A DNA stretch of 64,000 bases from Clostridia bacterium (GTDB taxonomy: Bacteria; Bacillota; Clostridia; Oscillospirales; Acutalibacteraceae): contig JAFYSP010000028.1 of the NCBI GenBank assembly GCA_017559305.1, positions 2,124 through 66,123 on the forward strand, in the 5' to 3' direction. The position numbers and the translations under genes are program-made. Positions 1-64,000 of the stretch are shown piece after piece. The notes beneath the pieces were generated by a model. It was given only the letters and a program-made list of their open reading frames with translations. It made no database searches and was not told the origin of the DNA. How positions within the stretch are numbered: the stretch's first letter is position 1; each line of letters begins with the position of its first letter.

Positions 1-1
1 T

Positions 2-352
2 GCTCCCACGACGAACGAGGTATGTAATAAACTTAGAAATCTTGATTATATAGAAATAATTAATGATGCTTATAAAACCGCTTTTGATGTTCCTCTTGCG
101 GCAGACGTAAAAAAGGATCAAACGGCTATTCCGTTATCTACAGCAGGTTACGAAGTAACCGACTCCTGTCGTGGTTGCCTCGCACACCGTTGCGAGGATG
201 TGTGTAAGAGGGGAGCCTTCTCCTTTGATCACAATCACGTAGCTCACATTGACAAATCCAAATGTGTAGAGTGCGGTCAGTGTGCAAAGGTTTGCCCGTA
301 TTCTGCTATTGTTAACCGCAAACGTCCTTGTCAGGTTGCTTGTAAGGTTAAC
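2..352 (+). CDS. 4Fe-4S dicluster / [FeFe]-hydrogenase-like iron-sulfur protein, internal fragment (5' end outside the window, 3' part lost at the junction near nt 350)
   Basis: The frame is open from nt 2. The translation ...[68 protein letters not shown] contains a CxxCxxCxxxCP ferredoxin motif plus extra Cys clusters. The family-like sequence stops abruptly near nt 350. Confidence 0.6.
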
Positions 353-651
353 CCGGCTCAATCAACCCCCACACCAAGTTCCATGGTCAGGTTTACGTAT
401 TGAACAAGGAAGAAGGCGGACGTCATACTCCTTTCTTCAACAACTATCGTCCTCAGTTCTATTTCAGAACAACCGACGTTACCGGTGTTGTTTCTCTCCC
501 CGCAGGCACAGAGATGTGTATGCCTGGTGATAACATCGATATGGATGTTGAGCTCATCACTCCTATCGCTATTGAAGAAGGTCTCCGCTTCGCTATCCGT
601 GAAGGTGGACGTACTGTTGGTTCTGGCGTTGTTACCAAGATCAACGGCTAA
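352..651 (+). pseudogene. tuf: Elongation factor Tu, 3' fragment only (about 99 codons, domain 3); no N-terminal GTPase part
   Basis: The translation [99 protein letters not shown] is an unmistakable EF-Tu C-terminus. An in-frame TAA at 349-351 lies directly upstream. Confidence 0.85.
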
Positions 652-665
652 TTCTTAAATATTAA

Positions 666-697
666 AACACTGTCGAGCAATCGGCAGTGTTTTTTTA
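666..697 (+). terminator. Rho-independent terminator after the tuf fragment
   Basis: Stem CACTGTCGA/TCGGCAGTG followed by a T7 run. Confidence 0.7.
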
Positions 698-1099
698 TTG
701 AAATCATTTATATTTCGATTAAAAAAGCCGATATTGGATATTCCATATCGGCTTTTATACGTTACAGATTTCATTTGTTGAACATTTCTTTTTTATATTG
801 CATAGGTGTTAATTTGAAGTTTTTCTTAAAAAGTCTTGTGAAGGAAGAAAAGTTTGAGAACCCGCTGTTTATATACGCCTCGCTTACGTTAGCTCCGTTC
901 AACATTAAAACTATCGCATTCCAAAGGCGCTTTTTTGAAGAAATTTTTTTGGGGTCATACCAATGTGCCAGATAAAGTGTTTTTCAAGAGTGTTTATACT
1001 TATATGGCAAAAACTGCCTTATATAATATGTATAGAAATACGATTTATTTTAAGCTTTAAGGGCAATACTCCTTTTGTAATAAACAAGGAGGACGAGCC

Positions 1100-1876
1100 A
1101 TGTACAACAAGGTGGAAATTTGCGGAGTAGACACCTCGAAGCTGCCCGTAATGAAGGAAAAAGAAAAGGAGAAACTTTTACTTGCAGTAAGAGAAGGGGA
1201 TAAAAGCGCAAGAGAAAAACTTATAAACGGAAACTTAAAATTAGTGCTCAGTGTTATTCAGCGGTTTACGGGGCGAGGAGAAAATCTCGATGACCTTTTT
1301 CAAATAGGTTGTATAGGGCTTATAAAATCAATTGACAATTTTGATGTCACACAAAACGTTCGATTCTCTACCTATGCTGTTCCGATGATTATAGGCGAGA
1401 TAAGAAGGTACCTTCGTGACAATAGTCCCGTGAGAGTTTCAAGGTCAATCAAAGACGTCGCCTACAGAGCAATGAAAACAAAGGAACAACTCTTGGCGGA
1501 TTTGGGGCGTGAGCCAACCGTTGACGAACTTGCCGAAAGGTTGGAACTTCCTCGCAGCGAGGTGGTGTTGGCGCTTGAGAGCATCGTTGAGCCGCTGTCA
1601 CTTCAAGAGCCGGTCTATTCAGACGGAGGAGATACCATATACGTACTCGACCAGATAGGCGACAACAACGACGATAAAAACTGGCTTGATGAAATCGCTT
1701 TTCGTGAGGCAATAAAAACACTCGGCGAGAGGGAGAAAAAGATTTTGCAACTCCGTTTTATAGACGGCAGAACTCAGATGGAAGTGTCAAGGGAAATCGG
1801 AATTTCACAAGCGCAGGTGTCTCGCCTCGAAAAGAATGCTATAGATAGGATAAAAGGAGAGGATATCGGCATATAA
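1100..1876 (+). CDS. sigG: Sporulation sigma factor SigG (forespore, sigma-70 family)
   Basis: NKVEICGVDTSKLPVMK...REKLINGNLKLVLSVIQRF...FSTYAVPMIIGEIRRYLRDN...GISQAQVSRLEK is near-collinear with B. subtilis SigG. A strong RBS, AAGGAGG, lies upstream. Confidence 0.9.
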   Translation: MYNKVEICGVDTSKLPVMKEKEKEKLLLAVREGDKSAREKLINGNLKLVLSVIQRFTGRGENLDDLFQIGCIGLIKSIDNFDVTQNVRFSTYAVPMIIGEIRRYLRDNSPVRVSRSIKDVAYRAMKTKEQLLADLGREPTVDELAERLELPRSEVVLALESIVEPLSLQEPVYSDGGDTIYVLDQIGDNNDDKNWLDEIAFREAIKTLGEREKKILQLRFIDGRTQMEVSREIGISQAQVSRLEKNAIDRIKGEDIGI

Positions 1877-1902
1877 TGTTAAAAAACAAGGGAGAGAATG
1901 TT

Positions 1903-2205
1903 ATGTGTTGCAGAATAACTGATATGCGGCAAAAGCAGGTTGTTTGTATCAAAAGCGGAACACTGCTCGGATACGTCGGTGACGTCGAGGTCAACACCTG
2001 TGACGGAAAAATAGTAAATATCGTGGTGCTCGGAAGACCAAAATGCTTCGGGCTTTTCGGCAAATACGACGATATAATTCTGCCGTGGGACTGCATCGAG
2101 GTTATCGGCAGAGATGCAATGCTCGTAAACTTTGAGCCGTCATTTAATCAAAAAAGAAAAAAGTCGATTTTTGGCAATGCCTTTTCAGGAACTTATATGA
2201 ATTGA
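1903..2205 (+). CDS. YlmC/YmxH family sporulation protein (PRC-barrel)
   Basis: ITDMRQKQVVCIKSGTLLGYVGDVEVNTCDGKIVNIVVLG...ILPWDCIEVIGRDAMLV is the typical YlmC/YmxH pattern. The start was moved to the ATG at 1903, which follows the RBS AAGGGAGAG. Confidence 0.8.
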   Translation: MCCRITDMRQKQVVCIKSGTLLGYVGDVEVNTCDGKIVNIVVLGRPKCFGLFGKYDDIILPWDCIEVIGRDAMLVNFEPSFNQKRKKSIFGNAFSGTYMN

Positions 2206-2287
2206 TACCATAAATTTCTACCCGTAAATGAGAAATTAAGGGCATAATAAAATAGCAAGCACCGCCGCCTCGCAGAAAGGGAATTTT

Positions 2288-3538
2288 ATGCGAAGTAAAG
2301 TAAAACGGGTGTTATTGCCCATATTCGCCTTGCTGGCGGTAAGCAGTTGCTTGCTTTTTGCGTCTTGTTGGTATTTGCAAAAAAATCTGCCTCAAAGCAT
2401 CAGTTATACCGATAGTTTAGGAGTTATCGAAACAGGTATTTACAAGGTAACTGCCGAAAGAGTTGACAGTGTATCAAATGCAGGCAAAACCCAAAATGCC
2501 CAGAACATCACCGAGTATAATGCAATGTATAAAATTTTTGGCATTATACCCGTCGGAAAAACTCAGGTTGTAAAGGTGCCCGAAAGGTACGTTCAAGTGC
2601 TTGGCACACCCTTCGGCATTAAAATCTATGCAGACGGAGTAATGGTGGTGGGAATGAGTGAGGTTGACACCGAAAACGGAAATCTTTGCCCCGCAAAAGA
2701 GTGCGGAATTAAAGTGGGCGACGTCATTCATAAGGTAAACGGCAAACAGGTGTATTCCAATAAAGAGTTGGCAAAACTCGCCGAAAACTGTCAGGGAGAA
2801 AATTTGTGTATAGAATTATCGAGAAACGAAAAAACGATGACAGTAACGGTAACGCCTCGGTATTCGGTTACCGAAAAGTGTTATAAAATCGGTATTTGGG
2901 TAAGGGACTCGTCGGCAGGAATAGGAACGCTCACCTTTTATGACAGCGCATCAGGAATACTTGCAGGTCTCGGTCACGGAATAACAGATTCATCAACCAA
3001 AAAGATAATCCCCATAGCAAAGGGTGAACTGGTATCAGCCGAGATAATCAGTAGTGAAAAGAGTGTGCCCGGAGATCCGGGTGAACTTCACGGAAGATTC
3101 TCCTTAAAAAATCTTGGCAACTTGCTTTTAAACAGCGACAGCGGCGTGTATGGCACAGCAAAGTCGGTATTTGCTACCGACCGCTCTTACCCCGTTGCGA
3201 CTAAGCAGGAAATAAAGGTAGGAGAAGCCATGGTGTTGACTACGGTAGATGGTAGCGAACCAAAATGGTATAAGTGCAGAATTGACAAGGTGTATTTTTC
3301 GGCAAGAGAAGAATCAATGGATATGGCGGTGAGCATTTCAGACCCCGAATTGCTCGAAAAAACGGGCGGAATTGTGCAGGGTATGAGCGGCTCCCCCATT
3401 ATCCAGAACGGAAAACTCATAGGCGCAGTTGCACACGTATTTGTAAATGAGCCGACAAAGGGATATGCAATATTTGCCGAAGACATGCTCGAAGTTTCAA
3501 TTAATTGCTCCAAAACCCAACTAAAAGATGCATCATAA
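2288..3538 (+). CDS. spoIVB: SpoIVB peptidase (S55 serine peptidase with PDZ domain)
   Basis: N-terminal TM segment, then a PDZ-like region (GIKVGDVIHKVNG) and the S55 catalytic region GGIVQGMSGSPIIQNGKLIGAVAHVF. Confidence 0.9.
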   Translation: MRSKVKRVLLPIFALLAVSSCLLFASCWYLQKNLPQSISYTDSLGVIETGIYKVTAERVDSVSNAGKTQNAQNITEYNAMYKIFGIIPVGKTQVVKVPERYVQVLGTPFGIKIYADGVMVVGMSEVDTENGNLCPAKECGIKVGDVIHKVNGKQVYSNKELAKLAENCQGENLCIELSRNEKTMTVTVTPRYSVTEKCYKIGIWVRDSSAGIGTLTFYDSASGILAGLGHGITDSSTKKIIPIAKGELVSAEIISSEKSVPGDPGELHGRFSLKNLGNLLLNSDSGVYGTAKSVFATDRSYPVATKQEIKVGEAMVLTTVDGSEPKWYKCRIDKVYFSAREESMDMAVSISDPELLEKTGGIVQGMSGSPIIQNGKLIGAVAHVFVNEPTKGYAIFAEDMLEVSINCSKTQLKDAS

Positions 3539-3540
3539 AA

Positions 3541-3566
3541 AACCGCTCCTTTTGGAGCGGTTTTTT
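3541..3566 (+). terminator. Rho-independent terminator after spoIVB
   Basis: AACCGCTCC-TTTT-GGAGCGGTT followed by a T run. Confidence 0.7.
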
Positions 3567-3629
3567 CAATAGCTTTCACCTTGCCAAGATAAAACCCTTG
3601 TGCTATACTAAAAGCAAAGGGGTGGGCCG

Positions 3630-4034
3630 ATGAAACAACAGGTTATTGATTACATAAAAGATAAGTATTCGGTGTCGCCCGATTATCCTTTTGATGAGGA
3701 TAATATGACCGCCGTTTTCCGCAATCCGAAAAATGACAAGTGGTTTGGCATCATAATGTGCTCCCTGCCGCTTTCTAAAATCGGCGGCAAAGGGGAGAAA
3801 AGGGTCGATGTTATAAACCTCAAATGCGATCCTCTGCTTCAGTATACTCTGCTCGACGGCAAGACAATATTCAAGGCGTATCATATGAACAAGGAGCATT
3901 GGATAACCGTTTTGCTCGACGGCTCGGCGGATTTTGACAAACTTGCCGAACTTATAAATATGAGTTACGACCTCATTGAAAAAAAGACCAAAAAAATCAA
4001 AACCAAAGCCCCGAAATACGAGGATATGTGGTAA
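3630..4034 (+). CDS. MmcQ/YjbR family DNA-binding protein
   Basis: YPFDEDNMTAVFRNPKNDKWFGIIM...VDVINLKCDP...HMNKEHWITVLLDG is the family pattern. Confidence 0.75.
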   Translation: MKQQVIDYIKDKYSVSPDYPFDEDNMTAVFRNPKNDKWFGIIMCSLPLSKIGGKGEKRVDVINLKCDPLLQYTLLDGKTIFKAYHMNKEHWITVLLDGSADFDKLAELINMSYDLIEKKTKKIKTKAPKYEDMW

Positions 4035-4048
4035 AAAGGAGAAAGATT

Positions 4049-4975
4049 ATGAGCAGTTTTGAAAATTTAAGAATTGTTGACAATTTTTATCAGACGTCGC
4101 TTTATTTCCCGATGCCGACGGTTGTCATCAGCACACTTTGTGAGGACGGAAGCACCAATTTGGGCCCCTACTCACTCGTTCAGCCCTACTACGTAGCAGG
4201 TAAGGATTATTATGCGATGCTGCTTTGTTGCCGCAACTCCTCAAATACCGCCCAAAACATTCTCAGAAACGGCAAATGCACACTCAATTTTATCGACGAT
4301 AAACCCAAAACCTTTGCCGAGGCGGTAAAACTTTCATGGCCGGGCGACAAGCCGAGCGAAAAGATGCCCAAGTGCAATTTCAAACTTGAAAAATCACTTT
4401 TAGAGGAAGAAACGGGAGAGCAAAGACCCATGGTGCTGACCGACGCTATCGAGGCGGTCGAGTGTACCTGGGTGCGTGAACTTGACGGCGCCGATAAAGA
4501 CGTGGCAGGGGAACTGAACGGTTACGAGCCGCCATACCACGATTTCAACGGAATCACCTCGAAATTCGGTGCCCATTTCATACTTAAAATTGATAAAATA
4601 CTCATGAAAAAGAAATACCGTGACGCCATTATAAATGGTGTTACCGCAAAGGATTTTCCGCCACTTCCCGTAGACTACGGTTACAGAGATTCAAAGAATT
4701 TCTGGTTCCACAGAAAGAGTAGAATGAGAGCAGAACTTCTTAAAATGAGAGAGGCGTCTCTCGAATCGGTCCGCTATGCCGCCGACAGAGCCGACGATAA
4801 AGTAAAGTTTACCGACGATGCGCTGAAAACAGTTCTCGCAGTGCCGAGAGTTTTCCTACCTCTCGTTCTTAAAGGATGCGTTGACTGGGCAAAGGAAAAC
4901 GGAGTAGAACTTATAACAGCCGAGCATATGCAGATAATTAACGATAAAAGATCCAAGGAAAAGAATAAGAAATAA
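4049..4975 (+). CDS. Flavin reductase-like (FMN-binding split-barrel) domain protein with a C-terminal extension
   Basis: N-terminal PMPTVVISTLCEDGSTNLGPYSLVQPYY resembles flavin reductase family proteins. The start was set at the ATG after the RBS AAAGGAG. Confidence 0.5.
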   Translation: MSSFENLRIVDNFYQTSLYFPMPTVVISTLCEDGSTNLGPYSLVQPYYVAGKDYYAMLLCCRNSSNTAQNILRNGKCTLNFIDDKPKTFAEAVKLSWPGDKPSEKMPKCNFKLEKSLLEEETGEQRPMVLTDAIEAVECTWVRELDGADKDVAGELNGYEPPYHDFNGITSKFGAHFILKIDKILMKKKYRDAIINGVTAKDFPPLPVDYGYRDSKNFWFHRKSRMRAELLKMREASLESVRYAADRADDKVKFTDDALKTVLAVPRVFLPLVLKGCVDWAKENGVELITAEHMQIINDKRSKEKNKK

Positions 4976-4995
4976 AAATAAAGCCCATCAGGGCT

Positions 4996-5523
4996 TTATT
5001 TTTTTATTCCGTATTGCGCTGTCAGGGGATCTGCAAAGATAGGAATTTTCGGTGTCAGATAGGTAAACAGTATAAAAAGTATTCCTATAAACAAAATAAC
5101 TCCGAGGCATAACGCTTTGTTGCAACGCTTACTTCCTTTGTTAAACTTTTTGGTTTCTGTTATGAAAGTGAGTGCGGCGGATACGAAAAAGATAGTGATG
5201 TTTATCCAATCGGGCGATTTGCCGAAAACTCCGTTATAGGTATAAAAAATGGTCGGAATTGCAATAAGACCCGTTAGCATTCCTTTTAATTTTATGCATA
5301 GGAAATTTTCCCACTCCTTAAAGAAAAAGGATTGAAAAATTGCAAAAATCAGTAAGGGAAAATACAGCAGTTTCATATGCTCCCAGGTTGATTCGTTTAC
5401 TGCCGAAAAGGGCGCAATAAAACCGCTTTGATTAGTCCAATCATAAAGAAAATGCAGTACCGTGCCAAAAAGAGAGGTAAAAACAAAACCGCCGAATTGC
5501 CAAATTCCTAAATTTTCTTTCAT
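4996..5523 (-). CDS. Integral membrane protein (DUF6512-like)
   Basis: Five to six predicted TM segments. The LHFLYDW...AVNESTWEHMKLLYFP motif is one I recall from DUF6512 proteins. Confidence 0.5.
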   Translation of the reverse strand: MKENLGIWQFGGFVFTSLFGTVLHFLYDWTNQSGFIAPFSAVNESTWEHMKLLYFPLLIFAIFQSFFFKEWENFLCIKLKGMLTGLIAIPTIFYTYNGVFGKSPDWINITIFFVSAALTFITETKKFNKGSKRCNKALCLGVILFIGILFILFTYLTPKIPIFADPLTAQYGIKK

Positions 5524-5568
5524 AATACCACCTCATTTTTGAATTTATGCCGAGCGGTAAGATAATAT

Positions 5569-6240
5569 TCAGTTATCATACAACTGCAATCTTTTTTGAT
5601 CGTCGCAGATTCCGAGCAAAACCTCTTTTGCCGAGTGTTTTCCGAGTGATGCAAGTTCGTTTTGGAGCCACTTTTCATCAAGACCGATCCGATAAAGATT
5701 TTCTCCTAAAATGCGTCCGTCCATTATAACCTCGGTGAATATAACTTCGGGTTTCGGAATCAGATTCATATCTTCGGGGGTGGCGGGGCGTCTGGTTGCT
5801 TTCGGCAGAACCGACAATTTACCGTTGTACTCAAAAACCGCAACGGCAATATCATCAAGATTGAAGAATCCCGCCTGCCTGCACATAAGCATAAATTCGC
5901 TCAGATCGAGTTTTGCTTTTTTGAGGTTTTTTCTGTAAATTCTGCCGCTGCTCATAAGAATTGTTGGTGTGCCGTTGATATATTTTCTCGATTTCGGGAA
6001 CTTGCTTGCCGCAAATGCGAGTCCGAGCGTCACCACGCCGTAAACCACCATCGCAACGAGCGGCTTGAGAGGTTCTTCGAGTTCGGTTGCAAGTTCGGCG
6101 CCGATTGAACCGATTGTAATGCCCGTAATGTAATCGAAAAAATCAAGTTGCGCCACCTGTTTGTGACCTATAATCTTTGCAATTATAAATAGTGCCGCCG
6201 CCGACAAAAGCGACGTCAGAACAACTTGTAATATTTCCAT
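5569..6240 (-). CDS. DUF421 (YetF-like) membrane protein
   Basis: IIGHKQVAQLDFFDYITGITIGSIGAELAT and a C-terminal YetF-like domain. The start is at 6240, behind the RBS AAGAGGTG. Confidence 0.75.
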   Translation of the reverse strand: MEILQVVLTSLLSAAALFIIAKIIGHKQVAQLDFFDYITGITIGSIGAELATELEEPLKPLVAMVVYGVVTLGLAFAASKFPKSRKYINGTPTILMSSGRIYRKNLKKAKLDLSEFMLMCRQAGFFNLDDIAVAVFEYNGKLSVLPKATRRPATPEDMNLIPKPEVIFTEVIMDGRILGENLYRIGLDEKWLQNELASLGKHSAKEVLLGICDDQKRLQLYDN

Positions 6241-6403
6241 AATACACCTCTTTTCAGATAGTTTTCCCATAACATTTAGGATTAAACCTTCCGTTTTGAT
6301 TTGGAGAGATAAAGAAATTTAATTATAAGGGTTGAGTTTGAAAGGAAAATGGTGTATAATAAATTGATTTAAATTTCGTTTAATTTCTATTGGGGTGTAA
6401 ATT

Positions 6404-7669
6404 ATGGATATTAAACCATTTGAGAAAAAAGTTTGGTTGGCATCACCTACTATGCATGGGGATGAACTTGAATACGTAAAACAGGCGTATGAAACCAACT
6501 GGATGTCTACTGTCGGCGAGAATATCAATGAGGTAGAGCGACTCGCCGCAAAGAGCGCAGAGGTGAATTATGCCGTTGCCCTTTCTTGCTGTACCGCCGC
6601 TTTGCATCTTTGCGTAAAATCCGCAGGTGAAAGACTTTACGGTAAACCTGCTATCGGTCACGGTGCACTTGAGGGCAAGAGAGTGTTTTGCTCTGACATG
6701 ACCTTTGATGCAACTCTTAACCCCGTCGTTTACGAGGGCGGCACACCTATATTCATAGATACCGAAAAGGATTCCTGGAATATGGATCCTATAGCGCTCG
6801 AAAAAGCATTTGAACTTTATCCCGACGTAAAACTCGTCGTATCAGCAGAACTTTATGGCTTTACGGGTAGAATGGACGTTATAAAGGAAATCTGCGAAAA
6901 GCATGGTGCTTTACTTATTGAGGACGCTGCCGAAGCAATGGGCGCTACTCTTCACGGCAAACAGTGCGGCTCGTTTGGCGATTATTCCGCCGTCAGTTAT
7001 AACGGTAACAAAATTATTACGGGTTCATCTGGCGGATGTTTGCTTACCAACGATATCGAGGTTGCAAACAAGGCAAGAAAATGGTCTACACAAGCCCGTG
7101 AAAACGCTCCTTGGTATCAGCACGAAGAGGTTGGTTACAACTATCGTATGAGCAACGTTATAGCAGGTGTCGTCCGTGGACAGTATCCATATCTTGCAGA
7201 GCATATTTCACGTAAAAAAGCAATCTATGACAGATATTGCGAGGGATTTAAAGATCTTCCTGTCAAGATGAATCCTATTATTGAGGATTCGGTTCCTAAC
7301 TATTGGCTTTCCGCAATGGTTATTGACAGAGAGTATATGTGCCGTCAGGTTCGTGATGACAGCACCGCTCTTTACGTAAAGGAAGAGGGCAAAACCTGTC
7401 CTACCGAGATTTTGGAAAAACTCGCAAGTTACAATGCCGAAGGCAGACCGATCTGGAAGCCGATGCATATGCAACCTATGTACCGTATGCACGAGTTTAT
7501 CACAAGACAAGGATCGGGCAGAGCAAAAACAAATGCATATATTGCAGGCGGTGTTGCTGACGTCGGTGCCGATATTTTCGACAGAGGACTTTGTCTGCCC
7601 AGTGATATAAATATGACAGCCGAGCAACAGGACGTAATTATTGAGATTGTCCGTTCTTGCTTTAAGTAA
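6404..7669 (+). CDS. DegT/DnrJ/EryC1/StrS family PLP-dependent sugar aminotransferase
   Basis: MHGDELEYVKQAYETNWMS...AVSYNGNKIITGSSGGCLLTND includes the PLP-lysine context. Confidence 0.85.
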   Translation: MDIKPFEKKVWLASPTMHGDELEYVKQAYETNWMSTVGENINEVERLAAKSAEVNYAVALSCCTAALHLCVKSAGERLYGKPAIGHGALEGKRVFCSDMTFDATLNPVVYEGGTPIFIDTEKDSWNMDPIALEKAFELYPDVKLVVSAELYGFTGRMDVIKEICEKHGALLIEDAAEAMGATLHGKQCGSFGDYSAVSYNGNKIITGSSGGCLLTNDIEVANKARKWSTQARENAPWYQHEEVGYNYRMSNVIAGVVRGQYPYLAEHISRKKAIYDRYCEGFKDLPVKMNPIIEDSVPNYWLSAMVIDREYMCRQVRDDSTALYVKEEGKTCPTEILEKLASYNAEGRPIWKPMHMQPMYRMHEFITRQGSGRAKTNAYIAGGVADVGADIFDRGLCLPSDINMTAEQQDVIIEIVRSCFK

Positions 7670-7675
7670 ATTCTA

Positions 7676-7704
7676 AAAACCGCGGACTAAAACCGCGGTT
7701 TTTT
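7676..7704 (+). terminator. Rho-independent terminator
   Basis: AAAACCGCGG...CCGCGGTTTTTT. Confidence 0.65.
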
Positions 7705-7720
7705 GTGAATGGGAGAAAAA

Positions 7721-8512
7721 ATGAAAAGTATACTTATTACAGGTGGTATGGGCGGAATGGGTCTTGCTACTGCCAAACTCTTGGCGGCTCAGGGCTTTAA
7801 GGTTTTTTGCCTTGACAGGAAAGGGCAAACCACTCAGGAAAACATACTGTTTATTGAAACCGACGTGACCGACGAGCAGAGTGTCAAGGCGGCATTTCAA
7901 AAGATAACGGCAGAAACAAATGAACTTTGCGGAATTTTGCATTTCGCAGGAATTTATGTTTTAGACTCCTTGATTGAAATAGGTGACGAGCAATTCAAAG
8001 AGACGGTTGACGTCAATCTGCACGGTGTGTTTTTAATAAACAAGGTCTTTTTCCCACTGCTGAAAAGAGGATCCAAAATCATCGTTACAACAAGCGAGTT
8101 GGCGCCGTTAGATCCGCTTCCCTTCACGGGACTTTATGCTTTGACAAAATCGGCGCTTGATAAATACGCTTATTCGCTCAGAATGGAACTTCAACTTTTA
8201 GGTATTGACGTTTCGGTCATTCGAGCAGGTGCGGTTGATACGGGAATGCTTGGGGTGTCTACCTCTCATCTCGACAGATTTTGCGAGCAGACAAAACTTT
8301 ACTCTTTCTCTGCAAAGCGTTTTAAAAGGATTGTCAACAGCGTGGAAACAAGATGTGTACCGCCTCAAAAAATAGCAGAAAAAGCAGCGAAAATACTCAA
8401 AAAGAAAAACCCGAAATTCGTTTATAATATAAACAGAAACCCACTTTTATTGTTGCTTAATTTGTTGCCGAAAGGAACGCAACTTTTCGCAATAAGAATG
8501 ATTTTAAGATAA
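7721..8512 (+). CDS. SDR family oxidoreductase
   Basis: ILITGGMGGMGLATAKLL is the Rossmann glycine motif and YALTKSALDKY is the YxxxK catalytic motif. Confidence 0.8.
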   Translation: MKSILITGGMGGMGLATAKLLAAQGFKVFCLDRKGQTTQENILFIETDVTDEQSVKAAFQKITAETNELCGILHFAGIYVLDSLIEIGDEQFKETVDVNLHGVFLINKVFFPLLKRGSKIIVTTSELAPLDPLPFTGLYALTKSALDKYAYSLRMELQLLGIDVSVIRAGAVDTGMLGVSTSHLDRFCEQTKLYSFSAKRFKRIVNSVETRCVPPQKIAEKAAKILKKKNPKFVYNINRNPLLLLLNLLPKGTQLFAIRMILR

Positions 8513-8524
8513 AGGAGAAAACTT

Positions 8525-8977
8525 ATGTTGAAAATCGGAGATAAAGCCCCAAATTTCACACTTAAAGATAAAAACGGAAATGACGTGTCGATGTCAGATT
8601 TCCTCGGCAAAAAGGTAGTTTTGTATTTTTACCCAAAGGATAACACCCCGGGTTGCACCCGTCAGGCATGTGCTTTCGCAGCGGTTTATCAGGAATTCCA
8701 AAAGAAAAACGTCGAGGTTATCGGCATCAGTAAGGATAGCGTAGCATCTCATATAAAATTTGCCGAAAAGCACAATTTGCCCTTTATTTTACTTGCCGAC
8801 CCAGAAAGAGTTGCCATCGAGGGATATGGTGTGTGGCAGGAAAAGGTTATGTGCGGAAAAAAGGGAATGGGCGTTGTCCGTACTACCTTTATAATTGATG
8901 AAAAGGGAAATATCGAGAAGATTATGCCCAAAGTAAAACCCGACACCAACGCATCAGAAATCCTCGCCGAACTGTAA
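8525..8977 (+). CDS. bcp: Thioredoxin-dependent thiol peroxidase (peroxiredoxin Bcp)
   Basis: VVLYFYPKDNTPGCTRQAC is the peroxidatic Cys motif. The 150 aa length is typical. Confidence 0.9.
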   Translation: MLKIGDKAPNFTLKDKNGNDVSMSDFLGKKVVLYFYPKDNTPGCTRQACAFAAVYQEFQKKNVEVIGISKDSVASHIKFAEKHNLPFILLADPERVAIEGYGVWQEKVMCGKKGMGVVRTTFIIDEKGNIEKIMPKVKPDTNASEILAEL

Positions 8978-9023
8978 TCACCCCCACCTTTTACAACACT
9001 TGAAATAAAATTCCAAGGACATA

Positions 9024-9245
9024 GGCGTTGTGTTCCTAGGGACACAACGCCAACTCTATTCGCCTGAGGCGAGTTCTATTGCTTCGCAGTTGTATTTGGA
9101 CTTCGTCCAAGTGATATTCGCTACGCGAGTTTTGGCGGCGAATAGAATATCACTTTTGCGACAGCAAAAATATCACGCTGACGAAGTCAGCATATCACTA
9201 AAAACTATCAGGAAGTGCGCACTTACTCACCACTTTGTGTGGTAG
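9024..9245. repeat. Array of about 9 short hairpins (4-10 bp stems, 3-5 nt loops) separated by A/T-rich spacers with a recurring ATATCAC motif
   Basis: GGCGTTGTGT/ACACAACGCC, TCGCC-TGA-GGCGA, TTGGAC-TTC-GTCCAA, TCGC-TAC-GCGA, TTGC-GACA-GCAA, GCTGAC-GAA-GTCAGC, ACCAC-TTTGT-GTGGT, and the palindrome AAGTGCGCACTT. Confidence 0.4.
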
Positions 9246-9253
9246 TGCTAATA

Positions 9254-9292
9254 AAAAAGTCGATACGGAAATAAATCCATATCGACTTTTTT
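9254..9292. terminator. Bidirectional hairpin terminator between the bcp 3' region and the tRNA locus
   Basis: AAAAAGTCGATA...TATCGACTTTTTT has A and T runs on both sides. Confidence 0.6.
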
Positions 9293-9308
9293 ACTGTCTT
9301 TAAGAACA

Positions 9309-9421
9309 CGGCGCCAGTTTTGTTGTGCGTTTTTCGAATCATTACAAAATAAAAGCAACCCCTACATAAAGTAGAGATTGCTTTATGGTCGGGGTGACCG
9401 GGCTCGAACCGACGACATCCA
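9309..9421. repeat. 113-bp perfect direct repeat, copy 1 (tRNA-Pro nt 41-76 plus 77 nt of downstream flank including the terminator hairpin)
   Basis: By eye, identical to 9547-9659 at an offset of 238 bp. Confidence 0.9.
9386..9421 (-). pseudogene. tRNA-Pro 3' half only (nt 41-76, including T-arm, acceptor 3' strand and CCA)
   Basis: The reverse complement TGGATGTCGTCGGTTCGAGCCCGGTCACCCCGACCA is identical to the 3' part of the intact tRNA-Pro at 9624-9699. No acceptor 5' strand or D-arm lies upstream. Confidence 0.85.
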
Positions 9422-9538
9422 CGGATTCGCCGCCTCTTGCGGTGCCCGACGACTCGGCGACTGCCGTGCCTCGCTTGTCGACCGCTGCGCCATCCTCATC
9501 TTCGCTCAAGCATCCACAGGATGCGCTCGATGACGATG
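9422..9538 (-). ncRNA. Candidate structured element A (unclassified), between a tRNA-Pro nt 23-37-like fragment (9539-9553) and the orphan 3' half
   Basis: GC-rich. It is a homolog of element B with compensatory stem changes and a conserved core, GAGGATGGCGCAGCGGTCGA...TCGGGCACCGCAAGAGG (minus-strand sense). Confidence 0.35.
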
Positions 9539-9546
9539 CCCAAAAC

Positions 9547-9659
9547 CGGCGCCAGTTTTGTTGTGCGTTTTTCGAATCATTACAAAATAAAAGCAACCCC
9601 TACATAAAGTAGAGATTGCTTTATGGTCGGGGTGACCGGGCTCGAACCGACGACATCCA
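9547..9659. repeat. 113-bp perfect direct repeat, copy 2 (part of the intact tRNA-Pro plus its downstream flank)
   Basis: Identical to 9309-9421. Confidence 0.9.
9584..9621 (-). terminator. Rho-independent terminator of tRNA-Pro (a second copy lies at 9346-9383)
   Basis: In minus-strand sense, GCAATCTCTAC-TTTAT-GTAGGGGTTGC is followed by TTTTATTTT. The two G-U wobbles exist only in the minus sense and would be C-A mismatches in the plus sense. Confidence 0.65.
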
Positions 9660-9699
9660 GTTCCCAAAACTGGCGCGCTACCAACTGCGCTACACCCCG
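9624..9699 (-). tRNA. tRNA-Pro (anticodon UGG), 76 nt with encoded CCA
   Basis: Manual cloverleaf: acceptor CGGGGTG/CACCCCG, D-arm GCGC-AGTTGGTA-GCGC, anticodon stem CCAGT/ACTGG with loop TTTGGGA, T-loop TTCGAGC. Confidence 0.93.
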
Positions 9700-9751
9700 A
9701 TAAATATTAAATTTTTTATTTTTGCGAATCTGCAAAATGGCGTTCCGTTTT

Positions 9752-9866
9752 GCTCACCCTCTTGCGGTGCCCGAAGTTCATAACGGCTTGGAGTGCCTAT
9801 GAACTTCGACCGCTGCGCCATCCTCGCCTCGCTGTATCATCCACAGGATGCGCTTCGGCGACGATG
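9752..9866 (-). ncRNA. Candidate structured element B (unclassified), fused downstream of a tRNA-Pro 5'-half look-alike
   Basis: It shares the core with element A and begins at the same point, right after TTTGGG. The variable hairpin AGTTCATA...TATGAACT sits at the same position as an unrelated hairpin in A. Confidence 0.35.
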
Positions 9867-9903
9867 CCCAAAACTGGCGCGCTGGGGGTTGCGCTACACC
9901 CCG
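9867..9903 (-). pseudogene. tRNA-Pro 5'-half look-alike (nt 1-37) with an aberrant D-loop
   Basis: CGGGGTGTAGCGC-AACCCCCA-GCGCGCCAGTTTTGGG matches the tRNA-Pro acceptor strand, D-stem and anticodon stem and loop. The D-loop lacks the conserved GG, and no 3' half follows. Confidence 0.6.
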
Positions 9904-9940
9904 ATAAATATTAGTTTGAGTATTAATTTTCGCAAAGAAT

Positions 9941-9969
9941 ATAATACAAAAAATTCCCCATTTTGTCAA
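9941..9969 (-). promoter_or_regulatory. Sigma-A type promoter (TTGACA-17 nt-TATTAT) upstream of the 5'-half look-alike, element B and tRNA-Pro
   Basis: In minus sense, CTTGACAAAATGGGGAATTTTTTGTATTATATTC has a perfect -35, 17-nt spacing and a 5/6 match at -10. It lies about 35 nt upstream of CGGGGTG. Confidence 0.55.
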
Positions 9970-10142
9970 GGGGAAAATGACAAATAAAAGTATTATAACA
10001 AGTTCAGCAGCAACAAATCAATGCAGAGCAGGGCATATATGATTTGTGGCGAAGCCACCCATACTTCTTCACTATTCACTATTACCTCTTACTTCCAAAA
10101 ATCCCGTTCACATTTTTAGTGAAAAGTGAAGAGTGAAAAAGT

Positions 10143-10174
10143 AAAATCCCGCCCACTTATGTGAACGGGATTTT
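10143..10174 (-). terminator. Rho-independent terminator of tRNA-Arg
   Basis: In minus sense, ATCCCGTTCAC-ATAA-GTGGGCGGGAT is followed by TTTT. G-U wobbles occur only in the minus sense. Confidence 0.6.
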
Positions 10175-10249
10175 TGGCACCCCCTACGCGAATCGAACGC
10201 ATAACTAACCCTTAGGAGGGGTTTATTATATCCATTTAACTAAGGAGGC
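10175..10249 (-). tRNA. tRNA-Arg (anticodon CCU), 75 nt with encoded CCA
   Basis: Manual cloverleaf: acceptor GCCTCCT/AGGGGGT (2 G-U pairs), D-arm GTTA-AATGGATA-TAAT, anticodon stem AACCC/GGGTT with loop CTCCTAA, T-loop TTCGATT. Confidence 0.8.
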
Positions 10250-10330
10250 GGATATTTATTTTGCGCCTTATTATATTACCGCAAAGAGCTCGCTTTGTCA
10301 ATAAAAAACAAGCGGACATTTCATTGTGTA

Positions 10331-10364
10331 AAAAAGGAGCACGAAAATTTCGCGCTCCTTTTTT
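10331..10364 (-). terminator. Rho-independent terminator downstream of the zinc-ribbon gene
   Basis: GGAGCACG...CGCGCTCC hairpin flanked by A and T runs. Confidence 0.55.
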
Positions 10365-10385
10365 ATAATTTTTAATTGTAGATAA

Positions 10386-11012
10386 TTATGACACACCATC
10401 AACGATAATACAGGTGCCATTTTTTAAAATTGTTGATTTTGTTGCGTCCTTGTTTCCCCATTCAGACCCATCAGCAAAATACACGCTATATACATACAAT
10501 TTACCCTTTTTTACGCTGTCTTCGATAAATTGATACTCGCATGAGTTTGTTCCGCCTGCCGGAATTGCTTCATCTGTATAAAGATAATTTTGACTGGTCC
10601 AACCCTTGATTTCCTCGCCATATACATCAAGAGGGATAAAGTAAAATTTAATTGCCGATATTTCTTTTCCGGACACATTAGAAATAGATATATTAATCGT
10701 GGGCATTCCTATAATTGATGAACCCATTTCTGCAGTTGCAGAGACACCGCATTCTCCGCTAAACTTACTATCAACTTTTGAGTTGGTCGCTCCTTCGTTA
10801 CTTACAACAGATTGATTTGCACCTGCGTTGGTAGTTTGGTTTTTGTTGCTGCCAGATGAACCGACCGCAATGCTGATAATCATAATAACTGCGATGACCC
10901 AAAACCACCATTTTTTATAGATTGGCTTTTTTGCTTTAATGCTACACCCGCAGTGTACGCACAAGACAGCCTTTTCGTCTATTTCTCTTCCGCAATTTTT
11001 ACAAGTTTTCAT
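10386..11012 (-). CDS. Zinc-ribbon, single-pass membrane protein with an extracytoplasmic beta-rich domain
   Basis: MKTCKNCGREIDEKAVLCVHCGC is a CxxC...CxxC zinc ribbon. It is followed by the TM segment WWFWVIAVIMIISIAV, a low-complexity linker and a C-terminal domain. The start at 11012 follows the RBS GGAGG. Confidence 0.7.
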   Translation of the reverse strand: MKTCKNCGREIDEKAVLCVHCGCSIKAKKPIYKKWWFWVIAVIMIISIAVGSSGSNKNQTTNAGANQSVVSNEGATNSKVDSKFSGECGVSATAEMGSSIIGMPTINISISNVSGKEISAIKFYFIPLDVYGEEIKGWTSQNYLYTDEAIPAGGTNSCEYQFIEDSVKKGKLYVYSVYFADGSEWGNKDATKSTILKNGTCIIVDGVS

Positions 11013-11090
11013 AACGATCCTCCTAAATATACCAAATTGGGATATAAACACTATACCATTATGGGATAATAATGTCAAGAGGTGAATTTT

Positions 11091-11297
11091 GTGCGATTAA
11101 AAGAAATACGAAAAGCCAAGGGGATTTCACAACTTAAACTCGCAATGGATTTGAATACAAATCAAAACACAATAAGCCGATATGAGACGGGCGAACGGGA
11201 GCCCGGAATTGTAGAACTTATTAAACTTGCAGATTATTTCAACGTATCTATTGATTATCTACTTGAGCGCACAAATAATCCAAACATGCAAAAATAA
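11091..11297 (+). CDS. XRE family helix-turn-helix transcriptional regulator (about 68 aa)
   Basis: LKEIRKAKGISQLKLAMDLNTNQNTISRYETGEREPGIVELIKLADYFNVSIDYLL is a classic Cro/C1 HTH. The GTG start at 11091 has better RBS spacing (AAGAGGTG) than the one at 11082. Confidence 0.8.
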   Translation: MRLKEIRKAKGISQLKLAMDLNTNQNTISRYETGEREPGIVELIKLADYFNVSIDYLLERTNNPNMQK

Positions 11298-11312
11298 CTA
11301 AAGTTTTTAAAT

Positions 11313-11347
11313 AAAAAGAACTGCGGATTTTTCCGCAGTTCTTTTTA
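11313..11347. terminator. Bidirectional terminator between convergent genes
   Basis: AAAAAGAACTGCGGA-TTTTT-CCGCAGTTCTTTTT. Confidence 0.7.
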
Positions 11348-11392
11348 TTTATCTTAATAACGCATAATATAGGCGTTCGTGTCTTTTGGTTG

Positions 11393-12190
11393 CTATATGC
11401 CGAGACGTGCTGACTTTACATATTCTGTAGGGCTGACGCCGGTATACAAGCGGAACATTTTTGAAAAATGATATATACTGTTATACCCGACGCTGAACGC
11501 CACCTGTTCTATAGATTCGTAGTCACTGAGCAATATGTCTTTTGCCTTTTCGATGCGGAAATTATGCAGATATTTTATCGGCGAATTTCCATACACCGCC
11601 TCAAAGGTTTTGCGGAAATAAACCGTACTTATATCGCAAAGGTTTGCCAAAAAATCATTGGATATTGCGCTATCGTAATATTTTTCCGAAATGTATTTTA
11701 TGGCAGGGCTGAGAATGTCCTTCTTCTGAGGTGAGGAGTATTCCTTATTTGCCGATTTCAGCAAGAACGCAAGGATTTCGTACAAGTACATATAGCACTC
11801 GTGTTGTGAGTGGGGTTTGCTGCTGCCGAGCCGACGTTCAATCTTTGAAAAAGCGTTTATTATAGCGCTGTTATCGGATATTTCAATCGAGGTAAAATGG
11901 TCGAATGAAGTGTCTGCATCAAATTCAATACATATATAAGGCCCTGCCTCAACACACTTCCAACTGTATGAACAACCTTTAGGAAGGATTACGGGGTGCA
12001 AATTATCAGAAACCACCTTGTTGTTGCCGACGGTGTAAACGGTTTTGCCGGTAATTTTAAGAAGAATCGCCCATTTGTCACGGCTTTTTCTTGTGGCCGC
12101 ATAGCCGACGGGCGATGAGGATAGTCTGTTGGCGGAAACGATATTTGTCACTCGAAGATTTGCAACGGTTTCAATAAACATCTTCTTCAC
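11393..12190 (-). CDS. AraC family transcriptional regulator (cupin sensor plus two HTH motifs)
   Basis: The C-terminus ...STVYFRKTFEAVYGNSPIKYLHNFRIEKAKDILL...VGYNSIYHFSKMFRLYTGVSPTEY is the AraC signature. Confidence 0.85.
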   Translation of the reverse strand: MKKMFIETVANLRVTNIVSANRLSSSPVGYAATRKSRDKWAILLKITGKTVYTVGNNKVVSDNLHPVILPKGCSYSWKCVEAGPYICIEFDADTSFDHFTSIEISDNSAIINAFSKIERRLGSSKPHSQHECYMYLYEILAFLLKSANKEYSSPQKKDILSPAIKYISEKYYDSAISNDFLANLCDISTVYFRKTFEAVYGNSPIKYLHNFRIEKAKDILLSDYESIEQVAFSVGYNSIYHFSKMFRLYTGVSPTEYVKSARLGI

Positions 12191-12326
12191 CTCAAAACAA
12201 GTTTAACACACAAGTGGTAAATTGACAAGTAAAAAAGTATCAAAAATGATAAAAACATCAAGATTAGCATTTACTAATTCGGATAAAGGTTTTATATTGA
12301 AAGTACAAATGAAAGGAGTTTTTGCT

Positions 12327-13145
12327 ATGAGACCGTCTTTATCTAAAATCAAGGCGCCCGCAGTAGCAGGTGTAATCAGAGAAAAAACAATTCCCGAGGC
12401 AATCGCCGAAATTAATAACTGTATGTATCACGGCGCCGATATGATAGATCTTCATATGGAAGTGCTTGACGATAACAGCGTTGAGGGACTTAAAAGAATA
12501 GTAAATGAAACAAAACTTCCCATTCTTGCTCTTAATTATAACTGTAATTACGATTGGTCGCCCAAAGGTCTTACCGAAGAGGAAAGAATTGCTTATTTCC
12601 ACAGGGCTTTAGAGGCAGGCGCCGCAGGTATTGATATTCAGGGATACACCTTCCACGCCGAGTCTAAAAACGGATTTTGCGGAGAAGACAAATATTCTTT
12701 CACAAAAAACAATCCCAAAGAAATCGTTACTGACAAGAACATAATTGCCAAACAGTGCGAACTTATCGACAAGGCGCACGATATGGGCGCAGAGGTTTTG
12801 CTTTCTTGCCATCCCGGTATCGCTATGAACTGTGAGCAGATACTCGACCTCATTCATTTTATGGAGGAGAGAAAGCCCGATATTATCAAAATCGTATCAA
12901 TCGCAAATACCGAGGAAGAACTTTGGGAAAGCGTTAAAACGATGGCAGAAATCAAAAAGCAGATTAAAACCCCCGTTTCTTACCACGCAGGCGGTCCTTT
13001 CGGTGCGCCAAGCAGAATTCTCAACCCCATTATCGGCGGTCAGGTTGCATTTTGCGTTGACAGATACAAAGCAGGTAGCACAATGGGTCAACTCGACCTT
13101 GAAACAGTAAAATCCGTAGTCGACGGAGTAAGAAAAATATATTAA
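12327..13145 (+). CDS. Type I 3-dehydroquinate dehydratase-like protein (AroD family fold)
   Basis: VAGVIREKTIPEAIAEI...GADMIDLHMEVL..., LLSCHPG (candidate catalytic His context), DIIKIVSIANTEEE (candidate Schiff-base Lys context) and a GGPFGAPSRILNPIIGGQVAFC tail. The start at 12327 follows the RBS AAAGGAG. Confidence 0.65.
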   Translation: MRPSLSKIKAPAVAGVIREKTIPEAIAEINNCMYHGADMIDLHMEVLDDNSVEGLKRIVNETKLPILALNYNCNYDWSPKGLTEEERIAYFHRALEAGAAGIDIQGYTFHAESKNGFCGEDKYSFTKNNPKEIVTDKNIIAKQCELIDKAHDMGAEVLLSCHPGIAMNCEQILDLIHFMEERKPDIIKIVSIANTEEELWESVKTMAEIKKQIKTPVSYHAGGPFGAPSRILNPIIGGQVAFCVDRYKAGSTMGQLDLETVKSVVDGVRKIY

Positions 13146-13157
13146 GGAGTTAATACT

Positions 13158-13913
13158 ATGGCAAGATTTAATGATATGGTAGCGATAGTCACGGGCGCAG
13201 GTGCAGGTATCGGCAGAGCGTGTGCTCTCCGCTTTGCAAAAGAGGGCGCAAAGGTCGTGATTTGCGATATAAGTGAAAAGGGCGCAAACGAAACAAAGGA
13301 AATGATTGAAAAGGAGGGCGGCGTAGCCGTAACCGAGATTTTCGACCTTCTTGACAGTGAAGCAATTTTCAGCGCCGCAAAGAATACCAAAGAAAAATTC
13401 GGCAGAATTGATATTCTCGTAACTTCGGGCGGCGGCAGCGCAGGTCTTATCGGCAAACTCACCGAGTTCAAGGACTCCGAAAAGGCAACGAGAGATTGGG
13501 TAGTAGGACTTAACCTTACTTCCACAATGGACTTCTGCGATGCAGTAGTTGATACAATGATTGAGCAGAATTACGGCAAAATCATCAATATCGCTTCAAT
13601 TGCCGCATCGGTAGGTATCAGATACAGATGCGATTATTCAGCCGCAAAGGCAGGTATGGTCGCATTTACAAAGGTTTTGGCAGTAGAACTCGGAAAGTAT
13701 AACATTTCTATCAACTGTGTATCACCCGGTGCAATCGCAAGAGAAAACTATAACGTTGACGGAATGACAAAATACGGTCCTAACGGCAGAATGGGAACGC
13801 CCGAAGAGGTTGCAAACCTCGTTTGCTTCTTAGCATCTCACGAGGCGGATTTCATCACGGGTCAGGATTATATTATCGACGGAGGCAGAGTGCTCGGTCC
13901 CGGAGAAAGATAA
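13158..13913 (+). CDS. SDR family oxidoreductase (FabG-like)
   Basis: VAIVTGAGAGIGRA, NIASIAA and YSAAKAGMVAFTK (the YxxxK motif). Confidence 0.85.
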   Translation: MARFNDMVAIVTGAGAGIGRACALRFAKEGAKVVICDISEKGANETKEMIEKEGGVAVTEIFDLLDSEAIFSAAKNTKEKFGRIDILVTSGGGSAGLIGKLTEFKDSEKATRDWVVGLNLTSTMDFCDAVVDTMIEQNYGKIINIASIAASVGIRYRCDYSAAKAGMVAFTKVLAVELGKYNISINCVSPGAIARENYNVDGMTKYGPNGRMGTPEEVANLVCFLASHEADFITGQDYIIDGGRVLGPGER

Positions 13914-13925
13914 TAGGGGGAAAAT

Positions 13926-14927
13926 ATGTTAACTAAAACGATTGCTTTCACAGGAATTAAAACAGCGGAACTTATTGATACCGAGGTCAGACAGGTTGAA
14001 GGAAATCTGGTCAAGGTAAAAATGGAATACACCGTAATAAGCGGTGGCACTGAAAAAGCAAATTTATTGGGAATGAACAACACTTCCAAGATATTCCCTA
14101 AATTTTTGGGATATTGCGGTGTGGGATTTGTAACCGAAATCGGAGATAAAGTGCAAAGCGTTAGTGTAGGCGATAGGGTTCTCGTATACCACGGAATACA
14201 CACACAATACAACGTCGTTCCCGAAAATGACGTGACCAAGGTGGAGTATGACAAGGTAGATTCGCTTGATGCGGCTTTTGTAGTAATCGCATCTATGGGC
14301 CTTGGCGGAGTGAGAAAATTAGAGGTTGAACTTGGTGAATCGGCAATGGTTATCGGTCTTGGACTTCTTGGAATTTTTTCTGTTCAGTTTTTGCGATTGA
14401 GCGGAGCATATCCCGTAATTGCGGTAGACCTTGATGCAAAAAGAAGAGAACTCGCATTAAAACTCGGCGCGGATTTTGCGTTTGACCCTATGGATGCAGA
14501 TTTTACAAAAAAAGTAAAAGAAGTCACTAAAGGCAAAGGTATAAATGCAACGGTAGAGGTAACGGGTGCTGCAACCGCTATGAAAACGGCTCTTGAGTGC
14601 GCAAGTTATATGGGCAGAGTTTCCTTGCTCGGTTGTACAAGAGTGTCCGACTGTGCAATAGATTATTATAGTCAGGTTCACACTCCGGGAATAAAAATCA
14701 TCGGCGCGCACAATTTTGTAAGACCCAAGACCGAGTCTTACCCTCATCATTGGACCCATCAGGATGACTGCAAAGCGATACTCGGATTGTTGGCGGCTGA
14801 CAGAATAGCAGTGCGCCCCATCGTTTCGAGGGTTGTTTCGCCTGAGCAGGCGCCCCAAATTTATACCGAACTTTGTGAAAGCAAGGAATTTCCTATGGGA
14901 ACAGTCTTTGACTGGAGGAACATTTGA
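13926..14927 (+). CDS. Medium-chain (zinc-type) alcohol dehydrogenase family protein
   Basis: MDR architecture with a GLGLLG Rossmann motif and a GroES-like N-terminal domain. Confidence 0.75.
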   Translation: MLTKTIAFTGIKTAELIDTEVRQVEGNLVKVKMEYTVISGGTEKANLLGMNNTSKIFPKFLGYCGVGFVTEIGDKVQSVSVGDRVLVYHGIHTQYNVVPENDVTKVEYDKVDSLDAAFVVIASMGLGGVRKLEVELGESAMVIGLGLLGIFSVQFLRLSGAYPVIAVDLDAKRRELALKLGADFAFDPMDADFTKKVKEVTKGKGINATVEVTGAATAMKTALECASYMGRVSLLGCTRVSDCAIDYYSQVHTPGIKIIGAHNFVRPKTESYPHHWTHQDDCKAILGLLAADRIAVRPIVSRVVSPEQAPQIYTELCESKEFPMGTVFDWRNI

Positions 14928-15934
14928 TGAAAAAAATAAAGATCGGTCAAATAGGAATCGGTCATAATCACGGACACGAAAAACTGTTGGCAGTCAGAAA
15001 ATTCCCCGAACTTTTCGAGGTCATAGGATTTGCTGAAGAAAATCCCGAGTGGATAGAAAAAAGAGGCAATATGGAAGCATACCGCGATTTGCCTCGGCTT
15101 ACAGTTCAAGAGGTTATAGAAAAAAGCGATGCCGTTTTGATCGAAAGCGACGTCTGGGACCTTAATAAATACGCTGGAATGTGTGTCAATGCAGGTAAAC
15201 ATATTCATCTTGATAAACCTGCAGGAGATCTTTTGGAATACAAAGAGATTTTAGATGTTGCAGAGCGTAACGGTTTAGTAGTTCAACTTGGGTATATGTA
15301 CAGATACAACCCTGCAATCAAGAAGTGTATTGAACTTGTAAAGCAAGGCGCACTTGGAGAAATTTATTCAATAAACGCCGAAATGAGCACCTTCCACAGC
15401 AAAGAGTACCGAGGTTGGCTCAAAAATTTCGGCGGCGGCATTATGTATATCCTCGGCAGTCATCTTGTTGACCTTGCCGTTTATATGCTTGGGGAACCCA
15501 AAAAGGTTCACTCGTTTCTTAAACACAGCTGTCTAGACGGTGTAGAGGTTGAAGACAATAACCTTGCCGTGCTTGAGTATGACAAGGCGATTGCAAGAAT
15601 TTTTGTGTCCTCCGTCGAGGTCAACGGATGGGGAAGAAGACAGTTGGTCGTAACGGGAAGCAAGGGTAGTATAAATATTTGCCCGATAGAAAGTCCGACA
15701 ATTGCCACCTATTCCGATTTATCTATAGCGGATTTTTGTTATGCAGATAAAAAAGTGCCGCTTGAATACCAAAGCGATTCGACACTCGGCAGATATGATG
15801 AAATGGTAAAAGACTTTTATGCATACATAGTAAAAGATAAGCAAAACCCATTTACTTATGAGCATGAGTATAAAGTACAAAAGGTATTGTCCGAAATAGT
15901 AGACGGCGTAAAGTTCAATTCAAAGAACATTTAA
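14924..15934 (+). CDS. Gfo/Idh/MocA family oxidoreductase
   Basis: KIKIGQIGIGHNHG N-terminal Rossmann motif and the HIHLDKP (EKP-like) motif. Confidence 0.85.
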   Translation: MMKKIKIGQIGIGHNHGHEKLLAVRKFPELFEVIGFAEENPEWIEKRGNMEAYRDLPRLTVQEVIEKSDAVLIESDVWDLNKYAGMCVNAGKHIHLDKPAGDLLEYKEILDVAERNGLVVQLGYMYRYNPAIKKCIELVKQGALGEIYSINAEMSTFHSKEYRGWLKNFGGGIMYILGSHLVDLAVYMLGEPKKVHSFLKHSCLDGVEVEDNNLAVLEYDKAIARIFVSSVEVNGWGRRQLVVTGSKGSINICPIESPTIATYSDLSIADFCYADKKVPLEYQSDSTLGRYDEMVKDFYAYIVKDKQNPFTYEHEYKVQKVLSEIVDGVKFNSKNI

Positions 15935-15946
15935 CAGAGGTGTAAC

Positions 15947-16951
15947 ATGAAAAAGGTTTTAGTTTTAGGTTCATCAGGAGCGATGGGAAGATATTTAGTT
16001 CCATATCTTGCAGATATGGGATATTGTGTTACGGCGGTATCGCTCGATGATGAAACTCCTTATAATGATAAAGTCACTTGCATCAAACACGAGGCAAAGG
16101 ATAGAGATTTTCTTATTTCTTTACTCGACGAGGAAAAATTTGACGGTGTAGTCGACTTTATGTACTATCCTCATATGGAGTTTGATGAATATAGCAAGAT
16201 TTTCCTTGAAAGAACAAAGCATTATATTTTCCTTTCCTCTTGTCGTGTATATGATAACAGGGAAAATCCGGTCAAGGAAACCTCACCTCGACTTTTGGAT
16301 TATACCGAGGACCTCGAGCTCAGAGCATCGGATGATTATTGCATTGAAAAGGCAAAAACCGAAAACATTCTAATGTTTTCCGATTATAAAAATTGGACCA
16401 TCGTCCGCCCTGCCACAACCTTTTCGCACCTTCGTTTTCAGTTGGTAACCACCGAGGCGGCCAATAACGTAGGCAGAGCGCTAAAGGGTAAAAAAGTGGT
16501 TTTACCCATTCAGGCAAAGGACAAACCTGCAACGCTATGTTGGGCGGGTGACGTTTCTATGATGATTGCAAAACTTTTGTTTAACGAAAATGCAAAAAGA
16601 GAAATATACAACGTTTGCTCGGCAGAGTATCAGACCTGGGGAACCATTGCAGAGTATTACAATAAAATTTGCGGACTTGAAGCGGTATGGGTAGACAAAG
16701 AAGATTATCTTAAGATACAAGACCCAACCATGAGAAAGGCTTGCCGTTGGTCGCTCGAATATGCAAGACTTTTTGACCGCATTACCGATAACTCCAAGGT
16801 GTTAAAAGCAACGGGAATGAAACAGGAAGACCTGATGCCTATGTATGATGCCCTTAAAATGATGGTTGAAGCGGTGCCGAAAGGTTACGAATTCCCCGAA
16901 ACCGATATGGGCAAGAGAATGGATGAATACATAGCCGAAAATAATTTATAA
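15947..16951 (+). CDS. NAD-dependent epimerase/dehydratase family protein (extended or atypical SDR)
   Basis: KVLVLGSSGAMGRYLVPYL is the glycine-rich NAD motif. The size is about 334 aa. Confidence 0.7.
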   Translation: MKKVLVLGSSGAMGRYLVPYLADMGYCVTAVSLDDETPYNDKVTCIKHEAKDRDFLISLLDEEKFDGVVDFMYYPHMEFDEYSKIFLERTKHYIFLSSCRVYDNRENPVKETSPRLLDYTEDLELRASDDYCIEKAKTENILMFSDYKNWTIVRPATTFSHLRFQLVTTEAANNVGRALKGKKVVLPIQAKDKPATLCWAGDVSMMIAKLLFNENAKREIYNVCSAEYQTWGTIAEYYNKICGLEAVWVDKEDYLKIQDPTMRKACRWSLEYARLFDRITDNSKVLKATGMKQEDLMPMYDALKMMVEAVPKGYEFPETDMGKRMDEYIAENNL

Positions 16952-16961
16952 GGAGCCATCT

Positions 16962-17942
16962 ATGAAAGCAATACTTGTTGATAAGGATAAAAATTTAGTT
17001 TGGTCGGATGTTGCCGACCCCATCATCAAGGATGACGAGGTTTTGGTAAAAATTTACGCAGCGGCATTAAACAGAGCCGACCTTTTGCAAAGAGAGGGCA
17101 AATACCCCTCTCCTGCAGGATGTCCCGAATGGATGGGACTCGAAATTGCGGGTGTAATCACCGAGGTTGGCAAAAATGTCACCGATTGGAAAGTGGGCGA
17201 CAAGGTTTGCGCTCTGCTCGGCGGCGGCGGATACGCTGAATACGTCGCAGTCAAATACGATATGCTTATGCCTATTCCAAAGGGACTTTCCTTCGTTGAG
17301 GCGGCATCTTTGCCTGAAGCATACGCAACCTCTTACTTAAACCTTTTCATTGAGGGACATCTTAAAGCCGGTCAGACCGCATTTATCCCTGCCGGCGCAT
17401 CGGGACTTGCAAGCGTTGCAATTCCTATGGCAAAAGCATTTGGCGCAAGGGTTATCACTTCGGTACTTTCGGATGAAATCAAAGAAAAAATCGCACATTT
17501 AGGTGCCGACGTTGTTATAAACTCCACAACCGAGGACGTTGCCGAAATCCTTTCAAATGAGGAGAAAAACGGCACACCCGTGGCAGTTTCAATGGACTGC
17601 CTTTGCGGAGAAACCCTCGGTAAAAGTTTGCCCTATATGGCTCGTGGCGGATATTGGGTTGTAATATCAACACTTGCAGGTGTTGAAACCAATCTTCAGA
17701 TAAGACCTTTGCTCACAAAGGGACTTCACCTCGTGGGCTCAATGCTTCGTAACCGTACACCCGAATTCAAGGCATACATTCTTTCGGAACTTGTCAAAAA
17801 CGTATGGCCTAAAATCGAGTGCGGCGAGATGAAACCGAGCATCTATAAGGTGCTTCCCATCACAATGGCCGAGGAGGCGCACGCCATCTTGCAAAGAGGC
17901 GAAAACGTCGGAAAGGTAGTGCTTACGGTCTGTGAAGAATAA
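16962..17942 (+). CDS. NAD(P)H:quinone oxidoreductase-type MDR (PIG3/Qor-like)
   Basis: VKIYAAALNRADLLQREGKYP...GLEIAGVI...GDKVCALLGGGGYAEY...PAGASGLASVAI...GKVVL. Confidence 0.85.
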   Translation: MKAILVDKDKNLVWSDVADPIIKDDEVLVKIYAAALNRADLLQREGKYPSPAGCPEWMGLEIAGVITEVGKNVTDWKVGDKVCALLGGGGYAEYVAVKYDMLMPIPKGLSFVEAASLPEAYATSYLNLFIEGHLKAGQTAFIPAGASGLASVAIPMAKAFGARVITSVLSDEIKEKIAHLGADVVINSTTEDVAEILSNEEKNGTPVAVSMDCLCGETLGKSLPYMARGGYWVVISTLAGVETNLQIRPLLTKGLHLVGSMLRNRTPEFKAYILSELVKNVWPKIECGEMKPSIYKVLPITMAEEAHAILQRGENVGKVVLTVCEE

Positions 17943-18825
17943 GGGTATATTTGTAAGCCTTGCCGTAATGCTTTTGTGGGGACTTTTGTTTCCGCTTGTA
18001 AAACTCGGTTATTCGGTTTTCGGTATTGAGGGAGTAGGCAGTATTCTCACCTTTGCAGGTCTGCGCTTTACAGTATGTGGAGTACTTATTACCGCATTTG
18101 CAGCCCTGAAATGCAAGGGTGGATTTAAAGGCCTTGGCAAAAACATAGCAGGTATTTTGGGCGCGGGACTTTTCTCCATAATTCTGCATTATGCCTGCAC
18201 CTATACGGGACTATCCTTGACCGAGGGCGGCAAAACCGCCATCATCAAGCAGATAGGCGCTGTGCTTTACATCTGCTTCGGCGCACTTTTCTTTAAAGAA
18301 GAACGCCTCACAATTCAAAAAATCGGCGGACTTTTGCTCGGTATTCTGGGAATACTCGCCATAAACTTCGGCTCTGGAAAACTCACCTTCGGAGTGGGTG
18401 ACTGGCTTATTATCGGGGCGTCCTTTTGTACCGTTTTTGCAAACGTTATAAGCAAGAAAACGTTAAGCAATACAGAACCTCTTGTGCTCACGGGAGTTTC
18501 TCAACTTTTCGGCGGCGTTGTTCTACTTGCGGTCGGTCTGATCGCAGGAGGAGATATAGTAACCGTAGTTCCCAAAACATTGCCTCAAGCATGTGTTTTC
18601 GTGGGAATTATTGCGGCGTCAGTCGTGAGTTACAGTCTTTGGTATTTGCTCGTTCAAAAAGAAAATCTTTCAAAACTGTTTATCATAAAATTCTCCGAGC
18701 CCCTTTTTGCCGCCGTTTTCGGTTGGCTCATAGGCGGAGAGAACATCTGGCAACTCAACTACTTGGTTGCCTTTGTGCTTATAAGTCTTGGAATAACGGT
18801 TGCCAATATAAAGAAAAAAGCCTGA
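17932..18825 (+). CDS. DMT superfamily (EamA-like) transporter
   Basis: About ten TM helices and a two-fold EamA repeat. The GTG start overlaps the upstream stop codon, so the start is uncertain; an alternative is the ATG at 17968. Confidence 0.75.
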   Translation: MKNKGIFVSLAVMLLWGLLFPLVKLGYSVFGIEGVGSILTFAGLRFTVCGVLITAFAALKCKGGFKGLGKNIAGILGAGLFSIILHYACTYTGLSLTEGGKTAIIKQIGAVLYICFGALFFKEERLTIQKIGGLLLGILGILAINFGSGKLTFGVGDWLIIGASFCTVFANVISKKTLSNTEPLVLTGVSQLFGGVVLLAVGLIAGGDIVTVVPKTLPQACVFVGIIAASVVSYSLWYLLVQKENLSKLFIIKFSEPLFAAVFGWLIGGENIWQLNYLVAFVLISLGITVANIKKKA

Positions 18826-18890
18826 TGTGAGGGCATCGGCAACGGGGAGCGCATATCCCAAAAATTCCCGATGCCCTCCGCTTTGCAATA

Positions 18891-18923
18891 AAAAACACTC
18901 GGTTTTCACCGAGTGTTTTTTTG
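18891..18923. terminator. Bidirectional terminator between the DMT gene and hisIE
   Basis: AAAAACACTCGG-TTTTCA-CCGAGTGTTTTTTT. Confidence 0.7.
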
Positions 18924-18925
18924 TT

Positions 18926-19579
18926 TTATACCATTTTTTCTTGTTTTACCTTGTGGTCAATGATGTGACGTGAGGCGAGTTCTCTGTGAACTTCCTCAAC
19001 CGATATATCCATCTGATTCATCAGTACCATTACGTGATACATAAGGTCAGCAATCTCGTAAACCGTTTCACGTTTGTCATCACTTTTAGCGGCGATAATA
19101 ACCTCGGTGCATTCCTCACCGACCTTTTTGAGTATCTTATCAAGACCTTTCTGGAAAAGGTAGGTAGTGTATGAACCTTCGGGGAGGTCTCTCTTTCTGC
19201 CTGCGAGAAGTTCATAAAGACCTTCGACGGTAAACTCCTGCAAAGTATCACTCTGAAAAACGGGATTTTCAAAGCAGGAATCGGTGCCTTTGTGACAGGC
19301 GGGACCGTCCTTTTCGACCACTACAACCAAAGCGTCCAGATCGCAATCGGCGGTGATGGACACGATGTGCTGATAATTGCCGCTCGTTTCGCCCTTGAGC
19401 CAGAGTTCGTTTCTTGACCTTGAGTAAAAGCAGGTAAGTTCCTTTTCCATGGAGATTTTGAGTGATTCCTCATTCATATAAGCAAGGGTCAAAACCTTTT
19501 TGGTAATAGAATCAACCACTATCGCAGGGATAAGACCCTTCTCGTCAAATTTAAGTTTAGAAATATCAAGATTTATCAT
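18926..19579 (-). CDS. hisIE: Bifunctional phosphoribosyl-AMP cyclohydrolase / phosphoribosyl-ATP diphosphatase
   Basis: GLIPAIVVDSITKKVLTLAYMNEESL...CHKGTDSCF is the HisI part and a HisE-type C-terminus follows (YTTYLFQKG...EA.DL.YH). Confidence 0.9.
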   Translation of the reverse strand: MINLDISKLKFDEKGLIPAIVVDSITKKVLTLAYMNEESLKISMEKELTCFYSRSRNELWLKGETSGNYQHIVSITADCDLDALVVVVEKDGPACHKGTDSCFENPVFQSDTLQEFTVEGLYELLAGRKRDLPEGSYTTYLFQKGLDKILKKVGEECTEVIIAAKSDDKRETVYEIADLMYHVMVLMNQMDISVEEVHRELASRHIIDHKVKQEKMV

Positions 19580-19581
19580 AT

Positions 19582-20340
19582 TTATAACCTCACGTTTATG
19601 CCGTTTTCTTTAAGTGTCTTTTTAAGGTCGGGGATGGCGACCTCGCCGAAGTGGAATATTGAAGCCGCAAGACCTGCCGAGATTTCGGGAATTTCTTTCC
19701 AGAGTCTCACAAAATCTTGCATACCGCCTGCGCCTCCCGATGCCACGATTGGCACCTTTACTGCGTCTTTGACGGCGCGTAGCATCTCAAGGTCGAATCC
19801 TTTTTTCACACCGTCGGTGTCAATGGAATTCACAACAACCTCGCCTGCGCCCATCTCAACGCATCTTTTTATCCAACTTATTGCTTCCATTCCGGTATCC
19901 TCTCTGCCGCCCTTGGCAAAGACTCTGAATTCGCCGTTCACACGTTTTATATCAGCCGAAAGGACTACGCATTGGTCACCGTAAAGCCGAGCCGCATCAC
20001 GAACGAGGTCGGGATTTTTAATGGCGCCCGAATTAACGCTGACCTTGTCGGCTCCGCATGAAAGCACACGGGCAAAATCGTCAAGAGTGTTGATACCGCC
20101 ACCAACTGTCAGAGGTATAAACACGTTACTTGCGACCTCTCTTAAAATATCGGTAAAAAGCGCTCTGCCTTCAGCAGATGCGGTAATGTCGTAAAAAACG
20201 AGTTCGTCAGCACCGATGTCGCTGTAATATTTGGCAAGTTTTACGGGTGAATCAACGTCTGCAAGACCTAAAAAGTTGGTACCCTTTACAACTCTGCCGT
20301 TTTTAACGTCAAGGCAGGGAACGATTCTTTTAGTTATCAT
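19582..20340 (-). CDS. hisF: Imidazole glycerol phosphate synthase, cyclase subunit
   Basis: KRIVPCLDVKNGRVVKGTNF...GADKVSVNS... Confidence 0.93.
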   Translation of the reverse strand: MITKRIVPCLDVKNGRVVKGTNFLGLADVDSPVKLAKYYSDIGADELVFYDITASAEGRALFTDILREVASNVFIPLTVGGGINTLDDFARVLSCGADKVSVNSGAIKNPDLVRDAARLYGDQCVVLSADIKRVNGEFRVFAKGGREDTGMEAISWIKRCVEMGAGEVVVNSIDTDGVKKGFDLEMLRAVKDAVKVPIVASGGAGGMQDFVRLWKEIPEISAGLAASIFHFGEVAIPDLKKTLKENGINVRL

Positions 20341-21050
20341 TTTGCCACCTCGATTGCATCACGCAGATCTACCGCGCCTACGTAATACGCCTTGCCGAGT
20401 ATTGCGCCGTAAAGATCAAGATTTTTGAGAGCTTTTATGTCGTCAATTGATGAAACACCGCCCGATGCGACGATGTCCATATCGAATTTAGCAGACAAAT
20501 CCTTGTAAAGTTCTCGGTTGGTACCTTGCATTGCGCCGTCTTTGGAAATGTCGGTACAAATCACTGTTTTGACCCCGATATTTTTAAGTTTCGTGAAGAA
20601 TTCATCGGGTGTCAGGGCGGATTTTTCCTTCCACCCCTTGATTGCGACAAAACCGTCCTTAATATCAACGCCGACTGCGATTTTGTCACCATACTTTTTA
20701 ACTGCGCTGACAAGCAGTTCTTCGTTTTGGACCGCCGCCGTACCGAGTATTACACGAGCTACACCGATTGAAAGATACCTTTCTATAACCTCTAAACTGC
20801 GAATGCCTCCGCCGACCTCGACTTTAAGCCCCGTATTTTTGACGATAGTATCGATTATTTCTATGTTGGGAGTGTTTCCGTCTCGAGCGCCCTCAAGGTC
20901 AACGAGGTGAATAAACTCGGCTCCTGCCGCCTTGAATTTTTCGGCGATTTCGGGTGGATTCGTGCTGTACACAGTCATATTGTCATAGTCCCCTTTATAA
21001 AGGCGGACCGCTTTTTTGTCATATAAATCTATTGCAGGTAAAATTAGCAT
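20337..21050 (-). CDS. hisA: ProFAR isomerase (1-(5-phosphoribosyl)-5-[(5-phosphoribosylamino)methylideneamino]imidazole-4-carboxamide isomerase)
   Basis: LILPAIDLYDKKAVRLYKGDY...VGGGIRS... The start is set at 21050, where TGATG overlaps the hisH stop codon. Confidence 0.9.
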   Translation of the reverse strand: MLILPAIDLYDKKAVRLYKGDYDNMTVYSTNPPEIAEKFKAAGAEFIHLVDLEGARDGNTPNIEIIDTIVKNTGLKVEVGGGIRSLEVIERYLSIGVARVILGTAAVQNEELLVSAVKKYGDKIAVGVDIKDGFVAIKGWKEKSALTPDEFFTKLKNIGVKTVICTDISKDGAMQGTNRELYKDLSAKFDMDIVASGGVSSIDDIKALKNLDLYGAILGKAYYVGAVDLRDAIEVAK

Positions 21051-21670
21051 CAAGCTTCTCCTAACTCGCAAAAACCGCGAAGGATGTCAAGACCCACGTC
21101 ACCGCTTTTTTCGGGGTGGAATTGGCATCCGTAAATATTATTTTGCGCTACTGCCGCTGTGAAAACTATATCGTAATCAGAGGTAGCGGCACTAGATGGC
21201 AGATTGTTCGGCGCATAGTATGAATGAACAAAATATACGTAATCGCCATCCTTTATATACTTGAAAAGAGGACAGTTTTTGTCCTTGATTTTAAGTGAAT
21301 TCCAGCCAATCTGCGGAATTTCGAGGTCCTTGCTTATGGCTTCCTTGAAAGGTAAAATTTCTCCCTCAAGAAGCCCTAAACCTTTGTGTTCACCGTATTC
21401 AAAACTTTTCTCAAAAAGCAGTTGCATACCGAGGCAAATTCCCATTATAGGTACTCCTGCCGCCGCTCTTTCCATAAGAATTTCGGCAAGACCGCTCGAA
21501 AAGAGTTTTTTTGCGGCGTCCTCGAATGCGCCGACACCGGGCAGTATTATTCTCTTTGCAGATTTTATCACTTCGGGGTCGGAGGACACTGTAACGTCTG
21601 CGCCGATTTTCTTAAAAGAGCAGAGGAGAGAAAAGAGGTTTCCTACACCGTAGTCAATTATAACTGTCAT
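21050..21670 (-). CDS. hisH: Imidazole glycerol phosphate synthase, glutaminase subunit
   Basis: VIIDYGVGNLFSL...LPGVGAF...GICLGMQLL...FVHSY. Confidence 0.93.
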   Translation of the reverse strand: MTVIIDYGVGNLFSLLCSFKKIGADVTVSSDPEVIKSAKRIILPGVGAFEDAAKKLFSSGLAEILMERAAAGVPIMGICLGMQLLFEKSFEYGEHKGLGLLEGEILPFKEAISKDLEIPQIGWNSLKIKDKNCPLFKYIKDGDYVYFVHSYYAPNNLPSSAATSDYDIVFTAAVAQNNIYGCQFHPEKSGDVGLDILRGFCELGEA

Positions 21671-22257
21671 TATAAAACTCCTTTGGTCGAGGGAATGGAA
21701 TCCTTGTTTTTCTCATCAATTGCCACTGCGGCGCCAAGACTTCTCGCAAAGGATTTGAAGGCGCCTTCAATTATGTGATGGGAATTGTATCCGTCAAGTT
21801 CGTTTATGTGAAGGGTGAGATTTGCTTTTCTCGTAAACGCTTCAAAAAACTCCCTCACAAGTTCGGTATCGAAATTGCCGACTGCGGCTGAAGGCACCTC
21901 TAAATTATAACGAAGAAAACTTCTGCCCGAAATGTCAACTGCCGTGACAATGAGCGCCTCATCCATCGGTAAAACGAAAAATCCGTATCTTGTGATGCCT
22001 TTTTTGTCGCCGAGAGCCGTGTTAAAAGCGTCGCCGAGCGCAATGCCGACGTCCTCAACCGTGTGGTGAGAGTCAACCTGTAAATCTCCAACGCATTTAA
22101 CCTCGAGGTCAAATCCGCCGTGCTTTGCAAAAAGGGTTAGCATGTGGTCGAAAAAGCCGACGCCTGTATCAATATTACTGTTGCCCTTTCCGTCAAGATT
22201 TAAGGTAAGCGCAATATCAGTTTCTGCAGTTTTTCTTTTGATTTGGGCAATTCTCAT
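21670..22257 (-). CDS. hisB: Imidazoleglycerol-phosphate dehydratase
   Basis: RKTAETDIALTLNLDG...FFDHML...HH.VED..IALG. Confidence 0.93.
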   Translation of the reverse strand: MRIAQIKRKTAETDIALTLNLDGKGNSNIDTGVGFFDHMLTLFAKHGGFDLEVKCVGDLQVDSHHTVEDVGIALGDAFNTALGDKKGITRYGFFVLPMDEALIVTAVDISGRSFLRYNLEVPSAAVGNFDTELVREFFEAFTRKANLTLHINELDGYNSHHIIEGAFKSFARSLGAAVAIDEKNKDSIPSTKGVL

Positions 22258-23321
22258 TACTGAATTTCTCCTAAAATTTCTTTTACTGCCGCAACAAAAA
22301 ATTCCATTTGTTCACGGCTGCCGATTGTGATTCGGTTGAATTCCTTGATTTTCTCGGCGGTAAAGTGACGGACGAGCACACCCTTGTCCTTGAGTTTCAA
22401 GTACAATTCCTCGCCCGCAATTTTATCACTTTTGGCAAAGAGGAAGTTCGCCTTTGAATCGAGTACCCAAAAGCCGAGTTTTTCAAGTTCTGCTTTTGTG
22501 TAGTCACGGTTTTCAATAATCTTCTGGCAATTATCAAGATAATATCCGTTTTCGCTCATTGCGGCAACGCCTGCCGCTGCCGTAAGACGATTTATATTAT
22601 AAGGATTGGTAGAGTATTTAATAAGTTCCAGATCTTTTATAATTTCCTCGTCGGCAAAGCAAAAACCAAGTCGGGCACCTGCCATACTTCTTGATTTTGA
22701 GAAGGTCTGACAAACGATAAGATTAGAATACTTATCTATAAGTTTATAACAAGACTCGCCGCCAAAGTCAATATATGCTTCGTCTATGAGTACAGCAGTA
22801 TCGGGGTTTGATGCCACGATTTGCTCGATTTCAGAAAGAGATAATGCAATTCCCGTAGGCGCATTGGGGTTGGCAAGTACCGTAAATTTGCCTGTGTTTT
22901 TGTAATCCTCAACATTTACAGTGAAATCATCGAGAAGGGGTATTTCCTTATAATCTATACCGTACAAATCGCCGAAAACCTTGTAAAATCCATAAGAAAT
23001 ATTGGGGAATACCGCGCCCGCAACGTTTCCGTAAAGCATAAAGGCAAAATTAAGAATTTCATCCGAACCGTTTGAAACGAAAACGTTTTTTGGATCTACT
23101 CCGTAAACCGCCGCAATGCTCTTTTTAAGTTCCGAACAAGTGGGATCGGAATAGAGTTTGAGGTTTGCGGCTTCATTGCTGTTTATAACACTTAAAACAG
23201 CAGGAGAAGGGGAATATGGAGACTCGTTGGTATTGAGTTTTATGTATTTTTTATCCTGCGGTTGTTCACCGGGAGTGTATTCTTTAAGCGAAGAAAATCG
23301 CTTGTCCTTAAAAATGCTCAT
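22257..23321 (-). CDS. hisC: Histidinol-phosphate aminotransferase
   Basis: IKLNTNESPYSPSP...TFSKSRSMAGARLG (PLP-lysine context). Confidence 0.9.
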   Translation of the reverse strand: MSIFKDKRFSSLKEYTPGEQPQDKKYIKLNTNESPYSPSPAVLSVINSNEAANLKLYSDPTCSELKKSIAAVYGVDPKNVFVSNGSDEILNFAFMLYGNVAGAVFPNISYGFYKVFGDLYGIDYKEIPLLDDFTVNVEDYKNTGKFTVLANPNAPTGIALSLSEIEQIVASNPDTAVLIDEAYIDFGGESCYKLIDKYSNLIVCQTFSKSRSMAGARLGFCFADEEIIKDLELIKYSTNPYNINRLTAAAGVAAMSENGYYLDNCQKIIENRDYTKAELEKLGFWVLDSKANFLFAKSDKIAGEELYLKLKDKGVLVRHFTAEKIKEFNRITIGSREQMEFFVAAVKEILGEIQ

Positions 23322-24598
23322 TATTCTTCCTCAAATCTTATTGTTGCACTCTTTGCGTGTGCGGTAAGTCCTTCTTTAGTCGCAAAGAAATGCACGTCCT
23401 CTGCCACCTTGGAAAGCGCCTGTTTGGTATAGTAGGTGTACTGTGTTTTCTTCACGAAATCATCAACCGACAAGGGACTTGAGAACTTGGCAGTTCCGCT
23501 TGTGGGAAGTGTGTGGTTAGGACCTGCATAATAGTCGCCGAGCGCTTCGGGGCAATATCTTCCCATAAATACGCTGCCTGCGTTTTTCACATGACCTAAA
23601 TACTCAAAGGGATCGTCAAGACAAAGTTCGAGATGTTCGGGGGCAATCTCGTTTGAAACCTCGATTGCTTCTTTTAAGTCTTTTGCAACTATTATCTTTC
23701 CGTTTTTATCAATAGACGCTCTTGCAATTTCGCTTCTTTCGAGCAAGGGTATTTGTTTTTCGAGTTCTTTTGATACTTCCTTAGCAAACTCCTCACTGTC
23801 TGTAACGAGAACTGCAGAGGCGTTTTTGTCGTGCTCTGCTTGTGAGAGAAGGTCAGCCGCTACAAACCGAGGGTTGCTCTTTGCATCTGACACAACCAGA
23901 ATTTCACTCGGTCCTGCAATCATATCAATAGCAACCAAACCGAAAACCTGTCTTTTCGCTTCGGCTACGAATGCATTTCCGGGGCCCACGATTTTGTCAA
24001 CCTTGGGGATTGACTCGGTGCCGTATGCAAGGGCGGCAACCGCTTGTGCGCCACCGCATTTGAAAATTCTGTCAACACCTGCAATTTTTGCCGCCGCAAG
24101 TATTACGGGGTTTATCTTGCCGAACTTGTCGGGAGGTGTTACTATGCACATTTCCTTTACACCTGCGATTTTTGCAGGGATAGAATCCATAAGCACGGTG
24201 GAGGGGTATGCCGCTGTGCCGCCGGGCACGTAAAGACCGACCTTTTCAATAGGTGTAACCTTCTGACCCATTATAATTCCGTCGGGACCTTCGATTTCAA
24301 AACCTTCACGTTTTTGGTTTTTGTGGAAGTTTTCGATGTTCTGGGCAGCGGTTGTAAGAATTTCTAAAAATTTCGGCTCAACCAATGCTACTGCCTCGGC
24401 AATCTCGTCCTTCGTAACCTCTAAAGAATCGAGTTTTGCTCCGTCGAATTTTTCGCAGTAACCTTTTACCGCCTTGTCACCGTTTTTGCGGACGTTATCA
24501 ATAATTTCAGAAACCACGCCCGACACGTCTACCTTCTCGGCAACACGGGCGAAAATTTCATCTTTTTTCACGCTGTTAAATTTAAGTATCTCAATCAT
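23321..24598 (-). CDS. hisD: Histidinol dehydrogenase
   Basis: LYVPGGTAAYPSTVLM...AGPSE...QAEHD... Confidence 0.93.
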   Translation of the reverse strand: MIEILKFNSVKKDEIFARVAEKVDVSGVVSEIIDNVRKNGDKAVKGYCEKFDGAKLDSLEVTKDEIAEAVALVEPKFLEILTTAAQNIENFHKNQKREGFEIEGPDGIIMGQKVTPIEKVGLYVPGGTAAYPSTVLMDSIPAKIAGVKEMCIVTPPDKFGKINPVILAAAKIAGVDRIFKCGGAQAVAALAYGTESIPKVDKIVGPGNAFVAEAKRQVFGLVAIDMIAGPSEILVVSDAKSNPRFVAADLLSQAEHDKNASAVLVTDSEEFAKEVSKELEKQIPLLERSEIARASIDKNGKIIVAKDLKEAIEVSNEIAPEHLELCLDDPFEYLGHVKNAGSVFMGRYCPEALGDYYAGPNHTLPTSGTAKFSSPLSVDDFVKKTQYTYYTKQALSKVAEDVHFFATKEGLTAHAKSATIRFEEE

Positions 24599-25229
24599 TT
24601 TTGTTCCTCACGATTTCGGCAAGACCCTCTTTAATTTTGTCAATGCCTTCTTGCTTGAATTTGTATGCTGTTTTGTTCGAAATAAGACGGGCGCTTATAT
24701 CAACGATCTTTTCTTTTGGTTCGAGGTCGTTTTCGAGAAGTGTTTTACCCGTTTCAACGATATCGACAATAACGTCGGACAATTCTAAAATCGGAGCGAT
24801 TTCAATAGAACCGTTGAGTTTTATTATATCAATATCTCTGCACTTTTCGGCATAATATTTTTTTGCGATATTTGAAAACTTCGTAGCCACACGAAGTGTT
24901 CTTGAGGGGTCGTCCCTGTAATCCTTTTTAGCGGCAACCGCCATATAGCATTTGCCCATCTTAAGATCTAAAAGTTCATAAACGTCGGGAGCGTATTCAA
25001 GCAAAATATCCTTACCTGCAACGCCTATGTCAGCAGCGCCACGTTCAACGTAAATCGAAACGTCCGACGGCTTGACCCAGAAAAATCTCACGCCTGCCTC
25101 GGCGTTTTCAAAAATAAGTTTGCGACCCTTTTCTTTGATGGAGGGGCAAGGAAAACCAGCCTGCTCAAACATATCGTAAACCTTTTCGCCAAGTCTTCCT
25201 TTCGGGAGAGCAACGTTTATAAATTCCAT
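24591..25229 (-). CDS. hisG: ATP phosphoribosyltransferase, short form
   Basis: ALPKGRLGEK...DVSIYVERGAADIGVAGKD. At 212 aa it is consistent with the HisZ-dependent short form. Confidence 0.9.
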   Translation of the reverse strand: MEFINVALPKGRLGEKVYDMFEQAGFPCPSIKEKGRKLIFENAEAGVRFFWVKPSDVSIYVERGAADIGVAGKDILLEYAPDVYELLDLKMGKCYMAVAAKKDYRDDPSRTLRVATKFSNIAKKYYAEKCRDIDIIKLNGSIEIAPILELSDVIVDIVETGKTLLENDLEPKEKIVDISARLISNKTAYKFKQEGIDKIKEGLAEIVRNKND

Positions 25230-25230
25230 A

Positions 25231-26319
25231 TTATTTCTCTCCTTTCAAAAGACTTATAACCTCTCGGCAGGTGACACCTTTCGGGATTTCACCCATAACT
25301 GCCACCGCCTTACCGCCGCAGGATAATTCTTTTACCTTTGCGATGACGTCGGCGGCGTCGATGCCTTCAATATCGGTTAAAACGTAATCATAATCAAATT
25401 CGTTTTTGCAAGTGCCGTGTCTTTCGAGCAAATCAAGATACACAGCAAAACCGATTGCAGATGAGTTTTTGTCCATCTTTTTCATAAGTTTATCGTATCT
25501 TCCGCCCGAGAGCACCTCTGAAGGAATACCCTTGACGTATCCCTTGAAAATAACACCGCTATAGTAACTGCGGTCGTTTACTATTGAGAAATCAACGTTG
25601 ATTTTTTTGGCAAATCCGAGTTTTTCGGCGGCTGTGAGAATGGATATAAAACTTTCCAATTCTTCTTGGGCGCCGAGACCTTTGAATGCGCTTAAAAGAG
25701 AGGCGGAGGACTTGTAGTTTGCAATTAACTTGTTTGCAACGGTCAAAGCGTTTTGGTCAATTTCATTTTCCTCGTAAAGAGAAGCGAGCGCATCACTTGA
25801 TTTCGAGCGAAGAGCCGAGATAATCTTTTTGCGAGTGTCACTTCCGATTGACAAGGTATCGAGCAAAGCGTTTACAAGACCTGCGTGAGAAATATCGAGA
25901 ATGAAATTCTCATCAATGGTTGCAAGACTCTCAAGAGCAAGACTTAAAACCTCGCACTCGTCGTAAGGAGTTACGTTGCCGATGCACTCAAGACCCGTCT
26001 GTGTGATTTCCTTAAAGGATTTCGAGTCGCCCGAAATTCTGTAAACGTTCTCATCATAATACAGTTTTTTGGTGCCGCCGTCATCGGTGGAATTTTTTAT
26101 GATAGAAAGAGTAACGTCGGGTTTTAAGGCGAGTAACTTTCCGTTTGTATCGGTAAAGGTTATGATGCCGTCAGAAATGAGGAAATCCTTGTTTTTGACG
26201 TAAAGGTCGTATTCCTCGAACTTGCTCATCTTGAATCGGCTGTAACCGAAAGAACTGTATAAAGAGCGGAGTTTAAGTGATGCCGCTTCTTCGTTTTTAA
26301 GAATTTTATTATTAAACAT
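25231..26319 (-). CDS. hisZ: ATP phosphoribosyltransferase regulatory subunit (HisRS paralog)
   Basis: HisRS-like core without an anticodon-binding domain, located directly upstream of the short hisG. Confidence 0.85.
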   Translation of the reverse strand: MFNNKILKNEEAASLKLRSLYSSFGYSRFKMSKFEEYDLYVKNKDFLISDGIITFTDTNGKLLALKPDVTLSIIKNSTDDGGTKKLYYDENVYRISGDSKSFKEITQTGLECIGNVTPYDECEVLSLALESLATIDENFILDISHAGLVNALLDTLSIGSDTRKKIISALRSKSSDALASLYEENEIDQNALTVANKLIANYKSSASLLSAFKGLGAQEELESFISILTAAEKLGFAKKINVDFSIVNDRSYYSGVIFKGYVKGIPSEVLSGGRYDKLMKKMDKNSSAIGFAVYLDLLERHGTCKNEFDYDYVLTDIEGIDAADVIAKVKELSCGGKAVAVMGEIPKGVTCREVISLLKGEK

Positions 26320-26327
26320 AACGGCAC

Positions 26328-26612
26328 CTACCTTTCAATGCGGCCAAGCACGATGTCGTATCCGCCGCTTCCGTACTTAATGCATTTACCGACTCGGCAA
26401 ACGGTAGCGGTCGAAGCACCCGTTTGTTCACTTATATCAGCGTAACTTTTGCCATCTTTAATAAGACCTGCAACCTCAAGGCGTTGGGCTATGGTTTCAA
26501 GTTCCTGAATGGTGCAGATGTCCTCAAAGAATTTATCGCACTCGTCAGCGTTTTTAAGAGAGAGCACCGCATTATATAATCTTTGGAGTTGTTTTTTATC
26601 AAATTTAGCCAT
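26328..26612 (-). CDS. YerC/YecD family TrpR-like DNA-binding protein (putative histidine operon regulator)
   Basis: LYNAVLSLKNADECDKFFEDICTIQELETIAQRLEVAGL...SYADISEQTGASTATVCRVGKCIKYG. It lies 8 nt upstream of hisZ. The ATG at 26612 follows the RBS GAGGA. Confidence 0.8.
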   Translation of the reverse strand: MAKFDKKQLQRLYNAVLSLKNADECDKFFEDICTIQELETIAQRLEVAGLIKDGKSYADISEQTGASTATVCRVGKCIKYGSGGYDIVLGRIER

Positions 26613-26652
26613 TTTAGTCCTCACTTGATCTCAAAAAATTTAATATGTTAGC

Positions 26653-26681
26653 ATTGTAGCACACTAAAACGCGATTGTCAA
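26653..26681 (-). promoter_or_regulatory. Sigma-A type promoter of the yerC-like/his operon (TTGACA-17 nt-TACAAT with an extended TG)
   Basis: In minus sense the sequence is TTGACAATCGCGTTTTAGTGTGCTACAAT. A direct repeat TGCTA-N3-TGCTA overlaps the -10 element. Confidence 0.55.
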
Positions 26682-26768
26682 CACAATTTTTCCCGAAATT
26701 TTATTAAATGTAAATATATTTACTTTATATATAAAATATGGTAAAATAAAAGAAAAAGGGGATAAAAG

Positions 26769-27176
26769 ATGCTTAACATTTTTTCTGCTATAAGTAGGGA
26801 ATATAAAGTCGAGGAGTTAAAAGAAGATTTTATTTCCGAATTTGAAAAAAGTACATCATTAGATTCGCCGCCGATGCTCATAAACTCATTTGCGCCCAAG
26901 GCCGAGCTCTTGGTTGATGAGATGGGCAAAACCGCAAAAATAAAACTCAAACTCAAAAAACCGGTAAAAGTAATTTTTGCGGTTTATTGCTTACTTGCAA
27001 TTATAATTGAAACTTTACTTGTTTATTTTGTGATAAGAAATGATATAAGCGAATCACTTATTTTACTGTTGCCGATAGGTCTTGTATTGTTTGGTTACTT
27101 GATACTGTTTGTCGGATTTAATTTGTCAGCAAAGGCAAAACTCAATGAATTAGAAGAAGTTTTAATAAAAAAATAA
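26769..27176 (+). CDS. Hypothetical membrane protein (two C-terminal TM helices)
   Basis: Good RBS (AAGGGG) but no family recognised. Confidence 0.45.
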   Translation: MLNIFSAISREYKVEELKEDFISEFEKSTSLDSPPMLINSFAPKAELLVDEMGKTAKIKLKLKKPVKVIFAVYCLLAIIIETLLVYFVIRNDISESLILLLPIGLVLFGYLILFVGFNLSAKAKLNELEEVLIKK

Positions 27177-27519
27177 AAGCCGGAGCCACCTGTTTGGGCG
27201 GCTCTTTTTTGCGGCGTAGGTGTCAGGGCTCGCCCATTGGGAGAGCTCTCGCGAAGCGGGTGAGAGGGTGTCATTGCGAAAGGCAAAGCCTTGTGGCAAT
27301 CTTAAGTCTTCCTTATGAAGTAATGAAGCGGTAGTAAGGGGAATTATGGCGTGGAGTGAATAAGCAGTAGCAACGACCCGTTTTTTCTTGACAACACCAC
27401 ATTAAAGTAGTAAAATTTATATAATAATTTTCGCTGTTTGTATATATTTTTTTCATTTTCAATACAAATACGCATACTGAATTATTATCTTAAACCAAAA
27501 AAGAGGAGAGGATCATAAA

Positions 27520-30500
27520 ATGAAAAAACTTTTATCAATCGTTTTGGCGCTTGTTCTTATAGTGTCGGTAGTGCCGATGGGTATTTTCACACTCACTGCA
27601 TCTGCTGCTACCAGTGGCACCACAGGTGACTGCACATGGACTCTTGACGGCACCGTGCTTACCATTAGTGGTGACGGCGAGATGAGTGACTATTATTATT
27701 GTGATGATAGTGGTGATTTTGGTTATTTTAGTTGTGGCCCTTGGGGCTATAATATCACAGAAGTCATAATTGAAAACGGTGTCACAAGTATAGGTGGTGC
27801 TGCATTCTATAATTGCGATTCGCTCAAAAGCATCACAATCCCCAATAGTGTCAGGGGTATAGGTGGGTATGCATTCTATTATTGCACATCGCTCACAAGT
27901 ATTGTAATCCCCGATAGTGTCACAAGTATAGGTGAGTATGCATTCTATAATTGCAGTTCGCTCGAAAGCGTCACCATCCCTGACAGTGTCACAAGTATAA
28001 GTGATGGTGCATTCTATGCTTGCGATTCGCTGACCAACATTGTCATCCCTGATAGTGTCACAAGTATAGGTTATGTGGCATTCGCTGATTGCGATTCGCT
28101 CGAAAGCATTACTGTTGATGTGAATAATACATCTTATTCATCACAAGATGGTGTTCTTTTCAATAAAAATAAAACTGAATTGGTTCAATATCCTACAGGT
28201 AACAATAAAGCGACTTACACAATCCCCGATAGTGTCCGGGGTATAGTTGATGGTGCGTTCTATGATTGCAAGTCGCTCAAAAGTGTTACCATTGGAAACG
28301 GCGTCACAAGTATAGGTTATGCGGCATTTGGTGCTTGCGATTCGCTCGAAAGTATTACTGTTGATGTGAATAATACATCTTATTCATCACAAGATGGTGT
28401 TCTTTTCAATAAAAATAAAACTGAATTGATTCAATATCCTACAGGTAACAATAAAGTGACCTACACAATCCCCGATAGTGTCCGGGGTATAGGTGATGGT
28501 GCATTCTATGATTGCAAGCCGCTCAAAAGCGTTACCATCGGAAACGGCGTCACAAGTATAGGTGATCAGGCATTCGCTGATTGCGATTCGCTTGAGGATG
28601 TTTGGTATACTGGTAGTAAAACCGATAGAGGAAACATTTCCATCGGATCAAGCAATGATTATCTGACCAATGCCACCTGGCACTATAATTGCTGTCTGAA
28701 ATCTGATAATAAATTACACACTTATGACAACGATTGCGATAAGACATGTAATACTTGCGGCGCAAAACGCACCATTAAGCACACTTATAAACTCACTACT
28801 ACCAAAAAAGCAACCCTTACTGCAAACGGTAAGCAGCAAAATAAGTGTACAGTATGCGGAAATATTTCTACTACCGGCGCAAAGACCATCTACAAGGTAA
28901 CGTCCTTCAAACTTTCTACAACAATTTATTCTTACGACGGCAAGGTCAAAACACCTTCAGTTGTTGTGAAGGATTCAAAGGGCAACACCTTGAAGAAGGG
29001 CACTGATTACACAGTAACCTATGCAAGCGGCAGGAAGAAGGTTGGTACTTATAAGGTTACAATCAAGATGAAGGGCAAGTATACAGGCACCAAGACCCTT
29101 ACATTTAAGATTTGTAAACACAAGTACACAAATTCTTGTGATACAACTTGTAATCTTTGCAAAGCAACCAGAACAATTACCCATAAATATAAAACCACTT
29201 CATTAAAGGATGCCACGTTAAAATCAAACGGAAAGCAGACCTTGAAATGCTCGGTTTGTAAGAAAACCACCACAAAGGTTATCTATAAACCAACCTCATT
29301 CAAACTTTCCGCAACGTCTTATACTTACAACGGCAAGGTCAAAACGCCTTCAGTTGTTGTGAAGGATTCAAAGGGCAACACCTTGAAGAAGGGCACTGAT
29401 TACACAGTAACCTATGCAAGCGGCAGAAAGAACGTCGGTACTTATAAGGTAACAATCAAGATGAAGGGCAAGTACTCAGGCACCAAGACCCTTACATTTA
29501 AGATAAAGCAGCAAGACGTGTCAAAATGCGATATTAAACTTTCTGCGAAGTCTTACGCTTATGACGGAAAGACAAAAACGCCTACAGTTACGGTGAAAAA
29601 TTCTGACGGCACAACTCTTAAAAAGAATACGGATTATACCGTGACCTACTCAAGTGGCAGAAAGAACGTCGGCACCTATAAAGTTACCGTTAAAATGAAA
29701 AACAAGAACTATACAGGTACAAAGACGGTAACCTTCAAGATTAATCCGCCAAAGACAACAATTTCAAAGGTTACTTCCAAAGTAAACGCTCTAGCATTAA
29801 CTATAACTAAAAAAACTGCAGGAACTTCAGGATATGAGGTACAGTATTCTACAAGTAAAACCTTCAAAAATGCCAAGAGCAAGGTTGTTTCTTCAAACGC
29901 AACAACCTCTGTAACAATCAGCGGTCTTGAAGGAAACAAAACCTATTATGTAAGAGTTCGCACCTATAAAACGGTAAACGGCAAAAAAGTTTATTCCGCT
30001 TGGTCTGCCTATAAATCGGCAAAGACACAGAGCGAATTCAAGGTTTTAAGCATTGATTTTGAAAATATTCTTTATTCCAATAAGGACGTTTTCATTATTA
30101 AACGTAACGGCAAATGGGGTGCTGTAAATCAAAAAAATGAAACCATTATACCTTTTGAATATAATGATTATTCCCATTGTGTAACCGCTGACAACTATAT
30201 TCTTATGAGAAAAGACGGTGTGGATGTTCTTTACAATGCACAGGGCAAAAAGGTATATACCGCAAAGTATTCGTATAAAGAAACCGAAAATGGTTATACA
30301 AGCGAACTTCAGGGCGAACGCATTTCAAGTTATAATGAGGGCGCACTGTTGACCGTTACTGATGAGACTATAGGCGAGCTTGGGGATTCAGTTTATACAT
30401 TAAACATAAAGAAACTCAATGGCGAAAAAGTCGCATCCTATGAACAAGTAACGGCAAATACCACCTGTATAAACAACAGGATTGTAATGGAATCTTATGG

Positions 30501-31167
30501 CGATTTCAAGGAACTTGTCGTTGATAAAAACGGTAAAGTGATTAGAAAATATGCTTGGCCGGAAAATGGTGTTCCAATGGATGAAGCATTTTTTGGTGGT
30601 TGGTCAGGTGATATTTGCGGAGGCACTTATCTTGAATATTGCCGCGCCACAAGAGACGCTTGGATTACAAACGTAGATAGCGGAAGTTCATATACGTTTT
30701 ATAGAGTAACTTTGGACGGCTGGACATATCAGGAACACTATGGAAAATATATTATTGTCTATAAAAATGGTGAAGGATACAGACTGGTAGATGTCACAAA
30801 GATAGAACAATCAGAATTTGGAATCGACAAATATTTCACAGGTTCTTTTGTTAATGATAAGGTTTATGATTATATGACCTTCGACAATGTACTGGGTAAC
30901 ACTGTCAAGTATATTTTGGTAAACCGCGATGGTAAGTGGGGTTATCTCTCACTTGATGGCAAGACCGAAAAACTGTATGATGACGCTACTGCATTTAGAA
31001 ATGGCATAGCTATGGTTAAAGATGGAAACAAGATGTATTTGATCAATGAAAAATTTGAGAAGATATCAGGAAACCTTACAGGATATGATTCAGTATCGGT
31101 TGTCGGAGATGGCGTGTTTGTAGCCCGAAAAGACGGCAAATCATATATCACAGTATATAATAAATAA
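27520..31167 (+). CDS. Large secreted surface protein: signal peptide, BspA-type leucine-rich repeats, Cys/His mini-repeats, Ig-like (MBG-like) modules, FN3, and C-terminal WG/KWG repeats
   Basis: Signal peptide MKKLLSIVLALVLIVSVVPMG...ASA. LRR units read IPDSVTSIG.GAF..C.SL.S. Modules YDGKVKTPSVVVKD...GTDYTVTY...VGTYKVTIKMKG.YTGTKTLTFKI occur three times. FN3: GYEVQYSTSKTF...YYVRVRTYK. WG repeats: NGKWGAVN and DGKWGYLS. Confidence 0.85.
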   Translation: MKKLLSIVLALVLIVSVVPMGIFTLTASAATSGTTGDCTWTLDGTVLTISGDGEMSDYYYCDDSGDFGYFSCGPWGYNITEVIIENGVTSIGGAAFYNCDSLKSITIPNSVRGIGGYAFYYCTSLTSIVIPDSVTSIGEYAFYNCSSLESVTIPDSVTSISDGAFYACDSLTNIVIPDSVTSIGYVAFADCDSLESITVDVNNTSYSSQDGVLFNKNKTELVQYPTGNNKATYTIPDSVRGIVDGAFYDCKSLKSVTIGNGVTSIGYAAFGACDSLESITVDVNNTSYSSQDGVLFNKNKTELIQYPTGNNKVTYTIPDSVRGIGDGAFYDCKPLKSVTIGNGVTSIGDQAFADCDSLEDVWYTGSKTDRGNISIGSSNDYLTNATWHYNCCLKSDNKLHTYDNDCDKTCNTCGAKRTIKHTYKLTTTKKATLTANGKQQNKCTVCGNISTTGAKTIYKVTSFKLSTTIYSYDGKVKTPSVVVKDSKGNTLKKGTDYTVTYASGRKKVGTYKVTIKMKGKYTGTKTLTFKICKHKYTNSCDTTCNLCKATRTITHKYKTTSLKDATLKSNGKQTLKCSVCKKTTTKVIYKPTSFKLSATSYTYNGKVKTPSVVVKDSKGNTLKKGTDYTVTYASGRKNVGTYKVTIKMKGKYSGTKTLTFKIKQQDVSKCDIKLSAKSYAYDGKTKTPTVTVKNSDGTTLKKNTDYTVTYSSGRKNVGTYKVTVKMKNKNYTGTKTVTFKINPPKTTISKVTSKVNALALTITKKTAGTSGYEVQYSTSKTFKNAKSKVVSSNATTSVTISGLEGNKTYYVRVRTYKTVNGKKVYSAWSAYKSAKTQSEFKVLSIDFENILYSNKDVFIIKRNGKWGAVNQKNETIIPFEYNDYSHCVTADNYILMRKDGVDVLYNAQGKKVYTAKYSYKETENGYTSELQGERISSYNEGALLTVTDETIGELGDSVYTLNIKKLNGEKVASYEQVTANTTCINNRIVMESYGDFKELVVDKNGKVIRKYAWPENGVPMDEAFFGGWSGDICGGTYLEYCRATRDAWITNVDSGSSYTFYRVTLDGWTYQEHYGKYIIVYKNGEGYRLVDVTKIEQSEFGIDKYFTGSFVNDKVYDYMTFDNVLGNTVKYILVNRDGKWGYLSLDGKTEKLYDDATAFRNGIAMVKDGNKMYLINEKFEKISGNLTGYDSVSVVGDGVFVARKDGKSYITVYNK
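28091..28582 (+). repeat. Intragenic tandem duplication, 2 x 246 bp (82 aa LRR block), near-identical
   Basis: CDSLESITVDVNNTSYSSQDGVLFNKNKTEL.QYPTGNNK.TYTIPDSVRGI.DGAFYDCK.LKSVTIGNGVTSIG occurs twice with only a few substitutions. Confidence 0.85.
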
Positions 31168-31173
31168 CCATAA

Positions 31174-31204
31174 GAAAAAAGCCACCCGTGAGGGTGGCTT
31201 TTTG
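31174..31204. terminator. Bidirectional terminator between convergent genes
   Basis: AAAAAAGCCACCC-GTGA-GGGTGGCTTTTT. Confidence 0.75.
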
Positions 31205-31218
31205 ATGTTAATTGTGTT

Positions 31219-33363
31219 TTATTCAACTACTGAAAATTCTGCTTTAAGTGTATTGTCCGCCGAGTCTTTTGCAACCCACAGGTTGAATTTGCCGGGCTCT
31301 ACAACTCGCTCTAACTTTTGGTTGTGGAAAGCAAGGTCATCGGCATTCAGTGTGAATTTTACCACTCTTTCTTGCCCTGCTTCAAGGTAAAGTTTTTCGA
31401 AACCTTTAAGTTCTTTTATGGGGCGCACACATGAAGCAACAAGGTCACGGATATAAAGTTGGGCTACCGTGTAACCGCCACGTTTACCCACGTTTTTAAT
31501 CTTGCAGCAAACCTCAATACTACCGTCTTTTTTCATTTCGGTTGCCGACAAAGTCAAATCGGAATACTCAAATTCGGTGTAGGACAGTCCGTATCCGAAT
31601 GTGTATGCGGCATCTGTAGTCATATCCTTGTAACCCGTTTCATACCACACCTTGCCAAGTGCCGGTCTGCCTGTGTGGTTTTTGTTGTAATAAACGGGGA
31701 GTTGACCTTCGTGGTAGGGAACAGAAGCGGTAAGTCTGCCGCTCATATCGTGTTTACCGAGCAACAAGTCTGCAAGGGCGTTGCCTGTTTCGGTGCCGAG
31801 TTGCCAGATGTAAACTATAGAATCGCATCTGTCTTTGAATTCTTCGACTATTATCGGTCTGCCTGCAGAAATCAGCAGAATGATGGGTTTACCGACTTCT
31901 GCGACCTTGTTAAACAACTCAATTTGCGCATCCGGGATACGAAGATGTACTCGGCTTTTTGCTTCGCCGCTCATTTCTTCTTTTTCGCCGAGAACGAGTA
32001 TTACGGTATCGCAGTTTTTAGCGCATTCTACGGCATCTGCAATATCCTGCTCGTTGTTTTCGAGGAAATCAGAGCCCTTTGCATAACTGAAATTGATTCC
32101 TGCATTTTTAAAACCTTCTTTAATGGTAACGGTGGTCTCAATTTCCTTTTTGAGTGCCCAGGGTCCGAGCACGTTTTCCTTGTCATCGACTAAAGGACCG
32201 ATAAGGGCGTATTTTTTGGAAATATCAAGGGGTAACGAGCCCTTGTTTTCGAGCATAACGGGACATTTTACAGCCATCTCTCTTGATGCCGCTCTGTGCT
32301 CATCACAGAAGAAACATTCCTCTCCTTTCGGGTCAACAAACGGATCTTCAAATACACCGAGAAGGATTTTAAGTGTAATAACGGGCAAGAGCGCCTTGTC
32401 GATTTGCTCTTCGGTAATATCTCCGTTCTTTATAAGTTCGGGGATATGGTCGTTGAATTGGTCACCAGCCATCAAAATTGAAAGTCCTGCCTTGAGTGCT
32501 TCCTTTGATGAGTCATACAGATTTTCTACGAATCCGTGTGTCTTCATTTCCCATACTGAACCTGCATCGGAAATTACGAAACCGTCAAACTTGAGCATTC
32601 CTCTCAAAAGGTCTTTGAGAAGGAATTTGTTACCCGTGCATGGCACTCCGTTAAAGGTGTGAAAAGCCGACATAACGGTAGCCGCACCGGCATCAATACC
32701 TGCCTTGAAGGGTGGGAGATATACGTCGTAAAGAGTGTTGAGCGACATATCGACAGCATCATAATCTCTGCCGCCGACACAAGCGCCGTAACCTATAAAA
32801 TGTTTCATACAAGCGAGAACCTTGTCTTTTTCGCCGATTTCTTCGCCCTGATAACCTTTTACAACTGCTTCGGAAAATTTAGAGCAAAGATAGGTGTCCT
32901 CGCCGTATCCCTCGACGATTCTGCCCCAACGTGGGTCACGCGCAATATCAACCATGGGAGAAAAAGTCCAACGGATACCCGCGCTAGAAGCCTCTTTTGC
33001 GGCGACTTCAGCGCCTTTTTTTGCGGCTTCGGGTTCCCAGGATGCCGATTGTGCCAAAGGAGTAGGGAATATGGTTTTATAACCGTGAATTACGTCGTCT
33101 GCAAATAAAATCGGAATGTGAGTAGGGAATTTTTCCTTACATTCTTTTTGAAGTCTGTTGGTGACTTCGGCGCCACCCACCGTGAGATATGAGCCGATGG
33201 TGCCCTTTTCATAGTGGTCTTCAAAATAGTGAACTTCGTCATTGTAAATTGAAGTGCCGAACTGTGACAACTGACCGCTTTTTTCGGCAAGGGTTAAACC
33301 TTTTATAATTTCTTCGGCGCGTTTTACGGCGGCGTCGAGTTTTTCAGGTGTGACGTTTAACAT
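31219..33363 (-). CDS. Glycoside hydrolase family 3 (beta-glucosidase / beta-xylosidase type)
   Basis: 714 aa, with RDPRWGRIVEGYGED, KHFIGYG and GFVISDAGSV (nucleophile Asp context), plus a C-terminal FnIII-like domain. Confidence 0.88.
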   Translation of the reverse strand: MLNVTPEKLDAAVKRAEEIIKGLTLAEKSGQLSQFGTSIYNDEVHYFEDHYEKGTIGSYLTVGGAEVTNRLQKECKEKFPTHIPILFADDVIHGYKTIFPTPLAQSASWEPEAAKKGAEVAAKEASSAGIRWTFSPMVDIARDPRWGRIVEGYGEDTYLCSKFSEAVVKGYQGEEIGEKDKVLACMKHFIGYGACVGGRDYDAVDMSLNTLYDVYLPPFKAGIDAGAATVMSAFHTFNGVPCTGNKFLLKDLLRGMLKFDGFVISDAGSVWEMKTHGFVENLYDSSKEALKAGLSILMAGDQFNDHIPELIKNGDITEEQIDKALLPVITLKILLGVFEDPFVDPKGEECFFCDEHRAASREMAVKCPVMLENKGSLPLDISKKYALIGPLVDDKENVLGPWALKKEIETTVTIKEGFKNAGINFSYAKGSDFLENNEQDIADAVECAKNCDTVILVLGEKEEMSGEAKSRVHLRIPDAQIELFNKVAEVGKPIILLISAGRPIIVEEFKDRCDSIVYIWQLGTETGNALADLLLGKHDMSGRLTASVPYHEGQLPVYYNKNHTGRPALGKVWYETGYKDMTTDAAYTFGYGLSYTEFEYSDLTLSATEMKKDGSIEVCCKIKNVGKRGGYTVAQLYIRDLVASCVRPIKELKGFEKLYLEAGQERVVKFTLNADDLAFHNQKLERVVEPGKFNLWVAKDSADNTLKAEFSVVE

Positions 33364-33509
33364 AATGCAACACTCCCATAATTTGTTTTTCGATTAAAAT
33401 ATACACTAATATAAACAGAAAAGTCAATAAGAATACTGTTTTATCGGTTGCAAAAGGGAGAAGGTTGGTATATAATCAAGTAAATAAGTTTGCTTTAAGG
33501 AGCGATAAT

Positions 33510-34574
33510 ATGAGCAATAAAGTTGTAAAAATTCAAGAATTTTTAAATCTCGGAGAAGCGGCTCTCGTAACGTCGGGCGAAAACAGATTTTATCTTACGG
33601 GTTTTCCTTCTTCGGCAGGTACCGTTCTTGTGACAAAGCAAAAGGCTTACTTCCTTATTGATTTCAGATATTTTGAAAAAGCAAAGAAAACCGTCACTTC
33701 CTGCGAGGTTATTCTAGCAGAAAAGGGCGGAGTTTCAGTACTTGATTTGCTCGGCAAGGAAAATATCAAAAAACCTTTCGTTGAAACCGAGAAAACCAGT
33801 GTTGCCGAATTCAAGGGTATGAAGGAAAAGTACGGCGAAGTGCTGACCGAGAGCGATGAATTCGACAAATACATCACAAGATGCCGCGAGATAAAGGACG
33901 AAAAGGAACTCGCTCTCATTCGTGAGGCACAAAAACTCACGGACGACACCTTCTCATATATTCTTGAAAGAATTGAGGCAGGCAGAACCGAAAAAGAGGT
34001 TATGCTCGATATGGAATTTTATATGAGAAAACTCGGTAGCGAGGGTGTTTCATTTGATTTCATAGTTGTGTCGGGTAAAAACTCCTCTTTGCCCCACGGA
34101 GTGCCCACCGATAAGGTTATCGAAAAGGGCGATTTTCTCACTATGGACTTCGGCGCAGTTGTCGGCGGTTATCATTCCGATATGACCAGAACAGTTGCGG
34201 TAGGCGAAGCAAGTGACGAAATGAAACTCATTTACAATACGGTAGCACGTGCACAGGGAGAATCATTCAAACTTATAAAAGCAGGCGCAAACTGCTTTGA
34301 CGTCGATAAAGCATCTCGTGACGTTATCTACGGCGCAGGTTTCGAGGGCTGCTACGGTCACGGACTCGGTCACTCGGTCGGTGTCGAAATTCACGAAGAA
34401 CCTCGTTTCAGTCCTGCTTGTAACCGAATCCTTGAAACAGGCATGGTTATGACTGTTGAACCCGGCATTTATCTTGAAGATAAATTCGGCGTTCGTATTG
34501 AGGATATGGTATTCGTTACTGATGACGGATATGAAAATATCACAAAATCAGACAAGAAACTTATAATTCTTTAA
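33510..34574 (+). CDS. M24 family Xaa-Pro aminopeptidase/dipeptidase
   Basis: DFGAVVGGYHSDMTRT and GHGLGHSVGVEIHEEP are metal ligand motifs. The start at 33510 follows the RBS AAGGAG. Confidence 0.85.
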   Translation: MSNKVVKIQEFLNLGEAALVTSGENRFYLTGFPSSAGTVLVTKQKAYFLIDFRYFEKAKKTVTSCEVILAEKGGVSVLDLLGKENIKKPFVETEKTSVAEFKGMKEKYGEVLTESDEFDKYITRCREIKDEKELALIREAQKLTDDTFSYILERIEAGRTEKEVMLDMEFYMRKLGSEGVSFDFIVVSGKNSSLPHGVPTDKVIEKGDFLTMDFGAVVGGYHSDMTRTVAVGEASDEMKLIYNTVARAQGESFKLIKAGANCFDVDKASRDVIYGAGFEGCYGHGLGHSVGVEIHEEPRFSPACNRILETGMVMTVEPGIYLEDKFGVRIEDMVFVTDDGYENITKSDKKLIIL

Positions 34575-34586
34575 GAGGTGGAAATA

Positions 34587-35363
34587 ATGAAATTTGTAAC
34601 CTTTAATATCAGATATTCCTGGGATGCCGACGGTATCAACAGTTTCCCCTTAAGAGCGGGAATGATTCTTTGCAAAATCGATAGCGAAAAGCCCGACGTC
34701 ATCTGCTTTCAGGAGGCATCGGACAAGATAAGCGATTTTTTGAAAGCGCACCTTCCCGACTATAACTTCACGGGCCACGGCAGAGATGCCGACTATACCG
34801 GTGAAGCAATGCTCACAGCGGTCAGAAAGGATACCTTTGAGGTGCTTTCTACCAATACTTTCTGGCTTTCTCCCACACCCGATATTCCCGGTAGCCGCTA
34901 TCCTACACAAAACGTCTGCAGAAGAATCTGTAACGTGACCGTAGTCAAAGAAAAATCAAGCGGCAAGGCGATAAAGGTTTATAACACCCACTTCGATTAT
35001 GAAGTCGAGCCGACGGTTCGTATGCAGGAAGCAGAGCAGATTTCTGCTACAATCAGCGAGGATAACGCAAAATTTTCTATGCCTTTTGTTCTCGCAGGCG
35101 ACTTTAATTCAATCCCTGACAGCGAAATAGTAAAGCATATCGAGAACAACACCTCACCCAAACTCAAAGACGTTGCCAATATATTCACACAGACCTTCCA
35201 TGATTTTGGCAAACACGAGGGCGTAAGCAAGGATTTCAAAAAGATAGATTATATCTTTGTTCCGCCAACCGTTAAATCAGGAAAACCTGTTCTTTGGGAG
35301 GATAACTTCAACGGCGTTTGGCTTTCAGACCACTATCCCATTGAGGCGGAACTGAAATTTTAG
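34587..35363 (+). CDS. Endonuclease/exonuclease/phosphatase (EEP) family protein
   Basis: KFVTFNIRY...DVICFQE...GDFNS...SDHYPIEAEL. Confidence 0.8.
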   Translation: MKFVTFNIRYSWDADGINSFPLRAGMILCKIDSEKPDVICFQEASDKISDFLKAHLPDYNFTGHGRDADYTGEAMLTAVRKDTFEVLSTNTFWLSPTPDIPGSRYPTQNVCRRICNVTVVKEKSSGKAIKVYNTHFDYEVEPTVRMQEAEQISATISEDNAKFSMPFVLAGDFNSIPDSEIVKHIENNTSPKLKDVANIFTQTFHDFGKHEGVSKDFKKIDYIFVPPTVKSGKPVLWEDNFNGVWLSDHYPIEAELKF

Positions 35364-35372
35364 GAGTAGAAA

Positions 35373-36185
35373 ATGACGCTCAGAGAACTAATAGAAACCA
35401 CAAAATTATATCTTTTCGACCTTGACGGAACACTTTACTTGAGTGAGGACGTTTTCCCCTTTTCCGCTGAACTGCTGAAGGAGATAAAGGCAAGGGGCGC
35501 GAGGTATATGTATATCACAAACAACTCCTCAAAATCAGGTCCCGACTACGTCGCAAAAATGACCCGTCTCGGCATTGAATCAACAGAAGATGAGTTCATT
35601 TCCTCTGCATTTGTCACCACCAAATATATGAGTGAAAATTATGCCGACAAGTGCATCTACCTTTGCGGCACCCAGTCGCTCAAAAATCAGTTTTTATCGG
35701 CGGGACTTTGTGTCACCGACAGTACGGAAAAGGCCGATTGTATCGTTATAGGAAGCGATACTGAGCTTACCTTTAAGAAGATAGACGACGTTTGCCGTTT
35801 GCTCTATGAGAAGCCGAATATCACTTATATAGCAACCAATCCCGACCCAATTTGCCCCACCGAATACGGCAATATGCCCGATTGCGGCGCAATAGTAGAT
35901 ATGATATTCACCGCAACGGGTAAAATGCCGATTTATATCGGCAAACCCTCACCCCTTATGGCAGAATTTTCAATGCAAATTTGCGGATGCGAAAGGGAAG
36001 AAACGGTTGTAATCGGCGATAGACTCGATACCGATATCGATTGCGGTCTTGCGGCAGACACCAAAACCTTATTGGTGTACAGTGGCTTTGCAACACCCGA
36101 AATGTATGAAAATGCAGAAAAAAAGCCCGACCTCGCAATAGCCGATTGCGGAGTTTTGCTCCAAGTAATGAAGAAAATGAGATAA
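35373..36185 (+). CDS. HAD-IIA family hydrolase (NagD-like sugar phosphatase)
   Basis: LYLFDLDGTLY...ITNNSSKS...GKP...IGDRLDTDI. Confidence 0.8.
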   Translation: MTLRELIETTKLYLFDLDGTLYLSEDVFPFSAELLKEIKARGARYMYITNNSSKSGPDYVAKMTRLGIESTEDEFISSAFVTTKYMSENYADKCIYLCGTQSLKNQFLSAGLCVTDSTEKADCIVIGSDTELTFKKIDDVCRLLYEKPNITYIATNPDPICPTEYGNMPDCGAIVDMIFTATGKMPIYIGKPSPLMAEFSMQICGCEREETVVIGDRLDTDIDCGLAADTKTLLVYSGFATPEMYENAEKKPDLAIADCGVLLQVMKKMR

Positions 36186-36186
36186 T

Positions 36187-36216
36187 AAAAAAGCACCTCG
36201 AAAGAGGTGCTTTTTT
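36187..36216. terminator. Bidirectional terminator
   Basis: AAAAAAGCACCTC-GAAA-GAGGTGCTTTTTT. An identical sequence recurs at 45497-45528. Confidence 0.75.
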
Positions 36217-36966
36217 CTATTCCATTCCCAAAAACCTGATTATATATTCTCTGACGGTGTAGTGGATTATAAAAATATCGGTTTTTGCGGCAAGGGTGTA
36301 AATCTCTCCGCTATAACTTTCGCTTAAAATAAGCCGCGCTCTGCGAAGATGAAAACCGTTGCTGATAATTACAACGTTTTGGGGTTCATGACCCAATACC
36401 TCGAATGCAAATTGGAAATTTTCTCTTGTTGATTCCGATTTATCCTCAATGAAAAGGCGCTCTTTTGATATGCCCATTTTTTCGAGTTCTCTCGCAATAC
36501 ATCCGCCCTCGCTTATCTCGTCGCACGGGTCGAGCCCACCGGTGCAAACCGCTATGGTGTCGGGATTTTCTGCAAGATAAGAATATGCCGCGTCAATTCT
36601 TTGCCTTAACGCTCTTGATGGAACGTTGCCGTGTACTGCGGCGCCGAGAACTATGACACATTCGGCATTTTGCGGCGGCACTTCACTTGCAATCACCGAA
36701 AGATTTATTGCAAAGGCAGAAAAACTTATCACAAATCCGAGTATAACGGATACGAGCGCAAGCGCAAGGGCTTTGAGCAGTTTCCCTTTTTTGAGTGATA
36801 AAAGTCCGATTCCGCCGCTGATTCCGAATACCCCGAAAGCAATCGGCCAGAAGAAAACTATTATATCGTCAAATCCCTTGAAAACGGCAAGATATATAAA
36901 ATATAAAAGGCAGAAAAGAGCAGCCACTATCAAGGTTACCGATGTGAATTTTATGAGTTTTTTCAT
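36217..36966 (-). CDS. YdcF/ElyC (DUF218) family membrane protein
   Basis: VIVLGAAVHGNVPSRALRQRIDAAYSYL...STRENFQFA...IISNGFHLRRARL. The ATG at 36966 follows the RBS GGAGG. The ORF-track extension to 37524 is rejected. Confidence 0.8.
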   Translation of the reverse strand: MKKLIKFTSVTLIVAALFCLLYFIYLAVFKGFDDIIVFFWPIAFGVFGISGGIGLLSLKKGKLLKALALALVSVILGFVISFSAFAINLSVIASEVPPQNAECVIVLGAAVHGNVPSRALRQRIDAAYSYLAENPDTIAVCTGGLDPCDEISEGGCIARELEKMGISKERLFIEDKSESTRENFQFAFEVLGHEPQNVVIISNGFHLRRARLILSESYSGEIYTLAAKTDIFIIHYTVREYIIRFLGME

Positions 36967-37090
36967 ATTTTCCGCCTCCTTTTTATTGCTTGAGTTTAGG
37001 ATAACATCTTGAACTTTTTGTGTCAATAGCAGAGCAAAAAAATGCCGAAACGATTCTTGGTTTTCTTGCGCTTTTCCCACAAAACGATAT

Positions 37091-37119
37091 TTGACATTGT
37101 AAATATGTTGGAGTATAAT
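37091..37119 (+). promoter_or_regulatory. Consensus sigma-A promoter (TTGACA-17 nt-TATAAT) upstream of rsmA
   Basis: TTGACATTGTAAATATGTTGGAGTATAAT. Confidence 0.6.
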
Positions 37120-37168
37120 ATAAATTAAGATATTATGCAAATTTTCAAAAAAAGGGGGGCAAGGCGGC

Positions 37169-38047
37169 ATGTATAATCTGTCAGATGCAAACGTTATAAG
37201 ACGGCTTTTGACCGATGCGGGATTTTCTTTCAAAAAATCTCTCGGACAAAATTTCCTTATAGACCCTTCTGTTTGTCCCGAAATGGCGATGTCAGCCGCC
37301 GAGCAGGAAAACGATTTTGCTCTTGAAATCGGCCCCGGTGTCGGAGTGCTGACTGCAGAACTTGCAAAAGAGTTCGATAAGGTCGTAACGGTTGAACTTG
37401 ATGAGCGACTTCGTCCCGTCCTTGCCAAAACGTTAAAGGATGCAGATAACGTTGAGGTTGTATGGGGAGATGCAATGAAATTGCCTCTCGCCGATATAAT
37501 CAAGCAAAAAAGCACAAGCGGCACGGCAAGTGTCTGCGCTAATTTGCCCTATTATATAACCTCTCCAATTATAATGATGCTGCTTGAAAGCAATCTGCCG
37601 ATAAGGGATATAACGGTTATGGTGCAAAAGGAGGCTGCCGAGCGTATCTGCGCAGAAGTAGGCACGAGGGCGGCAGGTGTGCTGACGGTTTCGGTCGGAT
37701 ACTATGCCGAGCCCGAAATCCTGTTCGAAGTTCCGAGAACTTCATTTATGCCAAGTCCCGACGTTGACAGCGCCGTAATAAAACTCAAAATCAGAAAAGA
37801 ACCCCCTGTAAACGTAGCAAACGAAAAGCAGTTTTTCAGTTTTGTAAAAGCGGCATTCGGGCAGAGAAGAAAAACTTTGCAGAATTCTCTTTCATCACTT
37901 GGCGGATATGCAAAAACCGATATTGCCGAGGCGCTTGAAAAGGCAGACCTAAGACCTGACGTTCGAGCTGAGGCGCTCAACTTTGACCAACTTGCAACAC
38001 TTTTTAATGCATTATATAAAATAAAAGCAGAAAGGAACGGAAAATGA
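37169..38047 (+). CDS. rsmA: 16S rRNA (adenine1518/1519-N6)-dimethyltransferase
   Basis: FKKSLGQNFLID...LEIGPGVGVLT...ANLPYYITSPI. Confidence 0.92.
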   Translation: MYNLSDANVIRRLLTDAGFSFKKSLGQNFLIDPSVCPEMAMSAAEQENDFALEIGPGVGVLTAELAKEFDKVVTVELDERLRPVLAKTLKDADNVEVVWGDAMKLPLADIIKQKSTSGTASVCANLPYYITSPIIMMLLESNLPIRDITVMVQKEAAERICAEVGTRAAGVLTVSVGYYAEPEILFEVPRTSFMPSPDVDSAVIKLKIRKEPPVNVANEKQFFSFVKAAFGQRRKTLQNSLSSLGGYAKTDIAEALEKADLRPDVRAEALNFDQLATLFNALYKIKAERNGK

Positions 38048-40200
38048 ATATAGATAATTTGGCGGTAATAATTCCGTCCCTCGATCCCGATGAGAAACTT
38101 TTGCGTACAGTTGAAGGTTTAGAGAAGATCGGATTTAAGAATATCATTCTCGTAAACGACGGTTCAAAGCGTGAAAACCTAAAATATTTCCCATCTCTCG
38201 ATGGCCACGATGGTAGGGTTTTACTTCACCACCCTCACAATAAAGGTAAAGGCGCAGCACTTAAAACCGCATTCAAATACGTCCTCGAAACAAGACCTGA
38301 CCTCGAAGGAGTAATCACCGCAGATGGTGACGGTCAGCATTTGGCGGAGGATATTCTTGCTTGCGGCGAGAAAATGTATGAAACTAAAGGCGTAGTGCTC
38401 GGATGCCGTGATTTTTCACAAAAGGACGTTCCCACCCGCTCAAAATTCGGAAACAGAACGACCTCTTTTGTGATGCGTCTTTTCTGCGGAATGAAACTTT
38501 CGGACACACAGACCGGACTCAGAGCAATACCTTTTTATTACCTTGAGGATTTAATGGATGTTAAGGGCGATAGATTCGAGTACGAAACGAATATGTTGAT
38601 TGCTCTTAAACAGTATAGAATTCCATACTCAGAGCAAAAAATCAAAACTGTTTATATTGAGGAAAACAAGACGTCTCATTTCAGACCGGTCAGAGATTCC
38701 ATAAGAGTTTACAGATTTATTTTATCGTATTGCTTGTCAAGTGTACTTTCGGCAGGCGTTGACGAGTTGGCATTTTACTTGTTCTTGAGATTTTTGAACG
38801 TCGGCGCATTGACGGTACTTACAAGCACAGTCTTTGCAAGAGTAATATCTTCTCTTACAAACTTTACAATCAATAAGAACACTGTTTTTTTCAATAACGG
38901 AAGCGTTGCAAAAACGCTGATTAAATATTATGTTCTTGCAATTCCTCAGATGCTTTTGTCTGCGGGATTGGTTTATGGATTTGGCGCACTTGCAAAATAT
39001 TTCGGTTTACAAACAACCGATTTGATTCTCACAATCATAAAGATAGTTGTAGACACTTTGCTTTTCTTTGCAAGTTTCAGAATTCAGCAAAACTGGGTTT
39101 TTGCAGAGGAAAGAGAAGAATATAAAAAGAAAAAACTCACCTTCGGAAGAGTAATAGCAAGAATTTTCCTTTGTGCCATTTCACTTGTTCTTGCTTGTGT
39201 GGTTACTGTTGTTACCGCTTGCGCCGTCATAGCGCATGGACCAAGCAAAACCATTCGTAACGCTTTAGTACTTTCGGCAAAACAGGCGAGCGCTACAAAA
39301 TGGATTCCTGAACTCTTTTTAGACCAGGCAGTCGTTAATCAGATAATCGAAGACTCTAAAAAGGTAACTACCGAGGTTTTGGATATTGAAGATGTTTCGA
39401 GCGATGCAGACGAGTGGGAAAACGCTCAGGATGGAATGCTCTATTACAATATAAGCAGACCCACATTTAAGGCGTATATGCTTATAGTCAAAGATCCAAG
39501 CCGTCTTTCCGTAGGAGTCGCTACCGATAATTTCAAAACTTCGACAGGCGGCGCAAGATTTTATGAAATTGCTCAAAAATATGGCGCTGTAGCTCTTATA
39601 AATGCAGGAGAATTTGCCGATGTTGGCGGTGTGGGTAACGGCGCTCAACCGATAGGTATTACATATTCAAAAGGAAATCTCGTCTGGAATGACGGCAACA
39701 CAAGTCGCACGTATATCGGATTTGATAACAACAATAATCTTGTTGTAAAAGAGGGTATAACAGTTGCCGAGGCAGAGCAATTGGGAATTCGTGACATGGT
39801 TGCTTTCCAGAATAACAACGTTCTTATCGAGCGTGTTGGCGATCAAGTCAAGGTAAATTACAAATCAGGGGATAACGGTACTGCACAACGCACCGCAATC
39901 GGTCAGAGAGCAGACGGAGCCGTAATATTGCTTGTAACCGATGGCAGAACAGCATCAAGCCTTGGCGCAACACCTGACGACGTTATCAGTGTTATGCTTG
40001 AGCATGGCGCAGTAACAGCCGCTATGCTTGACGGCGGTTCATCTGCTATGATGTATTACGAAAATTACATCCAAAAACTCGGCGTAGATGAGTCCACACT
40101 TGACCAGTATCAAAAAATGGGCCTTCTTAATAAGTACAAAGCATTTGTAACGCCGAGAAGAATGCCAACATATTTCATAGTTGCACCGGAGGGAAACTAA
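38044..40200 (+). CDS. Triple-domain fusion: family 2 glycosyltransferase (GtrB/DPM1-like), GtrA-like 4-TM domain, and extracytoplasmic phosphodiester glycosidase (NAGPA/DUF2233) domain
   Basis: N-terminus: AVIIPSLDPDEKL...ADGDGQH...TQTGLR. Middle: the GtrA-like helices end in FASFRIQQNWVF. After an extra TM segment: YMLIVKDPSRL...LINAGEF...RTAIGQRADGAVILLVTDGR...GGSSAMMY. Confidence 0.75.
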   Translation: MNIDNLAVIIPSLDPDEKLLRTVEGLEKIGFKNIILVNDGSKRENLKYFPSLDGHDGRVLLHHPHNKGKGAALKTAFKYVLETRPDLEGVITADGDGQHLAEDILACGEKMYETKGVVLGCRDFSQKDVPTRSKFGNRTTSFVMRLFCGMKLSDTQTGLRAIPFYYLEDLMDVKGDRFEYETNMLIALKQYRIPYSEQKIKTVYIEENKTSHFRPVRDSIRVYRFILSYCLSSVLSAGVDELAFYLFLRFLNVGALTVLTSTVFARVISSLTNFTINKNTVFFNNGSVAKTLIKYYVLAIPQMLLSAGLVYGFGALAKYFGLQTTDLILTIIKIVVDTLLFFASFRIQQNWVFAEEREEYKKKKLTFGRVIARIFLCAISLVLACVVTVVTACAVIAHGPSKTIRNALVLSAKQASATKWIPELFLDQAVVNQIIEDSKKVTTEVLDIEDVSSDADEWENAQDGMLYYNISRPTFKAYMLIVKDPSRLSVGVATDNFKTSTGGARFYEIAQKYGAVALINAGEFADVGGVGNGAQPIGITYSKGNLVWNDGNTSRTYIGFDNNNNLVVKEGITVAEAEQLGIRDMVAFQNNNVLIERVGDQVKVNYKSGDNGTAQRTAIGQRADGAVILLVTDGRTASSLGATPDDVISVMLEHGAVTAAMLDGGSSAMMYYENYIQKLGVDESTLDQYQKMGLLNKYKAFVTPRRMPTYFIVAPEGN

Positions 40201-41232
40201 ATGAGTACATTTTCTAAAATTTTTCTTTCTGTAGTTGCAGCGTTTTTGGTTTTGCTTGTAGTGAGCTCGTTTGTTCTTGCTGCTGCTATGAAAGATTATG
40301 AAAGCAATCTTCCTCAAAGTATGGCGCAAGTGTATTTTGAAGAACAGGTAAAGACAGGTAAACTTTACGGCATCGGCGGAACAGAGTTTGAGTCGAAGGT
40401 AAACGTTGTCAATGCTTTTACAGATAAATACAAATCGGAAAATATGACCCTTTTTACCGTCACTTCGTCAGAAAATGACGTTTACAAGTATATTGTCAAA
40501 TCGGGCGACGAAAAAGTGCTCACCATGACCATTGTTGCAAACGGCAAGGAAAGTAAATTCGGTTTTCCGACACATATAATAGAGAAGATAGATTTACATT
40601 TTGGAAACTCTATAATACTTCGTGCACCTGCCGATTGTATCGTTCAGGTCAATGGAGTCAAATTAGAGGAAAAGCACCGCACTTCACAAAGCGCAGAGGA
40701 TATTGCTTTGCCGGAGGGCATAGAGGCTGTTCCGATTTATACCTATAAAATCAACAATCTTTTCAAAGAGCCTGACATTGTCGCAAAAGATCAAAACGGC
40801 AACAACTTACAGGTTGTATATAACGAAACTTCAAAGGAATATGAAGTTTTACAAAATCAGGATGAACAACTCAAAGAAAACTATGGTTATCTTGCCCGTA
40901 CAGTTGTAAGAACTTATGCGACCTATATGCAAAACGACTGTAAGTTTGGCGACATAGCCAAGTATTTGCAAAAGGGAACAAACACTTATAATTATATAAA
41001 AACCAGCGAAGTCGGTTGGGTTTGGGCACACGAAGGATTTGATTTTTCTGATGAGTGGTGCGGCGAGTTCAAAAAGATAAATGAGAACGTTTTCACCTGT
41101 CGAGTAAAAATGACACAGACCTTGCATCTTACCGACAAGCAACCCTATAAAGACTATATAGACGTTACGTTGTGCTTTAACAAACAAGCAAGCGGCACGT
41201 ATTTGGTATATAGTTTAAAAGGAAACCGATAG
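40201..41232 (+). CDS. Hypothetical membrane-anchored extracytoplasmic protein
   Basis: N-terminal TM segment IFLSVVAAFLVLLVVSSFVLAAA. The RBS GGAGGG lies in the upstream gene's end. No family recognised. Confidence 0.6.
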   Translation: MSTFSKIFLSVVAAFLVLLVVSSFVLAAAMKDYESNLPQSMAQVYFEEQVKTGKLYGIGGTEFESKVNVVNAFTDKYKSENMTLFTVTSSENDVYKYIVKSGDEKVLTMTIVANGKESKFGFPTHIIEKIDLHFGNSIILRAPADCIVQVNGVKLEEKHRTSQSAEDIALPEGIEAVPIYTYKINNLFKEPDIVAKDQNGNNLQVVYNETSKEYEVLQNQDEQLKENYGYLARTVVRTYATYMQNDCKFGDIAKYLQKGTNTYNYIKTSEVGWVWAHEGFDFSDEWCGEFKKINENVFTCRVKMTQTLHLTDKQPYKDYIDVTLCFNKQASGTYLVYSLKGNR

Positions 41233-41241
41233 GAGATAAAA

Positions 41242-41808
41242 ATGATAGAGTGGATTACGAATATTGACCTTGCAATATTAGACTTTATTCAAAAAAATAT
41301 CAGATGCGACTTGCTTGACGTAATCGTTCCGCCCATTACTCACCTCGCCGAAGCGGGAGCTATCTGGATAGCAGTTGCAGTTGTGTTGATTCTTTTCAAG
41401 AAGACGAGAAAAACCGGATTTATGGTAGGGGCTGCATTGATTATAGGACTTGCTCTTGGAAATGGCGTGCTCAAAAACGTAATCGCAAGAACAAGACCTT
41501 ACGACCTTAACGGTGTGAATATTGATTTACTCGTAAATAAGTTGCATGATTTTTCATTCCCATCAGGTCATACACTTGCTTCCTTTGAGGCGGCGACCGT
41601 GCTTATGATAAGGGATAAAAGAATGGGAATTCCTGCTCTTTCACTCGCAATAATCATTGCTCTTACAAGACTTTATCTTTATGTACATTATCCTACCGAC
41701 GTGTTGGCAGGTATGCTGCTTGGCATCGCATTTGCCTTTATCGGTGTCTTTATTGTTAATAAAATTTATAAAGCACTGTCTCGCAAGTTTCCGAACATCG
41801 AGGGTTAA
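41242..41808 (+). CDS. PAP2 family phosphatase (polyprenyl-diphosphate / lipid phosphate phosphatase type)
   Basis: KNVIARTRP...SFPSGHT...LYVHYPTDV are the three PAP2 motifs. Confidence 0.85.
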   Translation: MIEWITNIDLAILDFIQKNIRCDLLDVIVPPITHLAEAGAIWIAVAVVLILFKKTRKTGFMVGAALIIGLALGNGVLKNVIARTRPYDLNGVNIDLLVNKLHDFSFPSGHTLASFEAATVLMIRDKRMGIPALSLAIIIALTRLYLYVHYPTDVLAGMLLGIAFAFIGVFIVNKIYKALSRKFPNIEG

Positions 41809-41938
41809 AGACGTTTGCTTTTTCACCGAGCAATTGCCTTGTGTAAAATAGTTTTGCGAATAAACTTGCAAACACCGCAAACCCTATAATAAATAGGGCA
41901 ATGGCACTTATAAAAATAATTTTAACAGAATCTTTCAT
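41756..41938 (-). CDS. Possible small single-TM protein (60 aa) overlapping the PAP2 3' end; weak call
   Basis: MKDSVKIIFISAIALFIIGFAVFASLFAKLFY... with the RBS AAAGGA upstream. It has a 53-bp convergent overlap with the PAP2 gene and no recognised family. Confidence 0.2.
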   Translation of the reverse strand: MKDSVKIIFISAIALFIIGFAVFASLFAKLFYTRQLLGEKANVFNPRCSETCETVLYKFY

Positions 41939-41948
41939 TGCTTTTTCC

Positions 41949-41977
41949 TTTACAAGTATTGGAAAATGTGATACAAT
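41949..41977 (+). promoter_or_regulatory. Sigma-A type promoter (TTTACA-17 nt-TACAAT with an extended TG)
   Basis: TTTACAAGTATTGGAAAATGTGATACAAT lies 31 nt upstream of the ATG at 42009. Confidence 0.5.
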
Positions 41978-42008
41978 ACCTTTAATTATTAATGTGGAGT
42001 TGATAAAA

Positions 42009-42296
42009 ATGGCACAAAGCGATTTTTTGACATATAAGGGCAGACCGCTTGTCCGCAGTAAAGACACTATTTATTATGGTTCTTCTGCCGAAAAATATGT
42101 TATAATGCTTCAAATTCTTTCTAAGAAAAAAGTGGGAGACGAGGAGATAGCCGATAAAGTTTCGGTGCAACTCTTGTCTACTGACGATACGCTTCCGCCT
42201 GCCGAAAGAATTTCTAAAAAGACCGAGAAAAACGGACTTTATAACGCACTTGACATCGGAGCTATCTGGCTCGAAAGATCTCTTAAAAACCAGTAA
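42009..42296 (+). CDS. Hypothetical small cytoplasmic protein (95 aa)
   Basis: MAQSDFLTYKGRPLVRSKDTIYYGSSAEKYVIMLQILSKKKVG... It has an RBS (TGGAG), a promoter and a terminator, but no family was recognised. Confidence 0.5.
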   Translation: MAQSDFLTYKGRPLVRSKDTIYYGSSAEKYVIMLQILSKKKVGDEEIADKVSVQLLSTDDTLPPAERISKKTEKNGLYNALDIGAIWLERSLKNQ

Positions 42297-42298
42297 AA

Positions 42299-42326
42299 AA
42301 AGCCCCGTTTTTACGGGGATTTTTTG
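42299..42326 (+). terminator. Rho-independent terminator
   Basis: AGCCCCG-TTTTTA-CGGGGATTTTTT. Confidence 0.55.
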
Positions 42327-42356
42327 CATATTTTAGTTTCCTGAGGAGGAATGAAA

Positions 42357-43415
42357 ATGAGTAAAATAAAGGAATTTTTAAAAAGAAAAGACGTGACACT
42401 GTCACCCAAAAAATATTTTGTAGACGCTATGGGCTCGATGGCGCTCGGACTTTTTGCATCACTTCTGATAGGCACGATTTTTGATACCATCGCTACATAT
42501 ACCAACTGGGCATTTATAGCAGACCTTGCAAGTTTTGCAAAACAAGCAACGGGTGCGGCTTTAGGCGTTGCAATAGCATATAGTCTTAAAGCACCGCCAT
42601 TGGTTATGCTTTCGGCGGCGGCAGTCGGAATTGCAGGTAACAATATCGGCGACGTTTTTATGCTCGGCGGTGTTGAAAAGACCGTAACTGCAGGTCCCGC
42701 AGGTGCTTTTGTTGCAGTTCTTATTGCGGTAGAACTCGGAAAACTCGTTTCCAAAGAAACCCACGTGGATATATTAGTCACTCCAACCGTAACAATAGTA
42801 TCGGGCGTTGCCATTGCAAAACTCATAGGACCTGCAATTGCTTATTGTATGTATTGGATAGGCCATTTTGTAAATACCGCAACAGTAATGCAACCTGTTT
42901 TGATGGGTATTATAATTTCGGTTGTCGTCGGTATCGTTCTGACACTTCCGATAAGCAGCGCTGCTTTGTGTGCGATGATTGGAATATCGGGTATCGCAGG
43001 CGGTGCGGCAGGAGCAGGATGTTGTGCGCAGATGGTCGGATTTGCGGTTATCAGCTTTTCAGTCAACGGTTTTTCAGGACTTATCGCTCAAGGACTTGGC
43101 ACCTCAATGCTGCAGATGGGCAATATCGTCAAAAACCCAAGAATCTGGATTGCTCCCACCCTTGCCTCTGCTATAACAGGACCTTTGTCCACAGCCGTTT
43201 TCGGCCTTGAATGTACAGGCGTTTCGGCAGGTATGGGCACTTGCGGACTTGTAAGTCCTATCAATATGATATCAAGTATGGCAATGGACCTTACGGGTTG
43301 GATCGGACTTGTTTTAGTTTGCTTTATCCTTCCTGCGCTTTTGTCCTGGCTTATTAACCTCGCATTGCTCAAAATGGGCTGGGTAAAACCCGAAGACTAC
43401 AAACTCGCATTGTAA
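42357..43415 (+). CDS. PTS EIIC-like integral membrane protein (PTS_EIIC_2-type), no EIIA/EIIB partner in the window
   Basis: About 10 TM helices. The N-terminus KEFLKRKDVTLSPKKYFVDAMGSMALGLFASLLIGTI is typical of this family as I recall it. Confidence 0.6.
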   Translation: MSKIKEFLKRKDVTLSPKKYFVDAMGSMALGLFASLLIGTIFDTIATYTNWAFIADLASFAKQATGAALGVAIAYSLKAPPLVMLSAAAVGIAGNNIGDVFMLGGVEKTVTAGPAGAFVAVLIAVELGKLVSKETHVDILVTPTVTIVSGVAIAKLIGPAIAYCMYWIGHFVNTATVMQPVLMGIIISVVVGIVLTLPISSAALCAMIGISGIAGGAAGAGCCAQMVGFAVISFSVNGFSGLIAQGLGTSMLQMGNIVKNPRIWIAPTLASAITGPLSTAVFGLECTGVSAGMGTCGLVSPINMISSMAMDLTGWIGLVLVCFILPALLSWLINLALLKMGWVKPEDYKLAL

Positions 43416-43445
43416 TATTCACCCACCAATAAAGGAGAATGTAAA

Positions 43446-45485
43446 ATGAAAAAACTTTTATCACTCATTTTATCATTTGTTCTTATAGTGTCGGTAGTGA
43501 CAATGGGTCTATTCACCCTCACCGCCTCTGCTGCCGCTAGTGGCACCACAGGTGACTGCACATGGACACTTGACGGCACTGTGCTTACTATTAGCGGCAA
43601 TGGTAAGATGGGTGATTATCAAAGACCTTGGGGACCTGATATAACCGCTGTTATTATTGAAAACGGTGTCACAAGTATAGGCGAGAGTGCATTCAATGAC
43701 TGCACTTCGCTCACGAGCATCTTAATCCCCGATAGTGTCTGGGGTATAGGCGAGTATGCATTCTCTAGTTGTACTTCGCTCACAAGCATTGTAATCCCCG
43801 ACAGTGTCACAAGTATAGGTCATGATGCATTCTCTGATTGCACTTCGCTTACTGATATATGGTATGGCGGCAGCCAAACAGACAGAGAAAATATTTCCAT
43901 CGGATCAAGCAATGATTATCTGACCGATGCTACTTGGCACTATAATATCTGCATTAAATCTAATAACAAAGAACATGTGTACACAAATAAGTGCGACAAT
44001 ACATGTAACACTTGCGGTGAAACAAGAACAGTTCCCGACCACGTTTATGATGACACTTGTGATAAAACTTGTAATGAGTGTGGTTATGTAAGAAGCATCA
44101 GACATACCTATCAAAACGTTTGTGACGACACCTGCGACGTTTGTGGTTTTACAAGAACGGTTGAGGGTCATTCTTATAGTGCGGTATGCGATAAAACCTG
44201 CAATTTCTGTGGCGCAAAAAGAGAAGCCGCAGACCATACATATGACCACGGTTGTGATAACACCTGTAACGTTTGCGGCACAAAGCGCACAACCCAACAT
44301 TCATATACAAACTCATGTGATCAGACTTGTGATGCTTGTGGTTATAAAAGAAAGGTTTCGGCTCATTCTTATTCCTACAGTTGCGATACCACCTGTAATA
44401 TTTGCAACTTCACAAGAACAATCAAACATACGTACAGCAATATTTGTGATACTATTTGTGATGTTTGCGGAGACGTTCGAAAAGAGCAAGAACATATATA
44501 TGATGCGCCTTGCGACAAGACGTGCAACGTCTGCGGCAAAATAAGAAATGCATCAGAGCATGTTTATATAAATGCTTGCGATAGAACTTGCGAAGAATGT
44601 GGCGAAAAAAGAACAATCAAGCATGCATATGAACTTATTACCGTCAAAAAAGCAACCCTTACCGCAAATGGCAAGCAAGAGTATACTTGCGCCGAGTGTG
44701 GATATGTAATAAGTTCAAGTGTAAAGACTGTCTATAAGGTAACGTCTTTCAAACTTTCAAAGACTTCATACACCTACGACGGCAAGGTCAAAACACCTAC
44801 TGTTACAGTCAAAGATTCAAATGGTAACACCTTGAAGAAAGATACCGATTATACAGTAACCTTTGCGAGCGGCAGAAAGAATACAGGTACTTATAAGGTT
44901 ACAATCAAGATGAAGGGCAAGTATTCAGGTACCAAAACCCTTACCTTCAAGATTAACCCTGCAAAGTCAACCACCTGTAAGTTCAGCCTTTCTGCAACCT
45001 CTTATACCTACGATGGCAAGGTAAAGACACCCACTATCACAGTTAAGAATGCAAACGGCACCAAGCTTAAAAAGGGTACTGACTATGATGTAACCTATGC
45101 CTCAGGCAGAAAGAACGTCGGTACTTACAAGGTTACAATCAAAATGAAGGGCAATTACACAGGAACCAAGACCCTTACGTTCAAGATTAACCCTGCAAAG
45201 ACAACGGTATCCAATGTAACAGGCGGAGCAAAGAAACTCACAGTATCTATTACCAAAAAAACCGCACAGACTACAGGTTACGAAGTACAGTACTCAACAA
45301 GCAGTAAGTTCACAACCAAGACTACCAAGACAAAGGTAATCACAAAGAACACAACTACCAAGACAACAATCACTAAACTTACTGCAAAGAAGACCTATTA
45401 CGTAAGAGTTCGTACCTACAAGACCGTAAACGGCAAGAAATACTACTCTGCTTGGTCTACAGCAAAATCCGCAAAAACTAAATAG
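43446..45485 (+). CDS. Secreted surface protein, paralog of 27520-31167: signal peptide, BspA-type LRR, 10 tandem Cys/His mini-repeats, two Ig-like (MBG-like) modules, FN3
   Basis: The first ~55 aa are nearly identical to the 27520 protein (..TLTASAA.SGTTGDCTWTLDGTVLTISG). Repeats and modules are as listed for that protein. Confidence 0.85.
   Translation: MKKLLSLILSFVLIVSVVTMGLFTLTASAAASGTTGDCTWTLDGTVLTISGNGKMGDYQRPWGPDITAVIIENGVTSIGESAFNDCTSLTSILIPDSVWGIGEYAFSSCTSLTSIVIPDSVTSIGHDAFSDCTSLTDIWYGGSQTDRENISIGSSNDYLTDATWHYNICIKSNNKEHVYTNKCDNTCNTCGETRTVPDHVYDDTCDKTCNECGYVRSIRHTYQNVCDDTCDVCGFTRTVEGHSYSAVCDKTCNFCGAKREAADHTYDHGCDNTCNVCGTKRTTQHSYTNSCDQTCDACGYKRKVSAHSYSYSCDTTCNICNFTRTIKHTYSNICDTICDVCGDVRKEQEHIYDAPCDKTCNVCGKIRNASEHVYINACDRTCEECGEKRTIKHAYELITVKKATLTANGKQEYTCAECGYVISSSVKTVYKVTSFKLSKTSYTYDGKVKTPTVTVKDSNGNTLKKDTDYTVTFASGRKNTGTYKVTIKMKGKYSGTKTLTFKINPAKSTTCKFSLSATSYTYDGKVKTPTITVKNANGTKLKKGTDYDVTYASGRKNVGTYKVTIKMKGNYTGTKTLTFKINPAKTTVSNVTGGAKKLTVSITKKTAQTTGYEVQYSTSSKFTTKTTKTKVITKNTTTKTTITKLTAKKTYYVRVRTYKTVNGKKYYSAWSTAKSAKTK
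43974..44621 (+). repeat. 10 tandem coding repeats of 21-22 aa with consensus H-x-Y-x3-C-D-x-T-C-x2-C-G-x2-R
   Basis: HVYTNKCDNTCNTCGETR / HVYDDTCDKTCNECGYVR / HTYQNVCDDTCDVCGFTR / HSYSAVCDKTCNFCGAKR / HTYDHGCDNTCNVCGTKR / HSYTNSCDQTCDACGYKR / HSYSYSCDTTCNICNFTR / HTYSNICDTICDVCGDVR / HIYDAPCDKTCNVCGKIR / HVYINACDRTCEECGEKR. Confidence 0.9.
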
Positions 45486-45496
45486 TTTATGCATAA

Positions 45497-45528
45497 CAAA
45501 AAAGCACCTCGAAAGAGGTGCTTTTTTT
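45497..45528. terminator. Bidirectional terminator (same sequence as at 36187-36216)
   Basis: AAAAAAGCACCTC-GAAA-GAGGTGCTTTTTTT. Confidence 0.75.
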
Positions 45529-45561
45529 GTCCTTATGGAGAGGCAGGGATGATAAAAATTA

Positions 45562-46428
45562 TCACTTATGTTCCTTTTTGTATGCTAATGGGGTTTTGCC
45601 TGTTTCTTTTTTGAAGATTCGGCAAAAGTAACTCGATTCGTTAAATCCCACTTGACTTGCAATTTGGGAAATCGAAAGATTTGTAGTGGTCAGCAATCTT
45701 TTTGCTTCGTCAAACTTCTTTGACAGTATATATTTACCAACGCTCATTCCCTTGCTTTCGCTGAACAGGTGTGAAAGATAATACTTGTTGGCATAGCAGG
45801 AGGCGGCAACGTCTTCAAGTGAAATGTTTTCTCTGAAATGTTGGTTAATATAGTTTTCGGCAACCTCTAAAATTTTGTTTGTCGACAGGAGTTTATCGGT
45901 GCTTTCGCGCCTGTTGATAAGGCGGAAAAGGTACATGAGCAGCGTTCTTGCCATATTGCCGCCGACCTCAACGTAAAACCTGTCTTTACGGTCAAATTCG
46001 TTTATCAGCATATCAAAATAGTTCTGAAATGTGGATTCAAGTTCGCCGCTTGGGAAAATGTTGCCATATGCAGGGGGAATCAGCCAGTTTTTTGGAAGAT
46101 CGGTAATCTGAAGTTTATCAAATGCGAGGAATTTCAGTTCGAGCGGGTCTTCAGATGAACTAATCTCAAAGTGTTCGCAACCCGCATTGTAAACAAGGAT
46201 ATCTCCCTTTTTGATATGATTGTGCTTTCCGTCGATAGTGACTTCTCCCATGCCGCCGCTTACAAAAACAATCTCTAAAAAATCGTGGGAATGGTTTTCC
46301 TCTTTGAATTCCGATTGCTTGTTAAGAAAGCCCACGTACAGAAGTTTGGGCTTGAGTTTAAAAGTATAGTGTTTTTCGAGCAGATAATGGTGGCGGTCTT
46401 TGGTGTCGAATCTATGAATAGGCAGCAT
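45562..46428 (-). CDS. AraC family transcriptional regulator (cupin plus HTH), divergent from fucI
   Basis: The C-terminus ...ANKYYLSHLFSESKGMSVGKYILSKKFDEAKRLL...VGFNESSYFCRIFKKETGKTPLAY. Confidence 0.85.
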   Translation of the reverse strand: MLPIHRFDTKDRHHYLLEKHYTFKLKPKLLYVGFLNKQSEFKEENHSHDFLEIVFVSGGMGEVTIDGKHNHIKKGDILVYNAGCEHFEISSSEDPLELKFLAFDKLQITDLPKNWLIPPAYGNIFPSGELESTFQNYFDMLINEFDRKDRFYVEVGGNMARTLLMYLFRLINRRESTDKLLSTNKILEVAENYINQHFRENISLEDVAASCYANKYYLSHLFSESKGMSVGKYILSKKFDEAKRLLTTTNLSISQIASQVGFNESSYFCRIFKKETGKTPLAYKKEHK

Positions 46429-46601
46429 TTCATCACCTCAAAATTAACTAAATAAATTATACTACAATATAGTGCTATTTTCAAGGTCAAAAGACCGATA
46501 ATAGCACAATCTTGCTATTCAAAAAAACAAGTTGCTCCATTGAAAAAATTTTATTATAATTATAAAATTTAAGTGTAATATGTTTTGAAAGGTGTGTTTT
46601 T

Positions 46602-48386
46602 ATGTTATATCCAAGAATCGGAATCAGACCTACTATTGACGGTAGATGGGGAGGAGTCCGCGAGTCGCTCGAAAAACAGACTATGGGAATGGCATCCAAT
46701 GCCGCAAAACTCATTTCTGAAAACCTCAAATATCCCGACGGAACACCCGTGCAGTGTGTTATTGCGTGTACCACCATCGGTTCGGGCGCAGAAGCCGCAA
46801 AGGTTGCAGAGCAGTTTTCTACCGAAAACGTAGTTGCAACCTTGACCGTCACTCCCTGTTGGTGCTACGGTACCGAAACTTTTGATATGGACCCCAACAC
46901 CATTAAAGCGGTCTGGGGATTTAACGGCACAGAACGTCCGGGCGCCGTATATCTTGCTGCGGTACTTGCTGCTCACGCTCAAAGGGGATTACCTGCATTT
47001 TCTATTTATGGCGAAAACGTTCAGGACGCAACGGACACTTGCATTCCTTCCGACGTTGCCGAGAAAATTCTCCGTTTTGCCCGTTCTGCAGTTGCAGTCG
47101 GTTGGATGAAAAACAAGGCATACGTTAATATCGGCGCAATTTCTATGGGTATCGCAGGAAGTTATTGCGATGCCTCGGTTTTGCAGAAATACTTCGGACT
47201 TCGTTCCGAGTGGGTAGACGAGGTTGAAATACTCCGCCGAATTTCCATCGGTATTTATGACGAGGATGAATATAACAAGGCACTCGCCTGGGTTAAGGCA
47301 AACTGTAAAGAGGGATTTGATAAAAACCAAGGCAAGAATTTGCCCAAGGTTATCACAAGTTCAAAGGTAATACCTGCCGATAAGGACTGGGAGTTCATAG
47401 TCAAGATGACTATTATTATGAAGGATATTATCTATGGGAATCCAAAACTTGCCGAACTCGGTTGGCACGAAGAAGCGCTCGGCAGAAACGGTATAGTAGG
47501 CGGATTTCAGGGACAGCGTCAGTGGACGGATTGGCTTCCCAACGCTGACTTCACCGAAGCAATTCTTGCATCTACTTTCGATTGGAACGGCACAAAAGCG
47601 CCTACCGCTTTTGCAACTGAAAACGATACCTGCAACGGTCTTGCAATGCTCATCGGCACACTTCTTACCAATACTGCGCCCTGTTTCCATGACGTCCGCA
47701 CCTATTGGAGCCCCGAGGCATGCGAGAGGGTAACAGGGGTTAAACCCGAAGGCGTTGCAAAGGATGGATTTATTCACCTTATCAATTCGGGTGCAACCGC
47801 ACTTGACGGTAACGGCTCGGCAAAGAACGAAAATGGCGAGGGCTGTATGAAACCTTTCTGGGAAATGACCGAAAGTGACGTTGCCGCATGTCTTGAAAAT
47901 ACCGATTGGTGCAGAGCCGATTATGAATATTTCCGTGGCGGCGGATTCTCAAGCCACTTCCGTTGCACAGCCGAAATGCCTGTCACAATGCTTCGTGTAA
48001 ATATTGTTGAGGGCATAGGTCCCGTTATTCAACTTGCCGAAGGATATACTGCAAACCTTCCCGACAGTATTCATAATACCATTGATAAACGTACCGACCC
48101 CACCTGGCCTACCACTTGGTTCGCGCCGAAACTCACTGGCAAAGGCGCATTCAAGGACGTTTACAGCGTTATGGCTAATTGGGGCGCCAACCACGGCGTA
48201 ACTGTTTACGGTCACGTCGGCGCAGATATTATCACTTTGGCTTCAATGCTCCGTATCCCCGTTAATATGCATAACGTCAGCGAGGATAAGATTTACAGAC
48301 CTCACTCCTGGGCGGCATTCGGTACCGAAAATGCGGAAGCCGCAGACTATGCCGCTTGCAAGCAGTACGGTCCGCTTTATAAATGA
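46602..48386 (+). CDS. fucI: L-fucose isomerase
   Basis: 594 aa. [21 protein letters not shown]... and collinear FucI features throughout, including the ...NWGANHGV... tail. Confidence 0.88.
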
Positions 48387-48396
48387 GGTGACGTGA

Positions 48397-48825
48397 ATGC
48401 TTAAAAATATATCACCATTACTCACTCCCGATTTACTCAAAACTCTTTGCGAAATGGGTCACGGAGACGAAATAGTAATAGCAGACGGAAATTTCCCCGC
48501 CCACAGTGTAAACGGCAGAGTTATCCGATGCGACGGACTAGGCGGCGCCGGAATGCTCGAAGCGATTTTGTCGGTAATCCCACTTGACACCTATGCAGAG
48601 CCAAATGCGATGCTGATGGAGGTCGTAAAAGGGGACGAGGCAGAAACGCCCATTTGGGACGAATATGCCGAAATATTCCGTGTTGCCGAGGGTGATAACG
48701 TAAAACTCGGTACCATAGAGCGCTTCGCGTTTTACGAGAGAGCCAAAACCGCCTATGCGGTAGTAGCCACAAGCGAATCGGCACTCTATGCAAACCTTAT
48801 CATCAAAAAAGGCGTTATTAAATAA
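48397..48825 (+). CDS. fucU: L-fucose mutarotase (RbsD/FucU family)
   Basis: LKNISPLLTPDLLKTLCEMGHGDEIVIADGNFP... Confidence 0.85.
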   Translation: MLKNISPLLTPDLLKTLCEMGHGDEIVIADGNFPAHSVNGRVIRCDGLGGAGMLEAILSVIPLDTYAEPNAMLMEVVKGDEAETPIWDEYAEIFRVAEGDNVKLGTIERFAFYERAKTAYAVVATSESALYANLIIKKGVIK

Positions 48826-48884
48826 AAAACCGATTTTGTAATTATGAGCCGTTATAAAACGGCGTGGTATCTTATGGCAACAAT

Positions 48885-48912
48885 AAAAAGGAGGGCGTCG
48901 CCCTCCTTTTTT
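48885..48912. terminator. Bidirectional terminator
   Basis: AAAAAGGAGGGC-GTC-GCCCTCCTTTTTT. Confidence 0.7.
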
Positions 48913-48920
48913 GCATCATA

Positions 48921-50129
48921 TTAAATTTTGATCAGTGCGCCTTCGCCGGCGGGAAGGTTGAACTTTAATTCTTTGCCGACCTTCTTGAATTTGCCCTTTT
49001 CGAATACCGAAATATCACTTTCAGCATACAGAGTAAATTCTCTTGGGTTTTCAAAATCTCGGTTTACGAAATATGCGCTGCCGTCATCGAAAAATCCGAT
49101 AACACCGCAGTCGCCTTCGATTTTTTGGATTCCGCCGAATCCTTGGAAGAGGGTGGCGCCCTTTTCTTTTAGGTCGGTATGGAAAATGGCGGTTGATTTT
49201 TTATCAAAGAGATATTCGCCGATAGGCATAATGACCTTGTTGATGTGCTGTGCATCAAAATAATGCTGACATTTTGTTCCGTCTCGGTTGCACATGGCAT
49301 TTTTAGGACGCCAAAAATCAGTCCATATAGCATTCCAATATGTAAAATATGAAATTCTCTTAAATCCGTATGCGAGGCACATATTTACCTCCCAGAAAAG
49401 CTCTGCTCTCGTGAGGTTTCTGTATGGCCCGTGCTCTTTGAGCAGAACTATGAGCATTTGGTCGAGTCCAGAGGCGATACCCTTATCTCTTATCGCATTT
49501 GCATTCTCAAAAAAGCCCTCTCGGTCTGCTTCCTTGTGCGCATTTTCACGGATAAGAATATCTCTCCTTGAAAGACCGCTGTTATCTTCCTCTACGGTTG
49601 CCGATTCTCTGCCCATAAAGTGATAGTGGTCGTAACTTATGAAATCGGGTTTTACAATGCGGACGAACTCGTCTAAATGCTCGGTGTAATTTTTTGCGCC
49701 GAGTTGTTCGGGCATGGCATAGTTGGGGAAAAGGTTTATAACAGTTTCCTTGTCGGGCGAGTATTTGCGAAACGCCTCAACAATCTTGCCTAAAATATCA
49801 AAATCCTTGTTGTTTGGCTCGTCGTATATGTCCCATCCGTTTATATTGTCAAATTCGGCGTACTCATCAACCACCGCCTTTACAGTGGCGTCGACATTCT
49901 CAATATCGTTTTCTCTGACAAGCTTTGGAATTCTTTGGTCGCAAAGTGTTGCCCTCATTCCGTATTTTTTAAGAAGGGGCAAAACCTTTTTGGTTGCCTC
50001 GGGGCTACACTTGGTTTCGGCAAGCGTAATGCCCGAAGCCGCCATATCGGCCACAGTTTCCTCTTTTACAAAATATTCATCGTCGGGACCGTAAAAATAA
50101 GTTATTTCAAATTTTTTCATGGTTTTCAC
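48921..50129 (-). CDS. Hypothetical protein, possibly a TIM-barrel (clan GH-A-like) glycoside hydrolase
   Basis: It lies in an operon-like array with GH3 and GH43. WDIYDEPN resembles the acid/base NEP context of GH-A enzymes. I cannot assign a family. Confidence 0.4.
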   Translation of the reverse strand: MKTMKKFEITYFYGPDDEYFVKEETVADMAASGITLAETKCSPEATKKVLPLLKKYGMRATLCDQRIPKLVRENDIENVDATVKAVVDEYAEFDNINGWDIYDEPNNKDFDILGKIVEAFRKYSPDKETVINLFPNYAMPEQLGAKNYTEHLDEFVRIVKPDFISYDHYHFMGRESATVEEDNSGLSRRDILIRENAHKEADREGFFENANAIRDKGIASGLDQMLIVLLKEHGPYRNLTRAELFWEVNMCLAYGFKRISYFTYWNAIWTDFWRPKNAMCNRDGTKCQHYFDAQHINKVIMPIGEYLFDKKSTAIFHTDLKEKGATLFQGFGGIQKIEGDCGVIGFFDDGSAYFVNRDFENPREFTLYAESDISVFEKGKFKKVGKELKFNLPAGEGALIKI

Positions 50130-52139
50130 CTATCCTATCATGCTCTCTCCGTATTGAGTCATTGTATAGTCGGAATTACCTTTAACGTTAAGAGTTGCAT
50201 TAAGGCGGATATCCTGTGAGGAAGAACCTACCAGGAATTCATAATTTCCGTGCTCGGTTATCCATTCTCTCATCATAGGATTATAGAATGCGAGGTCTAA
50301 AAGGGGAATGTTAATTTCAACCTTCTTGCTCTCGCCTTTTTTGAGGAATATCTTTTCGAATGCCTTAAGTTCTTTTACAGGTCTGTAGACTGTGCAAACG
50401 GGGTCGCTGACGTATACTTGAGCAACCTCTGCGCCGTCACAGTCGCCAATGTTTGTAAGTGTAAATGAAAGGGCAATCTCGTCGCCTTTTTGTTCTGCCT
50501 TGAGGTCAGAGTGTTCAAAACTTGTGTATGAAAGTCCGTGACCGAAGGGGTAAAGAATTTCATCGGGGTGCTTGTCGTAGTATCTGTAACCGACGTCCAT
50601 ACCCTCTTTGTATTGAAGTGTAACGCCGTTTCCGGGGTAATCGAGGTCTTTTCTCATTTCCTTGGGGAAGGTTTCGGGGAGTTTGCCCGAGGGGTTAACC
50701 TTACCTGTAAGCACTTCGGCAATAGCAGTACCTGCACCTTCGCCGCCGAGCCACATTTCAACGATGGCATCAACCTTATCCTTCCAAGGACCGAGAAGCA
50801 TTGCGCTACCCGACTGAATAACGACGACTACACGTTTGCCGATTCTCTTTGCGTAATCAATAAACATACCGTAGTTAGCATTGAAATGAGCATCTCTTCG
50901 GTCGTTGTACTCGGTGTCTTCCGACTCCATAGCGCCGATAAACATAACTACAACGTCTTTTTGAGTATTCATATGCCAGAATTCGCCAAAGAGGGGCCAG
51001 AGCATTGTGGAAGAAAATGCGCCCTTCTTGTAGAACTCTTTGTATTCGATTTCGGTTTCGGGGAGAAGTTCGCGAAGTTTAGCAAGAGGACTGTCGATAT
51101 ATGCGGGGTCAACGTTGACCTCTGCGCTGCCCTGACCGCAAACAAGAGGACTGTCTGCAAATTCGCCGACGACACCGATTGTTTTGTATTTATCGCTTGT
51201 AAGAGGAAGAATGTTTCCTTCATTTTTAAGAAGAACAACGCCACCCGATGCCACCTTTGCGGCAAGTTTGTGCTGTTCATTTCTATCATAGGGGAGTTTT
51301 TCGGGCTTTGCTCTGTTTACAAAGTTTATAACTCTTTCTACTGCATCGTCGATGTCTTCCATAGAAAGCTCACCATTTTCAACACCCTTAACAATATCCT
51401 CAACCATACCGCCGTGGTGAGGCATACGAAGGTCTGTGCCGCCCTTTACTGCCTTGCAGGAATCGTGAACTGCGCCCCAGTCGGAGATAACGAATCCGTC
51501 ATAACCCCATTCTTTTTTAAGAACTTCTTTAAGAAGCCAGGTGTTTTCGGAGCACCAACGAGAGAAAATCTTGTTGTAAGCGCACATAACACTTGTGGGC
51601 TTTGCCTTCTTGACAGCGATTTCAAAACCTTTAAGATAAATCTCGCGGATTGTTCTCTCGTCTGCCTCAACGCTGACGTATTCTCTGAAGGTTTCCTGAT
51701 TGTTCATGGCAAAGTGTTTAAGACTTGTGCCGACACCGAGGTCCTGCATACCGTTTATGTAAGCGGCACCGAGTTCACCTGCAAGAATGGGATCTTCTGC
51801 AAGGTACTCAAAGTTTCTGCCGCAAAGAATGTGTCTTTTTATATTGATACCGGGAGCAAGAAGCATCTGAATATTGTGCTCAAGACAGTCCTTTGCAAGA
51901 CCGTTTCCAAGTTCATATACAAGTTCCTTATCCCAAGTAGCGCCAACGTTACAAAGGTTAGGGAACATTGTGCAGTTTGATCCCGGAACCTCTATACGTA
52001 CTCCGTGAGGGCCGTCAGAAAAATTCCATGGCTCAAGACCAAGACGCTCTAAAGTATATGTTTCCATATTACCGCCGCCGGTGAGGAAATGTGCCTTTTC
52101 TTCCAATGTCATCTGTTTAACGATTTCTTTTGTTGTCAT
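50130..52139 (-). CDS. Glycoside hydrolase family 3 (beta-glucosidase type)
   Basis: 669 aa. LTLEEKAHFLTG..., KHFAMNNQE, GFVISDWGAV (nucleophile context). Confidence 0.88.
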   Translation of the reverse strand: MTTKEIVKQMTLEEKAHFLTGGGNMETYTLERLGLEPWNFSDGPHGVRIEVPGSNCTMFPNLCNVGATWDKELVYELGNGLAKDCLEHNIQMLLAPGINIKRHILCGRNFEYLAEDPILAGELGAAYINGMQDLGVGTSLKHFAMNNQETFREYVSVEADERTIREIYLKGFEIAVKKAKPTSVMCAYNKIFSRWCSENTWLLKEVLKKEWGYDGFVISDWGAVHDSCKAVKGGTDLRMPHHGGMVEDIVKGVENGELSMEDIDDAVERVINFVNRAKPEKLPYDRNEQHKLAAKVASGGVVLLKNEGNILPLTSDKYKTIGVVGEFADSPLVCGQGSAEVNVDPAYIDSPLAKLRELLPETEIEYKEFYKKGAFSSTMLWPLFGEFWHMNTQKDVVVMFIGAMESEDTEYNDRRDAHFNANYGMFIDYAKRIGKRVVVVIQSGSAMLLGPWKDKVDAIVEMWLGGEGAGTAIAEVLTGKVNPSGKLPETFPKEMRKDLDYPGNGVTLQYKEGMDVGYRYYDKHPDEILYPFGHGLSYTSFEHSDLKAEQKGDEIALSFTLTNIGDCDGAEVAQVYVSDPVCTVYRPVKELKAFEKIFLKKGESKKVEINIPLLDLAFYNPMMREWITEHGNYEFLVGSSSQDIRLNATLNVKGNSDYTMTQYGESMIG

Positions 52140-52165
52140 GTTATTCTCCTTATAAATCGTATTGA

Positions 52166-53023
52166 TTATTGCTTGTCAAAAACTTCTTCACTCGAAAAAT
52201 CAAGCAAAACAGGTCGCTCTGCACCTGCAGGGGAGTTGGGTCTGTGAAGAACTATTTTCTCATTTCCCTCAAGGTCGCAAAATACCATTCCGTGACCGCC
52301 GTCTTTTTTGAAAATGAGGTTATCTGAAATTTTCCAATTTCCCGTAATCTTTCCGTTGTCCGAGAAGGAAACGGCTTGAACGTAGTCGGAAACTCCCGGT
52401 TCGTTTTCGGAAAAGCTTGACCAAATGATGCCAAGCTCATCCCCCGATTTTATTACAAAAGGTCCGTCGGTAACGTAACCCTCGGCTCCCGGAGGATATG
52501 CCACCCAGGAAGCCTCACTTGCTCTCCAAAGGGTGAAGGGGTTGCCTACCGTACCGCTTAAATCTTCCGTTAACCTTACCGCCTCGACCGTGCCGTCTTT
52601 GATCTGGGTCCATTCGTGGCAGAAAATCATATAAGGAATGCCATCTTCAAGGTAGAAAGTTCCGTCAAGACACATCCAATCTCTTGGTGTTTGAGGATTT
52701 GCACTTATCGGCGAAAAAGGGCCTTTTGGAGACTCGGATTTGAGTATTTGTGTGCCTCGCATACTGCCATCTTTCATAAAACTTGCAAACATATAATAAG
52801 CGCCTTTATATTTGTGCACCTCGGGAGCCCAGAAATCCTTGTCTGCCCAAAAGTCATTCGGAGCGCAAAAAGCCATTGTGGGACCTTCCCATTCCTCGAG
52901 GTCACGGCTTACGTAAACGGGGAAACCTTTTGATGCACCCCAATTACGAGTGCCATACATATAATACGTTCCACCATCCACCAAAACGAATGGGTCACGG
53001 ATGTTTATTTCGTTTAGTTTCAT
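52166..53023 (-). CDS. Glycoside hydrolase family 43 (beta-xylosidase / alpha-L-arabinofuranosidase type)
   Basis: IRDPFVLVDGGTYYMYGT... and FWAPEVHKYKGAYYMF are five-bladed propeller signature regions. Confidence 0.85.
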   Translation of the reverse strand: MKLNEINIRDPFVLVDGGTYYMYGTRNWGASKGFPVYVSRDLEEWEGPTMAFCAPNDFWADKDFWAPEVHKYKGAYYMFASFMKDGSMRGTQILKSESPKGPFSPISANPQTPRDWMCLDGTFYLEDGIPYMIFCHEWTQIKDGTVEAVRLTEDLSGTVGNPFTLWRASEASWVAYPPGAEGYVTDGPFVIKSGDELGIIWSSFSENEPGVSDYVQAVSFSDNGKITGNWKISDNLIFKKDGGHGMVFCDLEGNEKIVLHRPNSPAGAERPVLLDFSSEEVFDKQ

Positions 53024-53342
53024 ATAGTCATCTCCCGACCGATCTTTAATAAGATAATAACAAATTTAAGTCATATTTGCAACCGCTAAAACTTTAAAAT
53101 CAAGCCAAACAAGGCAAAAAAATATTGAAAAATTCCATATTTAATGATATGATTAAAGTGCTATGAATCAGCGATTAAAATAAGAATAAACTAATTCAAC
53201 CTATATATCGTAGGAAGCAAATGTCATTTTTAGAGTTTTGGAGTCAGGTAACGGCTAATCCTCTGCTCGCCCTTGCGGTAGTGCTTACGATGGCGTTATC
53301 CTTGTAAACGGATGGACCGATGCGCCAAACGCCATCGCCACG
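52744..53342. repeat. Direct duplication, copy 1 (5' part of intact GH43, intergenic region, first ~120 nt of pit)
   Basis: Aligns with 53805-54254 at an offset of 911-912 bp. The intergenic part differs at only 4 positions. Confidence 0.85.
53221..53342 (+). pseudogene. pit 5' fragment (frameshifted and truncated)
   Basis: MSFLEFWSQVTANPLLALAVVLTM, then a 1-nt deletion (GATGGCG against GATGGGCG in the intact gene). The last ~25 nt differ from the intact gene only at synonymous third positions. Confidence 0.8.
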
Positions 53343-53343
53343 A

Positions 53344-53496
53344 GTAAGTTTGCATTATGCACATGATTATAGTTCATCAATGAATGTTTCTTACTCTATA
53401 AATATAGGGGCGTATGGATCAATTTCTATAAGCGGAAATGTAGATAAGATTAATCAAATGGCAGATAATTTTCAGGTGCCAGGATTATTGTCATAG
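53344..53496 (+). other. Orphan ORF remnant (reading ...HYAHDYSSSMNVSYSINIGAYGSISISGNVDKINQMADNFQVPGLLS*), possibly the 3' end of a displaced gene
   Basis: The open frame runs into the junction at 53343. An internal ATG at 53380 would give a 38-aa peptide. No family recognised. Confidence 0.3.
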
Positions 53497-53513
53497 AAAG
53501 TGAGAGATCGGTT

Positions 53514-53693
53514 GTGAAAATTCAAAGTCAAAAAATAATGTTGTTGGGTATTTTTATATTGTTGTTGGGAATATACACAAGAGTTATGCGGGTTGGTTAT
53601 ATGTCCACATGGTTTACTGAAATTGTAGAGCTGGGAAGTCTTGTGATTTCAATACCTATGGTTTTGTATGGTTTTTCCAAAAAAGACAAGTAA
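53514..53693 (+). CDS. Small two-TM membrane protein (59 aa from the GTG, 51 aa from the ATG at 53538)
   Basis: MLLGIFILLLGIYTRVMRVGYMSTWFTEIVELGSLVISIPMVLYGFSKKDK*. A strong hairpin follows. The ORF is below the 60-aa track cut-off. Confidence 0.4.
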   Translation: MKIQSQKIMLLGIFILLLGIYTRVMRVGYMSTWFTEIVELGSLVISIPMVLYGFSKKDK

Positions 53694-53746
53694 GTCCATA
53701 CACTTTATAAAACATCACTCTGCATGTTTGATACAGAATATCACTG

Positions 53747-53797
53747 AAAAACACCACCCGAAGAAGAGGCAGAAACCTCTCTTCTTCGGGTGGTTTG
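53747..53797. terminator. Long hairpin terminator (about 17 bp stem)
   Basis: ACCACCCGAAGAAGAGG-CAGAAA-CCTCTCTTCTTCGGGTGGT. Confidence 0.6.
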
Positions 53798-53804
53798 CTT
53801 TAAT

Positions 53805-53934
53805 TATTTGAGTGCCTCGCTTGCGGCTTTCACTCTTAAAACTTGCAAACATAATCAAGAGTGCCATACATATAATACGTTCCGCCATCCACCAAAACGA
53901 ATGGGTCACGGATGTTTATTTCGTTTAGTTTCAT
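53805..53934 (-). pseudogene. GH43 5' fragment (degenerate duplicate)
   Basis: The reverse complement begins ATGAAACTAAACGAAATAAACATCCGTGACCCATTCGTTTTGGTGGATGG, as in the intact gene. It is then deleted and diverged. Confidence 0.75.
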
Positions 53935-54254
53935 ATAGTCATCTCCCGACCGATATTTAATAAGATAATAACAAATTTAAGTTATATTTGCAACCGCTAA
54001 AACTTTAAAATCAAGCCAAACAAGGTAAAAAAATATTGAAAAATTCCATATTTAATGATATGATTAAAGTGCTATGAATCAGCGATTAAAATAAGAATAA
54101 ACTAATTCAACCTATATATCGGAGGAAGCAAATGTCATTTTTAGAGTTTTGGAGTCAGGTAACGGCTAATCCTCTGCTCGCCCTTGCGGTAGTGCTTACG
54201 ATGGGCGTTATCCTTGTAAACGGATGGACCGATGCACCTAATGCTATAGCTACC
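53805..54254. repeat. Direct duplication, copy 2 (degenerate GH43 5' fragment, intergenic region, start of the intact pit gene)
   Basis: See copy 1. The GH43 part carries an internal deletion of about 150 bp and several substitutions. Confidence 0.85.
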
Positions 54255-55190
54255 TGTGTTGTTACAAGGTGTATGTCTGCCAGAGCGGCAATATTTATGG
54301 CGGCAGTATTTAATTTTCTCGGCGTTTTCATTATGAGTCTTGTAAACGCCTCGGTTGCCGAAACTATTACTAAAATGGTTGATTTTGGTACCGACCCTAA
54401 GGAAGCAATCGTGGCTTTGTCTGCGGCGCTTTTTGCAATAGTCGTGTGGGCAACGGTCGCTTGGGTATTCGGAATACCAACGAGTGAATCCCACGCTCTT
54501 ATAGCAGGTCTTACCGGCTCTGCCATAGCGCTTCACGGAAATTTCGGTGCTGTAAACGGTGATGAATGGGTAAAGGTGTTTTACGGACTTGTAATTTCAG
54601 TTGTAGTCGGCTTCGGCCTTGGTTGGATTTCCTGCAAGTTTGTTGAACTCGTTTTTGCAAAAGCAGACAGACGCAAAACCGAAGGATTTTTCAAGGGTGC
54701 TCAGATAGTCGGCGCCGCATCAATGGCGTTTATGCACGGCGCTCAGGACGGTCAGAAGTTTATGGGCGTTATAATCCTTAGTACATATCTTATTAAGGGA
54801 CAAGACCCATCGGGCATGAGCGGAATTGATACAGGGAGTCTTATCTGGCTTATGCTTATATGCTCTGTCATTATGGGACTTGGCACCATGTTCGGCGGCA
54901 AGAAGATTATTAAATCTGTCGGTATGGATATGGTAAAACTTGAGAAATATCAGGGATTTGCGGCAGATATCGCAGGATCCATAACCCTTTTCCTTAGTTC
55001 TAATTTCGGAATTCCGATGTCCACAACCCATGCAAAAACCACAGCCATTATGGGTGTCGGCGCAGTAAGAAGACTGTCTGCTATCAATATGGGAGTTGTC
55101 AAAGAAATGGGTCTTACATGGATTCTCACTTTCCCCGGATGCGGACTTATCGGATTTATAATGACAAAACTTTTTATGTGGATATTCTAA
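54132..55190 (+). CDS. pit: Inorganic phosphate transporter, PiT family
   Basis: VNGWTDAPNAIAT and GIPTSESHALIAG / GIPMSTTHAKTTAIMG are the duplicated PiT signature. Confidence 0.9.
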   Translation: MSFLEFWSQVTANPLLALAVVLTMGVILVNGWTDAPNAIATCVVTRCMSARAAIFMAAVFNFLGVFIMSLVNASVAETITKMVDFGTDPKEAIVALSAALFAIVVWATVAWVFGIPTSESHALIAGLTGSAIALHGNFGAVNGDEWVKVFYGLVISVVVGFGLGWISCKFVELVFAKADRRKTEGFFKGAQIVGAASMAFMHGAQDGQKFMGVIILSTYLIKGQDPSGMSGIDTGSLIWLMLICSVIMGLGTMFGGKKIIKSVGMDMVKLEKYQGFAADIAGSITLFLSSNFGIPMSTTHAKTTAIMGVGAVRRLSAINMGVVKEMGLTWILTFPGCGLIGFIMTKLFMWIF

Positions 55191-55216
55191 CCACCAAGTT
55201 TTAGGAGGATATATAA

Positions 55217-55837
55217 ATGGCAAAAGCAGATAAAGTATTTTTTGAAAATCTTATAGAAGCTGCAAACAGTTCTTGCAAAGCAGCCCAATACCTTGTTGAA
55301 TGTCTTGAAAATTACAACCCCGAAAACATTACCGATATGCTCGAAAAAATGCACGAGTATGAGCAAGAAGGCGATATGAAAAGACACGAAATGTCAGCAG
55401 TTCTTGCAAAGGCATTCGTGACCCCCGTTGACAGAGAGGATCTGGCACTTATCAGCCACAACGTTGACGAGGTTACAGACGATATTGAGGAAATTCTTCA
55501 AAGATTTTATGCAAACAGAATCACCACTGTTCTTCCCGAGGCGCTCGAATTTGCAAAGAACCTTCTTTCAAGTTGTGTCACCATGAAAGAAATGCTCGGC
55601 GAGTTCCAGAACTTCAAAAAACCTGCAAAACTGTATGAAACAATCGTCAAGATGAACGATTTTGAGGAACTTTGCGATAAACTTTATCTTGATGCAAAAT
55701 TCAAGGTAAGAGATAATTGCAAAGACGTGCTCGACGTTATTTCATGGCGTGAAATTTACGATAAGATGGAACGTTGTGCAGACGATTGCGAACACGTAGC
55801 AGATACGGTTGCAAACGTAGTAATGAAAAATTCCTAA
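55217..55837 (+). CDS. DUF47 family protein (PhoU-like, Pit-associated)
   Basis: 206 aa, helical, with the conserved ...TPVDREDL... motif, located directly downstream of pit. Confidence 0.8.
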   Translation: MAKADKVFFENLIEAANSSCKAAQYLVECLENYNPENITDMLEKMHEYEQEGDMKRHEMSAVLAKAFVTPVDREDLALISHNVDEVTDDIEEILQRFYANRITTVLPEALEFAKNLLSSCVTMKEMLGEFQNFKKPAKLYETIVKMNDFEELCDKLYLDAKFKVRDNCKDVLDVISWREIYDKMERCADDCEHVADTVANVVMKNS

Positions 55838-55840
55838 TAT

Positions 55841-55870
55841 AAAAAAGCACCGCTGATGCGGTGCTTTTTT
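55841..55870. terminator. Bidirectional terminator
   Basis: AAAAAAGCACCGC-TGAT-GCGGTGCTTTTTT. Confidence 0.75.
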
Positions 55871-56837
55871 ATTTCTTTATTTCGGTTGGAAGACCTATCA
55901 TATTTCCGAAGTCGGCAAAGGTTTGCAAATACTCATTCGGAGCCAACATATAGCACAGTCCGTGACCTGCGCCTTTGACGGTTAAAATCATCTTTTTGCC
56001 GCCGTAGGAATCGTGGTTTCGGACACTCATTTCACAAGGCACGAAAGCATCGTCTTCGCCGTGGAAAAAGCATATCGGCAGTTCTGTTTTTTGGAGCGCA
56101 TCTATAGGGGAGATTTCTTCAAGGTCAAATCCGCCCCAAAGCCGAGCCGCAGCTTTTACAAGGGGATATAAAAGGTCGGCAGGTAACTTCATATCACGAA
56201 TGACCTTTTTGATGATTTCTTTTGCACTTGTGTATCCGCAATCGGCAAGTACACCGATAACATTGGTGGGTGTCCCCCTGCCTGCCGCCATAATAACCGT
56301 AGCGGCGCCCATTGAAATACCTGTGAGTATGATTTTTGCCTCTTTGTCAATGTTGTTTATTATAAAATCAACCCAGGTAAGACAATCCCTACTTTCATTT
56401 ATGCCGAAGGTTATGACGTTTCCGTCACTCTTTCCGCAACCTCGCTGATCGATTACGAGGGCGCTTCTTCCGAGCGAAAAGGCACGTTGCACACCGCCGC
56501 AAAGGTCTCTTTCTCCCTCGCCTCTGTATCCGTGCATCATCAGTTCTATCGGAGCGCCTTTTTTGTATTCGTAATACTTGCCGAAAAGGGTCAGCCCGTC
56601 AAAAGAGACGGTGGAATACTCTTTGTGCGGCATACTTCTTGCTTCCTTCATCCAACCAATCATAACATCTCGGTATGGCTCGTAAATTTCCCCTTGTGGA
56701 ATTGTGTATTCATCGGAAGGCACTCTCTTTTTAGAATAGAACGCCAACAAAAAACAAATATATGTACCGACAAGCAGTATTGCCGCAACACCTGCCGCAA
56801 CACCTACTATTATCCAGAATGCAGTCATATCATTCAC
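55869..56837 (-). CDS. Alpha/beta hydrolase with an N-terminal membrane anchor
   Basis: TM segment FWIIVGVAAGVAAILLVGTYICFLLAF, nucleophile elbow GISMGAA, and a late GHG. Confidence 0.75.
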   Translation of the reverse strand: MNDMTAFWIIVGVAAGVAAILLVGTYICFLLAFYSKKRVPSDEYTIPQGEIYEPYRDVMIGWMKEARSMPHKEYSTVSFDGLTLFGKYYEYKKGAPIELMMHGYRGEGERDLCGGVQRAFSLGRSALVIDQRGCGKSDGNVITFGINESRDCLTWVDFIINNIDKEAKIILTGISMGAATVIMAAGRGTPTNVIGVLADCGYTSAKEIIKKVIRDMKLPADLLYPLVKAAARLWGGFDLEEISPIDALQKTELPICFFHGEDDAFVPCEMSVRNHDSYGGKKMILTVKGAGHGLCYMLAPNEYLQTFADFGNMIGLPTEIKK

Positions 56838-56841
56838 CTCT

Positions 56842-57606
56842 TTAAGTGTTGTTTTTTCTGTACTCGGCGGGGGTTATGCCCAAAATTGCCTTAAAATTTC
56901 TGTTAAAACTTCTTAATTCTCCAAAACCGCTTTCAAGCGCCGATTCAAGAATCGTGCCGTCGGTGTTTTTCAGCAGATAACAAGCGTGACTGATGCGGTA
57001 GTTATTTACGTAATTATTAAAAGACATACCGACGATTTTTTTGAAATACCTTGAAAGATAGGAGTAGTCATATCCGCTCGTTTTGGAAAGGGCGGCAAGA
57101 GTACAGTTACCTTTGAAACTTTCCTCTACAAATGAAAAAATATTATATAAAAGTTTTTCTTTTTGTGGTTCGGCATCTCGGTATGCCGCCTTCTCGTCAA
57201 ATTCTGCACAAGCAGAGTAGAGCAACCCTTTTTTGAAGGTTGTAGTCGTATCGGAAACAAGTTTTGGCAGATTGTCGAAAATATAATTGCTTGGTCTGAA
57301 TTTATTATCAATCGGCATTTTGCCTCTTGTCATTCGATTGAACGCTTCGACAAGACGGGGAGAAAAAATGCATAAAATATGTTTGCTTCGGGTGGATTCC
57401 AAAGAATGAATCTGGTTGGGGAATATCATCAGCGCTTCGCCTTGTTTGAGATAGTAATCCCTGTTTGAAACCGATATTTTCATTTCGCCCTCTGTTATGA
57501 TAATAAGTTCAAAACATTGATGCAAATGCAAGGGGAAATTGTAGTTTTCACCTGATTCAAATTTCAAGTAATCGGGGGATCCAAGATGCTCGAATTCATA
57601 AAACAT
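56842..57606 (-). CDS. AraC family transcriptional regulator, divergent from xylBA
   Basis: Cupin N-terminus and the C-terminus ...YSYLSRYFKKIVGMSFNNYVNNYRISHACYLL...FGELRSFNRNFKAILGITPAEY. Confidence 0.85.
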   Translation of the reverse strand: MFYEFEHLGSPDYLKFESGENYNFPLHLHQCFELIIITEGEMKISVSNRDYYLKQGEALMIFPNQIHSLESTRSKHILCIFSPRLVEAFNRMTRGKMPIDNKFRPSNYIFDNLPKLVSDTTTTFKKGLLYSACAEFDEKAAYRDAEPQKEKLLYNIFSFVEESFKGNCTLAALSKTSGYDYSYLSRYFKKIVGMSFNNYVNNYRISHACYLLKNTDGTILESALESGFGELRSFNRNFKAILGITPAEYRKNNT

Positions 57607-57715
57607 AAAATCACCAAAAAGTCAAATTCTGTCTGGTTATTATACCGTTTTTCGCGAGAAAAGTCAATTTATTTGTATTAAAATATTTTAAACAAAGGTT
57701 AAAAGGGGGCATTCC

Positions 57716-59194
57716 ATGAATTTATACATAGGCGCAGATCTTGGCACTTCGGCATTAAAACTGTTGCTTGTAAACAGCGAAGGCGAAATTTTAAGGTCGG
57801 TTACAAATGAATATCCCGTATATTATCCCGAACCGACGTACAGTGAGCAAGACCCAAGGGATTGGTGGCAGGATTTAAGACACGGCATACGTGAACTTTG
57901 TGACGGATACAACAAAGAGGATATCAAGGGTATCGGCATCGGCGGTCAAATGCACGGACTTGTAATGCTTGATGAGTATGACGAGGTAATAAGACACGTT
58001 ATTCTTTGGAACGACGGCAGAACCGACAAAGAAACTGACTACCTTAATAATAATGTGGGTGTAAAGACTTTGATCGAAAATACCGCCAACATTGCTTTTG
58101 CAGGATTCACGGCACCAAAAATTTTGTGGGTCAAGCAAAATGAACCCAATAACTTTTCAAAAATTTCAAAGATAATGTTGCCGAAAGACTATCTTAATTA
58201 CCTTTTAACAGGTGTTCACGCAACCGATTTTTCAGACGCGGCAGGCACGCTTTTGCTCGACGTTAAAAATAAATGTTGGTCCAAAAAGATGCTCTCAATT
58301 TGCGGAATCACAGAGGCTATGATGCCTCGCCTTTTCGAGAGTTATCAAAAAATCGGCACATTAAAACCCAAAATTGCCGAAACCTTGGGACTTTCACCCG
58401 ATACGGTAGTTGCGGCAGGCGGCGGCGATAATGCATCAGCCGCTCTCGGCACAGGAACGGTAGGCGAGGGTAAGTGTAATATTTCGCTCGGCACGTCGGG
58501 AACGGTATTCATACCTACCAAAAACTTCCCCGAGGGCGCAGGCGGTGCTATGCATTGCTTCTGCCATGCGGACGGAGGTTATCACTTGATGGGTTGTATG
58601 CTTTCTGCGGCATCCTGTAATAAGTGGTTTTGCGATGAAATTCTCGGCACAAAGGATTATGCGGCGGAACAGACAGGAATTACCGACGATAAACTCGGCA
58701 AAAACGACGTATATTTTCTCCCTTACCTTATGGGAGAGAGAAGCCCTATAAACGATACTGATGCAAGGGGCACCTTTATCGGTCTTCGTATGGATTCGTC
58801 ACGAGCCGATATGGTCGAGGCGGTACTTGAAGGTGTTGCTTTTGCTATAAGAGACAATCTTGAACTAGCCAAAAAACAAGGCATCACAGCGAATTACAGT
58901 ACCCTTTGCGGCGGCGGGGCAAAATCTCCTCTTTGGCAGAAAATCATCGCCAACGTGCTCGCTATTGATATAGTATTACCAAAAGCAGAGGAAGGTCCCG
59001 CAATGGGCGGTGCAATGCTTTCAATGGTGGCATCAGGAGAGTATAAGGATATAAAATCACTATCCCTTGATTTCTTCGAGGAAAGAGGCAGAGTAACACC
59101 CGATAGCGAGCTTGTAGCTCTTTATAATGAAAAATACGAGAAATGGTCAAAAATTTATCCGTCTGTAAAAGAACTGTTCGGTAAAATAAAGTGA
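57716..59194 (+). CDS. xylB: Xylulokinase (FGGY family)
   Basis: [17 protein letters not shown]...GGQMHGLV...GGGDNA... Confidence 0.88.
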
Positions 59195-59204
59195 GGCAAT
59201 TAAA

Positions 59205-60521
59205 ATGAAGGAAATTTTTAAGGGTATTCCCCAAATTAAATACGAAGGTAAAAACAGCGAGAATCCATTTGCTTTCAAATATTATGATACCGACAGAGTG
59301 ATACTCGGCAAGAAAATGAGTGAGCATTTGCCCTTTGCTATGGCTTGGTGGCATAATCTTTGCGCCGCAGGTACCGATATGTTCGGCAGAGATACCGCAG
59401 ATAAATCGTTTGGAGCAGAAAAAGGCACGATGGAACATTCAAAAGCAAAGGTGGATGCAGGCTTTGAGTTTATGCAAAAACTTGGTATAAAGTATTTTTG
59501 CTTCCATGATGTTGACCTTGTTCCCGAGGCAGATGATATAAAGGAAACTAATCGCCGTCTTGATGAAATTACCGATTACATTTTAGAAAAAATGAAAGGC
59601 ACCGACATCAAGTGCCTTTGGGGAACTGCAAATATGTTTTCCAATCCCCGTTTTATGAATGGAGCAGGGTCTACCAATTCGGCAGACGTGTATTGCTTTG
59701 CAGCAGCTCAGATTAAAAAAGCTCTTGAACTTACGGTTAAACTCGGTGGCAGAGGATACGTTTTTTGGGGCGGTAGAGAGGGATATGAAACACTTCTCAA
59801 TACCGATATGGCGTTTGAACAGGAAAATATCGCGCATCTTATGAAAATGGCGGTTGAGTACGGCAGAAAGATAGGATTTAAGGGGGATTTCTATATTGAG
59901 CCAAAACCCAAAGAGCCAATGAAACATCAGTATGATTTTGATGCCGCAACTGCTATCGGATTCTTAAAAGCTCACGGACTCGATAAGGATTTCAAGATGA
60001 ATATCGAGGCAAACCACGCCACCTTAGCAGGACACACTTTCCAACATGATTTGAGAGTGTCTGCAATAAACGGTATGCTCGGCTCTGTCGATGCCAATCA
60101 AGGTGACCTTTTGCTTGGTTGGGATACCGACGAATTCCCCTCGAACGTCTATGAAGCTACTATGTGTATGTACGAGGTAATAAAGGCAGGTGGACTTACG
60201 GGGGGCTTCAACTTCGATTCTAAAACAAGAAGACCGTCGTATACGTATGAAGATATGTTCCACGCATTTATTCTAGGTATGGATACCTTTGCATTGGGAC
60301 TTATAAATGCCGCAAAGATAATTGAGGACGGCAGAATTGATAAGTTTATCGAGGAGAGGTATTCGAGTTATAAGCAGGGTATCGGCGCTAAAATTGTTGG
60401 TGGCGAAACAACCCTTGAGCAACTCGCAAACTATGCTGAAAATTTAGGCGCACCTCAACTTCCCTCAAGCGGCAGACAAGAGTATTTACAGTCTATAGTA
60501 AATCAAATAATTTTCGGATAA
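59205..60521 (+). CDS. xylA: Xylose isomerase
   Basis: 438 aa. [36 protein letters not shown]. Confidence 0.93.
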
Positions 60522-60527
60522 AATTTT

Positions 60528-60557
60528 GCCGGGTATCTTTCGATACTCGGCTTTTTG
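60528..60557 (+). terminator. Rho-independent terminator after xylA
   Basis: GCCGGGTATC-TTTC-GATACTCGGCTTTTT. Confidence 0.7.
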
Positions 60558-60586
60558 TTGACTTATACAGCATTAAATATTATAAT
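60558..60586 (+). promoter_or_regulatory. Sigma-A type promoter (TTGACT-17 nt-TATAAT)
   Basis: TTGACTTATACAGCATTAAATATTATAAT lies about 35 nt upstream of the ECF S-component start. There is no room for a riboswitch leader. Confidence 0.55.
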
Positions 60587-60621
60587 ATATTGGGATTTTG
60601 TGTAAGGGAAAGATATGAAAT

Positions 60622-61152
60622 ATGACAAAACAAAGAATTCAAAAGATGGTTTTGACAGCCATGTTCCTCGCTATAGGATTTGTACTTCCTACAATAACAA
60701 TGCAGATAAGAGAAATCGGCAATATGCTGCTTCCTATGCATATACCGGTACTTCTTTGCAGTTTTTTATGTGGGCCGTATTATGCCGCCATGATAGGCCT
60801 TTTGTTACCCATAATGCGCTCACTTGTTTTCTCAATGCCTGTATTTTATCCAAACGCCGTAGCAATGTCGGTTGAACTTTTGAGTTATGCACTTATTTGC
60901 GGTCTTGTGTTTGGTATGTTCAAGAAGAAAAACCTGATCAGCATATACATATCACTTATAACCGCTATGATAGGCGGAAGAATTATCTGGGGTTGCCTTT
61001 CGGCTGTGCTCTATTACTTTTTGGGCGCACCAAAAACATTTGGCTTTTTTATCGCCCGTTCGGTTGTTGAAGCGGTGCCGGGAATTATACTCCAACTTCT
61101 TTTAATACCTGCAATCGTTATGCTTGTAAGTAAAATCAGAAAAAACAGTTGA
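60622..61152 (+). CDS. ECF transporter S component (substrate unknown)
   Basis: 176 aa with six TM helices. KMVLTAMFLAIGFVLP...LLPMHIPVLLCSFLCGP... Confidence 0.7.
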   Translation: MTKQRIQKMVLTAMFLAIGFVLPTITMQIREIGNMLLPMHIPVLLCSFLCGPYYAAMIGLLLPIMRSLVFSMPVFYPNAVAMSVELLSYALICGLVFGMFKKKNLISIYISLITAMIGGRIIWGCLSAVLYYFLGAPKTFGFFIARSVVEAVPGIILQLLLIPAIVMLVSKIRKNS

Positions 61153-61164
61153 TAGGAATTTATC

Positions 61165-62559
61165 ATGAAAAGATCGCTTGACTTAAAACTTAATAAATCG
61201 ATGATGGCGATTATATTGGGCCTTGCTTGGCCTACCATGCTTGAACAGCTTTTGCAAACCGCCGTTCAGTATATAGATACTGCGATGGTGGGTGTTTTAG
61301 GCACAGATGCAACTGCGGCGGTGGGCTCTACCACAACGGTCGGTTGGCTTGTGAATATAATCACAGCATCAATAGGTGTTGGCTTTTTGGCTTACATAGC
61401 AAAATCCTGCGGCGCAGAAGATTTTGACAGCGCAAGAAAGGCATCTGCCCAATCGGTTACAGTGACTGTCGTGGTGGGACTTGTGTTTACCTTGTTGGTA
61501 ATACTCTTTTCTCCTTACGTGCCTGTCATTATGCAGGTTGACGAGAGTATAAGAGAACTTACTGCCGACTATTTCTTTATTCTTTTTATTCCCATGCTTT
61601 TCAGAACTGCAACAAGCATTTTCGGTATGGTGCTGCGTGCTGCAGGAGACACCAAAACACCAATGGTTATCGGTGTTATTGTGAATATTATAAACGTTAT
61701 ACTCAACTTCTTGTTTATATACCCCACAAGAGCAATTTCGGTTTTTGGTATGGAGTTTATTATGTGGGGATGGGGCAAGGGTGTAATCGGCGCCGCAGTC
61801 GCCTCGGCAATCTCCTTTATAGTGGGCGGAATTTTAATCACGGTAGTCCTTGTCTGCCATAAAACCGTTTCTCCAAGAGGTTATTCCTTAAAACCCGATA
61901 GCCGTGTTCTGAAACCTTGCTTTAAGATTGCCTTGCCAAACCTTTTCCAAGGTCTTGCAACTTCCTTCGGTTACGTTGTCTTCGCATCAATGATAAATTC
62001 GGTAGGCGAAACGGCAACGGCGGCATGCACAATAGCAAATACCGTTGAGTCGGCTTTTTATATACCCGGATTTGGTATGAAAACCGCCGCATCAACCTTG
62101 GCGGGTAATGCCTATGGTGCAAAAGACGGCAAGAAAATGAAAGAACTCGTAAGAATGTTTATTCCGATAGAAATATTTCTTATGATAATATCGGGTGCGG
62201 CGCTATTTATATTTGCACCGGCGCTAATGGGACTTTTTTCAAAGAGTGATGAGGTAATAAACCTCGGCGCAACTGTACTTCGAATGGTGGCACTCAGTGA
62301 GCCGTTTTATGGATTTTCAATTATTATGGAGGGCTTCCTTGTGGGAGTCGGCAAAACAAAAACTCCATTTGTGTACACCCTTATTGGTATGTGGGGAGTT
62401 AGAATTGTCGGTACGTTTATCCTGATAACTGTTTTGGGATATGGCCTTGTAGCTGCCTGGGGTGCAATGATAGCGCATAATATGTTGCTCTTCGTTCTCT
62501 ATTTGAGATGTTATATAAAAGGTAAATGGAATCCCTTAAAAGAAATCAAGGCAAATTAA
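61165..62559 (+). CDS. MATE family efflux transporter
   Basis: 464 aa with 12 TM helices. WPTMLEQLLQTAVQYIDTAMVG... is a typical MATE N-terminus. Confidence 0.85.
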   Translation: MKRSLDLKLNKSMMAIILGLAWPTMLEQLLQTAVQYIDTAMVGVLGTDATAAVGSTTTVGWLVNIITASIGVGFLAYIAKSCGAEDFDSARKASAQSVTVTVVVGLVFTLLVILFSPYVPVIMQVDESIRELTADYFFILFIPMLFRTATSIFGMVLRAAGDTKTPMVIGVIVNIINVILNFLFIYPTRAISVFGMEFIMWGWGKGVIGAAVASAISFIVGGILITVVLVCHKTVSPRGYSLKPDSRVLKPCFKIALPNLFQGLATSFGYVVFASMINSVGETATAACTIANTVESAFYIPGFGMKTAASTLAGNAYGAKDGKKMKELVRMFIPIEIFLMIISGAALFIFAPALMGLFSKSDEVINLGATVLRMVALSEPFYGFSIIMEGFLVGVGKTKTPFVYTLIGMWGVRIVGTFILITVLGYGLVAAWGAMIAHNMLLFVLYLRCYIKGKWNPLKEIKAN

Positions 62560-62651
62560 AAAGAGCACCACTTGAGGTGCAGATGCAATCGTTATGATGA
62601 CAGCGAAACAAACTCTTAAAAGATAAGTATATTATTGAAAGGAACGAGATT

Positions 62652-64000
62652 ATGAAGATCAGGAAAATTTCGGCACTTATACTATCATTGGCAGTTGTTT
62701 TAACCATTGCCGCAATTGGAACATTTTCGGTCCATGCCGATTCAACCGATAGCGCCAAAACCACATCGGTTATAGGTGTAGAAACCAAGCACACACCACT
62801 GCCATATGATGAATATTATCATTATTCATCCCTTTCTGCCAATCACAAAAAGATTTACGATGTGATATATGATGCCCTTGTCAATTTAGAAGACGGGGTT
62901 GATCTTTCAGGTCAAAAGATTGTCGCAGATGAGGCTGGTGATATATATAAAAAGGTTCTTGCCGACCATCCGGAGTTTTTTTATCTTAATGGCGCTGTTG
63001 CGATAGAAAGTTCATCCTCATATGTCACGAGAATAAAATTTGAGTATGAAGGCGGAAAGGACAGTATCTTCATTCATGATAAAACCGCCCTTTATAATAT
63101 GATAAATGAATTTAATAAAAAAACGAAAGAAATTCTTGATAGAGTTCCTGTCGATGCATCTCAACTAGTCAAAGAAAAGGTCCTCCACGATATTTTGGTA
63201 GATCATATCACCTATGACCACGAGGTGTTAAATCTTGTCGAGGTAAATTTTTCAAATTGTTTTGAATGGTGCTCTTATGGTGCAATTGTTGAGGGCTCGG
63301 CTGTCTGCGAAGGATATTCAGAGGCGTTTTCGTATTTGTGTCATTGCATTGGAATAAACGCCACAACAATAGTTGGCACAGCCGGTGGCGGACATATGTG
63401 GAACGCCGTCGAGATAGATAATGATTGGTATTTAGTAGATCTTACTTGGGATGATGCGGATAATGATACTATAGGTGTGCTCTACAACTATTTCAACATA
63501 ACATCTTCCCAAATGGGAAAAGACCACACACCGGATGAAAATGATCTTCCATACCCTATTTGCACCGCCACAAAAAATTCATTTAAGGTGTTTACGATCA
63601 GTTTTGAAGACAAAAAAATATCTTCAAACTATAAGTCAGTAATTGATTTGGTTATTGCTAATAACGATTCAATACTACCAATATATGTAGGTGAAAAAGG
63701 CGAATTTAATTTTGAAATAAAAGACAAATATTTCACAGGTGAAAATACCGCCATAATGGAGTATATAAAGTCAAAGGGATATGAAATAGTATTCGAAAAT
63801 TCATATTCGCGGATAAATGAATATGTGCGGTTGCACATTAAAAGCATAAAAGAGATTTGTCGACACTCATGGGAATCCGCCACTTGCACAAAACCTAAGA
63901 CCTGTAACAAATGTGGTAAAACAACAGGTGCGGCAACAGGCCATAAGTATTCAAACGACTGTGATAAAACATGTAATACTTGTGGAGCAACAAGATCTGT
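62652..64000 (+). CDS. Secreted transglutaminase-like (papain-fold cysteine protease-like) protein with C-terminal Cys/His mini-repeats; 3' end outside the window
   Basis: This ORF is not in the track because it runs off the window. Signal peptide: MKIRKISALILSLAVVLTIAAIGTFSVHA. Core: AVCEGYSEAF...GGGHMWNAVEIDNDWYLVDLTWDD (Cys-His-Asp context). Tail: ...GHKYSNDCDKTCNTCGATRS. Confidence 0.75.
   Translation, partial: MKIRKISALILSLAVVLTIAAIGTFSVHADSTDSAKTTSVIGVETKHTPLPYDEYYHYSSLSANHKKIYDVIYDALVNLEDGVDLSGQKIVADEAGDIYKKVLADHPEFFYLNGAVAIESSSSYVTRIKFEYEGGKDSIFIHDKTALYNMINEFNKKTKEILDRVPVDASQLVKEKVLHDILVDHITYDHEVLNLVEVNFSNCFEWCSYGAIVEGSAVCEGYSEAFSYLCHCIGINATTIVGTAGGGHMWNAVEIDNDWYLVDLTWDDADNDTIGVLYNYFNITSSQMGKDHTPDENDLPYPICTATKNSFKVFTISFEDKKISSNYKSVIDLVIANNDSILPIYVGEKGEFNFEIKDKYFTGENTAIMEYIKSKGYEIVFENSYSRINEYVRLHIKSIKEICRHSWESATCTKPKTCNKCGKTTGAATGHKYSNDCDKTCNTCGATRS

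Follow-up and report, generated by a model that had tools for sequence, protein, structure and literature searches.

A family of short structured elements joined to tRNA fragments in Clostridia and their phages, with two copies beside a tRNA-Pro gene

Elements A and B at the tRNA-Pro locus

All features described at this locus are read on the minus strand of the window (i.e. the whole 64,000-nt stretch of Clostridia bacterium DNA that was analysed). They are arranged around an intact tRNA-Pro(UGG) gene (9624..9699; ARAGORN, and 64.9 bits with the Rfam tRNA model) in the order 5' half plus element B, intact tRNA-Pro, and hairpin plus element A plus 3' part. The 5' half is a truncated tRNA-Pro copy (nt 1-37, 9867..9903; sequence and repeat finder) that ends in ...CCAGTTTTGGG and is fused to the 5' end of B, which begins directly after it at 9866. 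A 7-nt swap in the D-loop (GTTGGTA to ACCCCCA) is its sole difference from the intact tRNA, and comparison with the intact gene plus upstream taatatttat gave 81% identity over 58 nt (repeat family D2). Ahead of the 5' half and B, a TTGACA box and a TATTAT box separated by a 17-nt spacer (9941..9969) resemble a promoter, judging by their sequence.

Element B (9752..9866, with its conserved core ending at 9758) consists of a P1-P2 arm (see below) followed by GCAGCGGUCGA, a variable P3 hairpin and UCGGGCACCGCAAGAGG, as deduced from its sequence and its alignment with A. The same procedure gave the same fold for element A (9422..9538), in which the conserved core ends at 9433 and an 11-nt linker (9422-9432, cggcgaatccg) precedes the tRNA 3' part. 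With a covariance model made from homologues, B and A scored 105.5 bits (E-value 4e-30) and 78.4 bits (E-value 4.5e-22), respectively, and were the only matches over the 64 kb, giving two copies in the window. The strand located just 3' of B (gCAAAACgGaaCGC, 9740..9753) is complementary to about nt 22-33 of the tRNA half, with which it is able to close a helix around B in the minimum-free-energy fold of 9735-9880. A closing strand was also found 3' of the homologous elements at two other loci (L015 and L035), each time with a sequence matched to the local tRNA. As a family-wide feature this enclosing helix (P0) was rejected since it was inseparable from non-cognate controls, though it is clear in individual cases.

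On the other side of the intact gene, element A begins at 9538, directly after GCGCCGGTTTTGGG, and its first position is abutted by a palindrome (CAAAACTGGCGCC/GGTTTTGGG, 9539..9560; inverted repeats I8-I11) whose left arm is the reverse complement of tRNA nt 22-33 and whose right arm is a copy of nt 23-37. The 3' flank of A matches nt 41-76 of tRNA-Pro with 100% identity from 9421 onwards (blastn). This flank is part of a perfect direct repeat of 113 nt (repeat family D1) that surrounds A, with one copy (9547..9659) composed of tRNA-Pro nt 41-76, a terminator and a tail ending in CAAAACTGGCGCCG, and the other (9309..9421) composed of the displaced tRNA-Pro 3' part, terminator and tail joined to the 3' side of A. 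A and its linker, i.e. 125 nt, make up the entire insert between the two repeats, with neither a recombinase gene nor cargo. These data agree with the first-pass annotation of this DNA, in which both elements had been placed right after nt 37 of tRNA-Pro-like sequence and A had been seen to be followed by nt 41-76.

The conserved core that had been proposed for the two elements was recovered by pairwise alignment and by the repeat finder (families D3-D6) as the blocks GGGCATCGTC / AGCGCATCCTGTGGATG / GAGGATGGCGCAGCGGTCGA / TCGGGCACCGCAAGAGG, and mean column identity between A and B is 78%. The window has exactly two occurrences of the 14-mer GGCGCAGCGGTCGA, for a chance expectation of 0.16 when up to 2 mismatches are allowed. 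In the outer stem, duplex folds showed that the differences are indeed compensatory, with CATCGTCATC:GATGAGGATG in A versus CATCGTCGCC:GGCGAGGATG in B, while the internal hairpin has kept its place and has unrelated sequences in the two copies. A coding function for A and B was rejected, since the overlapping ORFs of 63-84 aa merely cover tRNA sequence and the helix substitutions between copies are compensatory, which supports the initial view that selection acts on structure rather than on coding. The whole locus was found in three independent metagenome assemblies with 99.9% identity and therefore is not an assembly artefact. An allele devoid of the elements was not found, look-ups with the flanking proteins having returned only contigs that carry them or that are truncated.

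Extent and fold of the E family

Elements A and B are members of a large repeat family, here named E, whose copies are 115-125 nt long. Searching contigs from one genome per species with the E core pattern revealed at least 120 loci among the matches listed, almost all of which belong to metagenome-assembled genomes (MAGs) of gut or rumen Clostridia, and homologues were also found in viral contigs. The hosts correspond to Oscillospiraceae, Acutalibacteraceae, Christensenellaceae and relatives, plus their phages. The dataset is drawn mostly from MAGs, and its core looks "invariant" in part because of the pattern used in the search, variants being found in Vescimonas fastidiosa (GCCGCGGUCAA and UGGGCACCGC). 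When the window locus itself was compared by blastn with phage and plasmid collections, only tRNA matches were returned.

Read on the tRNA-sense strand, E adopts a two-arm fold. The first arm is a long irregular helix, P1, often broken by tandem G.A pairs, in which the motif GAGCG, the P2 hairpin and A-NNN-AGCGA follow each other. The second arm is formed by a GCGGU/ACCGC helix with a conserved GGC bulge and the variable P3 hairpin, and is closed by a covarying pair between the nucleotide before GCAGCGG and that after CCGCAA, which is 100% paired (CG 61, GC 44, UA 9, AU 1, UG 1). In 116 sequences, the model pairing is present in 94.1% of cells versus 74.5% in shuffles, none of 500 shuffles reaching the observed value, and the covariation score is 0.451 versus 0.106 after shuffling and 0.05-0.10 with slid partners. 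Likewise, cognate P1 strands pair at -15.6 kcal/mol versus -8.0 for non-cognate ones and are the better combination in 99 of 105 cases, and GNRA loops account for 20 of the 59 P3 tetraloops.

No named RNA family corresponds to E, as had been suspected from the window alone. Rfam 15 (4,227 families) was scanned with the window at the gathering threshold, with 9200-10050 up to an E-value of 10 and with 18 homologue loci at the gathering threshold, and none of its families matched E; the window gave only tRNA at the gathering threshold and noise up to an E-value of 10, and the scans as a whole gave tRNA, one unrelated ZTP riboswitch and noise. None of the known self-cleaving ribozymes (HDV-like/theta, hammerhead, twister, twister-sister, hatchet, pistol) was among the matches, nor was a T-box overlapping E, and by inspection the NNN of A-NNN-AGCGA does not track tRNA identity. 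Compared by eye, and from general knowledge of these classes, the folds of HDV-like and hammerhead ribozymes, twister, T-box, retrons, bridge RNAs, IS200/IS605 ends and integron attC sites do not fit the P1-P2/P3 arrangement or the gene context of E. Literature searches by context words and by literal core strings returned nothing relevant, and the tRNA-linked motifs in the candidate-RNA surveys that were checked are only ROOL/GOLLD or motifs linked to aminoacyl-tRNA synthetases. ROOL and GOLLD are orphan structured RNAs of Firmicutes often found near tRNAs or in prophages (PMC5737381), and E resembles them as an orphan RNA-like element of Firmicutes in a tRNA and phage context; unlike these RNAs, which are 500-800 nt long, usually single-copy and represented by Rfam models, E is ca. 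125 nt, multi-copy and unmatched.

Three orthologous loci (L051, L093 and L116) have E beside rimM-trmD, with compensatory changes in P2 and a neighbouring spacer that has wholly diverged. Together with the identity of only 78% between A and B, this conservation suggests that the RNA has long been under selection at its sites, as would be expected of an RNA gene that is useful to the host or carried as cargo rather than of a purely selfish repeat. E might then be a functional RNA gene or cis-acting module, for instance a self-cleaving ribozyme or some other RNA that takes part in RNA processing or binds protein, carried as cargo at the ends of tRNA-integrating elements and phages, and the tRNA fragments described below would be att remnants left by integrases. 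We consider this a tentative reading, although one in line with the strong covariation, the conserved unpaired nucleotides, the GNRA loops and tandem G.A pairs, and with the location of E in phage structural-gene regions, where it follows a major head protein gene and neighbours a possible tape-measure gene. The lack of a match to any Rfam ribozyme or other family speaks against it, as does the region just 5' of E (GGG start), in which no enrichment of a -10 box was found, so that an own promoter at this place was rejected.

tRNA fragments beside E

Fifty-four of 129 E copies lie within 300 nt of a tRNA, the nearest tRNA being always on the same strand, and about half of the copies have no tRNA nearby. 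Near tRNAs, the flanks of E are exact copies of parts of that tRNA; what is fused to E is in every case only part of a tRNA, with an intact tRNA next to it. Fragments derive from Pro, Leu, Ser, Met, Trp, Asn and Gln tRNAs, with breakpoints in the D-loop, the anticodon loop, the variable region, the T-loop or the acceptor end. A flank duplication was detected in 45 of the 82 copies that have long flanks, and in all of them GCAGCGG lies 48-51 nt downstream of the end of the repeated 5' flank. The layout of the window (5' half, E, tRNA-Pro, hairpin, E) was found again in another species at L035, in which a hairpin (CAAAGCAGGCGCC/TGCTTTGGG) located ahead of the second element is the counterpart of the window palindrome, and also at L078, this time for tRNA-Leu. 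Of the explanations first put forward, that of a structured mobile-type element at the tRNA-Pro anticodon loop is thus the closest to the data but was drawn too narrowly, since other tRNAs and other breakpoints are involved as well.

A miniature or degenerate tRNA intron had also been proposed, i.e. an insertion at 37/38 that is spliced by itself or by proteins, with the window halves joined in cis or in trans to give tRNA-Pro. In the window, nt 37 of tRNA-Pro-like sequence directly precedes each of the two copies, a 5' half with B and an A with a 3' part are both at hand, and E, like group I and archaeal or eukaryal 37/38 introns, would be a structured RNA in the anticodon loop; tRNA genes and phage structural genes are both known to host introns. 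In 135,670 deletion combinations computed over 129 copies, however, no junction-spanning tRNA was restored according to ARAGORN, except for three calls of undetermined type (tRNA-???) at L017. Unlike the exons of an intron, the flanks of E never sum to a tRNA, an intact tRNA always stands beside the fragment, and many copies reside in REP-like palindromes or intergenic DNA. Known group I cores, with their conserved P3-P9 catalytic part, exceed 115-125 nt, the class being about 200 nt or more, and neither 9200-10050 up to an E-value of 10 nor the 18 homologue loci at the gathering threshold matched Intron_gpI or any other group I/II model. A bulge-helix-bulge (BHB) intron, which a splicing endonuclease cuts out of a complete pre-tRNA, would suit position 37|38 in the window, but the tRNA copies joined to E are incomplete and the breakpoint shifts from locus to locus, anywhere from the D-loop to the acceptor end. 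Splicing in any of these forms is extremely improbable: since deletion restores no tRNA and the fragments lie beside an intact tRNA, E is not a tRNA intron.

The direct repeats of tRNA 3' parts (113 nt in the window) are reminiscent of att sites, at which a duplicated 3' part restores the working tRNA, and integrases adjoin E in some loci only, namely L001, L139 and five with a serine recombinase. At L001, E is followed by a tRNA 3' fragment and a tyrosine integrase gene, and E with a tRNA fragment recurs at a second site (L002) on the same viral contig. At L139, tRNA-Pro 5' halves break off at the same 37|38 position and continue into an unrelated sequence of 150 nt, with tyrosine integrase genes nearby, so that this breakpoint may have been set by integrase crossover and not chosen by E. 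Distinct sub-locations within tRNA genes are reportedly used by integrases, and the 3' fragments linked to E start at the anticodon loop, the T-loop or the acceptor end, positions that we take to match these sub-locations. Such loci would suit an RNA gene carried as cargo; however, the E-carrying inserts at tRNA genes are only about 150-250 nt long and hold no other cargo. Unlike typical att-site elements, moreover, the ca. 125-nt E insert has no integrase of its own, duplications of the 5' part including those with D-loop breakpoints are common, and E is also found far from tRNAs.

Hairpin-loop sites and the proposed propagation of E

E is present in multiple copies, with filled and empty sites and a sharp 5' junction. 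The 861-kb replicon pMM35_01 of V. fastidiosa has 26 E places (blastn). Three of the copies, all within 40 kb, differ hardly at all over the length of E. Four of the six strong copies are inserted inside palindromes of the form GGGNCGATG-TGGG|E|CATCGNCCC, and six empty copies of this palindrome occur in the same 40 kb. Similarly, phage contig L004 has a filled hairpin with an empty twin 75 nt away, and at L048 one E is nested in another, after GCAGCGG. All these sites are hairpin loops in which E lies just after G, GG or GGG, whether in tRNA D- and anticodon loops, REP-like palindromes, a phage hairpin or another E. The near-identical copies in palindromes with empty twins nearby and the nested copy both argue against a cargo RNA gene. 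In the annotated stretches of V. fastidiosa, E lies in the same sense as the flanking genes for 12 of 13 copies, which would agree with a cargo RNA gene, but no orientation bias relative to neighbouring ORFs was found in the listed set of 120 loci.

The ends of E (P1 start ... CCGCAA-NN-GG) are not inverted repeats, its 3' junction is ragged, and the junctions display either 0-2-nt indels or long, variable duplications rather than a target-site duplication of fixed length. Lacking both terminal inverted repeats and a regular target-site duplication, E is not a classical MITE, despite its many copies and its filled and empty sites in V. fastidiosa. It is nevertheless similar to repetitive extragenic and MITE-like repeats (REP/BIME, ERIC/IRU, Correia and RUP) in that it is short (ca. 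125 nt), non-coding, multi-copy and intergenic, that its V. fastidiosa copies are near-identical, that it nests and folds into stable hairpins and that it is absent from recently acquired conjugative elements (two such regions of pMM35_01). Unlike these repeats, E is not a simple palindrome but has two different arms, highly conserved unpaired nucleotides and GNRA loops; it is also conserved across Clostridia families and phages and repeatedly fused to tRNA fragments.

Neighbourhoods of 8 kb at ca. 120 loci revealed no consistently linked transposase, integrase or reverse transcriptase, and all-against-all clustering of the 1,834 ORFs near E gave no common neighbour protein. The top clusters correspond to ABC transporters, AraC regulators and housekeeping genes, and the best-shared recombinase, a large serine recombinase, occurs in 5 of about 120 loci. 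These results weigh against the possibility that E is a folded single-strand DNA site for a recombinase or transposase acting in trans (HUH/Y1, IS110-type or integron-like tyrosine recombinase), with the covariation reflecting DNA hairpins. Strand-specific insertion in hairpin loops, REP-like palindromes included, and the tandem arrays of E (L087, L049, L059 and L095) would fit such a site, as would the absence of terminal inverted repeats and target duplication, which is typical of IS200/IS605 and IS110 elements, some of them targeting REP. REP-targeting IS (IS1397/ISKpn1, and IS110-family elements such as IS621) share with E the insertion in one orientation in the loop region of repeated palindromes. 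Unlike them, E has no transposase gene, and no gene for an HUH/Y1, IS110-type or tyrosine recombinase is enriched in the 8-kb neighbourhoods; unlike a bridge RNA, it has no programmable loops, its loops being the conserved part. Furthermore, GNRA enrichment and tandem sheared G.A motifs are hallmarks of RNA, and the P1 hairpin begins exactly at the E boundary, whereas IS200/IS605 ends have spaced sub-terminal hairpins. A role of E as such a DNA-level site is unlikely.

The reading that we favour, with a probability of about 0.55, is that A and B are diverged copies of a small mobile or copy-pasted structured insertion of Clostridia and phages. Without a gene of its own, E would enter the loops of existing stem-loops directly 3' of G, GG or GGG and in one orientation, and tRNA D-loops (G18 G19) and the tRNA-Pro anticodon loop (NGG plus G37) would offer suitable loops. 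Since the cell would not survive an insertion into the sole functional copy of a tRNA, only arrangements keeping an intact tRNA would persist, hence only fragments beside E. In the first of these persisting forms, a tRNA 5' part, E and a spacer would precede the intact tRNA; in the second, the intact tRNA and its terminator would be followed by a short tRNA piece, E and the tRNA 3' part. In the window, the two forms occur together around a single tRNA-Pro gene. The flanking duplications probably arose by recombination: a small circle with E between two target pieces may have integrated by single crossover, or there may have been an integrase-type exchange in the anticodon loop or template switching at G-run microhomology. 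E may be expressed as RNA by read-through from a strong tRNA promoter or another upstream promoter, and its conserved loops would serve either its propagation or RNA processing.

It is also possible, if rather doubtful, that E represents a new class of self-processing RNA, an option that was among the explanations first put forward. E would then be a small ribozyme or an RNA-guided module acting on G-rich hairpin loops, such as tRNA D-loops and anticodon loops, at which it would cleave or ligate RNA (or DNA), and the chimeras of tRNA fragment and E would be fixed products of the reaction. With small self-cleaving ribozymes (hammerhead, twister, hatchet, pistol and the HDV-like theta ribozymes, which are known from phage and tRNA neighbourhoods; PMC10879173), E shares the size range, the phage and tRNA context and conserved junction nucleotides. 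Unlike for these ribozymes, no covariance model matches E and its P1-P2/P3 fold fits none of them; catalysis would be a candidate property of E. If true, E would be an enzyme-light, intron-like mobile RNA unlike group I and II introns.

If A and B are copies of a mobile insertion as favoured here, then an RNA-like repeat of defined fold, missing from Rfam 15, is abundant in Clostridia of gut and rumen and in their phages, where it reshapes tRNA loci so that half-tRNA chimeras stand next to working genes. In metagenomes, such repeats would break assemblies at tRNA loci, and the pseudo-tRNA halves may confuse annotation. With its conserved loops, its sharp 5' junction after G runs and its tRNA and phage context, E is a candidate for ribozyme and RNA-processing assays, and would provide a system for hairpin-loop targeting without a linked transposase.

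Two E copies at the tRNA-Pro locus

Elements A and B belong to a family of structured repeats of about 120-125 nt, here named E. Read 5' to 3' on the minus strand, the locus comprises a promoter-like TTGACA, 17-nt spacer and TATTAT (9969-9941; read from sequence), a copy of tRNA-Pro nt 1-37 (9903-9867) that precedes B (9866-9752), a strand complementary to nt 22-33 of that copy (about 9753-9740) followed by a spacer, an intact tRNA-Pro(UGG) (9699-9624) with terminator and tail, and a palindrome (CAAAACTGGCGCC/GGTTTTGGG; 9560-9539) that directly precedes A (9538-9422). Directly 3' of A are found tRNA-Pro nt 41-76 and a second copy of the terminator and tail, and a repeat search of the window detected an identical 113 nt on both sides of A (9309-9421 and 9547-9659). 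The 5' half adjoining B matches the real gene except for a 7-nt D-loop replacement of equal length (GTTGGTA to ACCCCCA), by which G18 and G19 are lost; acceptor, D-stem and anticodon-stem sequences are retained. No such alteration occurs in the tRNA 5' halves of the comparison loci L015, L035 and L087.

Alignment and folding of A and B recovered what the first-pass annotation had described, namely a common core, compensatory differences in the outer stem and unrelated internal hairpins, and the two are old, compensated paralogues. The complete locus is present in three independent metagenome assemblies with 99.9% identity, so the arrangement is real and not an assembly artefact; other assemblies end at the 113-nt repeat. 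Several from the window's own species (L133, L135 and L136) terminate within or beside it, and the E family evidently fragments metagenome assemblies at tRNA loci.

Two further inverted repeats occur nearby. One, a perfect 19-nt inverted repeat (CCAAAAATCCCGTTCACAT / ATGTGAACGGGATTTTTGG; 10095-10177) containing AAAATCCCG direct repeats, is located directly after tRNA-Arg(CCU) and exceeds an ordinary terminator stem in length. The other consists of nested inverted repeats on AAGTGATATT / AATATCACTT (9088-9199; repeat-scan pairs I1 and I5) shortly after the second tRNA fragment.

Extent and fold of the family

A search pattern made of the two most conserved blocks of E retrieved at least 120 loci in a one-genome-per-species collection, as well as homologues in viral contigs. 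Nearly all of the matches listed come from gut or rumen MAGs (Oscillospiraceae, Acutalibacteraceae, Faecousia, Christensenellaceae, Ruminococcus and relatives), the few high-GC matches being due to chance. The invariance of blocks GCAGCGGUCGA and UCGGGCACCGC is partly made by the search, since both served as its pattern, and variants such as GCCGCGGUCAA / UGGGCACCGC were recovered by R1, the covariance model built from E homologues. In agreement with the initial failure to match A and B to a named RNA family, scanning the window and 18 homologue loci yielded no Rfam 15 family for E, which is also absent from the literature searched, literal core strings included; judged by Rfam 15 and the literature that could be searched, E is undescribed.

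In an alignment of 116 copies, covariation was detected in the P2 hairpin, the base of the P3 hairpin, parts of the P1 helix and the closing pair. Over the whole structure, 94.1% of cells are paired (74.5% when shuffled), with 542 double-change cells (162 when shuffled) and a covariation score of 0.451, against 0.106 for shuffled alignments and 0.05-0.10 for slid partners. Both homologues and covariation, which the first-pass annotation had proposed looking for, were found. The closing pair, between the nt immediately 5' of GCAGCGG and the nt immediately 3' of CCGCAA, is formed in 116 of 116 copies (CG 61, GC 44, UA 9, AU 1, UG 1). Because the MAFFT alignment of P1 was poor, this helix was tested by duplex energies instead, which gave -15.6 kcal/mol for cognate and -8.0 for non-cognate strands, the cognate pair winning in 99 of 105 cases. 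Tandem G.A steps are frequent in P1, and 20 of 59 P3 tetraloops are GNRA. Together with the covariation, closing pair and P1 energies, these features point to E being an RNA of the same sense as the tRNA.

A serious rival to the reading of E as a loop-located repeat is that it is a functional RNA, the candidates being a module for RNA processing or self-cleavage and an element that binds protein. At orthologous loci by rimM-trmD, E is kept with compensatory P2 changes next to a wholly diverged spacer, A and B have themselves been compensated and the most conserved nucleotides of the family are the unpaired ones, all of which would be expected if the fold were important in situ. No known ribozyme or riboswitch model fits E.

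tRNA genes and other sites occupied by E

Discrete, structured and present in multiple copies, E is found in the loops of hairpins, immediately 3' of a run of G; loops of this kind include the tRNA-Pro anticodon loop (NGG and G37) and the D-loop (G18 G19). A tRNA gene lies within 300 nt of E in 54 of 129 copies, the nearest being on E's strand in every case, with Ser(CGA/TGA), Pro(UGG/GGG/CGG), Leu(UAG/CAA/UAA) and Trp downstream and Met, Ser(GCU), Trp, Asn, Gln, Pro and Leu upstream. E's flanks reproduce stretches of the neighbouring tRNA exactly: the 5' flank runs from nt 1 either to about nt 17-22, in the D-loop, or to nt 37, and 3' fragments begin at nt 36, 39, 41, 43, 46-48, 54, 58-59 or 70-72. 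Of the 82 copies flanked by 400 nt or more on each side, 45 have one flank duplicated across E. The repeated 5' flank always ends in G, GG or GGG, 48-51 nt before GCAGCGG and exactly at the base of P1, whereas the 3' junction is variable. An intact tRNA always adjoins the tRNA fragment and E. The window's double arrangement is repeated at tRNA-Pro in L035, where the hairpin CAAAGCAGGCGCC/TGCTTTGGG fits that species' own tRNA-Pro, and at tRNA-Leu in L078; tandem arrays of E occur in L087, L049, L059 and L095. The early description, in which a structured element goes with breakpoints in tRNA loops, is supported and extends beyond the window. The tRNA intron offered at the same time as an explanation was rejected, as deleting E never restores a tRNA.

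Comparison of ORFs around the family loci revealed no protein consistently linked to E. No promoter was found directly 5' of E, nor any bias in its orientation relative to neighbouring genes in the MAG set; in Vescimonas fastidiosa, 12 of 13 copies are in sense orientation. The only recombinase family found at several E loci is a large serine recombinase, whose gene ends no more than a few tens to hundreds of nt from the E/tRNA unit at five loci (downstream of the tRNA in L015, L051 and L100, upstream of E in L028 and L130). In L139 (MT839022.1; 3830-4410, minus strand), three tRNA-Pro 5' halves (nt 1-37) are located upstream of an intact tRNA-Pro and about 1.4 kb from two tyrosine integrase genes, the first half being followed by E and the next two, at position 37/38, by an unrelated 150-nt unit (agcatagacggcatttctgacg...) that is found in none of the other fetched loci. 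The TTTGACCAC repeats in this unit resemble integrase arm sites. On a single viral contig (L001 and L002), E and a tRNA fragment occur at two sites, with an integrase gene directly after them in L001.

Outside tRNA loci, blastn located 26 E places in pMM35_01, a finished 861-kb replicon of V. fastidiosa. The covariance model detected three strong and three weak copies in a 40-kb V. fastidiosa stretch, three strong and four weak ones across 100 kb of native sequence and none in two conjugative-element regions of pMM35_01. From GTGGGGAGCGA to CAACAGGATCATC, three copies of the 40-kb stretch align nearly difference-free. A REP-like palindrome (GGGNCGATG-TGGG, then E, then CATCGNCCCCTACG), whose arms vary compensatorily from site to site, accommodates four of the six strong copies in its loop, and six unfilled palindromes with TAGG or TGGG loops occur within the same 40 kb. 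In the phage contig L004, E is likewise enclosed by CGTTACCGAGCGGG and AGGGAAGTAACG, with an empty twin 75 nt away. Phage-contig copies of E are situated between genes for structural proteins, following that for the major head protein and adjoining a putative tape-measure gene. In the phage-like L005 (1627-1800) and L105 (6414-6560), it is found just after the major head protein gene, within a small ORF, and the first-arm segment gccgtgccgacgccgccggtggcgg is repeated directly downstream. At L048 (869-1016), E is nested within E, 3' of GCAGCGG; in the inner copy, GGGG/CCCC replaces the GCGG/CCGC helix, a compensatory change in an otherwise invariant core.

A second V. fastidiosa repeat family (GGGGAAATCGGCGAAGCG-P2-...AGCGAGCCGGTTTCGAGGAAGTGCCCCGATTGGCGG...), which has E's first arm and a different second arm, scores 29-38 bits against the E model. 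Its copies (L138 6293-6377, 7159-7271 and 20267-20366; L141 10043-10127, 17142-17281, 17619-17704 and 30590-30689) are interspersed with REP-like palindromes, e.g. GGGCGACCGCAAGGGTCGCCCCTACGGA.

Flank duplication and the nature of E

Copies of E within tRNA sequence persist only where an intact tRNA is kept, which accounts for the recurrence of a fragment and E beside an intact tRNA. Any of three routes could have produced the duplicated flanks: a small circle (target piece, E, target piece) entering by one crossover, template switching where G runs provide microhomology, or exchange by an integrase in the anticodon loop, the last being illustrated by the unrelated 150-nt sequence at 37/38 near the tyrosine integrases of L139 and by the L001/L002 arrangement. 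E is filed here among small structured repeats and orphan RNAs, with a modest chance that it represents a categorically new, self-processing, loop-targeting RNA.
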